Shown here: positions 1 through 64,000 of the stretch, piece by piece
Position numbering within the stretch: the first letter of the stretch is position 1
Layout of the letters: every line of letters starts with the position of its first letter
Assembly: GCF_036971445.1 (NCBI RefSeq)
Contig: NC_091471.1
Location: 356,004,001-356,068,000, forward strand
Source: Narcine bancroftii
Taxonomy: Eukaryota
Reading direction: 5' to 3'
Length of the DNA: 64,000 bases
Program-made: the position numbers and the translations under genes
Notes under the pieces: model-generated
The model's input: only the letters and a program-made list of their open reading frames with translations
Database searches by the model: none
Told to the model about the DNA's origin: nothing

Positions 1-635
1 CCCAGATTTGCTTCCCCTTGCCTCATAAGACTGGTTTCCCAATCCAGGCAACATCCTGGTAAATCTCCTCTGCACCCTCTCCATAGCTTCCACATCCTTC
101 CTATAAATGAGTGACCAGAACTGAATACTCCAAGTGTGGTCTTACCAAAGATTTATAACAAGACCTCTACTCCCAAATTCAATCCCCCATTAATGACTCC
201 CAGCATTTCCTAGGCCTTCTTATTTATCCTATCAATCTGTGCGGCAACCTTGAGGAATGTTTGGATTTGCACCCCAAGGTCCCTCTGTTCATCCACTCTC
301 TTAAGACCGTTAACTCTGTACTTAGCCTTCTGGTTAGTCCTTCCAAAATGAATCACCTCACTTATCTGGATCAAAATCCATCTTCCACTTTACTCCCCAA
401 CTCTGCATTTGGTCTATGTCATCTTGTAACCTTTTCATCCACAACTTCTCCAATCTTTGTTTCATCCACAAACTTATTGACCCATCCATCCTCTTCTTCA
501 TCCAAATCATTTATACAAATCACAAAGAGCAGGGGAGGGTGTTCCAGAACAGTTCCCTACAGCACTTCACAATCACCAACCTCCAGGCAGAATACTTTCC
601 TTTCACTACTTTCTTCCTACAAGCCAATTCCCATA
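1..635 (-). mobile_element. CR1-type LINE fragment (decayed)
   Basis: Typical CR1 antisense text (ggcaacatcctggtaaatctcctctgcaccctctcca...gaccagaactg; tccaaatcatttata); similar segment at 49060-49135. Boundaries approximate. Confidence 0.7.
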
Positions 636-641
636 TTTTCA

Positions 642-643
<2 letters not shown>

Positions 644-677
<34 letters not shown>
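644..677. repeat. (CA)17 microsatellite
   Basis: Direct reading of the sequence. Confidence 0.97.
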
Positions 678-680
<3 letters not shown>

Positions 681-1119
681 AACATGCAGAAAATAAAAAA
701 ATATTTGTATAATGCACACGCATATACCTCACTGGTGTAGCATTCTAAATTTTGACTGAAAAAAAATGAAAGCAATTTGCATTTGAAATGCGCCAAGAGA
801 CAAAACGCATTACCAATATCTGCCACAGTTAATCTCCCACAATTAACACCTAATCAACTTCATAGCCAAAGGTGCCAATCACCCATTATATCGATGATAT
901 CCTGCTGCAACACATTAACAAGCTTTGGAGAGGTCATTAAATAGATCAAAAACAGCCTTCAGAGTTGAGCAGGATTTTAAAATTTAATTCTAATTGCTGT
1001 CTCAAATCAAGAGGCACTTGATGTCCTCCCTCAGGGGACATTTCTGGGCAATGCCCAGCTAGAAAGTCCAGTTTATAGGAATACCATGGCATTCAGTAAA
1101 AAGAGACATTCCCAAGACA

Positions 1120-1350
1120 AAATTTCCCACACCCAGTATAAATTGTGCACGGTTCTTTTAATGCCGCTATTACATTCTCATGCTGCCTGTAACTTTCCTG
1201 CGCTCGCTATAAATCGCCAGTACATCTTTCCCACAGCCATTATAAATTGTGCTCGTTCTTTCAATGCCGCTATTGTATTCCCACGCTCACTATATATTGC
1301 CGGTCTGACTTTTCCCACGCCTACTATAAATTGTGTGCATTCTTTCAATA
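1120..1350. repeat. Degenerate tandem repeat, ~3 copies of TTTCCCAC...TATAAATTGTG...TTCTTTCAATGCCGCTATT
   Basis: Motifs recur at ~1123, ~1228 and ~1311. Confidence 0.6.
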
Positions 1351-2379
1351 TGTAAAATATTCTCATAGCACACACATAATGCTCCCATTATATGCATAAC
1401 ATTACGGTAGTATAAAAACTAACTGAAAATCAAAATACACTTTGAGAGCATTTGAATGGGCAACCAAGTAAACAATTTAGATGCCTCTTACAATTGTTGT
1501 GAACCCCTTTTTTTAAAAAATGGGGCTCTAATTATGCACTGCTCTGAAAATTCTTTGCTGGAATTAGTTAATGTATTAAAACTCAATTATTTCAAAATAT
1601 ACTTGTATCAAAAGTTGTGTCAATGAGCAAAAAATCTGCATCAGAACTGTCATTACAGTGGAAAATTTTAAACCAAGTGGTGTCAGCAGTTTTTTTTTGG
1701 ACACAAAATGCTTTGCAAGCAACAAATTGAACTGTGAAATTTGCAATGTTAAGGATTCTTCTTTAGGTGAAGAATAAAGTTTTTTTTCAGTTGTGCAACA
1801 AATTTTGCAAATTAAAAGTGTTTATACACAAAGCATGCCCCTTCTTATCTCCAACACTGACTCCCAAAGTGTATACATATCAAAAAAAGCAAAGTTGAAC
1901 TTGTGCAACTCAGAGGGAACTAATATTTTCTCATGTTTGCATTACAGACACAATTGATACAAGTCCGTTGGAGTTTATGCACCAGGCCACTCAACTCTAA
2001 AGCTCTAAAGTTTAATGTCCAAATATTTGCCAGGGTCTAATTTCAGGACCAAAATTCAATTCAAATCAAAATGAAGATGTTCATATTTTCCAAAATCAAG
2101 TGGAATATACTTCCTGGTGACTCAATCAGTAAACAACCACAATCAAGATACAACCAACAATCATTTCCTGAACAATGCATATTTCCAACTGAAGAAAAAC
2201 CTCAAAATCATGTTGAAGTATGGAGCTATTTGTACACCTTCCAAGCCTGTGAGAAATCTGCATGGCTCTATCAATTAGAAATATTAAGGTCATCCTTCCA
2301 ATTCCATCAGATGAGGGATATAAAGCTATCAAACAGTGAAGATAAAACATTACACTCCAGGACAAACAGGTTTACAAAT

Positions 2380-2670
2380 TCTCAGAATTCATTGTCATGA
2401 ACATGTCACAAAATATTTTGTGGAAGTGTTACGATGCAAATATTGTTATAATTACATTTCATAAATAAATAAATAGGAAGTGACGTGGTCTCTGTGGTTC
2501 ATTGACCATTCAGAAATCTGATGGCAGAAGGCATCCTTGGGCCACTGGATGCTAGTCTTCAGGCTCCTGTACCTTTTTCCTGATGGTAGCAAGGTGAAGA
2601 GGTCATAGCCTGGGTGGGGTAGGGGTCCTTGAGGACAGAGACTACTTTCTTAAGACACTGCCTCTTGTAG
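2380..2670 (-). mobile_element. Rex1/Babar LINE 3' fragment
   Basis: tcttcaggctcctgtacct...cctgatggtagc...gtgaagag is the antisense of LFTLLPSGRRYRSL; same as 35735-36320. Confidence 0.65.
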
Positions 2671-5600
2671 ATTCATCATTTCTAGTGCAGCAAATAAATA
2701 CTCAGGGAAGAAAGCAATTCCAAGTGGTTGACAACTCAACAGTGGACTTGGTACACCATAATCATTTTGTGAAAATGTTACATTAATTACACCACTCCAA
2801 ATGCAGATCTCATTATCTGCAGTGATAACAGAATTATGAGAAAGTTAAGATTATATGTTAACTGAAAATAAAAGGACTGAAGTGCCAATTGAAATTATAC
2901 AAAACCTTAAAAGCCATATATTCAGAAATGTGCTTTAATGAATAAAATTGAAGTTGTTAAGATTGCCAAATGTTGAATTGACATACACATAAAGTTGGCA
3001 GTTAGTTCTTCAGAAGTCTGGAAAAGCTATTTGGAATTGCTATGTATACATCTTTTTTGTGTGTAGGATGTAATGTGTGCCTGTGTACCTACTATGGTCC
3101 TGAGAGCCACTGTTCTGTCAGGTTGTATACGGACATGCTCAATCAGATGATAAAACTTGAAGTTTTTGAGAGGATATTGCTCACATAAATTGACAACAGT
3201 AACTGTTTTAAACGTGCTTTAGTTCAGTCACCCAAACTGTTCAAATACAAGAAATCGTTGATAGCCTCAGTCCATCTATGTTCCACATTCTGACAATGAA
3301 AAGCACGTAACAAAGTCTTGAGCCGAGTACATGTTAAGTTTTGTCATACGTAACCAGATTGACTTCAATTCTTTGCCTGAACTTGACAGATAGATTAGAT
3401 TTTAATAAACAACGTCAACACCTAAAGAGCTTTTCACTAAAATCCTCAGCAGTTAAATGACTGGCGAGGGCAAGGAAATAATCACTTTCCTGAATCACTG
3501 ACTTTTCTATGAGAAAGCAACATCTGCATGTTAGAGTTAATTAGCCCCAATCCTTCCCTTGCACTAGAAATGCAAGAAAACCTACAGTGTAATACCAAAT
3601 GCATCATTGCCCAACCAGTCACATGCCCAAGTACTTAATGTTTCTGATATCCAGCAATCATTATCCAGAATCCCATTTCAGCCATGCAACACATGACTAC
3701 ACCCCCCAGCATTGCTGGCCCCAAGTAACTCACATCATACGAGATGCACTTATTTAAAACAGTCATGCATTGATGGAGCCCCAAGGACATTCATGAAAGT
3801 TTGCCCAATTCAATCTGACCCAAGACTGAAGACTTCAAATTATTTTTTTCTCAACAAACCCCATCCAAACTAGTGACCTCTGATCAGGTCACCAAGGTCT
3901 CATGCAATCCTGCCAATACACCAATTTGACGAACATCTAAAACCCTGTTCATTGTTACTGTTACAAAGGTTGACAAAAAAAGGTAGTGTAAATTAATATA
4001 AAATACTTGGGATTTAGAGTCAGAGAACGTAGGATGTAGGATGAATAACAATGGATTAAAAGCAGGCTGCAAAACAGAAAATGGACAAATAATTAAATGC
4101 AGTTACTGAACTGGATCAAAAGACGGAATGTGTGATGCCATTGAAACCAATGCTGGGACAGATGTGCATGAACCTTTGGACTTGCAAATCAGATGTCCAA
4201 CTGCAAAGAATTTGCAGAAGCGTCGAGCTTTGAGAGAAGCAATATAATTAACATTAACCCTATGGCACATCAGTAAACATGGTCAGTGGATGTGAATTTA
4301 AAAAATACATCTTGGAAAAGTGCAACGAGATGCATTTTTGAGAAAGTAATATGGTAGCTTAATTATTATTCCATTATTCATCAAATACTTGGAAACTCTT
4401 GATGAGTTGAGCTACTTTCAGGTTCATTCTCTGCGAAGAATGCGCCTGCAGAAACAGATTCAGACCTGTGGAATGGTCGTTAAGTGGTAGTGCTAAAAGT
4501 GCAGTGCTGGCCACCTGAAACGGACAGCTGCACAGGAGGCGTCTCGGAGTGCACTCCAGCTCCCTTCGGGATGTCAGGGCTGGGGCGGCCGGCTCTGGGG
4601 GACAGGGCTGGGGCGGCCGGCTGTCAGGCACTCGCCAGCTGATTGTCAGCCGCTTTCAGGCGGCTGCATTCAGATACCTGGGGGCCTTTAGTGCTCCGGT
4701 GATTATCCCTCTCGGAGGAGGGTTGGAAAGTGCTCCTCGGAGGCACCTCCTGCTCTTTCAGGTGGCCTCCTGACAGCCGCATAGGGGTAGAATATGCAGC
4801 TTTACATCAGGGTATTTTGGCCACCGAAAAGTGCCTTTAGAGGAGACAATTCACAACCATTGAAATCCAAGTGAAAATCTATTAAAATGTAAATTTTAAA
4901 AAAGGTTAATTTCTGGGAGAAATTTTTTTAATAATGCATTAATGCCCTCTGTGCTGCAGGCAGTTCTGGTCTGAATTTTGCCAAACTCTGGGAGACATTC
5001 AGAAAAATTTTCAAAAATCATACCATAATTGAGATACACTATCAATTTTAAAAGACGAGTATACTTTTTAAAGTGAAAAGGCCAAATTCTGCAAATATTT
5101 GATGGCACATGTAAAAACAGCTTACCACTTTTTTTTTTTAAAAAAGCAATCTGAATCAAGGGACAATAAATAAGATGGTCACTGATTTTTTAAAAATTTC
5201 ACCAAGACAGGAGAGAGAACACGGAACCTGCAACACATAAAGCAGTTCACATAAAAGACATGCTATTAAGGGGGAAATGGGCAAGGATGAAAAGGGATAA
5301 AATAATAAAAATATTGCAGGTAGCTGCAATAGGCTGGGAATTAATGGAGCACAAGTAGGTCAGTTGGATATTGCCTGAGCTACCAAGAGTATTTTATATT
5401 ATAATACATCAGAATAAAAAAGAGCTGAGAAAAAAAAAATTCCAGTCCAAAATGTCTTGTTTGGACACTGAAGTTATTTCCTAAATTGACTTCCAATGTT
5501 ATGCAAGGTCACCCTCCTTTCCAGCTTAGGTACCTAATAGCCATTCTTTCTTCATAATTACGTAACACCTTGCCACTTCAATATCTCAAAGTTTTCTGCT

Positions 5601-5907
5601 GCGAACTTGCGAGAGTGAGGTGGGCGACAGGAGGGTGAGAGATTAGAAATCGCATTAGGACCCAAACCCTGACAGAACTTCCACAAGCATTTGTCGAGCT
5701 ATACTGCACGATGATAAAAAGATACCTTAGCCCATATCCCAAGCATGTTAATCAACTTTACACAATGAAAATGCTCCACTAATTTTATCAAGGGAAATAA
5801 ATGTTATTGCAGAGGCCATGTGTAAATGAAATGGTCTCCAAATTGCAGCATCCATAGCCAGAGATCGCATCTAAAAGTATAAAATGTTTATTTTGCTCAG
5901 GTCTTAA

Positions 5908-6096
5908 CCCTTTCTGGACATTTTTAACTTTTCATAATACATATATACTCCAGACAGTGTCCATGGGTAAACTACAGTACAAACATCAGTATGAACCAGT
6001 TGGTGGTTGGGAATAAATCTGGTCCCAGAAAACTGGGTCAGTGAGTATAGTCACTTGTTGGTAGTTGGTGAAAACAGGGACCCAGAGTCCAAAGGG
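5908..6096. mobile_element. piggyBac-like MITE
   Basis: TTAA|CCCTTT...AAAGGG|TTAA ends; related copy at 34109-34300. Confidence 0.7.
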
Positions 6097-6986
6097 TTAA
6101 AAAGAACTTTATTTGATGTTCCACGTGCAGTGCAGAGGCATGGAACTGTTAAAGATGCAAGTTTGGTTTGACAATAACACACTAGTTTCCTGACATTATT
6201 TTGATTTTCAAGCAAAAGTAACAAAGACATTCCCAAATATGACAGCATGTCAACACATCCTAGAAACATGGGGCATTAGAAATCCTGGGACACCTGTTTC
6301 TGGAGTTCAGAATGGCTCAGTCACATAAGTAACAATGGCGGGATTAAATTACTGCTCTACACAAAATGCCTCCACAGTTTAAGAACACAGCGGGTTTCCA
6401 AACCCTGCCTAATTCCATCCAAGACAAAAGATTGAAAGTAGAATCCCAATATGGCACACAGTATTAATACTTGCATAAAGGACAAAAAAAAATACACAAG
6501 TTAATACAAATTAATGTCATGTTTACAAGCAATTTAAACCCCATTTCTAATTTATTTTGATTCTGAATCTAACCCCACTTAAAGATAATTTGATTGATTA
6601 GAAAAAGATGGCTGATTAAATAAAAGGACAATGGAGTGCTCAGGCAAGATTAAAACATTAGTGTCCTGTAATTGTAAAAATGCTCCTCCCACCTAGTGAA
6701 TCTACATTACACATTTAAAAAATGTTTGATTGTATAAACACAGCTCCACAAGATAGTATTGCTCAAAAGTTCTTGCATCATGTATATAATTCTAAAATTC
6801 CAATAATTTTACTTGAAACTGCTTCTAAAAGCAATTAGCCATGCCGACAATTGAAAATAAGACAGCAAATTCGTGTTTATTACCATCAGATTGGACAAGC
6901 ACAAAACGTTTCTCTGGACCAACAGTCCACACAATACACTGGACATAATATTCACATATACACAGAAAGATACAATTTTAAATAAA

Positions 6987-9900
6987 TGTACTCACGTGCT
7001 GGCAAAGAAAGACTCAACCACCACATTGAAAGTTGTTAATGACTTCTTATTCAAATTCAGCGCGCACCCCTTTAAAGGCAGCATAAGCTCAGTCACCTCG
7101 TGCATTGTGACGTCATAATCGCTGCCCCAGGCGTGCGCTGGGCAGGAGACTTGAGGCAGGGAGAAACCCTGACAGCGGCATCTTCCCATGGCTGCCTCAT
7201 GGCATTACACGTGGGGCCGGTTCGCCATGAGAGAGTGCACCGCCACACAACCTCTCCCCCCCCCCCACCCCACCCAGAACCAGCTATGTGTCCTGGCACT
7301 TGGGCGGGTGGTCTCAGCATTTGGGCATGGCCGTTGGCACTGGCCGTGATAGGTCTAAGTGCGCCGCCTTCAAACGGTCCACGGTGAAAAGTTCGTCTTT
7401 ACCCCCGTGCCCAAAGTGAAAGTCTTGCCGGGCCGCTGGAGAACCTTGTACGGACCTTCGTACGGACGTTGTAAAGCTGCCTTGTGTGGACCGCGCCAAA
7501 CAAATAACAAATTCTGCCGAGTCCAGCTCTTTGGGATGATTTTTCAGCCAAACGCCATGATGTGAGGAAGGCAGGGGGGGGGGGGGCTAGCAAGGATAGT
7601 TTCTTACGGAGATCTGCCAAAAGGTTCGCGTGCTTGGGCATGACGTTGGGCTCCAGGCCAAAGAACTCACCGGGCAGCGAGAGCGGCGTGCCGTAGACCA
7701 GTTCCACAGAAGATGCCTTGGGTGCTGTTCTGATGCAGAGGAAGACCCAGAGCAGTTCATTTTCCCAGCCTGGGCCGGTGAGGCGAGCCATGAGGGCGGA
7801 TTTTATATAATGATTAAACCTCTCCGCCAAACCATTTTCTTGGGGGTGGAAGGTTCACCAGCTGAGCCAAGAGCGCAGAGGTGAACTGGGCGCCCCTGTC
7901 ACTGGTGATATGGACCGGTACTCCAAGCCTAGCAATCCAATGACTGACTAGGTTCCTGGCACACATCTCTGCAGAAGCCTCTTTGATGGGAATGGCCTCT
8001 GGGCATCTCGTGGTCCGATCGACTATTGTGAGAAGGTAGCGTGCTTCTCTGGACACCAGCAGGGGACCTACGACGTCAACATAGATGTGCTGAAATCTCC
8101 ACACCACCGGGTCGAATTGCTGGATTGGGGGCCTGCGTATGCCGGTGGACCTTGGAGACCTGGCACCTGGTTCAGTTCCTCACCATCTCAGCCACCTCCT
8201 TTTTGAGCCCATGCCACACAAACCGCTCTGCCACCATTTGTACCGAAGTCTTCACTGAGGGGTGGGCTAGGTCGTGAACGAAGCTGAAAACCCTCGCCCT
8301 CCACTGCGGTGGGACTACCAGGCGGGGCGAGCCGGTGGAGACGTCGCAGAGCAGCATGTTGGGGCTGTTGGGCAACTGAATGTCCTGGAGCTCAAGGCCA
8401 GAGATTGTGGTCCGGAGAGCCTGAGTCTCTGTGTCCAGCTTCTGGACCTGTGCCAACTGTGTGTAGTCAAGGCCAGGGGCAAGAGCGTTGATCGCTGGAT
8501 GAGAGAGCGCATCCTCCACAACGTTGTCTTTGCCTGCCCTGTGCCAGATGTTGGTGGTGAACTCCGACACGTAGGAGAGGAGGCACTGCTGGCGAGCAGA
8601 CCAGGGATCTTTCGCCATCGCGAATGCCTTTGAGAGGGGCTTGTGATCCGTGAACACCATGAAGGGCCTGCCTTCCAGAAAGTATCGAAAGTGCCGGATG
8701 GCCAAGTACAGCGCCAGGAGTTCCCAGTCGAAAGCTCTGTACTTGAGCTCTGGCAGGCGCAGCTGTTTGCTAAAGGCGGCCAGCGGGTGCCACTGTCCGT
8801 TGAGCCACTGCTCAAGTACACCCCCTACCTCCATGGCTGAGGTGTCCACCGAGAGCACCGTGTGTGTGCCTCCGGCCGTAGGTGCACCAATAGAGTTGTG
8901 ATGCCGTGGGCCTCCTTTGTTGTGGCAAAAGTGGTCTCTGCCTCCTCTGACCAGGTCAGGACTTTCTCCTTAGTGGCGATCAATGCAAACAGCGGTCGCA
9001 TGGTGTGGGCGGGGCTGGGGATGAACTGATGATAAAAATTCACCATCCCCACAAATTCCTTCAGGCCCTTGAGGGTGGTTGGCTTGAGGAACCGCTGAAT
9101 GGCTACAACGTTCTCTGGCACCGGGACACCACCTGCTGCCGAGATGGTGCCCCAGGAACTGCAGTGTCTGCTTGCCGAACTGGCACTTGGTCACGTTGAC
9201 CATGAGGCCAAACTCCACCAGTCGGGCAAACAGGGTATGGAGGTGGGCCTTGTGCTCTTCGTGGTTGCAGCTGATGATAAGGGTATCGTCCAGGTAGACA
9301 AACACAAAGTCCACTGCATCCATGAGGCACTGAAAAGTCTGGGCCGCGTTCTTGGAGCCAAAAGGCATACGCAGGAATTCAAAGAAGCCAAAGTGGGTGA
9401 TGATCGCCATCTTGCCGATGTCCTCGGGGTGGACCAGGATCTGATGATACCCCTGCACCAGACTGACCTCGGAGAAGACTTGCACATCGTGGAGATTGGC
9501 AGGGAAGTCTTGAATGTGTGGTACTGGGTATCTGTCCGGTGTGGTTGTATCATTCAAACGCCGGTAATCGCCGCAGGGTCTCCAGCCCCCGGAGGATTTG
9601 GGGACCACGTGGAGAGGAGATGCCCAGGTGCTGTCCGAGCAACGGACGATCCCCAAATCCTGCAGCCAGGAAATCTCCTTCTTTGCCAGCTGCAGCTTCT
9701 CGGGCATCTGGGCTTGGCATGCAGCGGGGGGGGACCCTGTGTGGAGATATGGTGGTATACCCCGTGCAGAGGTAAGGTGGCCCTGAATCGCAGTTGAAGG
9801 ATGGAGGGGAACTCATGGAGTATGTTCGAATACTCATCCCTGGAAGTGGCGATCTCGGGCCTGCAGGCGTTCGTGGTGTCCAGGCGCATCGAATGGAAGG

Positions 9901-10135
9901 TGCGAACATTGACCAGCCTCTTGCCCTTCATGTCGACCAACAGTCCGTGTGCCCTGAGGAAGTCAGCCACTAACAATGCAGTACCCGCCGAGGCTATTTC
10001 TCTTTCTCGATCTGGATCTGCGCCCTGCAGGTACCGAAGGTCTTGATGGCAGAACCTTTGGCTGCCCACAGGGTGGGACCACGAGATCGGGAGTCACAGC
10101 CATCAATGGTGGCTGACCAGGTCGTTTCCCCTGTG
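6987..10135 (-). mobile_element. Ty3/Gypsy LTR retrotransposon, 5'-truncated and decayed (end of gag, partial protease, RT, RNase H, integrase, PPT, 3' LTR)
   Basis: RT WASPLHVVPK..WRPCGDYRRLN..YLDD (8970-9707); RNase H DTSA..ELLALYLAIRHFRYFLEGRPF..TDHKPL (8172-8858); integrase HPS..C..C and DVVGPL..TSDRGAQFTS (7399-8270); polypurine tract ~7251-7266 next to an LTR TGTGG...TACA (~7247 to 6987). Many frameshifts. Confidence 0.93.
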
Positions 10136-10280
10136 CTTTCCCAGCACAGTAAATAACAAATATGCAACTGAATATTGGGCCTACATGTGCACCAAGGCTG
10201 GAGGCTTCCTCAAACTGCTGCGACTCATCAATTTCCCCAACACAATCCACAAACTAAGACCACCTCTCAATGTCAAAATA

Positions 10281-11174
10281 CAGTAAAACCCGTTATCCAG
10301 AATTCAGGTAACCAGCAAAAGAATACAATTTTTAAATTAAAATAATAAAGGATAAAATAATAGATAAAAAATACACAACTTTAAAATTATAAAAGTAAAT
10401 ATTCTATGAATTAATACAATCCTTTAGTGAAGATGGGAGCGGAGGGCCTTCACTGTGCGTTGCTTGTTTGAATAAAGTTGTGTGAAACAGCAATGGCGTC
10501 GCCCAGAATGAAGAGCTGGTTGATGCCGCTCGCTGTTGGGTAACTCACTTAAGCGTCCTTATTTAAATTTAGAGATACAGCACAGTAAAAGGCCCTTTTG
10601 GCCTCAAGCCCATGCTGCCCAATTACCCCCAAATGACCTAAAACCTGTTTTGAACAGTGGGAGGAAACTGGAGCACCTGAAGAAAGCCCATGCAACATGG
10701 AGAACAATACAAACTCCTTACAGATAGCATGGGATTCAAACCCTGGTCCCAATCGCTGTAATAGCGTTGCGCTAACCACTATGCTAACTGCGCCACCCTT
10801 GTCCCTGCTTAGTAAGATTCACCCTGGTCAGAGGTTTTATCTGTAAACTTGGAGGGGAGGGGGGTGGGGGAAGGATTAATTGTCTATGTTATTGTTCATC
10901 TTTCATGCACCTCCATGGAGGGGGAGGAACCTGCAGATGCAGCAACAGTTAAATGTCTTCACAGAATGCAACTAAAGTAAAATGTTTTAAGGTTTCATAT
11001 ATTCATGCAAGTGAAGTTGGTTCAGTGTAAAGACAGTATTTGTCTTTTAAACGGTTTATTCTTGATGCAGGTGTATTAGAAAGACATTTTAAGAGGAAGG
11101 TTCAAACAACCAGAAAAAGCACTTATCTAGCATCTACCCATCCCCATTGGTGCTGGATACCAGAAGTTTTACTG
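10281..11174. mobile_element. Tc1/mariner (Tigger/pogo-like) non-autonomous DNA transposon carrying a nested SINE
   Basis: TA|CAGTAAAAC...GTTTTACTG|TA ends; shorter relative at 13564-13758. Confidence 0.7.
10562..10800 (-). mobile_element. tRNA-derived V-SINE (HE1-like)
   Basis: Minus strand: tRNA-like head GGCGCAGTTAGCATAGTGGTTAGC...GGTTTGAATCCC and V-domain GGTGCTCCAGTTTCCTCCCAC. Confidence 0.8.
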
Positions 11175-11362
11175 TATATCAAAAAAAACCCTCATTGTGT
11201 CAACTGCTCATCACCAGCAGAAGGTCCTGCAGACATGGATGAACAAGGACTCAATGGATACAGTGGTGTGGTTCCCTGAGCAAACCATCTAAATCATTTG
11301 GCAGAATGACAATGCCATAACTCACCAACAATAACCAATTAATCAATTTATTGTCATCTACA

Positions 11363-12701
11363 GGGTTTCTTGAATGACTATGTAGAATGCACCTCATCAA
11401 TGCGTTCAAGCATCAAAGGTCTAAGCGAGAGCCATCCGATTGATACCTGATGTACACTTCCTCTTCCAAACCCTGGACATCACATGACAATATACAATTG
11501 AAGAACAGACTGAACAAGACTGGGGCAAGTACACAGCCTTGCTTCACCCCATTAGATATGGTAAATACAGCTGATGTATCACACTCCTATCATGGAGCAG
11601 CTTAATCATTTTTACAAATTTCCTTGAGCATCTGTAGCAATTCTGGATGATCCAGAGAGCCTCCCTGTTTACAGTGTCAAATGCCTTTGTCAGGTCAATG
11701 AAAATAGTAAAGACGCTTGTTCTGCTTCATGCACTTCTCCAAAATTGTCGCATAGCAAATATCACGGTAAATACCCTTTTTGCTGATGACTCTCCGCTCT
11801 TGGCGCACAAAGCTAGTGATCTACAGTTAAGGCCGAACAAATTCTCAGATGCTGTTATGCTCTTTGCCCTGACCATCAACCTGCACGGGACTGAAGTACT
11901 CCATCAGTTTGTGCCAAACACCACAGAACCAAAAATCACTGTTGACGACACCCAGCTGACAAATGTAAACAACTTCAAATACATGGGGAGCATCAGCTCG
12001 AATGATGTGTCTTTTGACAAAGAAATTGACTTCAGGATCAGCAAGGCAAGCCAGGCTCTGGGGAAGCTGCGTACCTGAGAACTCCATCAACACAATGTCC
12101 GCACCTCCACAAAGCTGAATGTCTACAGAGCTGTGGTCATCCCTTCTCTCTTATATGGCTGTGAGACCTCGGCTCTGTACCGACATCACATCAAGCAATG
12201 CATACCATCCTTGGCAAGACCGTGTCTCCAACATGGAGATCTTGGGTCGCACAAAGTCCACCAGCATCGAGTTCTCGATCAGAGCCCAGATGAGGTGGGT
12301 GAGTCACATCATCAGAATGGACAACCAGCATATGCCTCACCAGCTGCTCTATAGTGAACTGAAGAATGGAAGGAGACCTCGAGGTCGCCCACACAAGTGC
12401 TACTAAAGACACTGAAGGAAACCCTACCCTACTGTGGCATCCTGCCAAGAGAACTAAAAACTGCGGCTGCTGACAGGTCCTGTTAGCAAGCCCTATGCGA
12501 TGAAGCCTACACCACTTTCGAAGACAGGTGATGCCAAAAACTGATGCAAGGCCATGAACAGTGTCGTGGAGCAGCAGCCACAGTTATTACGACAATGGTC
12601 TTCCAGTGCCTCCACTGTGCTAGACTTTGCGCTTCCAGTCTGGGACTGCAAGTCTGTAAGACTGCACAACGTGTCTTCTTTGAACCAAAGGACAACCAAT
12701 A
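11363..12701 (+). mobile_element. RTE-clade LINE, 5'-truncated with 5' inversion (11363-11770 inverted)
   Basis: Plus strand LFADD..RISKASQALGKL..LLYGCET..RWVSHIIRM..RPRGRP; minus strand FIDLTKAFDTVNRE..NGVKQGCVLAP; near-perfect TSD TGTCAT(C/A)TACA at 11352-11362 and 12702-12712. Confidence 0.88.
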
Positions 12702-12712
12702 TGTCATATACA

Positions 12713-13345
12713 CAAGTACCAAAGTCTTGCTTGCTGCAGCCAAACAGGTATGTAAGGTACACCATCTGCAATAATATACATCAACTAGAATGATATACAT
12801 TAAATTTCCTCAATACAGAAAGGGATAATAAAGGACAGATGGATAAATAAATATTCACAATTACAGGTAATCCAAGAAAAAAAAGTGATGTTTCAATAGT
12901 GCAGACAGGTCTTCTTGCGGTCCCGGAGTATTTCATGGTTAGGGTAGTCGGGGATAGATTCAAGAGCGGGCTGTTGAATGCAGAGGCACTGGTGTTCAGG
13001 TTTCCAGTACCTTCTTCCCAAAGATAAAAGAGAGAAGAGATTGTCACCAGGGAATGGGGGTTCCGTTACAATGTTGGCTGCCTTCTTGAAGCAGCACCTC
13101 ACATAGATGTCTTTAATGGACGGGAGGTCAGAACCAGTGAGGGACTTTGCTGTGTTTGCTGCTTTCTGAAGCCTTCTGCATTTTCTATTTCTGGGCACTT
13201 AAATTACTGAACCAGGCCATGATGCAGCCGGTTAATATACTTTCCATAGTACACCTGTAGAACCTTTATAGATTTTTTGATGACATACCAAGTTACCTGA
13301 GACTTATGAAAGTAGAGGCATTGGTGTGCCTTCTTCACAGTTGCC
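12713..13345 (-). mobile_element. Rex1/Babar LINE 3' fragment
   Basis: RRLQKAANTAKSLTGSDLPSIKDIY..CFKKAANIV..LFSLLSLGRRY, the Rex1 C-terminal signature. Confidence 0.8.
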
Positions 13346-13563
13346 TTTAGAAAATATGCTATGCATTTTGTTCAAAGAAAAAAGGAAACTCCAAGAAAAA
13401 TCTCTTTTTGACCATGAGAAATTGTTATCACTACTGATTCTTTTATTGCAAAGAGTCGATTCTAAGCAATATTGACATATCTCACATCAGATTTCTTCAA
13501 CTTGATTTCTTAAGAGGTCTGATTCTAGCAAGTCATGTTCTAGATAAGATTTCACACTGTGCA

Positions 13564-13758
13564 CAGTAAAGTCCTTATTGTCCAGAATTCAAGCAACAGA
13601 CAACCTCAAGCAAATGGCAAAAAAAACTGCGGAAGATGGGTGAAAAATGTATAAAGTTTAAAATTCTCCCTTCATACATTAGTCTCATGCAACTGGCAAA
13701 CTCACAAATCCAGCATCTACCAATCCCCGTAAGTGCTAGATACCAGGGGTTTTTACTG
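13564..13758. mobile_element. Tigger-like MITE
   Basis: CAGTAAA...TTTTACTG ends; internal similarity to both ends of 10281-11174. Confidence 0.6.
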
Positions 13759-14447
13759 TATTTAGATTGAACAGCTGCACATTTTGAATATTTTCTTCTC
13801 CTTCAAGAGATACAGCATGGAAAAGAAAAAAAGCCTTTCATCAATCACTTATTTACATTAATTCCTTAATTCTTCCTCATTCCACTAACTCCAGATTCCT
13901 GACACTTGTGGAAATTTACAACAGCCAACCTGCACACCTATGGAATGCATGAAGGAAGTGGAGCACCACCGACTGCTTGTATTGGGGGTAGGGGAGGTGG
14001 GAGATAAATACAGACGATGTTATGAGAATTGAAAGGGATTGTGTTGGTTGTTTGAAGAGTGTATGAAAATCAAAAAATGATTTTTTTTTTTAAAAAGAAA
14101 GTGGAGTACATGGTCACAGAGAAAACATTCAAACACCACTCTCCAGGCTTTATAAAATTTGCCATGGCTATGCCGCTTGCCAGTTACACAACAGTGCTGA
14201 GATATCAACATCGCACAACAACTGTAGTTATGAAAAAATTCCACTAAACCACAAAAATGTGTGGATTCCACAATACGAAAAATGAATTGCTGGAGGAAGT
14301 CACCAGGTCACGCAGCATCCACGAGAAATAATGGTCCATCAACATCGGGTGCGAACCCTTTATCAAGGCATTTCTCTGCTCATGGACGTTGTCTAACCTG
14401 CTGAATTCCTACAGCAATTTCTTTTTTGTTCAAGATTCCAGCATCTG

Positions 14448-15074
14448 GTTTAATGTATCTTATATTCTGAACTTTAAATAAATAGAAGGGGAGGTGAGGG
14501 AGGGAGGGGAGGTGAGGGAGGGAGGGGAGGTGAGGGAGGGAGGGGAGGTGAGGGAGGGAGGGAGGGGAGGTGAGGGAGGGAGGGGAGGTGAGGGAGGGAA
14601 GGTGAGGGAGGGAGGGGAGGTGAGGGAGGGAGGGGAGGTGAGGGAGGGAGGGGAGGTGAGGGAGGGAGGGGAGGTGAGGGAGGGAGGGGAGGTGAGGGAG
14701 GGAGGGGAGGTGAGGGAGGGAGGGGAGGTGAGGGAGGGAGGGGAGGTGAGGGAGGGAGGGAGGGGAGGTGAGGGAGGGAGGGGAGGTGAGGGAGGGAGGG
14801 GAGGTGAGGGAGGGAGGGGAGGTGAGGGAGGGAGGGGAGGTGAGGGAGGGAGGGGAGGTGAGGGAGGGAGGGGAGGTGAGGGAGGGAGGGGAGGTGAGGG
14901 AGGGAGGGGAGGTGAGGGAGGGAGGGGAGGTGAGGGAGGGAGGGGAGGTGAGGGAGGGAGGGGAGGTGAGGGAGGGAGGGGAAGAAAACGACACTGTATA
15001 TATTTAAGAAAGAAAATGTATGTATCTTGATCAATGTGGTTTATAGTGTGAAAAATTTAAAAATTTTAAAAAAA
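14448..15074 (+). mobile_element. 5'-truncated L1 (3' UTR only) with internally expanded minisatellite
   Basis: Both flanks of the repeat match the 3' UTR of the full L1 (30785-30955); 13-bp TSD ATTCCAGCATCTG at 14435-14447 and 15075-15087. Confidence 0.88.
14488..14981. repeat. 18-bp polypurine minisatellite (GGGAGGGAGGGGAGGTGA) x ~27
   Basis: Direct reading; nearly homogeneous units with a few variant units. Confidence 0.97.
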
Positions 15075-15589
15075 ATTCCAGCATCTGTAGTTTTACTTCT
15101 GAGATTTTCCGCCGTTCTGCACATTCCAAAGAAATGAGTGGCCATACTTTGGAAACTTTAATTATGCAGACTCGCAACTCATCATCAAGATTGAAAACTT
15201 TTTTTTTTGTTTAAAAAGTCACCACCATTTCGAAAGTACAGGATTGGCGATAAATTCTGTTGCAGGTTAATCTAAACACCATTGAAGAATGTCTTGTTAG
15301 AGATTAAAAGACTCGGAATAATCTAATTTAATCGCAGCGAGACAATGTTAAAAGCATTGTTTTTGAAAACACAAAAGGTTTCGATCTGGTGTCCAAGCCG
15401 CACCACCGATATGTGCAAGTCGGCGAGATAACAGAAAAAAAGTTGACTGAGTCGATGCTGAAGTTTACCAAAAACGATAGTATTTTCCTTCCCGACCATG
15501 GGGATCGGATTTGGGAAGTTTTAATCTCGATTGGAAGTTTGCCCGAAACGTTGGGGTTTCTTTTAAAAACTTCGCCCTGCTGAGTCTTT

Positions 15590-16230
15590 CTCCAGCCTCG
15601 GAAGTTAGGGGTCGGCCGAGGGGCCCGTCCGCAGCAGCTCGGGGAGGCCCGTCACGGCCAGCGGGGCCACAAGCGGCACAGGACCGAAGGAAGCGAGTCC
15701 ACGTCGGGAACCTACCCGGTCTTTCATGCGCCAGCTCTGCGTGACCGCCTTGGAGCCCTCGATCTTCTCCGAGTGCCGCTTCTTCATGAAAGCCACGGGC
15801 GTATTCCAGTCGGTCGCGTCGGTCTTCTCCCCCTCCAGCAGATCCTCCAGCAGGCTGACTCCGGCCATGCTGCGTCCACTTGCCCGGCTCCAGGCCTTCG
15901 CCCACCCTCCGGCTGCAGCAACCCCCCCGAAAGGGGGGGGTGGGATGGGGAGGAAGAGGGGGGCGGGGGGGGGAGGGACCTCCTTCTCTCGGCGGTAATA
16001 GAAATGAGGTTTAGAAGCCGCCGGTGCCCAGTTCTCGGCCACTCATCCCACCCGGCCGGAGGACGCCATCTTCAGCGAGACCAGCAACCCCCGCGCCCCG
16101 ACGGCAGAGCGAATGGCTCAGTTGCGCAACGACCTCCGAACTCGCGCGCGCTCGTCCCGGGGCTTTCCTGACCCTGGATGCGCTGCAAGTGCTTCCTTGC
16201 CCTGAATGCACGCAACGTTAGTCCGAATCA
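15590..16230 (-). promoter_or_regulatory. CpG island / RPTOR promoter and 5' leader
   Basis: Sharp rise in GC and CpG; YY1/TISU-like GAAGATGGCGTC (16073-16062); C/EBP-type palindrome GTTGCGCAAC (16121-16130); GC box GGGGCGGGG (~15960). Confidence 0.8.
15716..15868 (-). CDS. RPTOR: Regulatory-associated protein of mTOR (raptor), first coding exon (51 codons)
   Basis: MAGVSLLEDLLEGEKTDATDWNTPVAFMKKRHSEKIEGSKAVTQSWRMKDR matches the vertebrate raptor N-terminus (human ..TDWNLPLAFMKKRHCEKIEGSKSLAQSWRMKDR); phase-0 donor CGG|GTAGGT; CpG island; synteny with NPTX1. Remaining exons lie beyond position 1. Confidence 0.96.
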
Positions 16231-16904
16231 CGAAATGCGTTGTTATGCAGCAGCATCACCGTGCAAACATTGAGAGGAACCACCAAGCAGCGCAAGAAAA
16301 AGTCAAAGTGCCTTTGCTCCATTGATCGTTCAGGATGGGAGCGGGGAAGCAGCTGTTCTTCAGGCTCCCGATTGCAGCAGGGTGGAGGAATCATGGCCTG
16401 GGTGGTGGGGGGTCTTTTTCTGAAAACTCCGCCCCAATACAGTGAAGACTGGGTAAGCCAAAACAGCTGTGAGGTCATGGACCCTGTACAGAGCTTGCAA
16501 ATAAGAGGGGATGAATCACCAGGGCCCGACAAGATACTCCCTCTGGCCTTGAGGGAGGCTCATGCAGCAATTGCAGTGGCCCTAGCACAGGTAGTGGATG
16601 CGGATTCGATTACAACACTGAAGAGAAGATTGGATAGCAAGGTTCAGTATTCAAGGTTTCCTTTTATTGTCAGTAATAATACATTAACAATGACAACATA
16701 CATGTCTGCCATAAGGCACATGAGCCCCGCACCCCTAACAATAGGAGAAAGAATCACTCATTGTCTGTGGATTCACCTCCAGTGTTCCCGCAGCCTCTCC
16801 AACCGCCTGGTTAGGAGCGGTTATGGAGAGCTCTGGTCTGGGTGCTGGACAATGGGACTAGGTGGAATGGCCTGTTTCAATGCTGTGGAGTTCCATAGTT
16901 CGAG

Positions 16905-17190
16905 CTGAAGGTAGCAATGTTGCAAATAGTGGAGCTGGTGCCTCACAGCTCCCAAGTTCAATTCTGACCTCCAAAGCGGTCTCTGTGGAGCTTCCACATC
17001 CTCCCTGTGACTCTGGGGATTTTCCGTAGTTGCTCCAGTTTTCTCCCACTGTAAATTTCTCCAAGTGGGGAGGGGGTGTTAGAATGTGGTGGGAATACGT
17101 TACAAGGTAAGCCAATGGGGGTGCATTACTCTGTGAGCTGACATTGATTCTTGGCTGAAATGGCTGCATTCCAAGTTACAAGGAAGTATG
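16905..17190 (+). mobile_element. Old V-SINE-like element
   Basis: gctggtgcctcacagctcc..ttcaattctgacctcc..tctgtggagctt..gttgctccagttttctcccac. Confidence 0.55.
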
Positions 17191-17754
17191 GAAATCGTTA
17201 TCCTGTGGCCTGTGGTTTGTCAGCCTTGTGAGAGATAGCAGTCATTTCTTTCTATGGAAGAGTCCAATCAGTTGTTTTGTTAACACTTCTTTCTGATCTG
17301 GCCTCCCATCAGCCAGATATTAAAGTGAAATGATCAAACAAGCAGTTGTCTGCAGATTTATAATTCCCAAAAAGCAAAGTTCACTGCTCTTGCCTTGGAT
17401 TCCCAATAGTAGCCATTCTGAACATTTGACCGGCTATGACCCCCCAAAAGCCCCCCTGCTCAAAGTTTATGGGCTCCTTCCCTGTGAAGCTGTCAAGTGT
17501 TGATTTCTTCCGTACTTCTCTCCTACCGACTACACAAAAAAAAAACATAGAATATGTTACGTGAGGTGAAAAGAAAACAAGGCTTTTACTTAAATGTACT
17601 GTGGTCCACAAGGCCCCCATTGAAAATGACTTCTTTAAAGCAAAAGACATAACTCTGGCACATTTGAATCTAATACTTATAAACATTGGTTGTGTTGTGC
17701 ACAAATTAAATTTTCATATATGATTTCTGATTCTCAGAAAAAAAACCATGAAAA

Positions 17755-18650
17755 TATAAGAACATAAGAAATAGGAGCAGGAGTAGGCCATTCAGCCCAT
17801 CAAGCCTGCTCTGCCATACAATGAGATCATGGCTGATCTGATCATTGACTCAACTCCCCCTTCCTGCCTTTCCCCATATCCATTAATTCCTTTTTAATGT
17901 AAAAATTTATCTAACTGAACCCTAAATATGTTTAATGAAGTAGCCTCAACCGCTGCCCTGGGTAGAGAATTCCACACATTCACTACTCTCTGGGAAAAAC
18001 AAATTTCCTCATCTCCATCTTAAATCGACTCCCCTGAATCTTGAGGCTATGTCCCCTAGTTCTGGTCTCATCCACCAGTGAAAAGAATTTTCATGCCTCT
18101 ATCTTATCTATCTCTTTCATAATCTTATGTTTCTATAAGTTCTCACATTCTTCTGAATTCAAGTGAGTATAATCTCAGGCGATTTAGTCTCTCCTTGTAG
18201 GTCAACCCCCTCATCTCTGGGATCAACCTGGTGAACGTCCTCTGGACTGCCTCCAAAGCCAGTATGTCTTTGCTCAAGTTTGGAGACTAGAACAGCACCC
18301 AGTACTCCAGGTGCGGCCTCACCAGTACCTTGTTTAGTTGCAGCATGACCTTCCTGCCCTTGAATTCAATTCCTCTAGTGATGAAGGCCAACATTCTATT
18401 TGCATTCTTAATAACCTCTTGTACCTGGAACCCATCTTCTTGCAATTCATGCACAAGCACTCCCAAAGCCTCTGTATGACAGCATGTGGCAGCTTTTCAC
18501 CATTTAAATAATAACCTGTTCTTCTATTTTTCCTACCAAAGTGGATGACCTCGCATTTACTAATGTTGTACTCCATCTGCCAGACCTTTGCCCACTCGCC
18601 TAACCTAACTATATCCTTCTGCAGCCTCTCCACATTCTCTGTACAATTTG
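17755..18650 (-). mobile_element. CR1 (HER1-like) LINE 3' portion
   Basis: ERLQKDIVRLGEWAKVWQMEYNISKCEVIHFGRKN; characteristic 3' tail read as aacataagaaataggagcaggagtaggccattcagccc on plus. Confidence 0.88.
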
Positions 18651-18659
18651 CAGTAAAAA

Positions 18660-19915
18660 AGGCAATAGAACACAAAAGTCTGTAGACACAGTAATTTAAG
18701 TAAAAACTCAATGCTGGGGAATCTCAATGAGTCAAACAGCGTGCTTTATATATCAAAGATACATTACCAACGTTCTGGCTTGAGCCCTTCCTCAAGGTAT
18801 GAGAAAAATGCAGAGAGGCACCAGAATAAAATGGTGAGGGAGGAGGGGCAGGAGGAGGAGCCCAGACCCACAAGCAGGAGGTAATAGCTGGATAAGGGAG
18901 GAAGGGCACACCAGCAAATAGGGGGAGGGGAGATGGCCCTGTGAATGGAGAGGGAAGGGGGTTGAGAGCTGGAGGAAAGGAGAACGAGGGATAGGAAAGA
19001 GAGGGAGAATGGAGATTGGTTGAGCAGAAACCCGTTGGAGAAGGAATATTAGGTGTTCCTCCAATTTATGGGTGGCCTTGGTTTGACAGTGCAAGAGGCC
19101 ATGGATAGGCATGGAACACAGCATTAAAATGTTTGGCCACTAGGAGATCCCTGTCATTGATACAGACAGAGTGATGGTGCTCAGCGAAGCGATGTCCCAG
19201 TCTGCGTCCAGTCTCTTCAATGGGAACACTGAATGCAGTAGATCACTACTCCCACAGATTCACACATGAAATATTGCTTCACTTGGAAGGAGTGAATGAG
19301 GCCACGAATGGTGGTGAGAGAGGAAGTGTGGTCACAGGGTAAGATGCCAAAGGGGGATTAGTTGGAAGGGATAAGTAGATGAGGGAGTCACGGAGGGAGC
19401 GATCCCTACAGAAGGCAGAGTGGAGATGTGTTTGATGGTGAAATCATGTTGTAGATGATGGAAATTGCAGAGGATAATATCTTGGATAAGGAGGCTTGTG
19501 GGGTGGTAGGTGAGGATGAGAGGAATCCTGTTTTTGTTGCATTTTGGTGCAGAGGGCAGATGTGTGGGAAATGTAAGAGATATGGGTAAGGGCCGCGTTG
19601 ATGGTGGTAGAGAGGAAGCCACGGTTTTTTGAAGAGGACATCTTGGATGATTTAAACTGGAAGACTTCATCTTGGGAGTAGATACAATGGGAGACAAAGG
19701 AATTGAGAGAAAGGAATAGAATTCTTACAGGGGAATGGGTGTGAACAAATGTAGTCGAGGGAGCTGTGGGAGTTGGTAAGGTTTGTAAACAATAATCTGT
19801 AAAAAGTTGGTCTCATGAAATGGAGACAGAGAGATCAAGAAAGGGGAGAGTGTTGCCGGAAATAGACCAAGTGAATTTGAGGTCAGGGTGAAAGTTGACA
19901 GCAAAGTGAACAGGA
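18660..19915 (-). mobile_element. Penelope-like element fragment
   Basis: NFHPDLKFTWSIS..LPFLDL and RIPLILTYHPT..IILCNF motifs; termini shared with 20700-21460 and 41884-42925. Confidence 0.82.
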
Positions 19916-20265
19916 AAAAGGCAATTCCTTTGCCAGAGTGTCGTACTGTTTTTCAGCATAGAAACGAGCCCTTTCAACTTGTTGATGCTGACCAAGTTGT
20001 CTAATTCCATTTTCAGTGCATATGTACATTGTACAATGAGTATAACAATAAATCATAATTTACTGGCATTCAGCTCAATTCTGTCTGAACCTTTCCAATC
20101 CATGTGCCTGCCTAAATGTCTTTGAAATGTGACAATTATACCCTTCTCTATCATTTCCCTCTGTGAAAAAGGTGCCTTTTTAGATCTTTCTCCTTTATCT
20201 CCCCTTTAATCAAAGAGGTGGACTTGGTGAGTTCCTTGGTAAATTAGAATTATGAAATAATCTTA

Positions 20266-20625
20266 CAGTGGTTCTCAACCTTTTTCTTTCCACTCACATA
20301 CCACTTTAAGTAATCCCTATGCCATAGATGCTCTGTGATTAGTAAGAGATTGCTTAAGGTGGTATGTGAGTGGGAAGGGAAGGTTGAGAATCACTGCTCT
20401 GGACCCAATTGTTACTGAAATATTTGGCTTGAGAAAAATTGTCATTGGCCCATTTCCTTTGGAGTTCTGAAACTGTGCACATACTGTCAATTAGGTACGA
20501 TTAAAACAGGAGTTTTCAAACTTTTTCTTTCCACCCACGTATCACCTTACTAATCACAGAGCAGCCTGGCAAAGGGAATACTTAAAGTGGTTTGTGAGTG
20601 GAAAGAAAAAGGTTGAGAACCTCTG
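20266..20625. mobile_element. hAT-like dimeric MITE (two palindromic ~120-130 bp units, 20266-20396 and ~20507-20625)
   Basis: TIRs CAGTGGTTCTCAACCTTTTTCTTTCCACTCACA / TGTGAGTGGAAAGAAAAAGGTTGAGAACCTCTG; no clean 8-bp TSD seen. Confidence 0.75.
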
Positions 20626-20699
20626 TATCCTTTATGGTGAATAGCTATGTGGATTTTATTGGTTTTATTCTATCTTAAGAGAAAAAATATTTTGAGGAA

Positions 20700-21460
20700 G
20701 TACTCCCTCTGCAACTCCTCATCCCTTCACATCAAGTGCCACCCACCCTACCCCAGAGACTGTAAGAAAAGCGACACTTGCTCTTAAACCTCCACCCTTA
20801 TACTATCCAGGGGCCTAATCAGTCCTTCTAAGTGAAGCAACACTTCACCTGAGCATCTGTAGGGGTCATTTACTGCATTCAGTGCTGCCTCCTCTATATT
20901 GGGGAGATGGGACACAGATTGGCTAATCACTTCATGGAGCTCCTTTGACCTTTCCACTGCAACAGTGGCCAATCACTTCAATTCCACACCCCACTGCCAC
21001 ACTGACATGTCTGTCCATGGCTTCACGTACTGCCAAACTGAGGCCACTCATAAATTGGAAGAACAATACCTTATATTTCGTCTCAGATGGCATCAATATC
21101 AACCTCAAATTAACATTAATCCCCTTATCCCACCTCCCTCTTTTCTTAATCCCTTCCACCAGCTCCCCACCCCTTCCTCTTCTATCACTCTTTCATAGTC
21201 CTCTCTCCTCTTCCCCTATCAGTTCTATTCTACCCCTTTCCACCTGCATCCATCTATTAATAGTTAACCTGTGTTCCTCCCCATTTCCCTCCCCACCCCC
21301 TGCCCCACAGCACCATTTTATTTGGCGTATGCCTGGTTTCCTGAAGAAGAGCTTGGCCTGATACGTTGGCTGCCGCGCGCTCTCTATGGATGCTGCGTGA
21401 CCTGCGGAGTTTCTCCAGCGCCTAGACCCCAGCATCTGCAGATTTCTTTGTTGCCTCCAG
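20700..21460 (+). mobile_element. Penelope-like element fragment with GIY-YIG endonuclease remnant
   Basis: GVIYCIQCCLLYIGEMGHRL at ~20862-20920; VANHFNS; LEEQYLIFRL. Confidence 0.82.
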
Positions 21461-23552
21461 TTTAGTTGGCCTCACATTTCTTCAGTTTTGAAGTTCACTT
21501 GTTTTCACTTTCATGAATATTGTTGTATTTAAGCCAGTCTTGAAATTCAATCCCAAAAGAAATATTTGCATTATTTTCAACATTCTACCCCAAATCAAAA
21601 TAGGTTTGAAGTATATTTACACCAAAGATATTATAATTGATGCCTGGGGTAGCAAATGACCAATTAAAACCACTGCCATTGATCATGATGCAATCTCCAT
21701 AGTTATTTGTCCAATTAACAGTTTCTCTATTCATAGTTTTTCTATTTTAACCATGTCTCTTGTGCGGTACCTTGTCTGCTTTCTCAGGAAATGGGATATA
21801 TAAAGTTCAGATTATTGACATTCAGAAATCCTTTTATAGTATAACTTCAACGAATTCCAGTAATTTGTCAGACATGACCAAGCCTTTCTAAATTCACGTG
21901 GGTTTGAACTTTTATTTGTTAAATTATCTTAAATTGATTCTAATTTGTCAATCTGATAGGCCTATATTTCCAATTAAAATGTCTATATCTCTCAGGATTA
22001 GATTGGTCAATAATTGGAACATTATTTATTTCCCAGTCTTCAACTACAACCTCTGTAATCAATGGATTGTGCATTGAAATATTGGTGCTGCTCTAACAGA
22101 AGCTCTGCCACTGGTGTGAACGTGGGGAGAAGGGGGAGAGGAGACACAGTGTTTCCCCCGAAGGGTCCAACTGCCCAGTCTTACTGCTGTCAGCTCCATG
22201 TAGGCTTTAAACAGCGTATTAAAGGAGCCAACGGTGCTTTATTTAAAATCCAGCGACTGCAGGGTCTGGGCGCCAGATGGTGTGGTGCTGTCTCAGAGAG
22301 GTCGTGGACTCTGGGTCAGCTGTGGACTGGCGCGGGGCACCAGAAATGGGGAAAACGCCGCCCGCTGAGAAGCATAGGAGACAACCCTACAGGACAGTTA
22401 TCATGGCTGCGGACCAGCAAGGAGCTCAGCGGCTGAGGGATCCACACTGGCTGTGGGGTGATGGAGACTTGAGGACAAAGGACTCACACCAGACTGTGAG
22501 CTGCTGGAGACTAGTTCATGGGAACCGGATATCAGAACCGGGACTTGAGGGGGTGATGAGGGCTGGAAGGGCATCCGATATGCTGTGGGCGCTGTAGACT
22601 TCCTCATCGTGTCAGAGTTTTGGATCTGGGCTCAGGTTGCTGATGGTTTGAACTAAACTGGAGTCTTGTGCAGCTGTAGATGCTGTGGGAGCACTGGAGG
22701 CGAATCCACAAACACTCGGTGACTCTGAGGGGACTCTCTCGTCCTTCTCTTTCTCTGACAGTAAGGGGCTTCAGTCAGGGCTAATGGTGAATCTTTGCCT
22801 GCCTTATGACAGTCTAAAGGCAATTTCATGTAATATTACATTTCAGTTTTATGACCTGACTATAAATAGTGTCTGATATCTGATCTGATCTACTCTGTCT
22901 AATCACATTTCAATTCCTCACACTTGTTTGATGATTTTTGCTTTATCTTATTGCTTTACTAATATTTCAGGTGTTTTTTTTGTTATTTTCCCCTATTTTT
23001 TTTCTTTCAGTCATCATAGAATATTCAATGAAGGTAAACACTGGTCAACACTGATCTAAAAATAAGAAAGTCCTGCATTTGCTTTGATGTTCTCGGAATG
23101 ACATAAAAGGGTTCACTACATTTGAAATACATCTATAATAGTCGGGGCACTGCAGCCAACTTTGCACTCATCTTGGCTCTGTAAACAGCACAATGATAAA
23201 TGGGCAGGCCATGTTTTTGTTTAGCATTGTTGGTTGAGGAACAAATATTATCCTGTTGAGAAGAAACTTCTTCACCCAAAGGGCATGACCTGAGTCTGTT
23301 CAGATGCTGAGTATATTTAGGAGAAAGATCAATTGACTTTTGTATATTAAGAAAATCCCGGGATATGGAGTTAGTGCAAGAAATTGACACTGAGGTAAAA
23401 GATCGGCCATGATTTCAGTGAATGGAACACAAGGGGCTGAATGGCCTACCTCTGCTTCTATTTTGTTACGTTCTGTAATTCCTTGCTCTTCTTTGAAAAG
23501 TTCTGTGATCTGTGTTACCATCACAGATAGCAGCCTGGAAATTACATGACAC

Positions 23553-23800
23553 AGGGTGGCTCGGTTACAGTTAGCAATAGCGGTTAGCGCCATGCTGCCA
23601 CAAGAGCCAGCCATCAGGATCGGAGTTTGAATCTGACGCTGTATGTTCTCTCCATGCCTGTGTGGGTTTCCTCTGGGTGCTCTGGTTTCCTCCCACTGTT
23701 CAATAGCCTACCAGGGATCATAGGTTAATTGGATGTAATTGGGTGGCATGGGCTCATGGGCCGAAAGGCCGTACTGGATGTCTGAATTTTTTAAAAATTA
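23553..23800 (+). mobile_element. V-SINE (HE1-like)
   Basis: tRNA-like head plus TGTGTGGGTTTCCTCTGGGTGCTCTGGTTTCCTCCCAC V-domain. Confidence 0.8.
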
Positions 23801-24289
23801 AAAATCTCAAAGATACAGCTGTAAAATAGGCCTGGGATGAAAGAGTATCATGCCCATCTCTGGAAGCCAGAGCAACTGTCGGGGAATTTGACTCCCGAAT
23901 TATTGATGGAATTTTCATTTATCTTCAAACCTTTCTACAAGCATAGAGTATCTTGAACTGACATCAATAAGAGTGCAACCTACATAATTCCACTGATTTA
24001 AGATTTTCAACCTCCCTGATCTGTTTTTTTTTCAAAAGCAGTTCTAAGTGAATCAAAGAACTCTTAGACCCATTCCCCTGAAAACATGCTATTTAAATGG
24101 CCAATACTCAAACTGCATTCTTCGCCTTCACTGTAAACTGTGACCTTCTGCAACTCACCCACAGTCAGTCTCACACCCGCATCTTATCTGTGGGAGTCAA
24201 TGTCATGGACACATTCAGCACTTCAGCCTCAGGATGGCTCCAGGGAGTTGCACCTGATCCCTGATACATTTCATAATTTGCTGTGCACT

Positions 24290-25011
24290 GTTGCAGCAAA
24301 GAAGACCATCACTTCTCCAAACCATCAGGTGCTGTGTCTTGCAGTGGCTGACATGAGGAGTGAGCTAGGCAAGGTCAACCTGCAGAAAGCTGCTGGACAG
24401 GATAACATCTCTGGCAGAGTGCTAAGGGGATGTGCAGCTCAGCTAGCAGATGTCCTCAACGACATCTTTAACATCTCCCCGAGAAGAGCCGTGGTCCCAG
24501 CATGCTTCAAAATCGCCACCATTGCCCCCGTGCCAAAGTCGTCTGTGTCCTGCCTCACTGATGATCGCCTTGTTGCACTTGCACCCATTGTCATGAAGTG
24601 CTTTGAAAGGCTCATCATGGGGCACATCAAGCATCAGCTGCCCCCATCACTAGACCCTCTGCTGTTCGCACACAGACTCAACCACTCCACAGATGATGCT
24701 TTTCCCACCTCCCTTCATTGAGCCCTCACCCACCTGGAAAACAAGGACTCATATGTTCGAATGCTGTTTATTGACTTCAGCTGATAAGTAGGTTGAACCT
24801 ACTGGGTCTAAATGCCTCCCTCTGCAAATGGATTCTTGACTTCCTGTTGGGGAGATCTCAGGTAGTTCAGATCAGAAACAGCATCTCAAAGACCATCACA
24901 CTGAGCATGGGGGGCCCCCAGGGCTACGTGCTTAGTCCTCAGTTGTTCAGTCTGCTGAAGCACAACTATGCAGCTAAACACGACTTGAACCACATCAAGT
25001 TCACTGACAAC
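24290..25011 (+). mobile_element. Rex1/Babar LINE, 5' part (interrupted by L1)
   Basis: [41 protein letters not shown]; RMLFIDFS; G.PQG.VLSP; KFTDN (decayed KFADD). Confidence 0.88.
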
Positions 25012-25362
25012 GAGGAGGAGTCACGTGATGGAGTAGTGGCCGGTCAGGGAATTCCAGCCCTCTCCGGAAAAGTTAAAAACAATGCACAAAACGCAAAGGA
25101 ACAAGATTAAAATTTAAAACAAAGTAAAAATAAAGATAAGAAGAAAATGGCAGCGAAGAGAGAAAAGTCAAAAACAACGGGAAGAAGAGAAGAAGAAAGA
25201 ACGTCGGAAGAAGAAGGTGAAGGCCTTACCTGTCCGAGGAGGCCCGCCGCGGAGAGAGAAGCCCGCTCCCTAAGGTCAGTGGAAGTCCCGAGCTCGGGAC
25301 TACAAAAATGGCTCACAGAGCCGAGTAAAAGTGCGCAACCGCGCATGAGCGAGTAATCGCGC

Positions 25363-26394
25363 ATGCGCGATGCGCATGAAAAAATACACACTGACGGGAG
25401 GGGGGAACAGCTGCGGAGTCGATCTCCACAGCTGAGAGTGACAGCTGCAACACAGCAGCAGGTGCAGAACACAGACAATAACGACAACAAGAAAGAAGAA
25501 GGTAAAAAGAAAACAAGGAAACAACAGATGGTCAACCCAGAGGAAGAAGAAGAAGAAGAACAGAAAGAAATGGAAGAAGAAGAGAAAGGCAAGACAATGG
25601 ATATATCTTTTTTTAAAGAATATATGGAATCAGTGAAAGAGTGGCAATTACAAGAATTTAATGAGATAAAAAGAAGAATTATGAATGCAGAAGAAAAAAT
25701 AAATAAAATAGAAATGGTCATATCAGAGATAGGAAAAAGAGTGGATAATGTGGAAGAACGAGAAATAATTATAGAAATGGAAGTAGAGGACTTAAAAGAG
25801 AAATTAGAAGAATCTAATAAAAAAGTTAAAGAGGCACATGAGCTGTTAGCTCAGAAGATAGATATAATGGAAAACTATAATAGAAGAAATAATATAAAGA
25901 TAGTGGGCCTTAAGGAAGATGAAGATGGCAAGAATATGAGAGAATTTATAAAAGATTGGATCCCCAGGGTCCTAGGAAGACCAGAATTACAGGAAGAAAT
26001 GGAAATAGAGAGGGCACATAGAACATTAGCCTCGAAACCAGAACAGCAGCAAAAACCAAGATCCATTTTTGTAAAATTTTTAAGATATACAACAAGAGAA
26101 AATATATTGGAGAAAGCAATGAAGAAAATAAGAGAAGACAAAAAGCCACTGGAATATAAAGGTCAAAAAAATTTTTTCTATCCAGACATAAGTTTTGAAC
26201 TCCTGAAGAAGAGGAAGGAGTTCAATACAGCAAAAACGATCTTATGGAAAAAAGGATATAAATTTACGTTAAAGTACCCAGCGGTACTTAAAATAGTTAT
26301 TCCAGGGCAACAAAACAGACTATTCTCGGATCCAGAGGAAGCACGAAAATTTGCAGAACAACTACAAAACAAGCAGAGAGATGAAGACATGTAA
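25363..26394 (+). CDS. L1 ORF1p (coiled coil + RRM + CTD), open; true start may be a downstream ATG
   Basis: ENYNRRNNIKIVGLKE, IERAHR, KPRSIFVKFLRY, FYPDIS, LKYPAVL motifs. Confidence 0.88.
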   Translation: MRDAHEKIHTDGRGEQLRSRSPQLRVTAATQQQVQNTDNNDNKKEEGKKKTRKQQMVNPEEEEEEEQKEMEEEEKGKTMDISFFKEYMESVKEWQLQEFNEIKRRIMNAEEKINKIEMVISEIGKRVDNVEEREIIIEMEVEDLKEKLEESNKKVKEAHELLAQKIDIMENYNRRNNIKIVGLKEDEDGKNMREFIKDWIPRVLGRPELQEEMEIERAHRTLASKPEQQQKPRSIFVKFLRYTTRENILEKAMKKIREDKKPLEYKGQKNFFYPDISFELLKKRKEFNTAKTILWKKGYKFTLKYPAVLKIVIPGQQNRLFSDPEEARKFAEQLQNKQRDEDM

Positions 26395-26904
26395 TGAGAG
26401 TAAAAATGACCACGAACTATATGTATGTGTGTATATGGGTATATATATATAGATGTATATGTATATGTGTGTATACATGAATGTATCCATATTTAGAGGA
26501 AAATATATAGAGTATAGGTAAGAATCAATAAGGGAATGAAAGGGAATAGAGGGAATAAGGAGGGAATTAAAAGAGTGACCTTTGTTACATATGAAAATTG
26601 AAATCTTTTCCGGGGGGGGCTGGGTGGGGAGGAGTTACGGTCACTGCAAAATCAGTTGACGTTTGCGAGTGAATTCGCAAATCCAAATAGAGAGGGGAGA
26701 TGTGGTTGCCCGACAAGGGATAAAGGGCAACTCAGGAGGGGGAGGGGAGAATGGGGTTAAAGAAGTTTTAAATAGGAGAATAAGGAAAATATTTGATGTT
26801 TTAGAAATGTTGTCTTATAAAGTGTTCAAAACAAGAAAGCAGAAATGGATAAGAAGGAAAGGTGATGATGGTGAAATGGAAATGGAAGATAAACAAAGTA
26901 TGAA

Positions 26905-29900
26905 ATGGCTACGTTGAACTATATGACTTTAAATATTAATGGAATACATAACCAAATCAAAAGGAAGAAACTGCTAAATTTACTGAAAAAAGAAAAAAAT
27001 GATATAGCATTTGTGCAAGAAACACATTTAACTGAATTGGAGCACAAGAAATTAAAGAGAGATTGGGTAGGACATGTAACAGCAGTGTCGTATAATTCAA
27101 AAGCAAGAGGAGTAGCTATATTAATCAGTAAAAATGTACCAATTAAAATAGAAGAGGAAATAATAGATCCAGCAGGGAGATATGTAATGATAAAATGTCA
27201 GATATATTCGGAGTTTTGGAATCTACTCAATGTATATTCACCCAACGAAGAAGATCAAAAGTTTATGCAAGATATTTTTTTGAAGATAGCAGATACGCAA
27301 GGGAACATATTAATAGGAGGGGATTTCAACCTTAATTTGGATTCAAATATGGATAAAACTGGGAAAAAAATTAACAGAAAGAACAAAGTAACCAAATATA
27401 TAATTAAATCAATGCAAGAAATGCAACTTTTGGATATATGGAGGAAACAACACCCAAAGGAAAAGGAATATTCATATTATTCAGGTAGACATAAAACATA
27501 CTCAAGAATAGACCTATTTCTGTTATCAGCTCGTATGCAAGATAGAGTAAGAAAAACAGAATATAAAGCTAGAATATTATCGGACCATTCACCCTTGATA
27601 TTGACAATAGAGTTAGAGGACATCCCTCCAAGAATGTATAGATGGAGATTAAACTCCATGCTACTTAAAAGGCAGGATTTTAGAGAATTCATTGAAAGAC
27701 AAATTAAAATGTACTTTGAAATAAATACGGAATCAGTGAAAGATAAGTTTATACTATGGGATGCAATGAAAGCGTTCATTAGAGGGCAAATAATAAGTTA
27801 TGTAACCAAGATGAAGAAGGACTATAATCAGGAAACAGAGCAGTTGGAAAGGGAAATAGTAAATATAGAAAAAGAATTAGCAATGAAGGAAGATACAACT
27901 AAAAGAAGAGAATTGGCAGATAAAAAAATAAAGTATGAAACACTACAAACATATAAGGTGGAGAAGAACATAATGAAGACAAAACAGAAATATTATGAAC
28001 TAGGGGAAAAAACGCACAAAATTCTAGCATGGCAGCTTAAGACAGAACAAGCTAAGAAAATGGTATTGGCATCAAGGAAAAAAGACAAACAAATCACATA
28101 TAATCCAACGGAGATCAATGAAAACTTTAGAGAATTCTATGAACAATTATACCAAACTGAAAACGAAGGGAAAGAAGGCAAAATAGATGAATTTTTAACT
28201 AAAATTGAACTACCAAAATTACAAATTGGAACAAAATAAATTAACAGAACCATTTGAAATAGTAGAAATACAAGAGATAATAAAAAAAAACTACCAAATA
28301 ATAAAACACCAGGAGAGGATGGATTCCCAATAGAATTCTATAAAACATTTAAAGATTTATTAATTCCTCCCCTCCTAGAAGTAATCAACCAGATTGACAA
28401 AACACAAAGCTTACCAGATTCATGTAAAACAGCAATAATTACAGTAATACCAAAGCAAGGGAAAGATCCACTCGCACCAGCGTCATATAGACCAATATCA
28501 TTACTTAACACAGATTATAAGATAATAGCTAAACTATTAGCAAACAGATTAGCAGATTATGTGCCTAAAATGGTAAATCTAGACCAAACTGGATTTATTA
28601 AAAAAAGACGCACAACAGACAATATTTGTAAATTTATTAACTTAATTCATGCAGTAGAAGGGAGTAAAGCGCCAACAGTAGCAGTTGCTTTAGATGCAGA
28701 GAAGGCTTTTGACAGAGTAGTGTGGAATTATTTATTCAAAGTATTGCAAAAATTCAGTTTACCAGAGAAGTATATTAATTGGATTAAAGCATTATATAAG
28801 GGGCCATTGGCGAAAGTGACAGTAAATGGATATATATCAAAGCAATTTAACTTAAGCAGATCAACAAGGCAGGGATGCCCACTATCACCCTTATTGTTCG
28901 CGTTAGCTATAGAACCACTAGCAGAATTGATAAGAACAGAAAATAATATAAAAGGGATAAAAATAAAAGACAAGGAATATAAAATCAGTTTATTTGCGGA
29001 TGATGTTATAGTATACTTAACAAAACCAGAACTATCAATAAAAGAATTATATAAGAAATTGAAGGAATATGGAGAAGTGTTGGGTTACAAGATTAACGTA
29101 AATAAAAGTGAAGCAATGCCAATGAATAATGCGGATTTCTCAAAATTTAAGAAGGAATCACCATTCAGATGGCAAATGCAAGCAATAAGATACCTAGGTA
29201 TACAAATAAATAAAAATCTCGGCCATCTATATAAACTCAATTATTATCCACTAATGAAAAAATTACAGGGCAATTTAGAGCATTGGAAAGATTTACCATT
29301 AACACTAATAGGAAGGATAAACTGTATTAAAATGAACATTTTCCCAAGGATATTATACCTATTTCAGGCATTGCCAATACACTTGACAGAGAAATTCTTC
29401 AAGGAGTTAAAGAAAATAATAAGGAAATTTTTATGGAAAGGGGGGAAACCGAGGATAGCACTAGATAAATTAACAGAATGGTATAAACAAGGAGGCTTAC
29501 AACTGCCAAACTTTAAAAATTATTATAGAGCCGCACAATTAAGATACCTATCAGATTTTTACCAAACAAGGGAAAAGCCAGATTGGACTAGATTAGAACT
29601 AGATAATATAGGGGAAAAGATACCTGAACACATATTATATAAATGGGATGAAAAATTGGTACAACGTAGGAGTTCTCCAGTATTACATCATCTGCTCAAT
29701 ATTTGGAAGAAGATTCATGTAGAAAGGAATAAAACAAATTACCAATTACCAAAACTATTAATGACGCAAAATCAGTTACTCCCTTTTACAATAGATAACC
29801 TTTCCTTTAGAGAATGGGAGAAAAAAGGGATCAAAAGAATAGAAAATTGTTTTTCAGGAAATAGATTATTTCCTTTGAACAAATGAAAGATAAATACAAT

Positions 29901-30700
29901 ATAACTCAAGATACAGTGCTGGCATATTACCAATTGAGATCCTACTTGAAGGACAAATTAGGAAGCAGTCTGAGGTTACCAGAGGGAAGTATCTTTGAAT
30001 ATGTGATTACAGATACAATGATAATCAAAAGATTTATAACAAATATGTATATTAAACTGCAAGAAAAGGAGAATGAGGAAACAAATGGTAAAACTAACAA
30101 AAATGGGAACAAGATTTAAATATAAAGATAAAAAAGGAAACATGGGAGAAGTTAAGTTCTGGAACGATGAGAAATACAATAAATACGAGGTTACGTATGA
30201 TACATTATAACTGGATACACAGGCTATACATTACACCTCAAAAGTTAAATAAATGGGACCCAACAGTATCTGACCGATGTTTTCGTTTTAAAAAAGAAAT
30301 GGGAACAACAATTCATGCAATCTGGACATGTGAGAAAGTAGAAAAATTTTGGGAAGATCTAAACCAGATATTAAATAAAGTTACAGAAAACAATATACCA
30401 AAAAACCCAGAAATCTTCCTCCTAAGTAACATAAAAAACAAAGAATTTGGAATTGATTTGGATTGTGCACAAAAAAGATTTGTTAAGATAGCTCGAGCCG
30501 TAGCAAAAAAATGTATTATGTCAACCTGGAAATTGGAAGATAATTTGAGAATACAACAATGGTATATAGAAATGAGTAAATGTATTCCATTAGAAAAAAT
30601 AACATATAGTTTAAGAAATAATATTGAAATATTTGAACAAATATGGGAGCCATACATGAAACACAATAGAGAAAATCTACCGGGGACATTCACCACCTAA
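26905..30700 (+). pseudogene. L1 ORF2 (APE endonuclease, RT, C-terminal Cys region), broken by about four frameshifts
   Basis: EN NINGI/FVQETH/GGDFN/SRID/SDHSP; RT LDAEKAFDRV, TRQGCPLSP, LFADDV; shifts near 28227, 28285, 29870, 30098; zinc-knuckle CFRF..H..C has lost its second Cys. Confidence 0.92.
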
Positions 30701-30955
30701 ATTAACGAAAGGAGAAGGAAATGAAAAGAATTGACTCAGTGGAATTTCTTGTTTATTTTTATTGAATGACAACATTGTTTGACTGGTTTAATGTATCTTA
30801 GATTTTGTACTTTAAATGGATGGGGGGGGAGGTAGGGAGGGTGGGATGGGAGGAGGGAGGGGGAGAAAATGACACTGTATATATTTGAAAAGGAAAATGT
30901 ATGTATCATGGTCAATGTGGTTTATGGTGTGAAAAATAAAAAATAAAAAAAAAAT

Positions 30956-31600
30956 AGTTCACTGACAACACGACTGTGGTGGGTCTGATTAGTAAGAATG
31001 ATGAATCAGCGTACAGAGATGAGGTGCAGAGCCAACAACCTGTATCTGAATGTTTAAAAAAAAAGATTGTTGTCAACTTCAGGAGGGCCTAGGGGACCGA
31101 CCACACTCCACTGGCCATTGAAGGCTCCACCGTTGAGGTTATCAAGAGTATCAAGTTCTTTGAATCTCACCTGGTCCCTTAACACCAGCTCTATAGCCAA
31201 GGAAGCCCAGCAGTGCCTCTACTTCCTGTGAAGGCTAAGGAAAGTTCGTCTCCCAACTCCCCCCCCCCCCCCCCCACCCCCATCCTATCGAGAGCATCCT
31301 GTGCAACTGCATCACCACCTGGTTTGGTAGCTCTACCTCCTCTGGACCACTAGACTCTGCCAACGATAGTGATGTCAGTGGAGAAGATCACTGGGGGCTC
31401 TCCTCTGACCATGATGGACATCTAAAACACTTGATGCAGGTGAAAGGCAATAAACATTGTGAAGGGCTCCACACACCCCTAACGTAAACTGTTCTCCCCT
31501 CTGCCATCTGGTAGGAAGTACCATAGCACTAGGCCCCATATGTCCAGATTGGGCAACAGTTTTTGTTCCCCCCAGTGCATCAGACTCCTAAATTCCCAAA
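30956..31600 (+). mobile_element. Rex1/Babar LINE, 3' part
   Basis: Continues FTDNTTVVGLISKNDESAYRDEV..KEAQQCLYFL..LFSPLPSGRKY after the L1. Confidence 0.85.
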
Positions 31601-32329
31601 ACATATGTGCATAGAATACCTTGGTACCAGGGAACAGTATATGTCAGCATCAATCTGAGAATCTGAGTTTGGATGGATCCTTGCCAAATCCTGCAGCACG
31701 GTGACAACTCGAACAAATCACAACCAAATTCACGATTTTCTCCTCTCAATTTAGTCCTTTGTTTTCAACATACATTGATTTAATTCGGATGCATTAATTC
31801 AATAATATCCTAAGTTTAAAATCAAGTGTTGATTAAAAATAAATCCTATGTCTAACTTCTTCTTTGCAAGGCGCAGATTTATGGTTTGAGCCCTTTTTAT
31901 TTAACCGTGCATTTGTTGCTCTCCGTCTCATTATCTCCATTGGTGCAATGTGGATGAAAACACAAGCCATCGCATGTGGTCCAATGTTACAGAACCAAAA
32001 ACAATAATAGATCCAATGCAGTTAATATTCCAGCTGCATGCAATAACAAACTAATAAGAGTCACCATGGCCAGACTCACAAAAATACAATTGTTTTGTAA
32101 GAGTTCAGTATTGTCTCTTTAATTCACAGCATTTAAATCACTGAATTGTACCAAAGACATTTAGTTTCTCAAAACTGCGCATCTTGCTGTCAAATTTCAT
32201 TGATTTTATTTCCAAAGACATAATGAATTGCAGAATTCCTGATGAAAGGCACACAAATGGTGGTACTGGTTGGTATTGTGAGTCGGAACAGAATCGTTTG
32301 CCATCTAAGTCTTTGCTCAAAACATGAGC

Positions 32330-32880
32330 CAGATTAGACCATTGGAGCAGAATTAGGCTATTCAGCCCATCAAGTCTGGCCCGCCATTCAATCATTTTCC
32401 CCCTCAGCCCCACTGCCCGATTTCCTCCCCATAATCTTTGATGCCCTGGCTAGTCAAGAACCTATCAATCTCTGCCATAAATATACCCAATAACTTGGCC
32501 TCCACGACCACCTAAGGCAACAAATTCCACAGATTTACCACCCACTGTCTGAAGAAATTCTGTTCTAAGTGGCTGTCCTTCAATCCTGAAGTTGTGGCCT
32601 CTCACACCATGGGAAATAACCTTTCTGCATCTATTCTGCCCATGTCTTTGTACAAACAAAATGTTTCAATGAGATTTCCCCTCATTTCAATGGCTACAGG
32701 CCAAAATAACCCTTTCATTCCCAGACTCATCCTTGAGAACCTCCTCTGATCCCTCTCTAATATCACTGTGTCCTTTCTTAAATGAGAAGCCCACAATACA
32801 CCAAGCAAGGTCTTTCCAGTGCCTCATAAAAATTCAAAATCACATGCCTGCTCTTATATTCTATTTCTCTTGAAATATTT
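32330..32880 (-). mobile_element. CR1 LINE 3' fragment
   Basis: HLRKD..LERDQRRFSRM..MRGNLIETF and CR1 tail. Confidence 0.8.
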
Positions 32881-33074
32881 CTTGTCAGAAATTAACTCAC
32901 TAACAATATGAGTTGGGAGCAGGGTTGGAGTTGATTACTTCAGTGGTTCAGATCATGGATATCCTTCATGGTGAGGCACACTAGACTGACCTGGATTGGA
33001 GGTGAGGATGGTGTTGGGAGTTATTTTCATATTATTGGAGATTGAGTCGAACTGGCCCTTCTTCACAGAATGAA

Positions 33075-33525
33075 ATGTGAACTAATTGAGACAGATCTAA
33101 TCCTGAGATGAGTTTACAGCGTAGATAGAAAGAGTTCTTTTGTCAGATTGGAATCTTTAGAATGAAGCGTAGTCTGGGGATAAGGGATCAAACATTTAAA
33201 GGAAGATTAGTTGAAATTTCATTACAGAGTGGGCTGTAAACTTTGTTACTACCTACTGCAGGGAGTTCGGGACCTTGCTCAAAATGTGTGCCAGATTAGA
33301 ACATAGGAGCAGAAATAGGCTATTCAGCCCATTGAGTCTGTCCCGTCATTCAGTCATTGAATGCACTCAAGACTGAGATCAGTATAGTTCTGGTCATTAA
33401 GGGAATCAAAATATATGGCAATCAGGCAGGAGGTGAAGTTACAGGTATCACCCTTGGTCATATTGTGGAGAGCTGGGCAGGGAGTTGGGGGGCATATGGC
33501 CATATCCTGCTTTTAATTCTTATGT
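33075..33525 (+). mobile_element. Old CR1 3' fragment(s)
   Basis: caagactgagatc..taagggaatcaaaatatatgg..tcctgcttttaattcttatg tail; short opposite-strand CR1 tail at ~33297-33356. Confidence 0.55.
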
Positions 33526-34108
33526 TGTTGGAGTGGGGAAATCACAACGGTGTGTATGTCGTGAATTTACTCATCTCTAGCCAGGTAATGCAATCAGAGA
33601 GACTATTGGGCTTAGCATCCATCAGTGAGGAATAGTGAGGAGTGAGTATATGAGGCTCTTCCGCACTTGATCATTTGCCAGAAAGGAAAAAAAAATAACT
33701 GAGCTTGGTGTGTGGCATCCCACTTCTTTCTCCCCTGATACATCCACGAACGCCACTGAGCTCATATCCAGACATTTGGATGGACGTGATATATCACAAA
33801 TCCATCTTCAATGCTTAGGGCAAGATTCAGCACATGGCCAATTCTTGACTTGCTTCACTTGACACCAACTCATTCAGAATTGAACAGCTTGTTCAGAAAC
33901 AGTGTTTATCGATTTAGGATGAGATATGTAAAAGAGAGGCAAAGCAACGAGGGAGATTTGAGGGAGGCTTGCTTCAAAGTAAAATGTCATATGATTGGTT
34001 CTGGAGATTAGGTTCATACTCATTTGAATAGGATGTTTGAATAGGATTCCTGTCCAGGATATTTACTGGAAACCATGATCTCATACACACACATTTTCTG
34101 CTTCTTAA

Positions 34109-34300
34109 CCCTTTAGACTCTGACTGTCTTTAACCTTTCTTAAAATGTATTCTGAACTGGGTCCATGAATAAACCTTTACAGTATGAACACCAGTACAAA
34201 CCAGCTGGTGGTTGGGTATAGAACCAGACCTGGAAAACTGGGACATGGAGTATATGCGCTTGTTGGTAGTCCCTGAAAACAGGGAAATGGAGTCCAAGGG
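34109..34300. mobile_element. piggyBac-like MITE
   Basis: TTAA|CCCTTTAGACTC...GAGTCCAAGGG|TTAA; same family as 5908-6096. Confidence 0.72.
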
Positions 34301-34987
34301 TTAAGACTCTCCATCTTAGTACCTTTGATTTCACAATGTTTTGTATCTTGATTCCCACTCTCTCCCTGTTAATTATTTTTCTTGATGTCCCTTTTGAAAT
34401 CCCCAAATTAACTCCTCTGAAGCTCCCTTCAGGATTTTCTCCAAAATTTTAAACTCAGACACATTTTCCATCTTGCTGCACTCTGGCTACACCATCCTGG
34501 ACTAATTTTAGTACTTGAGACCTCCAGTGAGATCTTTGATAGGATCTTTAAGGCTTTTGAAACTGCAATACAGTTATCTTACAAAGTACCCAACAACTCT
34601 GTAAACACTAAGCTGTTCCCCAGGACTCATGCTGTTTCATTTCGTCCATCAGTAATGTTTCTGTTAGATTCATTGGTATTACCTCTCTGAAATATAGTAT
34701 GATGCACTGACCCCTTTGTTTCCAACCATGCTTGTATACTCTTCTTCTGGCATAAGTATTGGTCTGAATCTTATGTGAACTGAGCCTCTCTAACTCTTCA
34801 AACATGAATTCTTCCCCATCAACGATTGTTTATCAATTTGTCAGCACTTGGTCTGCAGCCTTCGGTCCCTTGACAATACAAATGCTCATTAACTATGTAG
34901 TAAAGGTTGGGAGAGTACCTGCCTTCACCTCCAATTTTGGCATCTTCCTCAAATCCTTCAAACCATTTTACTCCTCACCCTACCTTT

Positions 34988-35260
34988 TTTTTAATTTTAG
35001 AGATCCAGCATGATAACATACTTTCAGCCCACAAGTCCGTGCTGCCCAAATACACCAAATAACCCACAAACCCTGTACATTTTGAAGAGCGGGGGTAAAC
35101 CAGAGCACCCAGAGGAAGCCCACGCAGACATGGGGAGAACGCTCAGACTCCTCACAGACAGCACCAGATTTGAACCTGGGTTGATGGTGTTGTAATCGCA
35201 GCGCATTAACTGCTACATTAACCATTGCAATTGCAGCGCATTGACTGCTTCGCTAACAGT
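34988..35260 (-). mobile_element. V-SINE (HE1-like)
   Basis: Antisense V-domain aaaccagagcacccagaggaagcccacgcagacatggggagaacg. Confidence 0.8.
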
Positions 35261-35734
35261 TCATATCCTATATCTTTAAAGAACTTTACTTTGGGGAGAG
35301 GTTTTCTAATATCTATCTATTCTACACCTGTCATAATGTTGCATATCTTTAAGAGGCCTCCCCTCAGCCTCCTCTGCTCCAATGCAATGCTCTGTAGCAT
35401 CCTGCCTCTTGATTGTAGCTGGTATACAAGGTGATCGTGGAACTATCAAATGATCCAAAAAGGAATCCAGTACACATTTAGAATGTGTAATATGCTGTCC
35501 TTCCTCATTTAGCTTGGTCGGTTCTAAACTCAGAGCTGACTCTTAACAGCAAGTCACTCACATTAAGGATGAATAAGAATGGACTATGAATGCTGGCCTC
35601 ATCAGTCATGCTAAAATCTTATGGATGAACAAAAAAGTCGTATATGCAACTAAATTTGTACAAATACATGCATGAAGAAACTTTCCTGGGACCGATATCC
35701 TTCAACTCAAGCGGGACCGAACTTGACAGACTAA

Positions 35735-36320
35735 ATCAGAATTTATTGTCATGAACATGTGTCACGAAATTCGTTGTTTTGGGGCAGCATTGGAGGTGAA
35801 GATTTGCTATACATTACGTTTTTTTAAAGTAAAGAAATTAGTGCAAAAAGAGAGAAAAGCGAGGTGGTGTCTGAATTTTGTTGTGCATTCAGAAATCTGG
35901 TGTCGGAGGGGAAGAAGCTTTTTTTGTGCCATTGGGTGTTCATCTTCAGGCTCCTGTACCTCCTTCCTGATGGTAACAGAGTGAAGAGGGCGTGGCCTGG
36001 GTGGTGAGGGTCGTGGATGATAGAGGCTGCTTTCTTGAGACACTGCCTCTTAAAGATGTTCTTAATGAAGACTAATGTCCATGATGGCACTGGCCAAGTT
36101 TACAACCCTCAGTAGCATTTTCCTGTCCTGTGCTTTGGCACCTCCATACAGACTGTGATGCAAACAGTCAGAATGCTCTCCACAGTACTTCCGTAAAGAT
36201 TTGCAAGAGTCTTTAGTGACAGACCAAATCTCTCAAACTCCTCACAAAGTATAGCTGCTGGCGAGCCTTCTTCATGATTGCATCGACAAGAAGGCCCCAG
36301 GATAGAACTTCAAAGATCTT
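35735..36320 (-). mobile_element. Rex1/Babar LINE 3' fragment
   Basis: RQCLKKAASIIHDPHHPGHALFTLLPSGRRYRSL. Confidence 0.85.
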
Positions 36321-38119
36321 GAATACAAGCCCTGAATATCAATTCATCAATTTACTACAGGCACAGATTTGTATTTAACATCCTGTTGCTTGGTGCAGAA
36401 TGTATACAGTGGTTATGTCCCTTAAATCTGCCCAATGTTATGCTTTAATTGTTCACTGCTCCTGCTGTGTTCATTTTTTTTTCAGTGGTCATATTATATA
36501 ACACTACTTTGTGGCTGTGGTCTATAGACAAACAAGTTCGATGTTATAAGTGAGAATTCCTCCATCACAGTTTGGGAATAGAACCATCTTCCTACCATTT
36601 GCCCAAGGTTGAACTCTATGAACCTTAGTGATGGACCTCTGACCAACACCATCTACCCAATGTGGTACATATCTTCTTCCGAATGATATGAACATAATTT
36701 GTACCAAACTGTCAGCTAACTCATCTCTGATGAAATAAACAAGATGATAACACTAAAAAGTAAAGGTGGAATCTGCAGGCTACAGTGGGATAAATTTCTT
36801 GTAGGCATTACAACATTAAAAAAAGATATTTTAATTAAACTTTAAATATGGATGTTTTTTCTGCTGGCTTCCGCCTTCACTCCAGGGGGAGTTCCAATCT
36901 ACTCTGGGCTACAGACCTCTTCCCAACTGCTACCAGTGATATTCTAATCTTTGCTGACAGGAGGTATGCTTTTAATGTTGGCTTACCCATTATTTACAAT
37001 GGCATGGATTAGCCTGCTTCCGCACAGTGCCCCATCTGTTCATCTGGATGGAGACTGGTATCATTCACCCAAAAGGACTGATGCCTTTGAATGTCAGGTC
37101 AAAACTGTGATTCAAACTGGCTGTGATTAGTTTAATCTTGTTGCTTGTTTCCTTGCTTCATTCTCGCTGCGTTGATGTTAGGTCATTGTATCTATTGAAC
37201 ATGGCAGCAAACACACCAACAATTCAGTTGAGATTACACATATGGGATTACTATTAATTACATTTCACATGTTTACACTCAGCTGTGGCAATAATCAATT
37301 TAAATTAAAAGGGTCTGAATTAAAATATCATGTGGTGTTTAATGAAAATATGAAATGATTCTTTGCTGTGAATCAATTCCTTGGTATCTAGTCCCTCTAC
37401 ATTTATTTATTTAATGGAATATGAGAATAGCGATCTTTAAATATAAAATAGGTTGCTGCATTTAAGATTTCACTTTATTATTTCTGCCCATGAATTTCCA
37501 TGATTCTATTCATGCATTTTTGCCACTGTTGGGTGCGTGTTCTTTCCTTCTGCTTCTGTTTTTAGGCTTGTTTCATCTGCTGCTCATTTCTTGAGGTATT
37601 TTTGGACCATTTCACTCTTGTTGGTGGGGGGCGGGGGGAGACAAGCTGTTCCCATGTTTCAGTGACTAACTCGAGCCAGCTGCTGGAAACAGTTAGAACA
37701 CTGCCTGGGGGTCATCCTTTTGACCCCCCCCACCCCCCCTTAGCCTATGGGGAATTGAACTGGCAGGACCTCATCCACTGTTCCCCCTTTGCAATATTAT
37801 TGACAGTGTGAGATGACGCCCTGCATGGGACGTGCTTCCCACGGCCTTCTGTCCTCGCTTCAGCACATATCCAAATGATGTCATGGGATTTTGTTATACA
37901 AAGCAAATTGAAGTAACTTGTAGAACCAGAAGCCTCTGTCTATTTCTTGTGCCCTTCAAACATAAAAGCAAACCTCTTTGATGTTTGAGCTTATGGAGGT
38001 CTGTATATTTCCTCACTTGATTTTTTTCTTTGCCTACCAATTTGAACCTCTCATTCTTCTAAATTCTAGGGAAATCCAGGCCTATTCTCCTCAATCTCAC
38101 CTCATGATATTTAAGGGGA

Positions 38120-39125
38120 AAAGGTGCAGAAAAGATTCATGAGAACGTCACCGCGACGGGTGTGTCTGAATTATAAAGAAAGGCTAGATAGGCTGGGACT
38201 TTTCTCTCTGGAACTTTGGAGACTGAGTGGAGGACCTTACTGAGTTTTTTTTAAAAATCACAAATAAGGTAAGTAGTCATACTGTCTGCAGACATCACTG
38301 ACAGTAGTTATCCCCCAGGGTAGAGAATAAAAGATTAGAGAGCACAGATTAAGGCAAGAAGGGAAAAATTCAAAAGGGACCTGAGGGGCACATTTTTCAT
38401 ACCAAGGGTGGTGGGTGTACGGAACAAGCTGCTAAAAGTAATGGTAGAAACGTAGAATTGTAATGGTTAAAAGACATTTTGGCAGACACATGGCATGGAT
38501 AGAAAAGATTGATATGGGCTGAATGCAGGCAAATGGGACTTATCTGCGTAGACAACGTGGTGGGCAAGGACAAGTTGGGCCAAGGGAGTCTGTAAAACAA
38601 TGTGACAGCATAACTATGACTCTGTGCAACAAACCTGCCAACATCGGGATCAGTCTAGTGAATTTCCTGAACTCTTCCTCTCGCAAGTATGTCCTCTTTC
38701 AGATCAAAAACTTTACGCAATGCTCCAGGTGCATTTATATAATTTTAGCATCATACATTCACTTCTGTACTCAAAAGGACCTGCCTAATTGTTTGCTGCG
38801 TCTGCAATTAGCTTTCTGTGACTGGTATACAAAAATCCCCAGGTCCCTTTGAACATTAATATTACCCAATAAATTACTATTTAACAAATACTCCTCTGGC
38901 TTGTGCCCCAAAATGAAAGGCCTCACATTTTTTTCATGTTACAGTCATCTGCCAAGCTTGTTCACTCACTCAGCTCGTCTACACCCTCCGAAGCCTCTTT
39001 ATATCTTCTTCCTACTTGGAATCCCAACGTACTATTTTATCATCAGCAGGTTAGGAAATAAGACGTTTTGTCCACTCAGCCAAATTGTCGATATAGATTG
39101 TGAATAGTTGGTATTAATAGCTCAG
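38120..39125. mobile_element. Two CR1 fragments in opposite orientations (38120-38620 plus; 38630-39125 minus)
   Basis: gtgcagaaaagattcatgagaa..aggctagataggctgggacttttctctctgga; cccaggtccctttg..tcatcagca..atatagattgtgaatag. Confidence 0.6.
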
Positions 39126-39281
39126 TATTACTGGTTAGAACTTGCTGTGATTTCTTATTGGAGACGTGTTCTTTAGGACTGCAAGGGTGTTTTGAAGTCA
39201 CCTTGAAGAATGCACAAAATAAATTGCAATTGATCACAATGACAAGGAGAGGACTGCAATTTCTATGAAATAGCGTAGGGT

Positions 39282-39530
39282 GGTGCGTGAGATGTATTGT
39301 GGTGCATGAGATGTATTGTGGAAGGCGGTGCCTGATGTATTGTGGTGCGTGAGATGTATTGTGGAAGGCGGTGCATGAGATGTATTGTGGTGCGTGAGAT
39401 GTATTGTGGTGCGTGAGATGTATTGTGGAAGGTGGTGCGTGAGATGTATTGTGGTGCGTGAGATGTATTGTGGAAGGCGGTGCATGAGATGTATTGTGGT
39501 GTGTGAGATGTATTGTGGAAGGCGGTGCAC
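39282..39530. repeat. Compound minisatellite of 19-bp (GGTGCGTGAGATGTATTGT) and 26-bp (with GGAAGGC) units
   Basis: Direct reading, ~11 units. Confidence 0.92.
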
Positions 39531-39843
39531 TATTCATTTTAGTGAAAATATCTTCATGAAGACACGCGCTGGAAGAGTATATGGCATGAAAGTGAGAAGT
39601 CATAAATGGTACATTTGTAAACTGTATTGTATGTAAAAATTCCAATGCTCTCTCCTTTCCTTCTTCAGATACAAAGAACATAGGACCTGTTGCTGTGACA
39701 GCATGGGAACTGGGCTCTCAGCCCATGTCTGTACTTATTACGATGCTAACTTAACTAGTTCTACCTGCCTGGAAATGGCTCCTATCCCTCAGTCCTCTAC
39801 CTTTCCGTATGTCCATCTAAATGGCCCTTAAAAGTCACTGTCA

Positions 39844-40111
39844 AGGAGAAGACGGCGAAATGAACTGACCCAGTATGTAAAAGTAGATGACACAAATTTC
39901 TTGTTTATTTTCATTGTGTGATGACATTGTTTAATGGGTTTAATGTATCGTATATGTTGAATGTTGTGTGGGTGGGGAGGGGGGGTGAAGGAGGGAGGGA
40001 AGGGAGTGGAAAAAAGGGGAGAAAATTACACTGTGTATATTCAAGAGGGAAATGTTTGTGTGTATTTTGGTCAGTATGGTTCATAGTGTGAAAAATAAAA
40101 AATTTTTTTTA
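39844..40111 (+). mobile_element. 5'-truncated L1 3' UTR (related subfamily)
   Basis: aatttcttgtttatttt..acattgttt..G-rich tract..acactgtgtatatt..gtgtgaaaaataaaa; imperfect TSD AAAAGTC(C)ACTGTCA. Confidence 0.82.
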
Positions 40112-41883
40112 AAAAGTCCACTGTCATATCTGCTTCTACTACCTTCTCTGGCAGCAGATGCCTACCATGCTTTGTGTCAAGTCAACTTGTCTCACCCTTC
40201 TTTAATATTTTCCCCTTCTCGCTTTAAACCTGTGCCCTCTTGTTGATAATGTTTCCAGCCTTGGCAAAAGATCCTCTCTATGCCTCTCATGACTTTATAA
40301 ACTTCTCAACACTTCAGAGTAAACAAATCACGTTCCAATCCAATGGCTTTCTGAATGCATGCCCACTTAGTTATATTTTGATTTCCTTGCTCTTAAAATT
40401 GTTGCTTGGAAAGGTAATACCTAATGTATTGATAGCTACAATCATAAGGATCAACTGGCAACATAGAACCTTCTCCAAATCCAAGGACCTTTCCATTGGG
40501 AGTAACTTTGAACTCCAGAAATTTAATTAACTTTACCTAAATCAAAGTCAACTATCACTTAGAATTTTCAGTGTCTATATGCAAAACAGCTTAGTCTGTA
40601 TTCAAGTGGTATTTCACTGCCATGATTCCGAAAGGTGCACACCCTATGATCAGGAGAAGGTGATTCAAGTCCATTGAAATTCTTGGGTTATTTAGTTAGC
40701 CATCATGGCAAATTGGCATTTTAGTCACAATACCCAGCCCTTTGCCTTATCTGTTTAACATCAACAGTGGTGAATGCCTTAAAGATTCCAGTGGTCTAAC
40801 ATGGAGAACAGAGCTTAATGTGACCAATCATTGCAAGGGGGAGAGGCTGGGGTGGATGAGGATGGTAGTGAGAAGACGGATACTCACCTCCTCATAAGAA
40901 TCACAGTGATCAACCATTTAAGTCAACAAAATCTGAACCTGAATCCTGCATTCCAAACCAAATGGACCCCACATTGGACTCCATTCTCACTCTCATCTCC
41001 ACCTTTATTCTGCATCCTCAATGCAGAATAAAGCAAACACGAGAGAACAAATAAATAACAGTTTATATATTGATTTAGGAAAATACTTGGAGATTCCCCA
41101 TGATGTTTGTGGTGGAGGCCAAGACGGCAATGATTAATTCGCAAGGTGGAGGCACTGGAATAAGGGGAGCTCCACACTCAACAGTTGAAGGCCTTCCACC
41201 TGATGCCAATTGTTTTCAACTGCTTTATGGAACTGGGACTGGGGCTCACAGAAGTGTGATGGAGAGCAGACAAATTGATACAGGAGGGAGGGGGTTTATT
41301 CTCTTTTTTTTCTGCAAAATGGCAATGTGCAAAAGGAAACTTTTCATTGTCCCTACGAGCGCAAGGCAGTAATATATAATCTGATGCAGTGAACAAAGTT
41401 CTGTCCTTGACTTTTGCTGAGTGATCTTGAACTGCCTCAACATTGTTGAGACTGAGAGGAAGGAACCTGGCCGGCATTCCAATGACCAAACTCTCTCCAA
41501 TGTTGCCTGCTGGCAGGTCTGTGCGTGGGTGGTGGGTACAGATGATGGTTTGGCTTCTCATGGTCAACACTCACCTATGTAGGCTCACACACCAACAGTA
41601 CCCGATGCCACAGAGGGACTGAGTCATATGCAGGGCAGGGGAGATTCAACTTGGAAGAAGCCCAAAATGGATTGAGAAAAATCTTTTTTTCCCCCTATTT
41701 AAAGGTCAGATTTAACAAAGGCTTACTGATCCATATGGTCAACTCCACAGCAGCTAACCCACTCAATTGTAAGGAAGTCTGAAGTCATTTAAAGAATAAC
41801 ATTTATAAACTTGCTCTTTTTTTTGTGCAAAACGATTTTTTTTTGCTGACAGATGCAAACAAAGGGCAAAGTGAGATTCAATA

Positions 41884-42925
41884 GTAAATCACAAAAATTT
41901 GTAGACACTGTGGTTGAAGTAAAACTACAAAATGCTGGAGAAACTCAACAGGTCAAATAGTGTCCTTTATGTAGCAAAGACAAAGATACAGAACCGTCAT
42001 TTTGGGCTTGAGCCCTTCATCAAGGTCTGAGAGAATGCCAGCAGGCATACATCCGAAAAGGTAGGGGGGGTGGGGGGGGCGACAAAGGCAGGAGATGATA
42101 GGTGGAGAAAGGAGGGAGAGGACAGCAGCAATGAGGGGGAGGAGGGATGGCGGGGTAGGTGAGGGGGAAGGGAGGGGAGAACTGAAAAGACAAGAAAAAG
42201 GGAGGGAAAAGGAAGGTGAGCAAATTTAGCAGAAAGCAGAGGTCAATGTTAATGCCATATGGCTGGAGCGTGCCCAGACGATAAAATAAGGTGTTGTTCC
42301 TCCAATCTACAGGAAGTTTGGGTGGGATGGTACACAAGGCCTTTGACAGACATGGGACTTTGGGAGTGTTACTCAGAATTGAAATGGTTGGCAACTGGGA
42401 GGTAATTGTTGTTTTGGACAGAGAGGAGGTGCTCAGAGAAGCGATCCCCCAATCTGCGACCAGTCTCTCTGATGGAGAGAATGCCATAAAGGGAGCACCA
42501 GATACAGTAAATAAGTCCTGTGGATATGCAAGTGGTGTTATTTCACTTGAAAGGCCTATTTGGGGCCTCAGACCTCTTGCAGTCACAAGGGAAGGTGCCA
42601 GGGGAGGCGATAGGTGAGGAGGGATGAGTACATGAGGGAATTATGGACGGATCGGTCCCTGCGGAAGACCGAGAGGTGAGGAGAAGGAAAAAGGTGTCTG
42701 GTGGTGGGATCCTGTAATGTGTCAGAAATTCCAGCAGATAATGTGTTGGATGTGGGTGGGTGGGGTGGTCGATGAGGATGAGGGGGATTCTATGCTTGTT
42801 GGTGTCGGGGGCAGCGGGGGCCAAGGCAGATGAGCGAGAAATGGAGGAGATGTGGATGAGGGCTGAGTTGATAATGGTGGAAGGGAAGCCATATTTGTGG
42901 AAGAAAGTGGACATTTCAGAAGATC
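41884..42925 (-). mobile_element. Penelope-like element fragment
   Basis: MSTFFHKYGFPSTIINSAL..HRIPLILIDHP; YRLGTLQPYGINID. Confidence 0.82.
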
Positions 42926-42974
42926 CTTATTTAGCTCTACAATTTGGCTTCTGAGTTAAAAAAAATTTTAAACA

Positions 42975-43570
42975 GATCCCTACTCTGTGAGAAGTCTGAG
43001 GAGCTTCGGCATACTGTTGGATACTCAAATGAACTTTTCCAGATGGAAAGTTTACTGACTCGGTTGTAATATGGCCTGGTTTGGAAACTCGAGTGCTCAG
43101 GAACACAGAAGGCCACAGAAAGTCCATCACAGGCACCAACTTCCTGCCCATTGAAGACAACCATCTGGGATCATAAAGGCCCCCCCCCCCCCCCCCCATC
43201 ACCATTGTTACAACCTCTTCTCATTGCTACCTTAGAACTACAGAACATTATTGCACAGAAAACAGGCCCTTCTGCCCGTCCACTCTGTGTCAAAGGTACA
43301 GAAGCCTGAAGTCCGGCACCTCCAGGTTAAATAACAGTATTTTTTCAAATAGCCATCAAGCTTTTGAACCTGCCTGGACTACAATAACCCTAACACTAAC
43401 TAATTGCAAATGTGAATATTTATTCATCTAATTCTATTTATTATCTCTTTTTTTGCCTCATGCGATATTGTAGTAATTTATGCTATAGTTGTTAATGTAT
43501 CTTACGTGGCTGCAGCAAGCAAGAATTTCCCTGCATCTGTACATTGCACTGATGTGTATGACAACAGACT
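42975..43570 (+). mobile_element. Rex1/Babar LINE 3' fragment
   Basis: cctactctgtgagaagtctgaggag..ggttgtaatatggcctggtttggaaac..aggtacagaagcctgaag. Confidence 0.65.
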
Positions 43571-43724
43571 CTCCTATTGTTATCTCATATCATATCCTGA
43601 AAGGAACTGCACCAACTTCAGCGGCAAACAGATTAACTCGGACTTTTGGCTCTTCTTTTATAAATCTCACAACCTGAAAAAAAAACTTTGAAAATTGACT
43701 GATGGAGAAGCAATGGCAGAATCA

Positions 43725-44460
43725 CAAGATCACAGGCGACAGAAGCAGAAATAGGCCAATTGGCCCATCAAGTCGGCTTCACCATTCTATCATGAGCTGA
43801 TCCATCCTGCCACTCAACTCCACTCCCCGGCATTCTCCCCGTAACCCTTGATGTCCTGACTGATCAAATACCTGTCAATCTTTGCCTTGTATACAGCCAA
43901 AGACCTCGTTTCCACAACTACCTGGGGCATCAAGATCCAAAGACTGACGACCCTCTGACCAAAATTTTTCTGCATCGCTGTTTTAAATTGATGCCCCTTT
44001 AACCTGAGGTTGTGCCCTCTTGCCCTAAACTCGCCCACCATGGGAAACAATCTTGCCACATCAACTCTGTTCAGGCCTTTCAGCAATGGCTTTAAGAGGT
44101 CCCCCTCATCCTTCTGTACTCCAATAAGTATAGTCCAAGAGCCAACAAAATTCTCTCATATGCTAACCTGCTTATTCCTGATATCATTCTAGTAAATCTT
44201 CTCTGAACTCTCTCCAATGCCAGCACATCTTTTTTTCAAATAAAGCGCCCAAAACGGTACACTGAACTCCAAGTGAGGACTCACCAGTGCCTAATAGATC
44301 CTCAACATCACATCCCTGCTCTTTTATGCTAATCCTCTAGAAATGAATGCCAACATTGCATTCTCCTTCTTCACCACCGACTCAACCTGGAGGTCAACCT
44401 TTCGGGTATCCTGCACACGGACTCCTGAGTCCCTTTGCACCTCGGAATTTTGAACTTGAA
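43725..44460 (-). mobile_element. CR1 LINE 3' fragment
   Basis: LKGLNRVDVARLFPMVGE.R.RGHNLRLKG; QVESVVKKENAMLAFISRG. Confidence 0.85.
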
Positions 44461-47400
44461 CTTTTAAAGAGGGGTCAATGCTAGATAATTGGTGGGCGTA
44501 TCGATTCATTTTTAAACAGTTCTGAGTCCTGTTCCTTGATCTGACCATGCCCAATAACAACTTCACTGAAACATTGCTAAAGGGCCAACAACATGCAGTT
44601 TTCCATGAAGGGGGAAAGGGGTGGGGTGAGTATAAACAAGAGATTCATGGGAAGATCAGTAGGTTTCAAATAAAGTTAAAGAGCAGCAGATCAAGAGATC
44701 CAGCAGAGCGGGTGAACACAGGGGAATACAGTGATTTGTCCTTGTTCTAATATAATCCTCTTTTAAAATTGAGAGAAGCCTTTCAGCCCATCAGATCTAT
44801 ACCTGCTATGACAGCAATCCCTTTCCCGTGCATTATTTTTGCTCTCATGCCCTTAATTGCAACCCCCAAACCATGGATTCTTCTGTCATCCACTCACACT
44901 AAAGAGAACTTACAGTGACCATGGTCCTTTCCAGCACATCTTTGGGGCATGGGAGTAGATATGAGCACACTGGGAAACTCACACGGTCACAGGCAGAACA
45001 TGCAAACACCACATGGCAATGCCTGAGGACAAGATTGAACACAGAACCCTGAAGCTATGCAGTAGCAACACTGACTTCTATGCATTTACTGACCCAAGGG
45101 GTCACTATTCAGATCCAACCTCACACTCTCAGATGGCTCAAAATGATGTCCTATGAAAAATGTCTCAAGACATTCATTTAGCTTAACTGTCATTGGTATT
45201 TTACATACAACCAAAAGGGAAGATCTTTATCATGAGAATTTTAAAATGTGCACGCACTGTAATGCATTAAAGTCTCATAACATAGCGTGGGGGATATGGG
45301 GGGGGGGGGGTGAAATCTCAGTATCTTGCTCTCAGAGGAGAGGGTGTTGCTATAGAGTCCTGTTTCACAGTGTGGGCAACTTAATTAGATTTATGTAGTG
45401 GCCTTAATCTAGAAAAAAAAATCAAAAGATACTTCATAGCAATATCACAATCTAAATTGACATCACCACAAATCAAGAAATATTAGGGCTATTGACCAAG
45501 GAGAAGAGTTGCCAACATAAAAGCAACTTAAAGGGGGAAAGAGGGTTAGAGGTGGCGAGGTGGGGGGGGGGGGGGAAATCTCAGTGCTTACAACATTGGC
45601 AACCAATGGCAGAGCAATTACATGCAATGGATAAAGGTTTCAGAGGAGAAGATGAGATCATGGAAGAATTTGGAAACAAAGATGTTAACTTCATACACCA
45701 TTGCCACACTGACATGTCTGTCTATGGCCTCATGCACTGCCAAATCAAGGCCCCACGCAAACTTGTATTTTGACTCGGGACCTTCCAACCAGATGGCATT
45801 AAATCAACTTTTCCAATTTTCCATTAGATTCATTGTCAGTGTACATACACAACATCACAGTTGAATCCTGAGATTCTTTTTCCTGTGGGCAAGGCAGAAT
45901 TACCACTTATTGGCAGTGCAAAAAAAAACCTGACTGCAACACAAAGAGATTCTTTCTCTTCTACCCTCCCACCTGTATCCATCACTTACCTCTTACCTGT
46001 GCTCCTCCCCCTTCCCATTTCTCCCTCCTTTCCTCTCCTCCTCCCTGCCCACTGCCTTTTTTATTCCTGCGTCTACAGTACCTGTTTTTCCAGATTCCTG
46101 ACGAAGGGCTCGGGCCAGAAACGTTGATTGCCTTTAACTTCCTATCGATGCTGTGTGACCTGCTGAGTGTCTCCAACACTTCTGTGTTTTGCACTAGACC
46201 CCAGCACCTGTGGACTTTCTCATTTTAGAAGAGAATTAAAAGTTGTGGCAAAGCAAGCCAGGAACTACTGTAGATCAATAAACAATGGGATGAAGGGAGA
46301 AAGGAGCTGAGTGTAGCAGAAGAGTTTTGAACAGCTTCAAGTTTATAGATGATGCAATAAAGATAGTCAAACAGGTGGGCAGTGCAATAATCTAGACTAG
46401 TAGATGGAAGGGAAGTAAATCACAAAAATCTGTTGACACCGTCGTTGAAGTAAAAATGCTGGAGAAGCTCAGCAGGTCAAACAGTGTAGCAAAGGTGAAG
46501 ATACAGAACCGACGTTTTGGGCTTGAGCTCCATCAAAGTATCAAGTGTGCACAAGGGCTGTGAGGTTCAGCAGAAGATGCCATGATCCAGAGGCAGAGAG
46601 AAGTGTTGGCATAAAAGTGGAAAGGGGCCGCATCAGCGAGGACAGAAACTGGTTGTCCAAAGCTCATTCTAAGATCAAATGTGGCACCAATATTGTGTTT
46701 TGTCTTGTTCATTTTTTGACTCCTGAAAGAGGATGTCAAATTCTGGGTTTGTAAAATATTTTCAACTTTGATATATCCAGGCATTCTGTGTCTGAATTCA
46801 TAAATTAGAAAATATTTACAACGCACCAGAGTTTACTGAGCACTAATTAAAATAAAAAACTGCGCGTGTTGGCGATAATTAGGACATTTCCTTGTCAATG
46901 ACACTTTTGGCTCTTATGAACATAAATCTTCTACACTCATTTTTCTGGCTAAGTTGGGTCTGCTGATATTGGGAGGTTCTTGTAGTTTCTGTTCAATCGG
47001 TTATTTCAATAGGATACTGTTGTCTAAGTAACTTAATTTTGCTTTTAGTGGAATCAGATGTCTATTGTGTGACAAATGGCCTTCTCCATCTCACATTCAT
47101 TGGTTGAACCATTGTAGTAAATTGTTTGCAAACCAAAAGGGCAAATAAATGTGAGCTCCATTGGAATCCATGACTGACCTGGGTGGAAGTCCTCTTACCA
47201 GTGTGTGATCTTTGTGTGCATTGAGGTTTGAGTGCATTGGCTTAGCCTTGCATTTTCAGAGACCCTGTTTGTTATTCAGATCTCATACTGCTGCTTAGAG
47301 AGATGGAGAAAAAAAGCTTTTGCTGATGTATTGTTCAACATTCCTCCTCCAAAAGTAATTTACTGTTTGAAGTGCCTTGAGATGTTTTGATTATGCAATA

Positions 47401-47630
47401 AGCGGCAATACGAAAAATACTTAAATATAAAATAAAAAGCCTAGAGGCATGGGGAATGCAAAGGTACATACAAGCACACCCCAGATAGTCTTCCATGTAT
47501 GAATTATCTGGACATTTTATAAACTATAATTTGTCTTAAAAAAAATATTTCAATCCACATTATTGTGGCGTAAGGAAATATAATGCCATCGTGATATTTT
47601 CTATCATCTGTAATCACTGATCATCGATTA

Positions 47631-47960
47631 TGGTTTTTAGACTGCAGGCATGTGTCGGCACAATCCAGGAATTTTGCGGCTCCACTGGAAGTCTAAAAAG
47701 GAATGTGCAGAAATTTTGAGTCAATTCCTGTCCCACAATTTATCCTGCAGGACCCCTGCAACTTTTTGGAGGAAGTCTGCAGTGTAAATCGTACCGGAAA
47801 AATTCGTCGACGGTCATCCACTCTACCGCACATCCAACCATCGGGATTGTTGCACTCAGGTACTTGCAGTATAAAAAGGCACTCAGTGTGGACGACCACA
47901 CGGGCAGTAATTATGCTAGTTTTTTCCTACGATTTTCATGACTTTGCAGTCTAAAAACCA
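47631..47960. mobile_element. PIF/Harbinger-like MITE
   Basis: TIR TGGTTTTTAGACTGCA / TGCAGTCTAAAAACCA flanked by TTA and TAA. Confidence 0.65.
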
Positions 47961-48619
47961 TAAATGATCAGTGAGGTCACTGATAATCTTTGTCAATAGA
48001 ATCCAGCAGATATATTGACGACAATGCCTCCCATTCTCCATTCTGTTCTGTCAGTTTCTGTAGTAGTTTACCTGATGATGACTGTCATTGACAGGCCTCC
48101 CAGTGGCATCCACTGCATTTCTGATCCTTGTATTCTTGTCTCTCCTCCACCACCCGCAGGTGCCCTCACCTTCATCAACCAACTTCTACATTCATTTTAT
48201 CATCCTCTGCAAATTCCATCCACTTTCATTTAAGTGCATGTGTCAAGCTCATCCTCCCTTCCATTTCATGGGCTGTGGACTAGGTACAGGTCAGTGGGGC
48301 TAGGCAGAATAATAGTTTAACACAGTCTAGAAGGGCCAAAAGGCCTGTTTTTTTTTGTTCTATGGTTGCACAGTTCAGTGAACCCACTGATTCACTGCTC
48401 CATCTCCACCACCACAGGAACTGCATCGCCTGCTCACCATCCAAGGGGAAGTAGTAATTCATTTGCTCTTCTTCTGATTTAGAGTATTGCATTTGATCAT
48501 GATGTGGTCTCTCCTACGATGGTATGTATATAAACACAGATTTACATATGATCAAAAGAAATCGGAACAGGAATAGGCCATCTGGCCCATTGATCATCTG
48601 TCTTTTCAGTCTGGAAAGA

Positions 48620-48905
48620 TGGCCCATCTACGGCCTAGTATAGGTCCTTCAGCCCTTGATGTTGTGCCAACTTATACTGTATATTCTACCAAAAGAAGTA
48701 CTAAAGCTTTCCTGCCTCATAACCCTCTATTATTCTTTCATCCATGTTTCAGCTTCCACCACCATGAATGGTGGGAGGAAATCAGAGCCCATGAGGAAAC
48801 CCACACAGATATGGGGAGAACATACAAACTCCTTACTGACAGCATGGGATTCGAACACCAGTCCCGATCGCTGGCACTGTAAAGGTGTTGCACTAACCGT
48901 AATCC
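48620..48905 (-). mobile_element. V-SINE (HE1-like)
   Basis: gtgggaggaaatcagagcccatgaggaaacccacacag..tacaaactccttac..gggattcgaac..cactaacc. Confidence 0.75.
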
Positions 48906-49551
48906 CAAATGTTCACTATTCTTGCCCTGCGAAAATGCATTGGCTTCCATCGCCCTTATCAATGCCTCTCAGCAACTTGTTTAAGTCTCCTATCATCCTT
49001 CTTCGCTCTGAAGGGAAAAGTCTGCTAACCTTGCCTCATGAGAATTTATTTTCCATTCCAGAAAACATCCTGGTGAACCTTCTTTGCACCCTCTCCATAG
49101 CTTCCATGTCCTTCCTATAATGAGGTGACCAGAACGAACACAAAAAGTCAGAGATTCCACCCCACTCTGACCTCTCTATCTTCCCACACTATTCCTAGGA
49201 AAAATGGTGTAAGCTCCAGGGACAACTTCCTATCTTCCAACCATGCCTGTTCTAGCCTTCAGAACTAATGTTGGTTTCAACAACTTAGCTTTTTAAAAAA
49301 AACTTTAATTAGAATGAAGCCAGTACACCACCCCACCCCCTCGCTATGTAATGGTGTGTAACGATTTACAACTCTCTCATTAGCTATCTTTGACTTGATT
49401 ATGTCGTTTTTGCAATCAGTTTCGGCTGTGTGGTTTTATGACCAGGTGTGTGATCCTTTGATAAGGCACACATACATGTCGCAGGAAGACGACATTTTCC
49501 ACATCAGATATTTTTGCATCATTCCTGTCTGCGTTCGAATTACAGGGCCAA

Positions 49552-49583
49552 GTCAGAAATGGGTGGAATCCCAGTTTAAATGC
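49552..49583 (-). repeat. Perfect 32-bp inverted copy of NPTX1 proximal promoter segment 56642-56673
   Basis: GTCAGAAATGGGTGGAATCCCAGTTTAAATGC is the exact reverse complement of GCATTTAAACTGGGATTCCACCCATTTCTGAC. Confidence 0.93.
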
Positions 49584-51031
49584 CCAATTTCTACGTCAAC
49601 TCTACAGGCAAACCCTTCTTCATCCCCGACTGTCACCAAGACCCTGAAAGTTTTAACCTGGCTCTCAACAAAGGTCCAATTCCATCCGCAACCAAAGCCT
49701 TAAAAAAAGTTATTTCTCATTGATCCTCTGACATCAACCGAAAGAAAAGAAATTCATCGCTTAGTAACAAGAGAATACCTTCGGGATCCAAAGCGAGAGT
49801 TTGATTTCAGCAAATAAATAGACTTTAACGATCCTCGTTCAGAATTGATGAAGTCTTAGCTTTAATTGGAAAGTTTGTTGGTAAGAGAGGGGGAGGGGTT
49901 GAACACTTCCAATATTAATAGAAGTGCCATGAATCATCACTCATTAAATATATATATCCTGATAAATTTAGTTCAGTGAAGCATAAAAAAACTCGCAGAA
50001 TGGAATAATATTATTGTCACTGTACACATAGATTTGGAAAGATCCGTTCAGGGTGTGAAATTGTAAATTTAGACACTGTTCATCGGAATTGGGCAAGGCA
50101 GAGGAGAAGATGCTAGTGAGTTACAGACTTCTCCGAATGGCAGCGTTGCTGCAGACCACAACGACGTGATTGAGCGCGAAGCCAAGCAGATACTCAGCCC
50201 GACCTCCCCCTTCCACACCTGGACCCTTCAATAAAACGCGGGGGTGGGATCAATGACCACGAGTAATGAGAGTAGATGCGAAGACTGAGGCTGGGCGCTG
50301 CTTGGCAGAACCATTGGCGTTCTTTCTCGCCAGGTACGAATACTCACTAAATAAACCTCCCGTATCATAAAGCAAATCATCACGGAGGCCAAATTAATCA
50401 CTTTATCGTGGGTGAAGAAACCCGCCTCCCGGGGAACATGAGAATGAACCTAGAAACATTTTTGAAACGTTTAAAGACTCGAATTTGCATTTCCTCTGTG
50501 CTCCTGGACGCTGAAAGATTAGATTATAATTCTCCTCGAACAGCAATGTTATAGCGGATACATCTTCTTTAGAAATATTGACTGGGTGATAAATCCTGGC
50601 CGAGGTGCTGACGATCATTCTGTTGGCATCTCTTGGTTCCCAAGTACAATTGCCGCCTATTCGGTCGGGGTTCGGCCACTCTCTCTTTAAATGGAGCCCC
50701 AGACGCCCCAAGGTTAAAGGCCAAGAAACGACAGCTGCCCCCTGACCAGCTTGAGATGCTGTTGGATCAACCTTGGACTTTTGCTCCAAAACAGCCCTCT
50801 GGACCTCGAGAGAAAGGGTCCCGAATAGAAACATTGGGTGGCACGGATTGGTGAACCGAAACGACCTGTTTACCGTGCTGCAGGTCTAAATGTAATTTTT
50901 TTTAAAATTGACTGTCCATTTCTCTCATGGCTGAGTGAGTCCTTCCAGTTTCTCTTTGCTCATTTACCCTTCTGTCCGCTGAATCCAAGCATTTGAGAAA
51001 GAGCCCTCCACTGTTTTCACAGCTCCCTCTC

Positions 51032-54000
51032 TGTGGTGGTACACTACCCGCCGACTGCAGGGGGAAACCCCTGTACCTGGCCGGCTGTCAATCAGTCGGC
51101 CTGAAGAGATCAAGAGAGTCAATCACCCGGTACACCCAATAAGCCTGTACCGGCCTCCCGAGGCCTCACTCAGAATTGCTGCAGCCATAGCCAGCCTGGC
51201 TCTGTGGAAGTCTTTGTGGATTAAAGCCTGTTGTACAGTCGTCTTTACCTTGTGTATGTCTGATTCTGGTTAACAGCACACCACAATTTAATCCACAAAA
51301 TTTTCCTACGCTGCCATGGAAAAGCTCCTGAGTGCAGGGAGCCTCAAAGTTGACCTACGCCACAGGAAAGCCCAGACTCGCTTTTGAGATCTGGCAGCAT
51401 GCGGTCGAGGCACCATCGAGGCACACGCATCCTGGACTCAGATCGGACGAGGCTGGTCCTATTCTGGTCAAACCTGGGTCCCCACGCCTTCCAGGCAACC
51501 AAAGGCTGCTCCATGTACAAGAGCTCAATAGACATGCTTGAGAACTTGTACAAGCCACCCATGAATGAGGTCTGTGCAAGGTACCTCCTCAACACCCATG
51601 CCCAGCAACCCAGGGAGACGGCTGAGTCTTACCTGGGACACCTGCGAGAGTTGGCCCGACCATGTCTGGCTGAACCCGGGGTAGGCCCAGAGGAGGTTGA
51701 GAGGCTACGCTCGAGGGCCATCCAGCCGAAGCTGCTGGAAGATAGTATCTACGCCCTGACCAAGACAGTGGAAGTGGTCCGAACCCTGGAAGCTGCAGCC
51801 CTGCACATCGAAGCCTTCGATTCCAGGTGCCCCCAGGCTCCCTCATGGCCCTCTCGCACTGCAGCTGCAGCCCCAGGCTGAGCTGGGGAGGAGAACATTG
51901 TTGCGGCAGGTGCCTGGCGCCCCTGTAAGTACTGTGGGTCCTGGTGTGGGTCAGACCAACGATCGCGCCCAGCTAGGGCAACTGTTCCCGATGCGGCAAG
52001 AGAGGCCACTTTGCTAAAGTGTGCCTCTCAAAACCAGCCGGCAGCTCAGCAGCCCTCTATGACCTCCCCACCTTCCCCGTGGACCCCTCCACGTGCGCGT
52101 GCCGAGCCATGCCATTGTCCCTGCTACAACTTCTGCCTTCCCCAACTCAGACGGTGCAGCATCCGGCTCCACCAGCGACAATCACAGCGTGTGCCCCAAG
52201 CATCTGGACCAGACCCCGCCCTCGCGGCTTGCCGAGAACTACAGAGATGTCACTTCCAGCTCACAGCGTGATGTCACTTCTGGCAGATGTAATGACGTCA
52301 CTGCCGCCAGCGCAAGAAACACGACTGGGGAAGGCCAGACACGCAGTGGGCCCCCACGTGCCGCTGCCAGCTTGGGCCAGGCAGCAGCCTACACGGAGGG
52401 CCCCTGATGATGAGGAGAACAACGTGGTCAACACAGGCGATGACCAGGCCACCCTACCGACGCTCCCCATGCCTCCGGATGCCATCAGCTGCTGCATGCC
52501 GCACCCCACGAATGACATCAACGTGGTCAACACAGGCGATGACCAGGCCGCCCTACCTACGCTCCCCACGCTGCCGTACACCATCAGCTGCTGCACGCCG
52601 CAACCCACGACTGATGTAGACATGGTGAACACGGGCGATGACCAGGCCGCCCTACCGATGCTCCCCACACCTTCAGATGCCATAAATCACTGCACACAAC
52701 CGGACAGCAATGACTCCGACCCTGAGACAGTCCTGGCTGCCACCACACTGACCAGGCACATCCCTCACGACCTCAGATGCTCTATGATAGTCGTGCAAGT
52801 CAACGTGCAGGTAACAAAATGCCGGTTCGACAGTGGCAACACCTAGAGCTTCATTCATCCGAGCGTGGCCCACTCCCTGAGATTAAAAGTCCACAAACCA
52901 TCTGCTCGATCGCCCTCACCGCCAAGGATAAGACTGTTGGTACCCTCGGGTGCTGCTCGGCCAATATAACTGTGGGAGGGGAGACTTACACGGCATTCAG
53001 GCTCTTGGTCATGCCCAAACTCTGCACCCTAGTCCTCCTGGGCCTAGATTTCCAGTGCCACCTGCAGAGTGTCACCCTTGCCTTCGGCCTCCACTCACGT
53101 TACACAGTACGGAAACCTATCAGCCCTGGCCAACCTGCAGCCTCTCCACACTACGCATCACCCCACCGGCGCTCTTCCCACATCTTATGCTAGGCTGCAA
53201 GCTGATCGCCGTCAGAAGTAGGCGCTATTGCGCCATAGACAGAGACTTCAAGGAGGTGGTGTGGCGACTCCTGGTGGAAGGTGTCATAGAGCCCAGTAAC
53301 TGCCCTTGGAGAGCCCAAGTCCTGGTGGTCAAAGGGGGAAGTAAGCCGAGAATGGTCATCGATTACAGCCAGACCATTAACCGGTACACCCAATTGGACA
53401 CCTACCCCCTGTCTAGGATCGCCGACGTGGTCAATGAGGTAGCCCGCTACTGGGTTTTCTCCACGATTGACCTGAAGGTGGCGTATCACCAAATCCCCAA
53501 CCATCCAAAGGACAAGCCCTACACCGCCTTTGAGGCAGACGGGCGCCTATACCAGTTCCGCAGAGTTCCCTTTGGGGTCACGATCCGTCTTCCAGCAGGA
53601 GATGGATCGCATGGTAGTCCGGCACAAGCTAAAGGTTCCTGTATCTGGATAACTTCACTATCTGCGGCCGTGACCAGCAGGACCACAATGCTAACCTGGA
53701 TAAATTCCTCCAGACGGCCGGGAACTGAACCTCACTTATAACAAGGAGAAGTGTGTATTTAGCACCACCTGCCTCACCATCCTGGGGTGTCCTGGCCTCG
53801 CCATCCTGGCCCATTGGATCGTCAGCCCAGATCCAGAAAGGATGCACCCATTAATGGAGCTACCTCTCCCCCACCCCCCCCAAGCTAAAGGCCCTCTGCC
53901 TATTCTCCAATTACTCCCAGTGGGCCCCTTGCTTCTTGAACAAGGTCTGCCCACTGGCCCAGTCTACAACTTTTCCCTTCCCATCCGAGGTGCAGGGAGC

Positions 54001-55554
54001 CACGATTCAGGCCGTGGATGAGGACTCCCCCTTCCAGGTGGAGAGCGATGCCTCTGATTTAACCCTCGCCGCTTCCCTCAACCAAGGGGGGCGCCCCGTC
54101 GCTTTCTTCTCTAGGACCCTCCACAGCTCCGAGCTAGGGCATTCTACCATTGAAAAGGAGGCCCAGGCGATTGTGGAAGCAGTCCGCCACTGGCACTAAT
54201 TCACCCTCCTCATGGACCAGCGGGCTGCAGCGTTCACGTTTATCACTGCCCACAAGAGCAAGGTCAAGAATGACAAGATCCTGCGCTGGAGAGTCGAGCT
54301 GGCGACCTACAGCTACAACATCCAGTACCGCCTCGGGAGGTTTAATAACTCCACTGAGTCATTATGCACGATAACAGGCTGCAGGCAGTGCATGAGTCCC
54401 TCTGCCATCCAGGTGTCACCAGGTTGTACCACTTCATTAAGTCCTGGAACCTGCCGTACACCATCACGGACATCAGGGATATGACCGAGGCCTGTCGAGT
54501 CTGTGCGGAGTCTAAACCTGTTTCTTCCGCCTGTCCCAGGCCCATGTCGTAAAGACCATTCGGCCCTTCAAGTCTCTCGGCATGGACTTCCAAGGGCCCC
54601 TGCCGTCCATGATCTGAAACATCTACTTCCTCATGGTAGTGAACGAGTACTCATGCTTCCCTTTCGCTATCCCTTGCCCGGACACCTCTACGGCCACTGT
54701 CATCAAGGCTCTGGGGCAGATCTTCACCATGTTTGGGTACCCCGCTCTCATCCACAGCGACTGGGGGTCTAGTTTCTTGACTGATGAGGTGCGCCATTAC
54801 CTGACTAGCCACACGAGTTATAACCTGAGAGGCAATGGGCAAGTGGAATGCAAAAGTGGGGTGATCTGGAAGACAGTCCTCCTGGCTCTCAAGTCGAAAG
54901 GGTGGGCCGTTAAGTACTGGCAGAACATCCTGCCCGAGGCGCTGCATGCAATTTGGTCGCTGCTATGTATGGCTACCAACAAGACCACTCATGAACGTCT
55001 GTTCACATTCCCCAGGTAGTCGGCAACTGGAATGTCCCTCTTAGCATGGCTCACATCCCCAGGACAAGTGCTCCTGCGTAAACATGTGCGGACACACAAG
55101 GCTGAAGCCCTGGTCGAGCAGGTCTTCCTCCTACACGCGAACCACATCTACGCTGATGTTAGGTTTGGCGGTGGCAGGGAGGACACAGTCTCAACCAGAG
55201 ACCTGGCACCAGTAGGCACACCACTCCACGGCATCCTTCAGCCCAGGATGATGCTGACTGGGCATACATCCCCATCCCCAGGCAGCTATGGGGCACACAG
55301 GACCTTCTTGACCACCAGGGGCCCGTTTCATCCCTGGGGGACGAACCTGCCCCCCCCATCCATCCAATACGACTTGACCCTGGCCCCCTTTGCCACCCCT
55401 CCGTAAGGCACCACACCAGTCACACAGACCGGAGGCCTCACTCAGAGTTGCTGCAGCCACAGCCAGCCTGGCTCTGTGGAAGTCTTTGTGGATTAAAGCC
55501 TGTTGTATAGTCTTTCCCTCGTATAGGTCTGATTCTGGCTCACAGTGCACCACA
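51032..55554 (+). mobile_element. Ty3/Gypsy LTR retrotransposon, near full length but decayed
   Basis: 5' LTR TGTGG...CCACA 51032-51285; partial 3' LTR ~55431-55554; gag from ATG ~51316 with CCHC remnant ~51985-52024; protease FDSG ~52827; RT PWRAQVLVV..IDYSQTINRY..YLDN; RNase H VESDASD..EKEAQAIVEAVRHW; integrase HPG..C..C, DFQGP, HSDWGSSF, NGQVE. Confidence 0.93.
52421..52700 (+). repeat. In-frame 99-bp tandem repeat (~3 copies) inside the Gypsy gag-protease linker
   Basis: NVVNTGDDQA(T/A)LP(T/M)LP...AISCC...PT.D repeated three times. Confidence 0.88.
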
Positions 55555-56599
55555 CCCTGTGGTTCTGTTTCAGTCAAACCCCGACCCTGTTCTTGCGACC
55601 TCGAATCAAACAGAGTCTGTAGCCACACCTCGACCACTGGAATAGTGAAGTATCATCTACGTTCAGCTTTAGTCCGAGCTGAGACGGATAGAATTGCCCA
55701 AAGCGAAGTGTGCGAGGGTGAAGGGGAAGGGGTTGGAATCGATGTCCACTTATGAACTAGATCGTTACGGAGGTGGGCGACTCGGCAGTTAAAAGTGATC
55801 CCGGAAATAACCACAGTGGGTCCAGCCTCAGAAACACGCATGAATCGAGCCGGCGGGGACGAATCTCCACTCAAAGCACCACCGTTCAATAACGCTAGAA
55901 GTTTTCAAGGACGAAAATCCAACGGGGGCCAAAAATACATGGCTTTTACCGCCAAATATTTCAGCTGCCATTAAATGGACCATCTTATAAATGGAAAGAC
56001 CCGTCTCTCTCTCTCTCTCTCTCTCCTACCCACTTAGAATGCACAATTCAATCAGCCAAACTCTGGGTGACTGATATTCCCAGACATTTTAACACAAAAC
56101 TCGCAGCTTTCCTGCTTTTACTCCTTAAAAAAGGTGGATTTTTGCCAAATCAGTCTTCATTAAATCTAGTGTTCTATCTCGTGTCTTATTTACTCTCCCC
56201 AGCATGTCCATCAGATCTAATGAACGCAATATATTTAAGGAAAATGAGGATTGGGTGGGTGGGAAGGGAGAGCGATATCGGATCCGGTTTCTGAGGACGG
56301 CTTTAGTTGTAACAACTTCCACACATTCACAGTGAGAACAGTTTGAAAGCAGACGATGTGTTTTTCAAACGGTTTCACCTCAACTGTCCCCGTTGTTGCA
56401 AAAACGAATACTGTCCGCTGATATTAATGCACAGGGTTAAAACCCCGCATCGACTCCTTTTAAAGAACACTAAAAACTTGCTGGTCCAACGTCAGATTCA
56501 CAAATAATTGATATTTCCAGCCACAAAGTACATTTTTAACTTAGTTCGGAGGATGTGCACATCTCCGGTCTTCGTGGGGACCCAAGTGAGGGCGATGTT

Positions 56600-56710
56600 C
56601 AAGATTGGTGGGGTTGACGTGGTCGCCAGACAAGAAACGGAGCATTTAAACTGGGATTCCACCCATTTCTGACGTGGTCCCGTGTGGCGCTCCTCCTGCT
56701 GTATAAAGCG
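56600..56710 (+). promoter_or_regulatory. NPTX1 proximal promoter
   Basis: TATAAA at 56702-56707; two TGACGT CRE-type cores (~56615, ~56670); inverted CCAAT (ATTGG 56604-56608); CpG-rich; ~165 nt upstream of the ATG. Confidence 0.72.
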
Positions 56711-56869
56711 TGCCCGAGCCTTGTGCACGGCGTCAGTGTTCGGTGAACAGCTCCTTGGTGCTGAAGTCGCTTTGCGGGAACTCGCGGGCTCAGGCAACAT
56801 TTCACCCCTCGAATCCACCTCCCAACCCCTCCCACCCATCACCCCCTCCACCTCGACTCTCCTCGAAAG

Positions 56870-57166
56870 ATGTCCCGCGGAACCGTCGGCAGATATTTCA
56901 TCCTCTCTTTCCTCGTGGCCAAAGCAGCGGCCCAAGAATTCGCCCAGACGCGTTTCATCTGCACCTCCATCCCTCTGGAGATGGAGCCGATGTGCTCGGC
57001 TCCGATGCAGAACAGCGGCCCGGTGGAGGACATCAAGGGGACTATACTCCAGCTCCGAGAGACCATCCTGCAACAGAAAGAGACGATCATGAACCAGAAA
57101 GAGACCATCAGGGAACTCACAGCCAAACTGAGCAGATGCGAGAGTCAAAGTACCTCAGGCTCTTCG
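56870..57166 (+). CDS. NPTX1: Neuronal pentraxin 1, exon 1 (signal peptide and first coiled coil); end placed at in-frame donor TCG|GTGAGT, ancestral donor is at 57306
   Basis: AAAQEFAQTRFICTSIP..LQLRETILQQKETIMNQKETIRELTAKLSRCESQS matches NPTX1. 3' boundary uncertain (57166 versus 57306 with a 1-nt frameshift). Confidence 0.85.
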
Positions 57167-57306
57167 GTGAGTGAAATGAAATCCGGGCAGGGCTCGGCGA
57201 GGGCGCTAGAAATTCCGCGGCAGGTCTCTCTCTAGATCAAGTGGACACTCCAAATCAATTTGGACAAACTTTAAAAACAGTCAAAGCACGCCTGGCGAAT
57301 TTTGAG
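57167..57306 (+). other. NPTX1: Ancestral 3' part of NPTX1 exon 1, frameshifted and diverged
   Basis: A different frame reads RNSAAGLSLDQVDTPNQFGQTLKTVKARLANFE|GTAAAT, homologous to human KNTMGDLSRTPAAETLSQLGQTLQSLKTRLENLE; the ATG frame stops at TAG 57233-57235. Confidence 0.8.
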
Positions 57307-57673
57307 GTAAATATGTACAATTAGAAAATGAGAAGTCTCAAACCAAATGAGAAAGTAATTGTTAATTGCATTACCTAGGACAGTAAGTTAGTCCCACTGT
57401 ATATAGGTGATAGATTTAAAGAGTGGCTGAATCAAAACATTGATTAAGAATTATATTTAAATCCGATTATATTAAACGTGCCCCTTTAAACAACACGAAA
57501 TAATCGGCTGATTGGGAAAGATAGAGGTAGGTGTGCTGTGCACTGGACCTGGGACAGTGTGAGTTAACGGGTCAGAACAATGTCCATAATGCGGTGTTTA
57601 CTTCGAGCCTCCTTTCAGCCGATAATCCGCTTCTGACACCCTTTTTTCTCTTGCATTCGCCCCTCGAGCACAG

Positions 57674-57884
57674 CAGTACAACCGTGCCAACACCACCGCT
57701 CAGACAAATACCTTGAAAGATCTGCTGCAGAACAAAATAGACGACTTGGAAAGGCACGTCCTCTCCCGGGTGAACAGTTTGGAAGAGACCAAAAACCTGG
57801 TGAGGAACGACACGACGGAGAACAGAGGAAAGATTGAAAACGCGCTCAATTCCCTTCACCAGAGGATCAGTGACTTGGAAAAAG
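57674..57884 (+). CDS. NPTX1: Neuronal pentraxin 1, exon 2
   Basis: cacag|CAG; QYNRANTTAQTNTLKDLLQNKIDDLERHVLSRVNSLEE..LHQRISDLEK G|gt. Confidence 0.93.
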
Positions 57885-58649
57885 GTGCGCACCCGATCCG
57901 AACAGTCTGAACTCAAACTCCCCGAGCAGTCTGTCCCCCAATGAAGTTGCATCCCGCAAGGAGCAGGAGGCAGCTCTCTTTAATTGTTAATGTTACTCGC
58001 TGTAAATGCCACAGATCCCTTATTTAACGCGCCTTAACACGGGATAGAACATTTTAAAATATTGGTTGTTTGCTGATCGGATGGAATGAATGCTGTTGTA
58101 TAGAGAGAACAGGTAAAATGTTATAATGATGGTGAATAAGTGAGGTGTCCGTAAACGCTGTAATAACGCCATATTCCTGGTTGCTGGAAAACGGGAGATT
58201 GAATAAGCGGTGAGAACGGAAACTCAGCGAAACCCCTTCCCAGATAACAGGGAAGGCAGCGGCTCTGTTGAGCGAGCAGACCGCAGCCAGGTGCCTCGCG
58301 TCCGAACATTACAACAGCATGTGCCGGCAACTGCGAGCTTCCCTGAAACTTCTTCCGGATGGCCGAGTGCGGAGACCACCCCCCGCACCACCTCCCCCCC
58401 CCCCCCCCCCACCTCCCCGGGCCGGCGTTGCTGCAATATGGATTGCGCAGCGGTCTCCCACTATAATGGAATCACTGAGATCCCAGGGCGCCTCTCACAT
58501 GATTCGGATTATGCTGCGGGATGCGCTGATGGGAATTAATCCGGAAAGGCAGTTATATAAGAAATGATCCAGTGTTAGTACATCGCTGCAGGTTTGGATT
58601 CAGCCACACACGATGTACCGAATAATGTTTATCATGTATTACTTTGTAG

Positions 58650-58894
58650 GACAAAAAAATTCCAGGCCGACGGACAAATTCCAGATTACCTTTCCCCTGA
58701 GGACAAACTACATGTACGCCAAAGTGAAAAAGAGCCTGCCCGAGATGTATGCGATGACCGTCTGCATGTGGCTCAAATCAAACGCCTCTCCCGGCGTCGG
58801 GACTCCGTTCTCCTATGCCGTCCCGGGGCAAGCCAACGAGCTGGTCCTCATCGAGTGGGGGAACAATCCAATGGAGATCCTAATCAACGACAAG
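58650..58894 (+). CDS. NPTX1: Neuronal pentraxin 1, exon 3 (pentraxin domain start)
   Basis: tttgtag|GA; QKNSRPTDKFQITFPLRTNYMYAKVKKSLPEMYA..IEWGNNPMEILINDK|gt. Confidence 0.96.
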
Positions 58895-59319
58895 GTAGAG
58901 GAGCGGCGAGTAGTCAAGCGCAGAAACAGGTCCTTCGGCCCACCCTATCTGTGCTGGCTTCTCTGCATCAGTCCCATTTACCCACGAGCCTTAGTGAGTC
59001 CGATGTCTTCTTATTCGTAGCCGGACTTCAACATTTGAATGATTGCAATGTTCTAAAACAGTGTCACATTACACGAAATGTCCCTTTGTCTGCTCGAACG
59101 CAGACAGATTCGCCATCGGCACAAATTGCCGGAAGCGTCTCTTAGTCAGAGAAAGATAAGCAAGAGAATTCCCCACCCAGGGTCACCGAGTGTCCGTGGA
59201 TTCGCCCTCAGAGTCTAGTCCAAGTTCCAGATCCGAATCACCCAGGCCATTCGGCCCACCACCTCTATCCCCACACAGTCTTATTTACCAGCACTTGGTC
59301 CTTCTCAGACAATAAATCA

Positions 59320-59442
59320 TAGATTCTCAATCGTTTTCCCTCTCACAGACCATCGTAAGTCATCCCTTACGAACCACAGAGCACCGATGTAGATTGCTTA
59401 AGGTGATCTGTGAGTGGGGAAAAAAAAGGTTGAGAAGCACTG
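59320..59442. mobile_element. hAT-like MITE monomer in NPTX1 intron 3
   Basis: gattgcttaaggtg..tgtgagtggg..aaggttgagaagcactg matches 20266-20396. Confidence 0.65.
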
Positions 59443-59858
59443 CAGTCCATTGTCGGAAAGAAATCCCTTGTCCCCTTCCCTCCTAATATGGAAGCAGAGA
59501 AAAAATTCCGACTCAAGTCTACACCACTAATGCAGATAACATATCTTGTAAATGGGAGTGTCCAATCCCGTCCCCAGAAAGGGGAAGTGTAAGGTACCAC
59601 GATGAGGCTCAGGTGGTTCAGGGTCGGGAGTCGGACCTACAAAACAGCCACCGGGTAAGGCAGCCCCCACCCGTGGAGAAAGGGATGGGTTGCAAATCTC
59701 TCCGCGGAAGCTTCCCCCACCTGTCGAGCCTCTCCACTCTCTTCCTGTGTATTGTGGGCCCACGTTGCTCCTGTTTCATTGCCACGGTCTGACGCGTCGG
59801 GCAGCATCTGCATCGGAAGGGGCCGGTGCCACGTCAACTCAAACTGTAACATTTCTAG

Positions 59859-60038
59859 GTGGCGAAGCTCCCGTTCGTCATCACTGACGGGAAATGGCAC
59901 CACATCTGCGTGACCTGGTCCACCAGGGACGGGATATGGGAGGCGTATCAAGATGGCATGAAGAGAGGGAACGGTGAAAACCTCGCGCCGTGGCATCCCA
60001 TTAAACCGGGCGGCATCATGGTCCTGGGCCAAGAGCAG
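59859..60038 (+). CDS. NPTX1: Neuronal pentraxin 1, exon 4
   Basis: tttctag|VAKLPFVITDGKWHHICVTWSTRDG (pentraxin signature HxCxTW)..VLGQEQ|gt. Confidence 0.96.
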
Positions 60039-60789
60039 GTGGGTGAACAAAATGGGATTCCCATCCATATTGATGTATACCCCCCCCCCCCTTCCAAATG
60101 TTCAAGGTCGAAACAACCACAAAGGGCGGTTATCAACATCCAAAGCAGTGGAATAAAATCCCCCCACTCAAAAAAAAAGAAACAAATGTCTTAACAACAC
60201 GAGTGTCAGGGAGCAGAGCTTCTCCACGACTCTATGTCGCGGTTCCCGATCTCCCAGTGGCGCCAACTGACTGGTTCAAACACGCCAAGCGGGAGGGATT
60301 CGCCCAGTCACCATGTGACCCGCCACAGCAAAATAAGATACAGATTTGGCCCTGCTCATTTCTCAAAGTTATCCATTTTAATGGAGCCAATTATAACGGA
60401 AATACTAGATTAACTTGAGTGTTTTATAACTCGCTCCATTTCGAAGCCACCGAAAGTCTATGTGGATAGAGATGTTTCTTTCCCCGGGCGACAAGGAGAC
60501 ATTCTTGTCCACTTTTCTATGGTGGAACTGTCCAGATATGTTACCTCAAACAACAATTAGAGTTGCCATTCCGGTAAACGAATAGCTTGTATATTGGGGT
60601 AGAAAAGGAGATTGTAGCGTTTTCTCCAGCTGTGGTTGGGGGTCATAACTGAGGGTTGTGCCAGATGGGATATTTTAAGACCAACCCTCAATCTGGCTGG
60701 TAGTCCGATTGCGTGGAGGTGAAAGCAATACCTTGTAGATGTTCGGAGGCCATTCTTGTCCGTCTGATAGTCGACATTTGTGCAACCGA

Positions 60790-61370
60790 GGAAGAGGCGT
60801 GTGGTCGACAGTAGCGAGAGATGCATCACAAGCAGGAACGTGGCGGGTTAGTCAGCATCCATGGGTAGAAGTTGCAAGCCTAAAGTGAAAAAGGGTATTA
60901 ACTCCATGAAGGGGTGATAGGGTGGGAATGTGGAGCGACAGGTCGAGGGGGAGACCACGGTGGGCGGGGAGGGGCGAGAGAAAGTGAAAGAGAGAAGAAG
61001 GGAAGAAATGAGGCCCAAGACAATGGAACATCGAACATTACAGCACAGTACAGACCCTCGATATTATGCCGATCTATATACTGTATTCCTACCAAAAAAA
61101 AACCCTCGTCACCCTTTATTTCTTTCATCCATGTGTCTGTCTAAGAACCTCTTAAATGCCCTTATTATTTCCAGCCTCCACCACCACCCCGGCAAGGCTT
61201 TCCAGGCACCCACAACTATCTATGTAAAAAAAAATCTTATCCCTAATGTCTCCCTTCACTTTGTACAGATGTCCGCTGGTGCTTGCTGTTCCCGACCTGG
61301 GGAAAAGGTGCTGGCTGTCCTTATCTAGGCCTCTCAGAATCTTGTAGACCTCTGTAGATCTAGCTGAGGA
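60790..61370 (-). mobile_element. Penelope terminus plus CR1 tail fragments in NPTX1 intron 4
   Basis: gggttagtcagcatccatggg..gaaggggtgataggg; gaacattacagcacagtacagaccct..ggcaaggctttccaggcacccacaact. Confidence 0.55.
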
Positions 61371-61515
61371 GAATGGGACCGGTACGCTGAAAGCTTAGAC
61401 CAACAGGCTGAGCGCAGGCGTTCAACCGAGCGGCCACCCATTCCGCGGTGGGTCTCGCCTCGCCGATGTATCCAATCCCTGAAAAGTGTTTCTATTTTTC
61501 CCTCTTTCTGATCAG

Positions 61516-61737
61516 GACATGTTAGGAGGCGGGTTTGACGCCACACAGGCCTTTGTGGGCGAGATGGCCCACTTCCACATGTGGGACAGGGTGCTGACTC
61601 CCGGAGAAGTCTACAGCCTGGCCAACTGCAACGCCAAGACCTTGGTGGGCAATGTCATTGCGTGGACTGAAGCCAACGTCGACATCTACGGCGGAGCCAC
61701 CAAGTGGACATTTGAAGCTTGCCGCCAAATCAATTAA
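61516..61737 (+). CDS. NPTX1: Neuronal pentraxin 1, exon 5 (to stop)
   Basis: ctgatcag|DMLGGGFDATQAFVGEMAHFHMWDR..IYGGATKWTFEACRQIN*; C-terminus TFEACRQIN matches human NPTX1. Confidence 0.96.
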   Translation, partial: DMLGGGFDATQAFVGEMAHFHMWDRVLTPGEVYSLANCNAKTLVGNVIAWTEANVDIYGGATKWTFEACRQIN

Positions 61738-63900
61738 TCAATAAAAGGACTCTCTCTTTTACGACTCAAAAATCAAATTTCTTTTTTTTCAGGAATGAAA
61801 TGTAAAGGAATTTTGTGCAAAAAAAATTAAGTTCGTCAAGTATTTACAATACCTTTTCCATGACAACTGGATCATGCTTCTCAGGCGTAATATTAGAGGG
61901 AGTATCAAAATATTCTCTTCTTGGAACTTCAACTGACAGTAAACTACCGGTGTTCTTTAAGTGTGTTTACTTGATGCCAATTAGCCCGAGTGCCTTTGGC
62001 CAGGTACAAAATGCAACAAGTAGTTTCTTTTTAAAATTTCCTTTTGCATATATTAACAAAGAATTCACCATTTGAGATGATTGCGTTCTGGGCACACGTC
62101 TTGTTTAAAAATACTCCCACTCTGTATGCTTAACTTCAGAATACACTCAAAGTATTATCGAAGATATGGCGAAAGATGTACTTATTGGTAAATGGAAGGT
62201 GTAGAATAAAGTGAATGTATTTTTTCTCCCAAAGGGCACACTCCATCCGATCACACCATTTGCTTTCAGCATGGCAGCTCAGAATCTCATAGGCGTGATT
62301 ATTTTAAATTCTTCCATCTGGAGCTCGCCAGAGGGAATAAAGAACAAACGTATCGTCGTGCCCTCTAGTGGCAAGTATTTTTTACAAAAAAAAATAAATT
62401 TTGCAAATGTAGGAAGATTTTTATTGAATTTGATGCCTGAAACGAGGATCTTTTTTCCCAAAAAAGTATTTAGATGATAATCTATTGTTTTTGCCAAACA
62501 CTGGTTCTTTGCGAGTAAAATATTTATAAATGTAAATATTGTACACTTGGAGGAAGTTCTATATGCCACACCGAAGCCAAAGCTCTAAATAGTTCAACTC
62601 CAGATCCACATCCAGTGCTAAATCTTAGTTCTGGATAGAGTAAGATTAGAGGCCATTATGCAACCATTTCTTAAGAAAGCGCTGTTTTTATGTCATTTAT
62701 GCTCTTTTTTCCCCTCTCTCATTTAATGCAAATGTGACATGTACTGTCAGTTTTATTTTTACAATAAAGAAAAAGGGAAACAAGTGACCGGAATCAACAG
62801 TAATTTTTTTTTCACCGGTGGCGTTGCACAGCACACATTTCCACGTGGCTATTGCAGGCCAGGCGGGCCCGCCTGGATGTGATAACATTGTATCGCTGCT
62901 CATGCACAATCGCCGCAGAACAGAATGGACACACGGGAAGCGGTGACACTTGCCAGCTGCTGACCCCACGTTCGGTCCAACCGTCAAGTGCTGCGTCTTC
63001 TTTAAAAGTAAACTTGGATGGAAAACAAGTTTGAAAACAGGAAAAAAAAAGAGCTGCCGTTCTCCTTGGTCGCCCATAACAGACCCCCAATACTTGTGGA
63101 TTTAAGGTCAACAGTGGAAATCAGGGGGCGGGGGGGAAATGACCAGGAGCGACGGACTTCCACAAAGTAATTCAAAGCTGCCACTAATTTAAGATCCTGT
63201 CTCCCTTCTTGTAGACTCATGGATTGATTTGACTGCTTTTGCACACGCAACGCACATTATTTAAAATTCCCCTCTAATCTCTTCAGTGACTTGTAAAGAG
63301 TTTAAAAAAAAATTGTTAGGAAACCTCAAAAATAAATGCTGGTGAAACACTATGACTCCCCCTCCCCCCCCCATTTCATTTACAACCATACAGTGACAGA
63401 ATAAAATAATACTGTCCCATAGAAAAGAGAAATTACCAGTAGTTCCCAGTTTTAATATTCACGCAACCTCTCTTCAGTAATAATATAATTTTATCACCCA
63501 TGTTTATGAAACCCATGTATAACTTGCAAGGGGATAGTCCAATAAGAATCTTCTTCATGTGTACAAAAGTACAGTATTTTGTTATTGCAAATGGAGTTGA
63601 TCAATTCTGCATTTCTTCTGGTGCGCCTTTAAGAAAAGTATTGCATCCATCAGTCAACCAGTGCTGTCTCTGACTGACATGGCATTAATCTCTGTTAAGA
63701 CAATTAGCATTTCACTCATATCAAAAACAAAGTGAACAACTACTCACATTTTGAAATAAATGGAGCAATCAAACAATCTTTTTACTGTAATTAAATATTT
63801 GTAAAATATATTCCAATTTAGTGTATTGCCAACCCACATTTCAGTAATGTTCAACTGTGGGCTATAATTTGGTGGAAAATACCCACAGGAGATATTTATA
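61738..63900 (+). other. Probable long NPTX1 3' UTR
   Basis: AT-rich, no recognisable repeats, several AATAAA hexamers (62205, ~62393, ~62763, 63331, ~63400); true end unknown. Confidence 0.5.
62358..62372 (-). promoter_or_regulatory. CTCF consensus site
   Basis: Minus strand GCCACTAGAGGGCAC fits the CTCF core CCA(C/G)(C/T)AG(A/G)(G/T)GGC. Confidence 0.55.
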
Positions 63901-64000
63901 GATTTGTTCTCCTTGCAAATTGATCTTGTTGCTATCTTGGGGTGGTGCTCATGCTTGTTAACACCATCCCATAGACCACAACATCTGGCCGCTCACCCTC

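Follow-up and report, generated by a model that had tools for sequence, protein, structure and literature searches.

A probable ancient inverted duplication of the NPTX1 promoter-proximal module within a candidate enhancer

Why does a 32-bp sequence lying just before the NPTX1 TATA box recur, perfectly and in inverted orientation, some 7 kb upstream of the gene? Our analysis of the window (the whole 64-kb stretch of DNA) suggests, with a probability of about 0.6, that the upstream copy arose long ago, when the NPTX1 promoter-proximal module, without its TATA box, was duplicated on a small scale in inverted orientation, and that it has been kept by selection within an enhancer. The features at the locus are as follows.

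49552-49583, minus strand: upstream copy of the core, running opposite to the promoter copy and matching the reverse complement of 56642-56673 exactly
56642-56673, plus strand: promoter copy of the 32-bp core, an exact inverted match
56567-56683, plus strand: NPTX1 promoter-proximal module, the likely donor, from the alignment and a patchy match to the promoter of bony-fish-type locus L002
56702-56707, plus strand: NPTX1 TATA box, not duplicated; aligned with the TATA boxes of bony-fish-type loci L001, L002 and L003
56745-56765, minus strand: 5′ UTR element that we take to be RE1/NRSE-like, not duplicated; conserved with L001
56870-57306, plus strand: coding part of NPTX1 exon 1; the long form is frameshifted and the short form ends at 57166
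51032-55554, plus strand: degenerate LTR retrotransposon of Gypsy type, lying between the two copies, with RT, RNase H and integrase domains

The two copies of the core

The copies agree at 32 of 32 positions and the next base is mismatched at both ends, which bears out the perfect inverted copy described in an earlier sequence-only reading of this DNA. This is the longest exact inverted match within the window, and about 1e-10 such matches would be expected by chance. Ungapped extension of the core gives 51 nt at 88% identity (49542-49592 and 56633-56683). The same reading had placed the promoter core about 30 nt upstream of the TATA box and the two arms about 2.5 kb apart without the Gypsy insertion; the measured distances are 28 nt (to TATAAA at 56702) and 2535 nt. 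The Gypsy-type element has a shortened 3′ LTR and no clear target-site duplication, and contig evidence places repeat edges at 51028-51032.

The gene names given earlier were also right. The best match of exon 3 is the NPTX1 structure 6YPE (E 1.4e-37, vs 8.1e-32 for NPTX2), and the first-exon piece of RPTOR was identified by a PDB search, with no match in Pfam. The promoter-proximal module contains two TGACG/ACGTG words (56615 and 56670). The NF-kB-like label attached earlier to GGGATTCCAC did not hold, however. The kappa-B consensus is GGGRNWYYCC, which GGGATTCCAC fails and which has no match in either the upstream copy or the promoter region. The core could be assigned to no named factor.

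Promoters were compared with those of L001, L002 and L003, a fourth locus (L004) beginning inside exon 1. The stretch from the TATA box to the RE1-like element, the left half-site of which lies at 56757-56765, matched L001 with a score of 51 that none of 300 shuffles reached. The module itself found a patchy match in L002 (4/300 shuffles), the core score in L001 was reached by 118 of 300 shuffles, and in L003 the core is interrupted by another sequence. The promoter core is thus patchy in one of three bony-fish-type loci and hence not invariant there. Since these promoters have the TATA box and part of the module in common, they point to the NPTX1 promoter as the donor.

The sequence-only reading had itself raised the possibility that the 32-mer is a fragment of a high-copy repeat. 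Depth at the core bin was 20, vs 900-91000 for true repeats in the stretch, which fits about 2-3 copies; the extra depth was 844, against an expectation of 657-753 if there are two copies. The source-DNA contigs 49140-49581 and 49554-51104 extend into the upstream copy from either side, with one and zero differences, respectively, and their breakpoints are exactly those expected from a real low-copy repeat of 32 bp. An exact 22-mer of the core had no match in metagenome contigs. A dispersed repeat fragment, MITE end or assembly artefact as the source of the upstream copy is therefore already largely refuted, and we regard it as scarcely credible. In its favor is a weak look-alike, inverted and at a distance of 380 nt; against it stand the depth, the contig breakpoints and the presence of the copy in another species. 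The second species bears particular weight against an artefact, because the assembly may have been built from the source run itself.

49151-49171, plus strand: possible third, degenerate partial copy (17/21), doubtful

Within 400 bp this look-alike was equalled by 3 of 2000 shuffles, and within 1 kb by 21 of 2000. Its 21-mer, chosen post hoc, was matched in none of 60 random windows, but 18 of 40 window-wide shuffles scored equally and it was rejected as a significant third copy. The earlier statement that the block resembles no repeat in the window thus stands for repeats and is qualified by this one weak, window-wide non-significant resemblance.

Extent and age of the duplicated segment

49542-49643, minus strand: full duplicated segment of about 100 bp, from a global alignment to the promoter copy
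49547-50100, no strand assigned: conserved non-coding block of about 550 bp, a candidate enhancer, from a continuous alignment with organism C

In the global alignment of 102 columns, 50 of the 65 aligned flank columns are identical to the promoter copy, and the upstream segment has a 12-nt gap after 49592. The patchy flank similarity noted previously was confirmed in its order, with ACGTCAAC and the CACC/GAAGACC blocks aligning as described. Its strength from this window alone is weak, the anchored scores being matched by 5 of 150 shuffles for the 5′ flank and 3 of 150 for the 3′ flank, and that of the distal part alone by 124 of 1000. Past approximately 100 bp no homology was found, as 8 of 60 shuffles equalled the distal comparison and 140 of 200 scored equally on the side of the TATA box, 5′ UTR and exon, none of which was copied. 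There is no TATA box at the matching place upstream, again as the sequence-only reading had it, and the proximal CGTG word is missing as well. Because it is without TATA box, 5′ UTR and CGTG word, the upstream copy would be unable to act as a like-for-like core promoter. Neither homologous copy matched Rfam or Pfam: Rfam gave no match at E 0.1 across 47000-58000, and Pfam gave none for the two ORFs flanking the upstream copy.

Four of 15 runs were compared with the window. Two were from other species and one of these was informative; organism B gave a single 151-bp piece plus repeats. In organism C, a single 1446-bp contig is colinear with the window from 49547 to 50704 and spans the upstream copy, so the copy must be old. 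No difference is listed over 49547-49582 and one at 49583, with the qualification that the core lies at the contig end, where differences may be filtered, and that 7 of the 46 block substitutions are not itemised. Between 49584 and 49603 organism C has 12 additional letters, exactly opposite 12 nt of the promoter that are missing from this window's upstream copy. This coincidence indicates that the homology spans about 100 bp. Among the six differences listed for 49583-49643, two go toward the promoter letter, three away from it and one falls opposite a gap, which is the pattern that two copies drifting independently from a common ancestor should show. Flank divergence is about 23% between the copies vs 8.5% between the species in the same zone, which makes the duplication older than the species split.

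Constraint extends beyond the flanks over 49547-50100, as judged from one other species, the organism C contig differing there by 46 substitutions and by gaps totalling 68 letters; from 50100 to 50704, organism C aligns in short pieces only. The upstream copy forms the left edge of the block, as far as the organism C contig reaches. Given the mean rate of change in the block, 36 bp without a difference has P ~0.04. The block holds three further stretches of 36-46 bp in which nothing differs, and within it the invariance of the core between species is not exceptional. For identity between the copies, a run of 32 in the 102-column alignment has P ~0.004 at the flank identity of 77%; at an assumed flank identity of 85-90% it would be unremarkable (P 0.06-0.26). 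The colinear copy in the second species, the shared 12-nt stretch and this run together support the earlier picture, in which the inverted duplication is old and its flanks have decayed around a core that remained identical. An RNA-type run, available as contigs only, had no contig that overlapped the core or lay to its left. A 741-bp contig at 49961-50701 is possibly DNA, and neither result is evidence on expression either way.

Origin and maintenance of the copies

Based on these observations, we predict that roughly 100 bp just before the TATA box was copied locally, probably by template switching, to a site about 2.5 kb upstream, where it lies inverted. A later insertion of the Gypsy element would have pushed the copies 7 kb apart. 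The conserved block with the copy at its edge is most likely an enhancer of NPTX1, and the same set of factors would bind at both places. Purifying selection on each copy would then hold the core at its ancestral sequence while the flanks drift.

Identical cores could also result from concerted evolution, with selection acting on the promoter copy only and the upstream core being kept identical to it by occasional gene conversion over short tracts. The abrupt 32-bp identity within flanks of about 77% would suit this account, as would the closeness of the copies, which share a chromosome and are separated by a few kb. We consider it unlikely, since the upstream core of organism C is apparently unchanged from that of this species, for which selection suffices, and since the surrounding 550 bp, which has no promoter homologue (8/60 shuffles), is conserved too. 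Gene conversion over about 30 bp of homology is inefficient, and no species-specific change common to both copies was seen, organism C being compared at the upstream copy only. Rather improbable as well is a neutral relic, i.e. an old duplication whose longest run was lucky in a slowly evolving elasmobranch genome, the block being conserved through its other sub-blocks. The between-species invariance of P ~0.04, equalled by other runs in the block, agrees with such a relic, and the run statistic hinges on the assumed flank identity; P is nevertheless 0.004 at the identity measured, and beyond 50100 organism C is too diverged for an 80% alignment except in short pieces, which indicates large neutral drift there.

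The orientation of the copy fits a divergent promoter that starts a minus-strand transcript toward RPTOR (an lncRNA or a distal RPTOR start), exon 1 of RPTOR being on the minus strand near 15868, and PMC2965758 likewise has NPTX1 and RPTOR as opposite-strand neighbours in human. This proposal of the sequence-only reading found no support, however, and we judge it very unlikely: neither a TATA box nor downstream promoter homology is present at the copy, no GTRAG donor occurs on the minus strand of 49140-49551, and RPTOR's own start is 33 kb away. Finally, the identity itself could be selected, an enhancer RNA and a promoter upstream-antisense RNA (or the DNAs) pairing and so directing the enhancer to its promoter. 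Thirty-two perfect bases exceed the need of single binding sites, minus-strand transcription across the two copies would yield complementary RNAs, and precedents are described in PMC12649098 (Alu-pair RNA duplexes) and PMC7139118 (a complementary 32-nt paralogous CNE pair). Nevertheless, no transcript was seen over either core (the RNA-type run being uninformative on expression), no compensatory change was observed, and a composite binding site is a simpler account of the identity, making pairing highly improbable. It would be a long shot to propose that the enhancer grew out of an inverted copy of its own promoter and that the copies were kept complementary across cartilaginous fishes as an RNA- or DNA-pairing tether. 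If true, such a tether would amount to complementarity-guided enhancer choice at a single locus and without repeats.

Relation to known regulatory duplications

An inverted micro-duplication kept by selection would resemble several known systems. Paralogous CNE and CNS pairs, such as the complementary 32-nt pair of HOTAIR/HOXD11 (PMC7139118) and the paralogous CNSs of vertebrates (PMC3595034), likewise consist of a short non-coding core in two long-kept copies near a neural gene and are proposed enhancers. However, whole-genome duplication gave rise to those pairs and their members sit at paralogous loci, the classical definition of a duplicated conserved non-coding element (dCNE), whereas both copies here are at the NPTX1 locus, inverted, and one of them is the gene's proximal promoter. 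Regulatory modules formed by local sequence duplication (PMC3188502) also spread regulatory information by nearby copying, with conserved sites outliving their flanks, but the signal there concerns ~7-bp sites within about 50 bp, in contrast to about 100 bp copied over kilobases and inverted. In promoter/enhancer repurposing (PMC6172195), as in this candidate, promoter-type sequence serves as an enhancer; there one orthologous element changes its role, mostly from enhancer to promoter, whereas here a copy was apparently made and the original promoter stays. Complementary Alu pairs guide enhancer-promoter choice via an RNA duplex (Liang et al. 2023, cited through PMC12649098) and similarly have complementary sequence common to enhancer (here candidate) and promoter. 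They are high-copy, transcribed transposon sequences, in contrast to the low-copy, promoter-derived NPTX1 pair, which is known here from sequence alone. Among open-licence papers and preprints, we found no published account of the NPTX1 element, nor of any enhancer that arose when a promoter was duplicated in inverted orientation, and a 14-mer of the core had no match.

In conclusion, these findings concern one locus in one lineage, and the enhancer role is putative. The origins of enhancers are mostly inferred statistically, and an enhancer with a visible source, the gene's own promoter module in reverse, would be a clean natural experiment. Identical cores with and without a TATA box would permit a direct test of promoter versus enhancer activity.

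The inverted match and its locus

Every base of the upstream core (49552-49583) matches the reverse complement of the promoter core, with the next base mismatched at both ends, so that the perfect 32-bp inverted copy of an NPTX1 promoter element claimed by the sequence-only reading was recovered. The 64-kb window has no longer exact inverted match, and an exact inverted match of 32 bp has a chance expectation of ~1e-10. Ungapped extension gives 51 nt at 88%. The features of the locus are as follows.

near 15868, minus strand: RPTOR exon 1
49542-49643, inverted: duplicated segment with the upstream core
49547-50100: conserved block
51032-55554: degenerate Gypsy-type element, between the two copies
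56567-56683: promoter-proximal module
56642-56673, plus strand: promoter core
56702: TATAAA, 28 nt beyond the end of the promoter core and 168 nt before the ATG
56870: ATG of NPTX1

The downstream gene is NPTX1, as exon 3 fits the NPTX1 structure better than that of NPTX2 and exon 1 shares 92-94% identity with 'neuronal pentraxin 1 like' proteins of sawfish and manta ray; the latter makes a ray the most likely source of the window. Human NPTX1 and RPTOR are likewise opposite-strand neighbours, according to one report (PMC2965758). With the Gypsy-type element removed, the copies lie 2535 nt apart, in agreement with the earlier figure of ~2.5 kb. This element contains three tandem 99-nt units (52415-52711, 71-87% alike) that lie in frame inside an open stretch of 289 aa. 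The window also holds a nearly intact LINE-type element (25357-30700; ORF1-like 345 aa, ORF2 pieces of 448, 542 and 200 aa) and a 364-bp MITE-like element (20264-20627; 61-nt arms at 93%) with a related end at 59417-59442.

In its long form, NPTX1 exon 1 (56870-57306, 437 nt) shifts frame near 57194-57201, with a net loss of ~13 nt relative to the manta ray and sawfish orthologues; an error in the assembly or a private allele could account for this. The break is skirted by an internal splice donor that lies in frame after 57166 and matches the donor used by shark isoform P0004, and thus the loss would be confined to the long isoform. The 5′ UTR carries an element at 56745-56765, which we take to be RE1/NRSE-like, conserved with L001, a bony-fish-type nptx1 locus.

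Copy number and a second species

Four of the 15 listed runs were compared with 49140-51150 at 80% likeness. In a source-type DNA run that may be the assembly's own data, contigs covered 49140-49581 with one difference and 49554-51104 with none; we infer that their ends are the break points expected of a 31-mer graph at a 32-bp repeat. Depth in the core bin was 20 versus 5.1-5.6 alongside, an excess of 844 depth-bases. Two copies should give 657-753, close to this figure, and at most ~3 copies are allowed, with the caveat that contig depth is a crude copy measure. True repeats in this interval reach depths of 900-91000, so the core, at ~2-3 copies, is not a high-copy repeat.

The upstream copy is present and colinear in organism C (7% of the words sampled across the gene are shared), which contributes one 1446-bp contig matching 49547-50704. 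The conserved block forms one aligned piece with 46 substitutions (seven unprinted) and 68 gap letters; beyond 50100, just pieces of 34-59 bp attain 80%. Listed differences begin at 49583 and 49584, with none in 49547-49582; the core lies at the contig end, where differences may be filtered. For 36 bp to show no change in this block, P is ~0.04, and runs of 46, 37 and 36 bp with no listed change occur elsewhere in it. By position counts, organism C has 12 extra letters (identity unprinted) between 49584 and 49603, the site where the promoter has 12 nt missing from the window's upstream copy. Among six listed differences in 49583-49643, two change to the promoter letter, three change away from it and one is opposite a gap. 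The organism C data are for the upstream copy. Organism B yielded a 151-bp identical piece and repeats only.

The most conserved part of the block, 49853-50100 (five listed substitutions in 140 bp), lacks a promoter homologue and is a separate candidate regulatory element. A 741-bp contig from an RNA-type run, at depth 5, matches 49961-50701 without differences and begins immediately past a TA-rich run; it is possibly a non-coding transcript or DNA carry-over. A third, weak look-alike of the core (49147-49171) is flanked by a 7-bp inverted repeat and adjoins a repeat fragment ending near 49135.

Extent, age and likely donor of the duplication

Within the window itself flank similarity is weak: anchored scores were equalled by 5/150 and 3/150 shuffles, and that of the distal part by 124/1000. 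Global alignment of the duplicated segment with the promoter-proximal module gives 50 identical columns of 65 outside the core and a single 12-nt gap after 49592. Flank divergence is ~23% between the copies versus 8.5% (10/118) between species in the same zone, which argues that the duplication predates the species split; on a rough estimate, it is perhaps two to three times older. On the distal side, no homology was found beyond the duplicated segment (8/60 shuffles score as well). The promoter has a proximal TGACGTG word, lost from the upstream copy, and the exact match ends at the CpG of this word; the more distal TGACGT word is present in both copies.

An alignment of 20 exon-1 proteins picked out four loci from 62 candidate stretches of metagenome contigs; three of them carry promoter DNA, and we infer from protein similarity that they are bony-fish-like. 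L001 matched over the TATA-to-UTR stretch (0/300 shuffles) with no core match (118/300), L002 showed a patchy core match (4/300), and L003 is interrupted immediately ahead of the TATA region. In L003 (1-900), LINE-fragment-like sequence replaces the promoter upstream of the CGTG word. By these comparisons, jawed vertebrates do not all keep the 32-mer unchanged. Since part of the module is shared with bony-fish-like loci, it appears to be a long-standing component of the NPTX1 promoter, which is therefore the likely donor. The longest upstream stretch in these contigs is 1.1 kb, too short to show the upstream copy.

Competing explanations and candidate function

We favor, with a probability of about 0.6, an inverted micro-duplication of the proximal module that now lies in a conserved enhancer block, with both cores under purifying selection. 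Template switching probably placed the inverted module upstream, where it would have become part of a block acting as an enhancer, and purifying selection would keep both cores. The interpretation given by the sequence-only reading is supported in part. It had described an old inverted duplication whose core stayed identical while its flanks decayed; the second species and the flank divergence agree with this, and its two causes, selection and gene conversion, stand as rivals. Gene conversion between the copies is unlikely in our view. It is rather improbable that the upstream copy is a neutral relic, because, with flanks at the measured 77% identity, P is 0.004 for a run of 32 within 102 columns, although the run would be unremarkable (P 0.06-0.26) if true flank identity were 85-90%.

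A divergent promoter is quite improbable, given that the upstream copy has no homology to the TATA, UTR or exon 1 (140/200 shuffles were as good). Pairing between the copies seems more improbable still; complementary enhancer-promoter pairs have been described for Alu repeats (PMC12649098). A repeat or artefact is scarcely credible, as depth fits two to at most three copies and the copy is present in organism C.

With regard to bound factors, the proposed NF-κB-like site was not upheld, as neither κB nor GLI consensus words matched in either region. CCACCC is presumably a KLF/SP-like word, and we take TGACG/ACGTG to be CRE or bHLH-PAS-like words. Human NPTX1 is a reported AhR target with GCGTG cores upstream (PMC8874566). 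This fits a CGTG word at the promoter but has no bearing on the upstream copy, which lacks the proximal word.

In the open-licence literature, our searches turned up neither a description of this element nor one of an enhancer derived from an inverted promoter copy. Local duplication of binding sites is reported for ~7 bp within ~50 bp (PMC3188502), and promoter/enhancer repurposing alters one element without copying (PMC6172195). Classical paralogous conserved non-coding elements lie at paralogous loci (PMC7139118, PMC3595034), whereas both copies here occupy a single locus and therefore do not form such a pair. Nevertheless, the upstream copy would act much as a duplicated conserved non-coding element or a shadow enhancer does. 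Based upon these sequence comparisons, we propose, at the same probability and jointly with the duplication, that it may function as an enhancer.

Follow-up and report, generated by a model that had tools for sequence, protein, structure and literature searches.

NPTX1 gene model

The window (the whole 64,000-nt stretch of DNA analysed) contains one neuronal pentraxin gene on the + strand, with five coding exons and four introns, all exon ends being AG/GT (Table 1). Splicing from the donor after 57166 to exon 2, which the earlier note had predicted to give an open protein of 384 residues, does so when exons 3-5 are included, and the product is identical at 384 of 384 positions to RefSeq XP_069786063.1 (record P0138), whose source label is Narcine bancroftii. 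The top named matches of the product are NPTX1-like. Moreover, the Mobula long form, which is 96% identical, scores 428 bits on the solved NP1 and 364 bits on NP2. Sequence comparison thus places the gene nearest to NPTX1, a synapse organiser, ahead of NPTX2 and the remaining pentraxins.

Exon 1 gave at least one match in the 3.33-Gb genome (G000) in a DNA search, and at least one in a search with the tail protein. The possibility that the tail also exists in intact form at another site of this genome was considered and rejected: among the matches listed, both types of search returned a single locus, these counts being lower bounds. Upstream of the gene, direct reading of the + strand reveals two CRE-like TGACGT words at 56615 and 56670, and a TATAAA word at 56702.

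Exon 2 starts with tandem acceptors at 57674 and 57677, and further in-frame AG sites lie at 57704 and 57731 (+). Matching exon-2 acceptors are joined to the short donor in RefSeq models X3 of Chiloscyllium plagiosum, X2 of Leucoraja and X2 of Rhinoraja, and model X1 of Stegostoma has an extra Gln at the joint between the short donor and exon 2. This varied acceptor use indicates that the linker tolerates several trims.

Table 1. Coordinates of the features in the window (position 1 is its first letter).
Feature	Position	Strand	Remarks
LTR-retrotransposon pol pieces, two frames: reverse transcriptase, RNase H, integrase zinc finger	8175-9812	-	
LINE endonuclease PF03372	26893-28236	+	Pfam
LINE reverse transcriptase PF00078	28258-29883	+	Pfam
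LINE further open frame	30098-30697	+	
NPTX1 (nptx1-like) exon 1, coding part in use	56870-57166	+	Signal peptide, Cys31/42/90, first coiled coil; 99 codons; RNA-type contigs over parts
Used 5' splice site TCG/GTGAGT, phase 0	57164-57172	+	Joints in X5, X7, X9; equivalent joint in X14; U1 pairing -10.2 kcal/mol
Former exon-1 tail, 140 nt	57167-57306	+	Out of frame; skipped in every spliced contig seen; 153 nt in open-tail relatives
Interval with net 13-nt loss (frameshift)	57194-57207	+	Best-scoring break against seven long-form tails; DNA contig X1 ungapped
Premature TAG, ATG frame	57233-57235	+	71 nt upstream of old junction; predicted NMD trigger
Old vertebrate-ancestral donor GAG/GTAAAT	57304-57312	+	Sequence intact; no joint seen; U1 pairing -6.9 kcal/mol
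Original intron 1	57307-57673	+	Intron now removed is 57167-57673, 507 nt
Exon 2	57674-57884	+	Two remaining predicted helices of second coiled-coil region
Exon 3	58650-58894	+	Pentraxin domain start; loose contig ends behind exon 2 read into exon 3
Exon 4	59859-60038	+	AG/GT ends; identity to P0138
Exon 5, coding part to TAA	61516-61737	+	

A frameshift in the exon-1 tail

The earlier note had described a frameshift in exon 1, and its description of the reading frame agrees with our analysis. The ATG and the donor after 57306 (phase 2) delimit 437 nt; translation from the ATG ends at the premature TAG after 121 codons, and the NPTX1-homologous tail lies in a different frame. The nature of the lesion had been misjudged: it had been put down to a single G missing at about 57185. 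When every single break was scored against the tails of seven shark and ray long forms, the best position was after tail codons 9-13, with a mean BLOSUM score of 129-133, versus 116.6 for a break after codon 6, near 57185. The tail measures 51 residues (153 nt) in these seven long forms and 140 nt here, which corresponds to a net loss of 13 nt. A one-base loss at 57185 was rejected, as it scores clearly worse and leaves 12 nt over. The ancestral sizes also had to be corrected: the long product has 434-435 residues in sharks and rays rather than 431, and the skipped part was 51 codons long rather than 47. The G runs near the break reach three bases at most, so that homopolymer slip does not explain the lesion.

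A small extra intron running from 57167 to an acceptor-like site at 57235, followed by use of the old donor, was also considered. It leaves a 71-nt piece that is out of frame, and the joint from 57167 to 57235 was not seen in the spliced contigs examined; this model was rejected.

The lesion in DNA contigs and in relatives

A 1765-nt contig from DNA run X1 is identical to the window at 1301 of 1301 bases, with no gaps; it possibly comes from the assembly's own sample and so tests the assembly, not the population. Two further organisms carry a similar lesion. In organism C (DNA run X8), a 443-nt contig covers 444 bases of the window with one gap letter, and in organism D (run X9) a 352-nt contig covers 352 bases with two gap letters. 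In both, one base is missing within 57184-57227, a position deduced from depth bins (expected 8.82 and 5.38, observed 8.83 and 5.38) and not read from alignment rows. As there are four gap letters in three rows, the gap row at 57184-57227 is common to C and D. The tail is 139 nt long in organism C and 139 or 140 nt long in organism D, and is out of frame in both. As deduced from the depth bins, these tails appear to be shortened like that of the window, with a second indel in addition. The shared deletion suggests that organisms C and D are other electric rays.

Run X6, which is more than 99% alike, yielded three short pieces, none spanning the tail break. One of these pieces (151 nt, depth 2.4) matches 57233-57287 and has 96 unrelated letters in front; it is probably a chimeric read.

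The earlier note had offered an assembly indel in the G run as its alternative. An error of the assembly, or one specific to the individual, hiding a true gene with an open tail, is extremely improbable. X1 may indeed share the assembly's sample, and one of its four runs was compared. However, a loss of 13 nt is not a homopolymer slip, the separately assembled contig matches without gaps, the tails of two other species have been shortened to a nearly equal length, and the tail carries an excess of amino-acid change that argues against an error. Assembly error is rejected, and the frameshift is real.

The splice donor in use

The consensus phase-0 donor pointed out in the earlier note is present, and it is joined in contigs. 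The 57166-57674 joint (GT..AG) occurs in contigs from two of the three same-species RNA-type runs, X5 (depth 4.2) and X7 (depth 3.7), whose loose ends continue into exon 3; the third run, X15, gave no alignment to the region. All three runs belong to one study and were only presumed to be RNA, none of the runs listed being recorded as such; the spliced joints argue that those which carry them are RNA. Of the 15 runs listed, eight were aligned (X1, X5-X9, X14 and X15). That X5 and X7 leave 57167-57306 uncovered is informative only insofar as their contigs bridge this stretch by a splice joint. In organism D, the same joint is found in a spliced contig of depth 101; alongside it, an unspliced contig has a depth of 5.5 (about 5% of the spliced depth) and continues past 57306 without a break as far as 57488. 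The equivalent joint is present in organism F (run X14), in one contig of 2271 nt and depth 116. The 57306-57674 joint was absent from the four runs with spliced contigs, although rare variants tend to be lost in contigs and such transcripts would be hidden by NMD. When the two junctions are compared, as had been proposed, only 57166-57674 is found in RNA-type contigs. Thus, the upstream donor is the one in use and the tail is skipped.

Pairing with the U1 end favours the upstream donor over the old one (Table 1). A transcript spliced at 57306 has its stop 71 nt upstream of the junction; NMD generally acts on stops lying roughly 50-55 nt or more upstream of a junction. Just before the used donor (57152-57166), three of five residues (95, 97 and 98) are changed in this lineage at otherwise conserved columns, possibly reflecting a relaxed linker or splice-site tuning.

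The old donor might still be used at a low or regulated level, either as a poison switch to NMD or to produce a secreted peptide of 121 residues, carrying the three cysteines and coil 1, which could join pentraxin oligomers. The old site is indeed intact although the deletion seems to predate the divergence from C and D; with the region diverged by roughly 6%, however, the survival of one 9-nt site is to be expected. Likewise, the unspliced contig of organism D fits such residual use, but it may be pre-mRNA or DNA. Moreover, the tail frames differ between species (139 versus 140 nt), so that no common peptide end is kept, and none of the four runs shows the joint. We consider continued use of the old donor unlikely.

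The short isoform across cartilaginous fishes

The short junction is present in the models of 15 of the 19 chondrichthyan species seen, six having both forms, nine the short form only and four the long form only. These are automatic RefSeq models, covering 15 of the 25 short-cluster members among the matches listed, and the age of the donor is read from protein junctions. Both forms, with an open long form, are found in Callorhinchus (a chimaera), Heptranchias (a hexanchiform shark), Chiloscyllium plagiosum, Cetorhinus and two Mobula. Short models only are found in C. punctatum, Stegostoma, Rhincodon, Scyliorhinus canicula, Hemitrygon, Hypanus, Leucoraja, Rhinoraja and the ray itself (P0138), and a long model only in Heterodontus, Hemiscyllium, Carcharodon and Pristis. 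In all ten chondrichthyan long forms the tail starts with Val-Ser, which at the protein level fits GTG AGT.

Outside the cartilaginous fishes, the short junction was found in none of 111 records among P0009-P0120. The tail helix is kept in 207 of the 214 non-chondrichthyan matches with a coil-1 anchor, NPTX2-like matches included, in a survey of cluster representatives that took the best 120 of 474, all 78 and the best 120 of 141 matches and set aside 32 without the anchor. Of the seven matches without the helix, one is a pattern miss, two are models in which exon 1 is joined directly to exon 3, two carry unrelated sequence and two are partial. The motif xTM[GD]D precedes the helix in 205 of these 207 sequences, versus one of ten chondrichthyan long forms. 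The junction and helix counts support a downstream donor only as the ancestral state, and the six species with both isoforms annotated as RefSeq models represent an intermediate state with both donors.

The short-junction donor probably dates back to the common ancestor of chimaeras and elasmobranchs, long before the deletion, as judged from the junctions in the protein models. This ancestor lived over 400 million years ago. In six species the identical junction is annotated alongside an open long form, so that the donor predates the frameshift, and the order of events proposed in the earlier note, in which an upstream donor rescued the frameshift, is reversed. A lesion coming first, followed by recruitment of a new or cryptic upstream donor to restore the frame, would agree with the strength of this donor and with the changed residues 95, 97 and 98, since local tuning of the site is possible. 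There is also a precedent, frame-restoring isoforms after indels being documented in rice (PMC8893660). However, the junction stands beside an open long form in lineages as distant as a chimaera and a hexanchiform shark, and organism F also uses the equivalent upstream joint. Rescue by a newly recruited donor is therefore very improbable.

The distribution of species with short models only was mapped on a protein tree, built with the tail columns left in. This label requires six changes, three of which are forced by well-supported branches, and it shows no clustering, a number as low being obtained in 171 of 500 shuffles. The two sister Chiloscyllium species differ, which indicates that part of the short-only pattern is annotation noise. 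Searches for exon-1 fragments in other assemblies returned at least two chondrichthyan-like matches, P0141 and P0142. P0141 is 108 residues long, has a skate-like start and ends four codons into the tail; this end may be an independent stop, the alternative being the end of a contig. In the Pristis record P0001, which is flagged as low quality, residues 179-182 include an odd three-residue stretch in exon 2, outside the tail, which looks like a corrected sequence fault. In the literature searched, where subscription papers were thinly covered, no paper title dealt with a short chondrichthyan NPTX1 isoform.

Constraint on the tail

The tail had been described as much more diverged than the rest of the gene. 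The excess of change is real, but its extent was overstated by comparison with the human sequence, as the changes are partly shared with Pristis and Mobula. Indeed, Pristis and Mobula, whose tails are open, also have the Gln-Phe-Gly change and likewise lack the Thr-Met-Gly-Asp motif. Compared with the Pristis tail, the window differs at 9 of 42 residues and Mobula at 5 of 42; in the helix part, the corresponding figures are 6 of 24, including Leu-to-Pro at the start of the helix, Leu-to-Val and Leu-to-Phe, and 1 of 24. Where five other sharks and rays share the same residue, lineage-specific changes in the window amount to 6 of 29 in the tail versus 7 of 327 elsewhere (Fisher p=2e-4). The net loss of 13 nt, the premature stop and this excess characterize the skipped stretch as non-coding.

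In organism D, substitutions number 21 of 322 in tail and intron, which are inseparable here, versus 7 of 242 in the exon (p=0.052). Third-position GC in the old frame is 0.38 in the tail (42 codons) versus 0.72 in the used parts of exons 1-2 (169 codons).

The open tail of Mobula has also evolved fast (3/32 versus 2/329, p=0.006), and Pristis, Heptranchias, Heterodontus and Carcharodon show no lineage-specific tail change at 29 columns. These observations bear on a wider and more tentative proposal. Cartilaginous fishes may have switched as a group to a short NPTX1 lacking a helix and a motif that hardly vary in bony vertebrates and NPTX2. The long form would then have been lost more than once, in separate lineages, and the short protein might differ in oligomer geometry or in its choice of partners. 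The lineages concerned would be the ray clade (by the deletion), skates (by a stop four codons into the tail) and perhaps stingrays, the catshark and the whale and zebra sharks. The scarcity of xTM[GD]D in chondrichthyan long forms counts for a partial relaxation, whereas the absence of change at 29 columns in four sharks and rays counts against a group-wide loss of constraint, the tail still being constrained in some lineages. Taken together, group-wide switch and repeated loss are possible, but we regard the combination as rather doubtful.

The short protein

The spliced product keeps the signal peptide, the three N-terminal cysteines (Cys31, 42 and 90) and the pentraxin domain, as had been anticipated. 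The latter is recognized at residues 184-372 (PF00354, 121.6 bits for a cut-off of 25). A heptad scan of the long form detects coil 1 at 52-93, followed by stretches at about 126-159, 166-188 and 195-224, and the short form is without the first of the stretches that follow coil 1. The AlphaFold model of the long form, computed from 44 sequences, places helices at 53-93, 125-155, 160-188 and 197-220, with an unstructured segment at 94-124, at low confidence (mean pLDDT 45). The model of the short form, computed from a single sequence, agrees on the helices, also at low confidence (mean pLDDT 40), and both models define rough helix limits only. The spliced product lacks the CC1-CC2 linker, the first of three predicted CC2-region helices and the TMGD motif. 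The incomplete second coiled-coil region is thus the mark of a short isoform and not of another gene.

Human and mouse NP1 and NP2, as described in PMC12799932, share with the ray protein the signal peptide, the three CC1 cysteines, the CC2 region and the pentraxin domain, whereas the ray protein is without the linker and the first predicted CC2 helix (long-form residues 100-150; helix about 125-155). The solved structures of NP1 and NP2 cover pentraxin domains only (PDB 6YPE, 9LAD). In human NP2, the same source reports that CC2 alone forms trimers without binding GluA4, that the pentraxin domain binds GluA4, and that CC1 disulfides stabilise the oligomers (PMC12799932). By analogy, the short form probably still assembles and binds AMPA receptors, on a shorter stalk.

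Probable takeover by an old upstream donor

Altogether, we consider it highly probable that exon 1 is spliced from 57166 to exon 2 to yield the 384-residue protein, and that the 140-nt tail is the decaying remnant of an older long isoform. As the protein junctions suggest, the Val-Ser codon pair of exon 1 would already have served the ancestor of cartilaginous fishes as an in-frame donor (GTGAGT), so that two isoforms differing by 51 codons were made. The short form may then have become the main one, with selection on the tail slackening across the group. A deletion that shifted the tail frame at little cost is shared by three species, the ray and two relatives, and presumably arose in their common ancestor. 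Any leftover transcripts spliced at 57306 would be removed by NMD, leaving the short form as the sole full-length product. This product is predicted to be a secreted protein with three cysteines, coil 1, two of the three CC2-region helices and the whole pentraxin domain, able to oligomerise and to bind AMPA receptors. Splicing at the upstream donor probably made the tail dispensable, and its frameshift and decay would therefore have been tolerated.

The earlier note had considered the tail a candidate for intronization. This term designates a new intron formed from an internal part of an exon through newly arisen boundaries, and PMC2740785 treats boundary movement separately. In the strict sense it does not apply here, since no intron was gained: intron 1 was extended at its 5' end, and the boundary is not new to the lineage, its junction occurring in 15 of 19 species. 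The event is an intron-boundary movement, in which an alternative 5' splice site probably became the only productive one. As in the boundary movements of that source (PMC2740785), exonic sequence was turned into intron by a single boundary shift, with frameshifting indels as a mark. Such moves are described there as rare in Cryptococcus and mostly within 9 nt, compared with 140 nt in NPTX1.

In the model of Koren et al. (PMC1876488), exons with alternative 5' splice sites arise when a mutation inside a constitutive exon makes a competing donor. The NPTX1 case is similar, and the stretch between its two donors is frame-preserving (153 nt), as in that model. NPTX1 goes one step beyond it, the ancestral site having become unproductive in one lineage. 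With the indel-associated splicing of rice (PMC8893660) it shares the bypass of a non-3n indel by another splice form; the rescuing isoforms of rice mostly appear only with the indel and are rare, whereas the short form of NPTX1 predates the indel and is dominant.

XP_069786063.1 is the same protein and, like the 384/385-residue isoforms of other chondrichthyans, has the same junction. These short-form records are automatic models, silent on the genetic death of the long form and on the bony-vertebrate helix. The short protein, through RefSeq, and the type of event were thus already known, and the surprise is limited accordingly. One vertebrate gene nevertheless displays three stages of a takeover: the downstream donor in bony vertebrates, both donors in several sharks, mantas and a chimaera, and the upstream donor with a dead tail in the ray and two relatives. 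The case also shows that NPTX1 can do without a helix that neuronal pentraxins otherwise conserve, and it provides a natural construct for the role of the start of CC2 in trimers and in AMPA-receptor clustering. If the repeated losses proposed above did occur, the short protein would be a natural and long-tested deletion mutant at excitatory synapses, where a changed choice of partners would concern NPTX2 and NPTXR. For annotation, homology pipelines that force the long form would mislabel NPTX1 here as frameshifted.

Other elements in the window

A LINE-type retrotransposon, with its ORF2 in separate open frames, occupies 26893-30697 (+). Upstream of this ORF2, the open frame at 25357-26391 gave no Pfam match. 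Two long open frames lie at 51977-53738 (+), the first of which has no Pfam match but opens with a zinc-knuckle pattern of CCHC-like type that hints at a gag remnant. Finally, 14383-15003 is a tandem repeat with a six-residue unit when read on the - strand.
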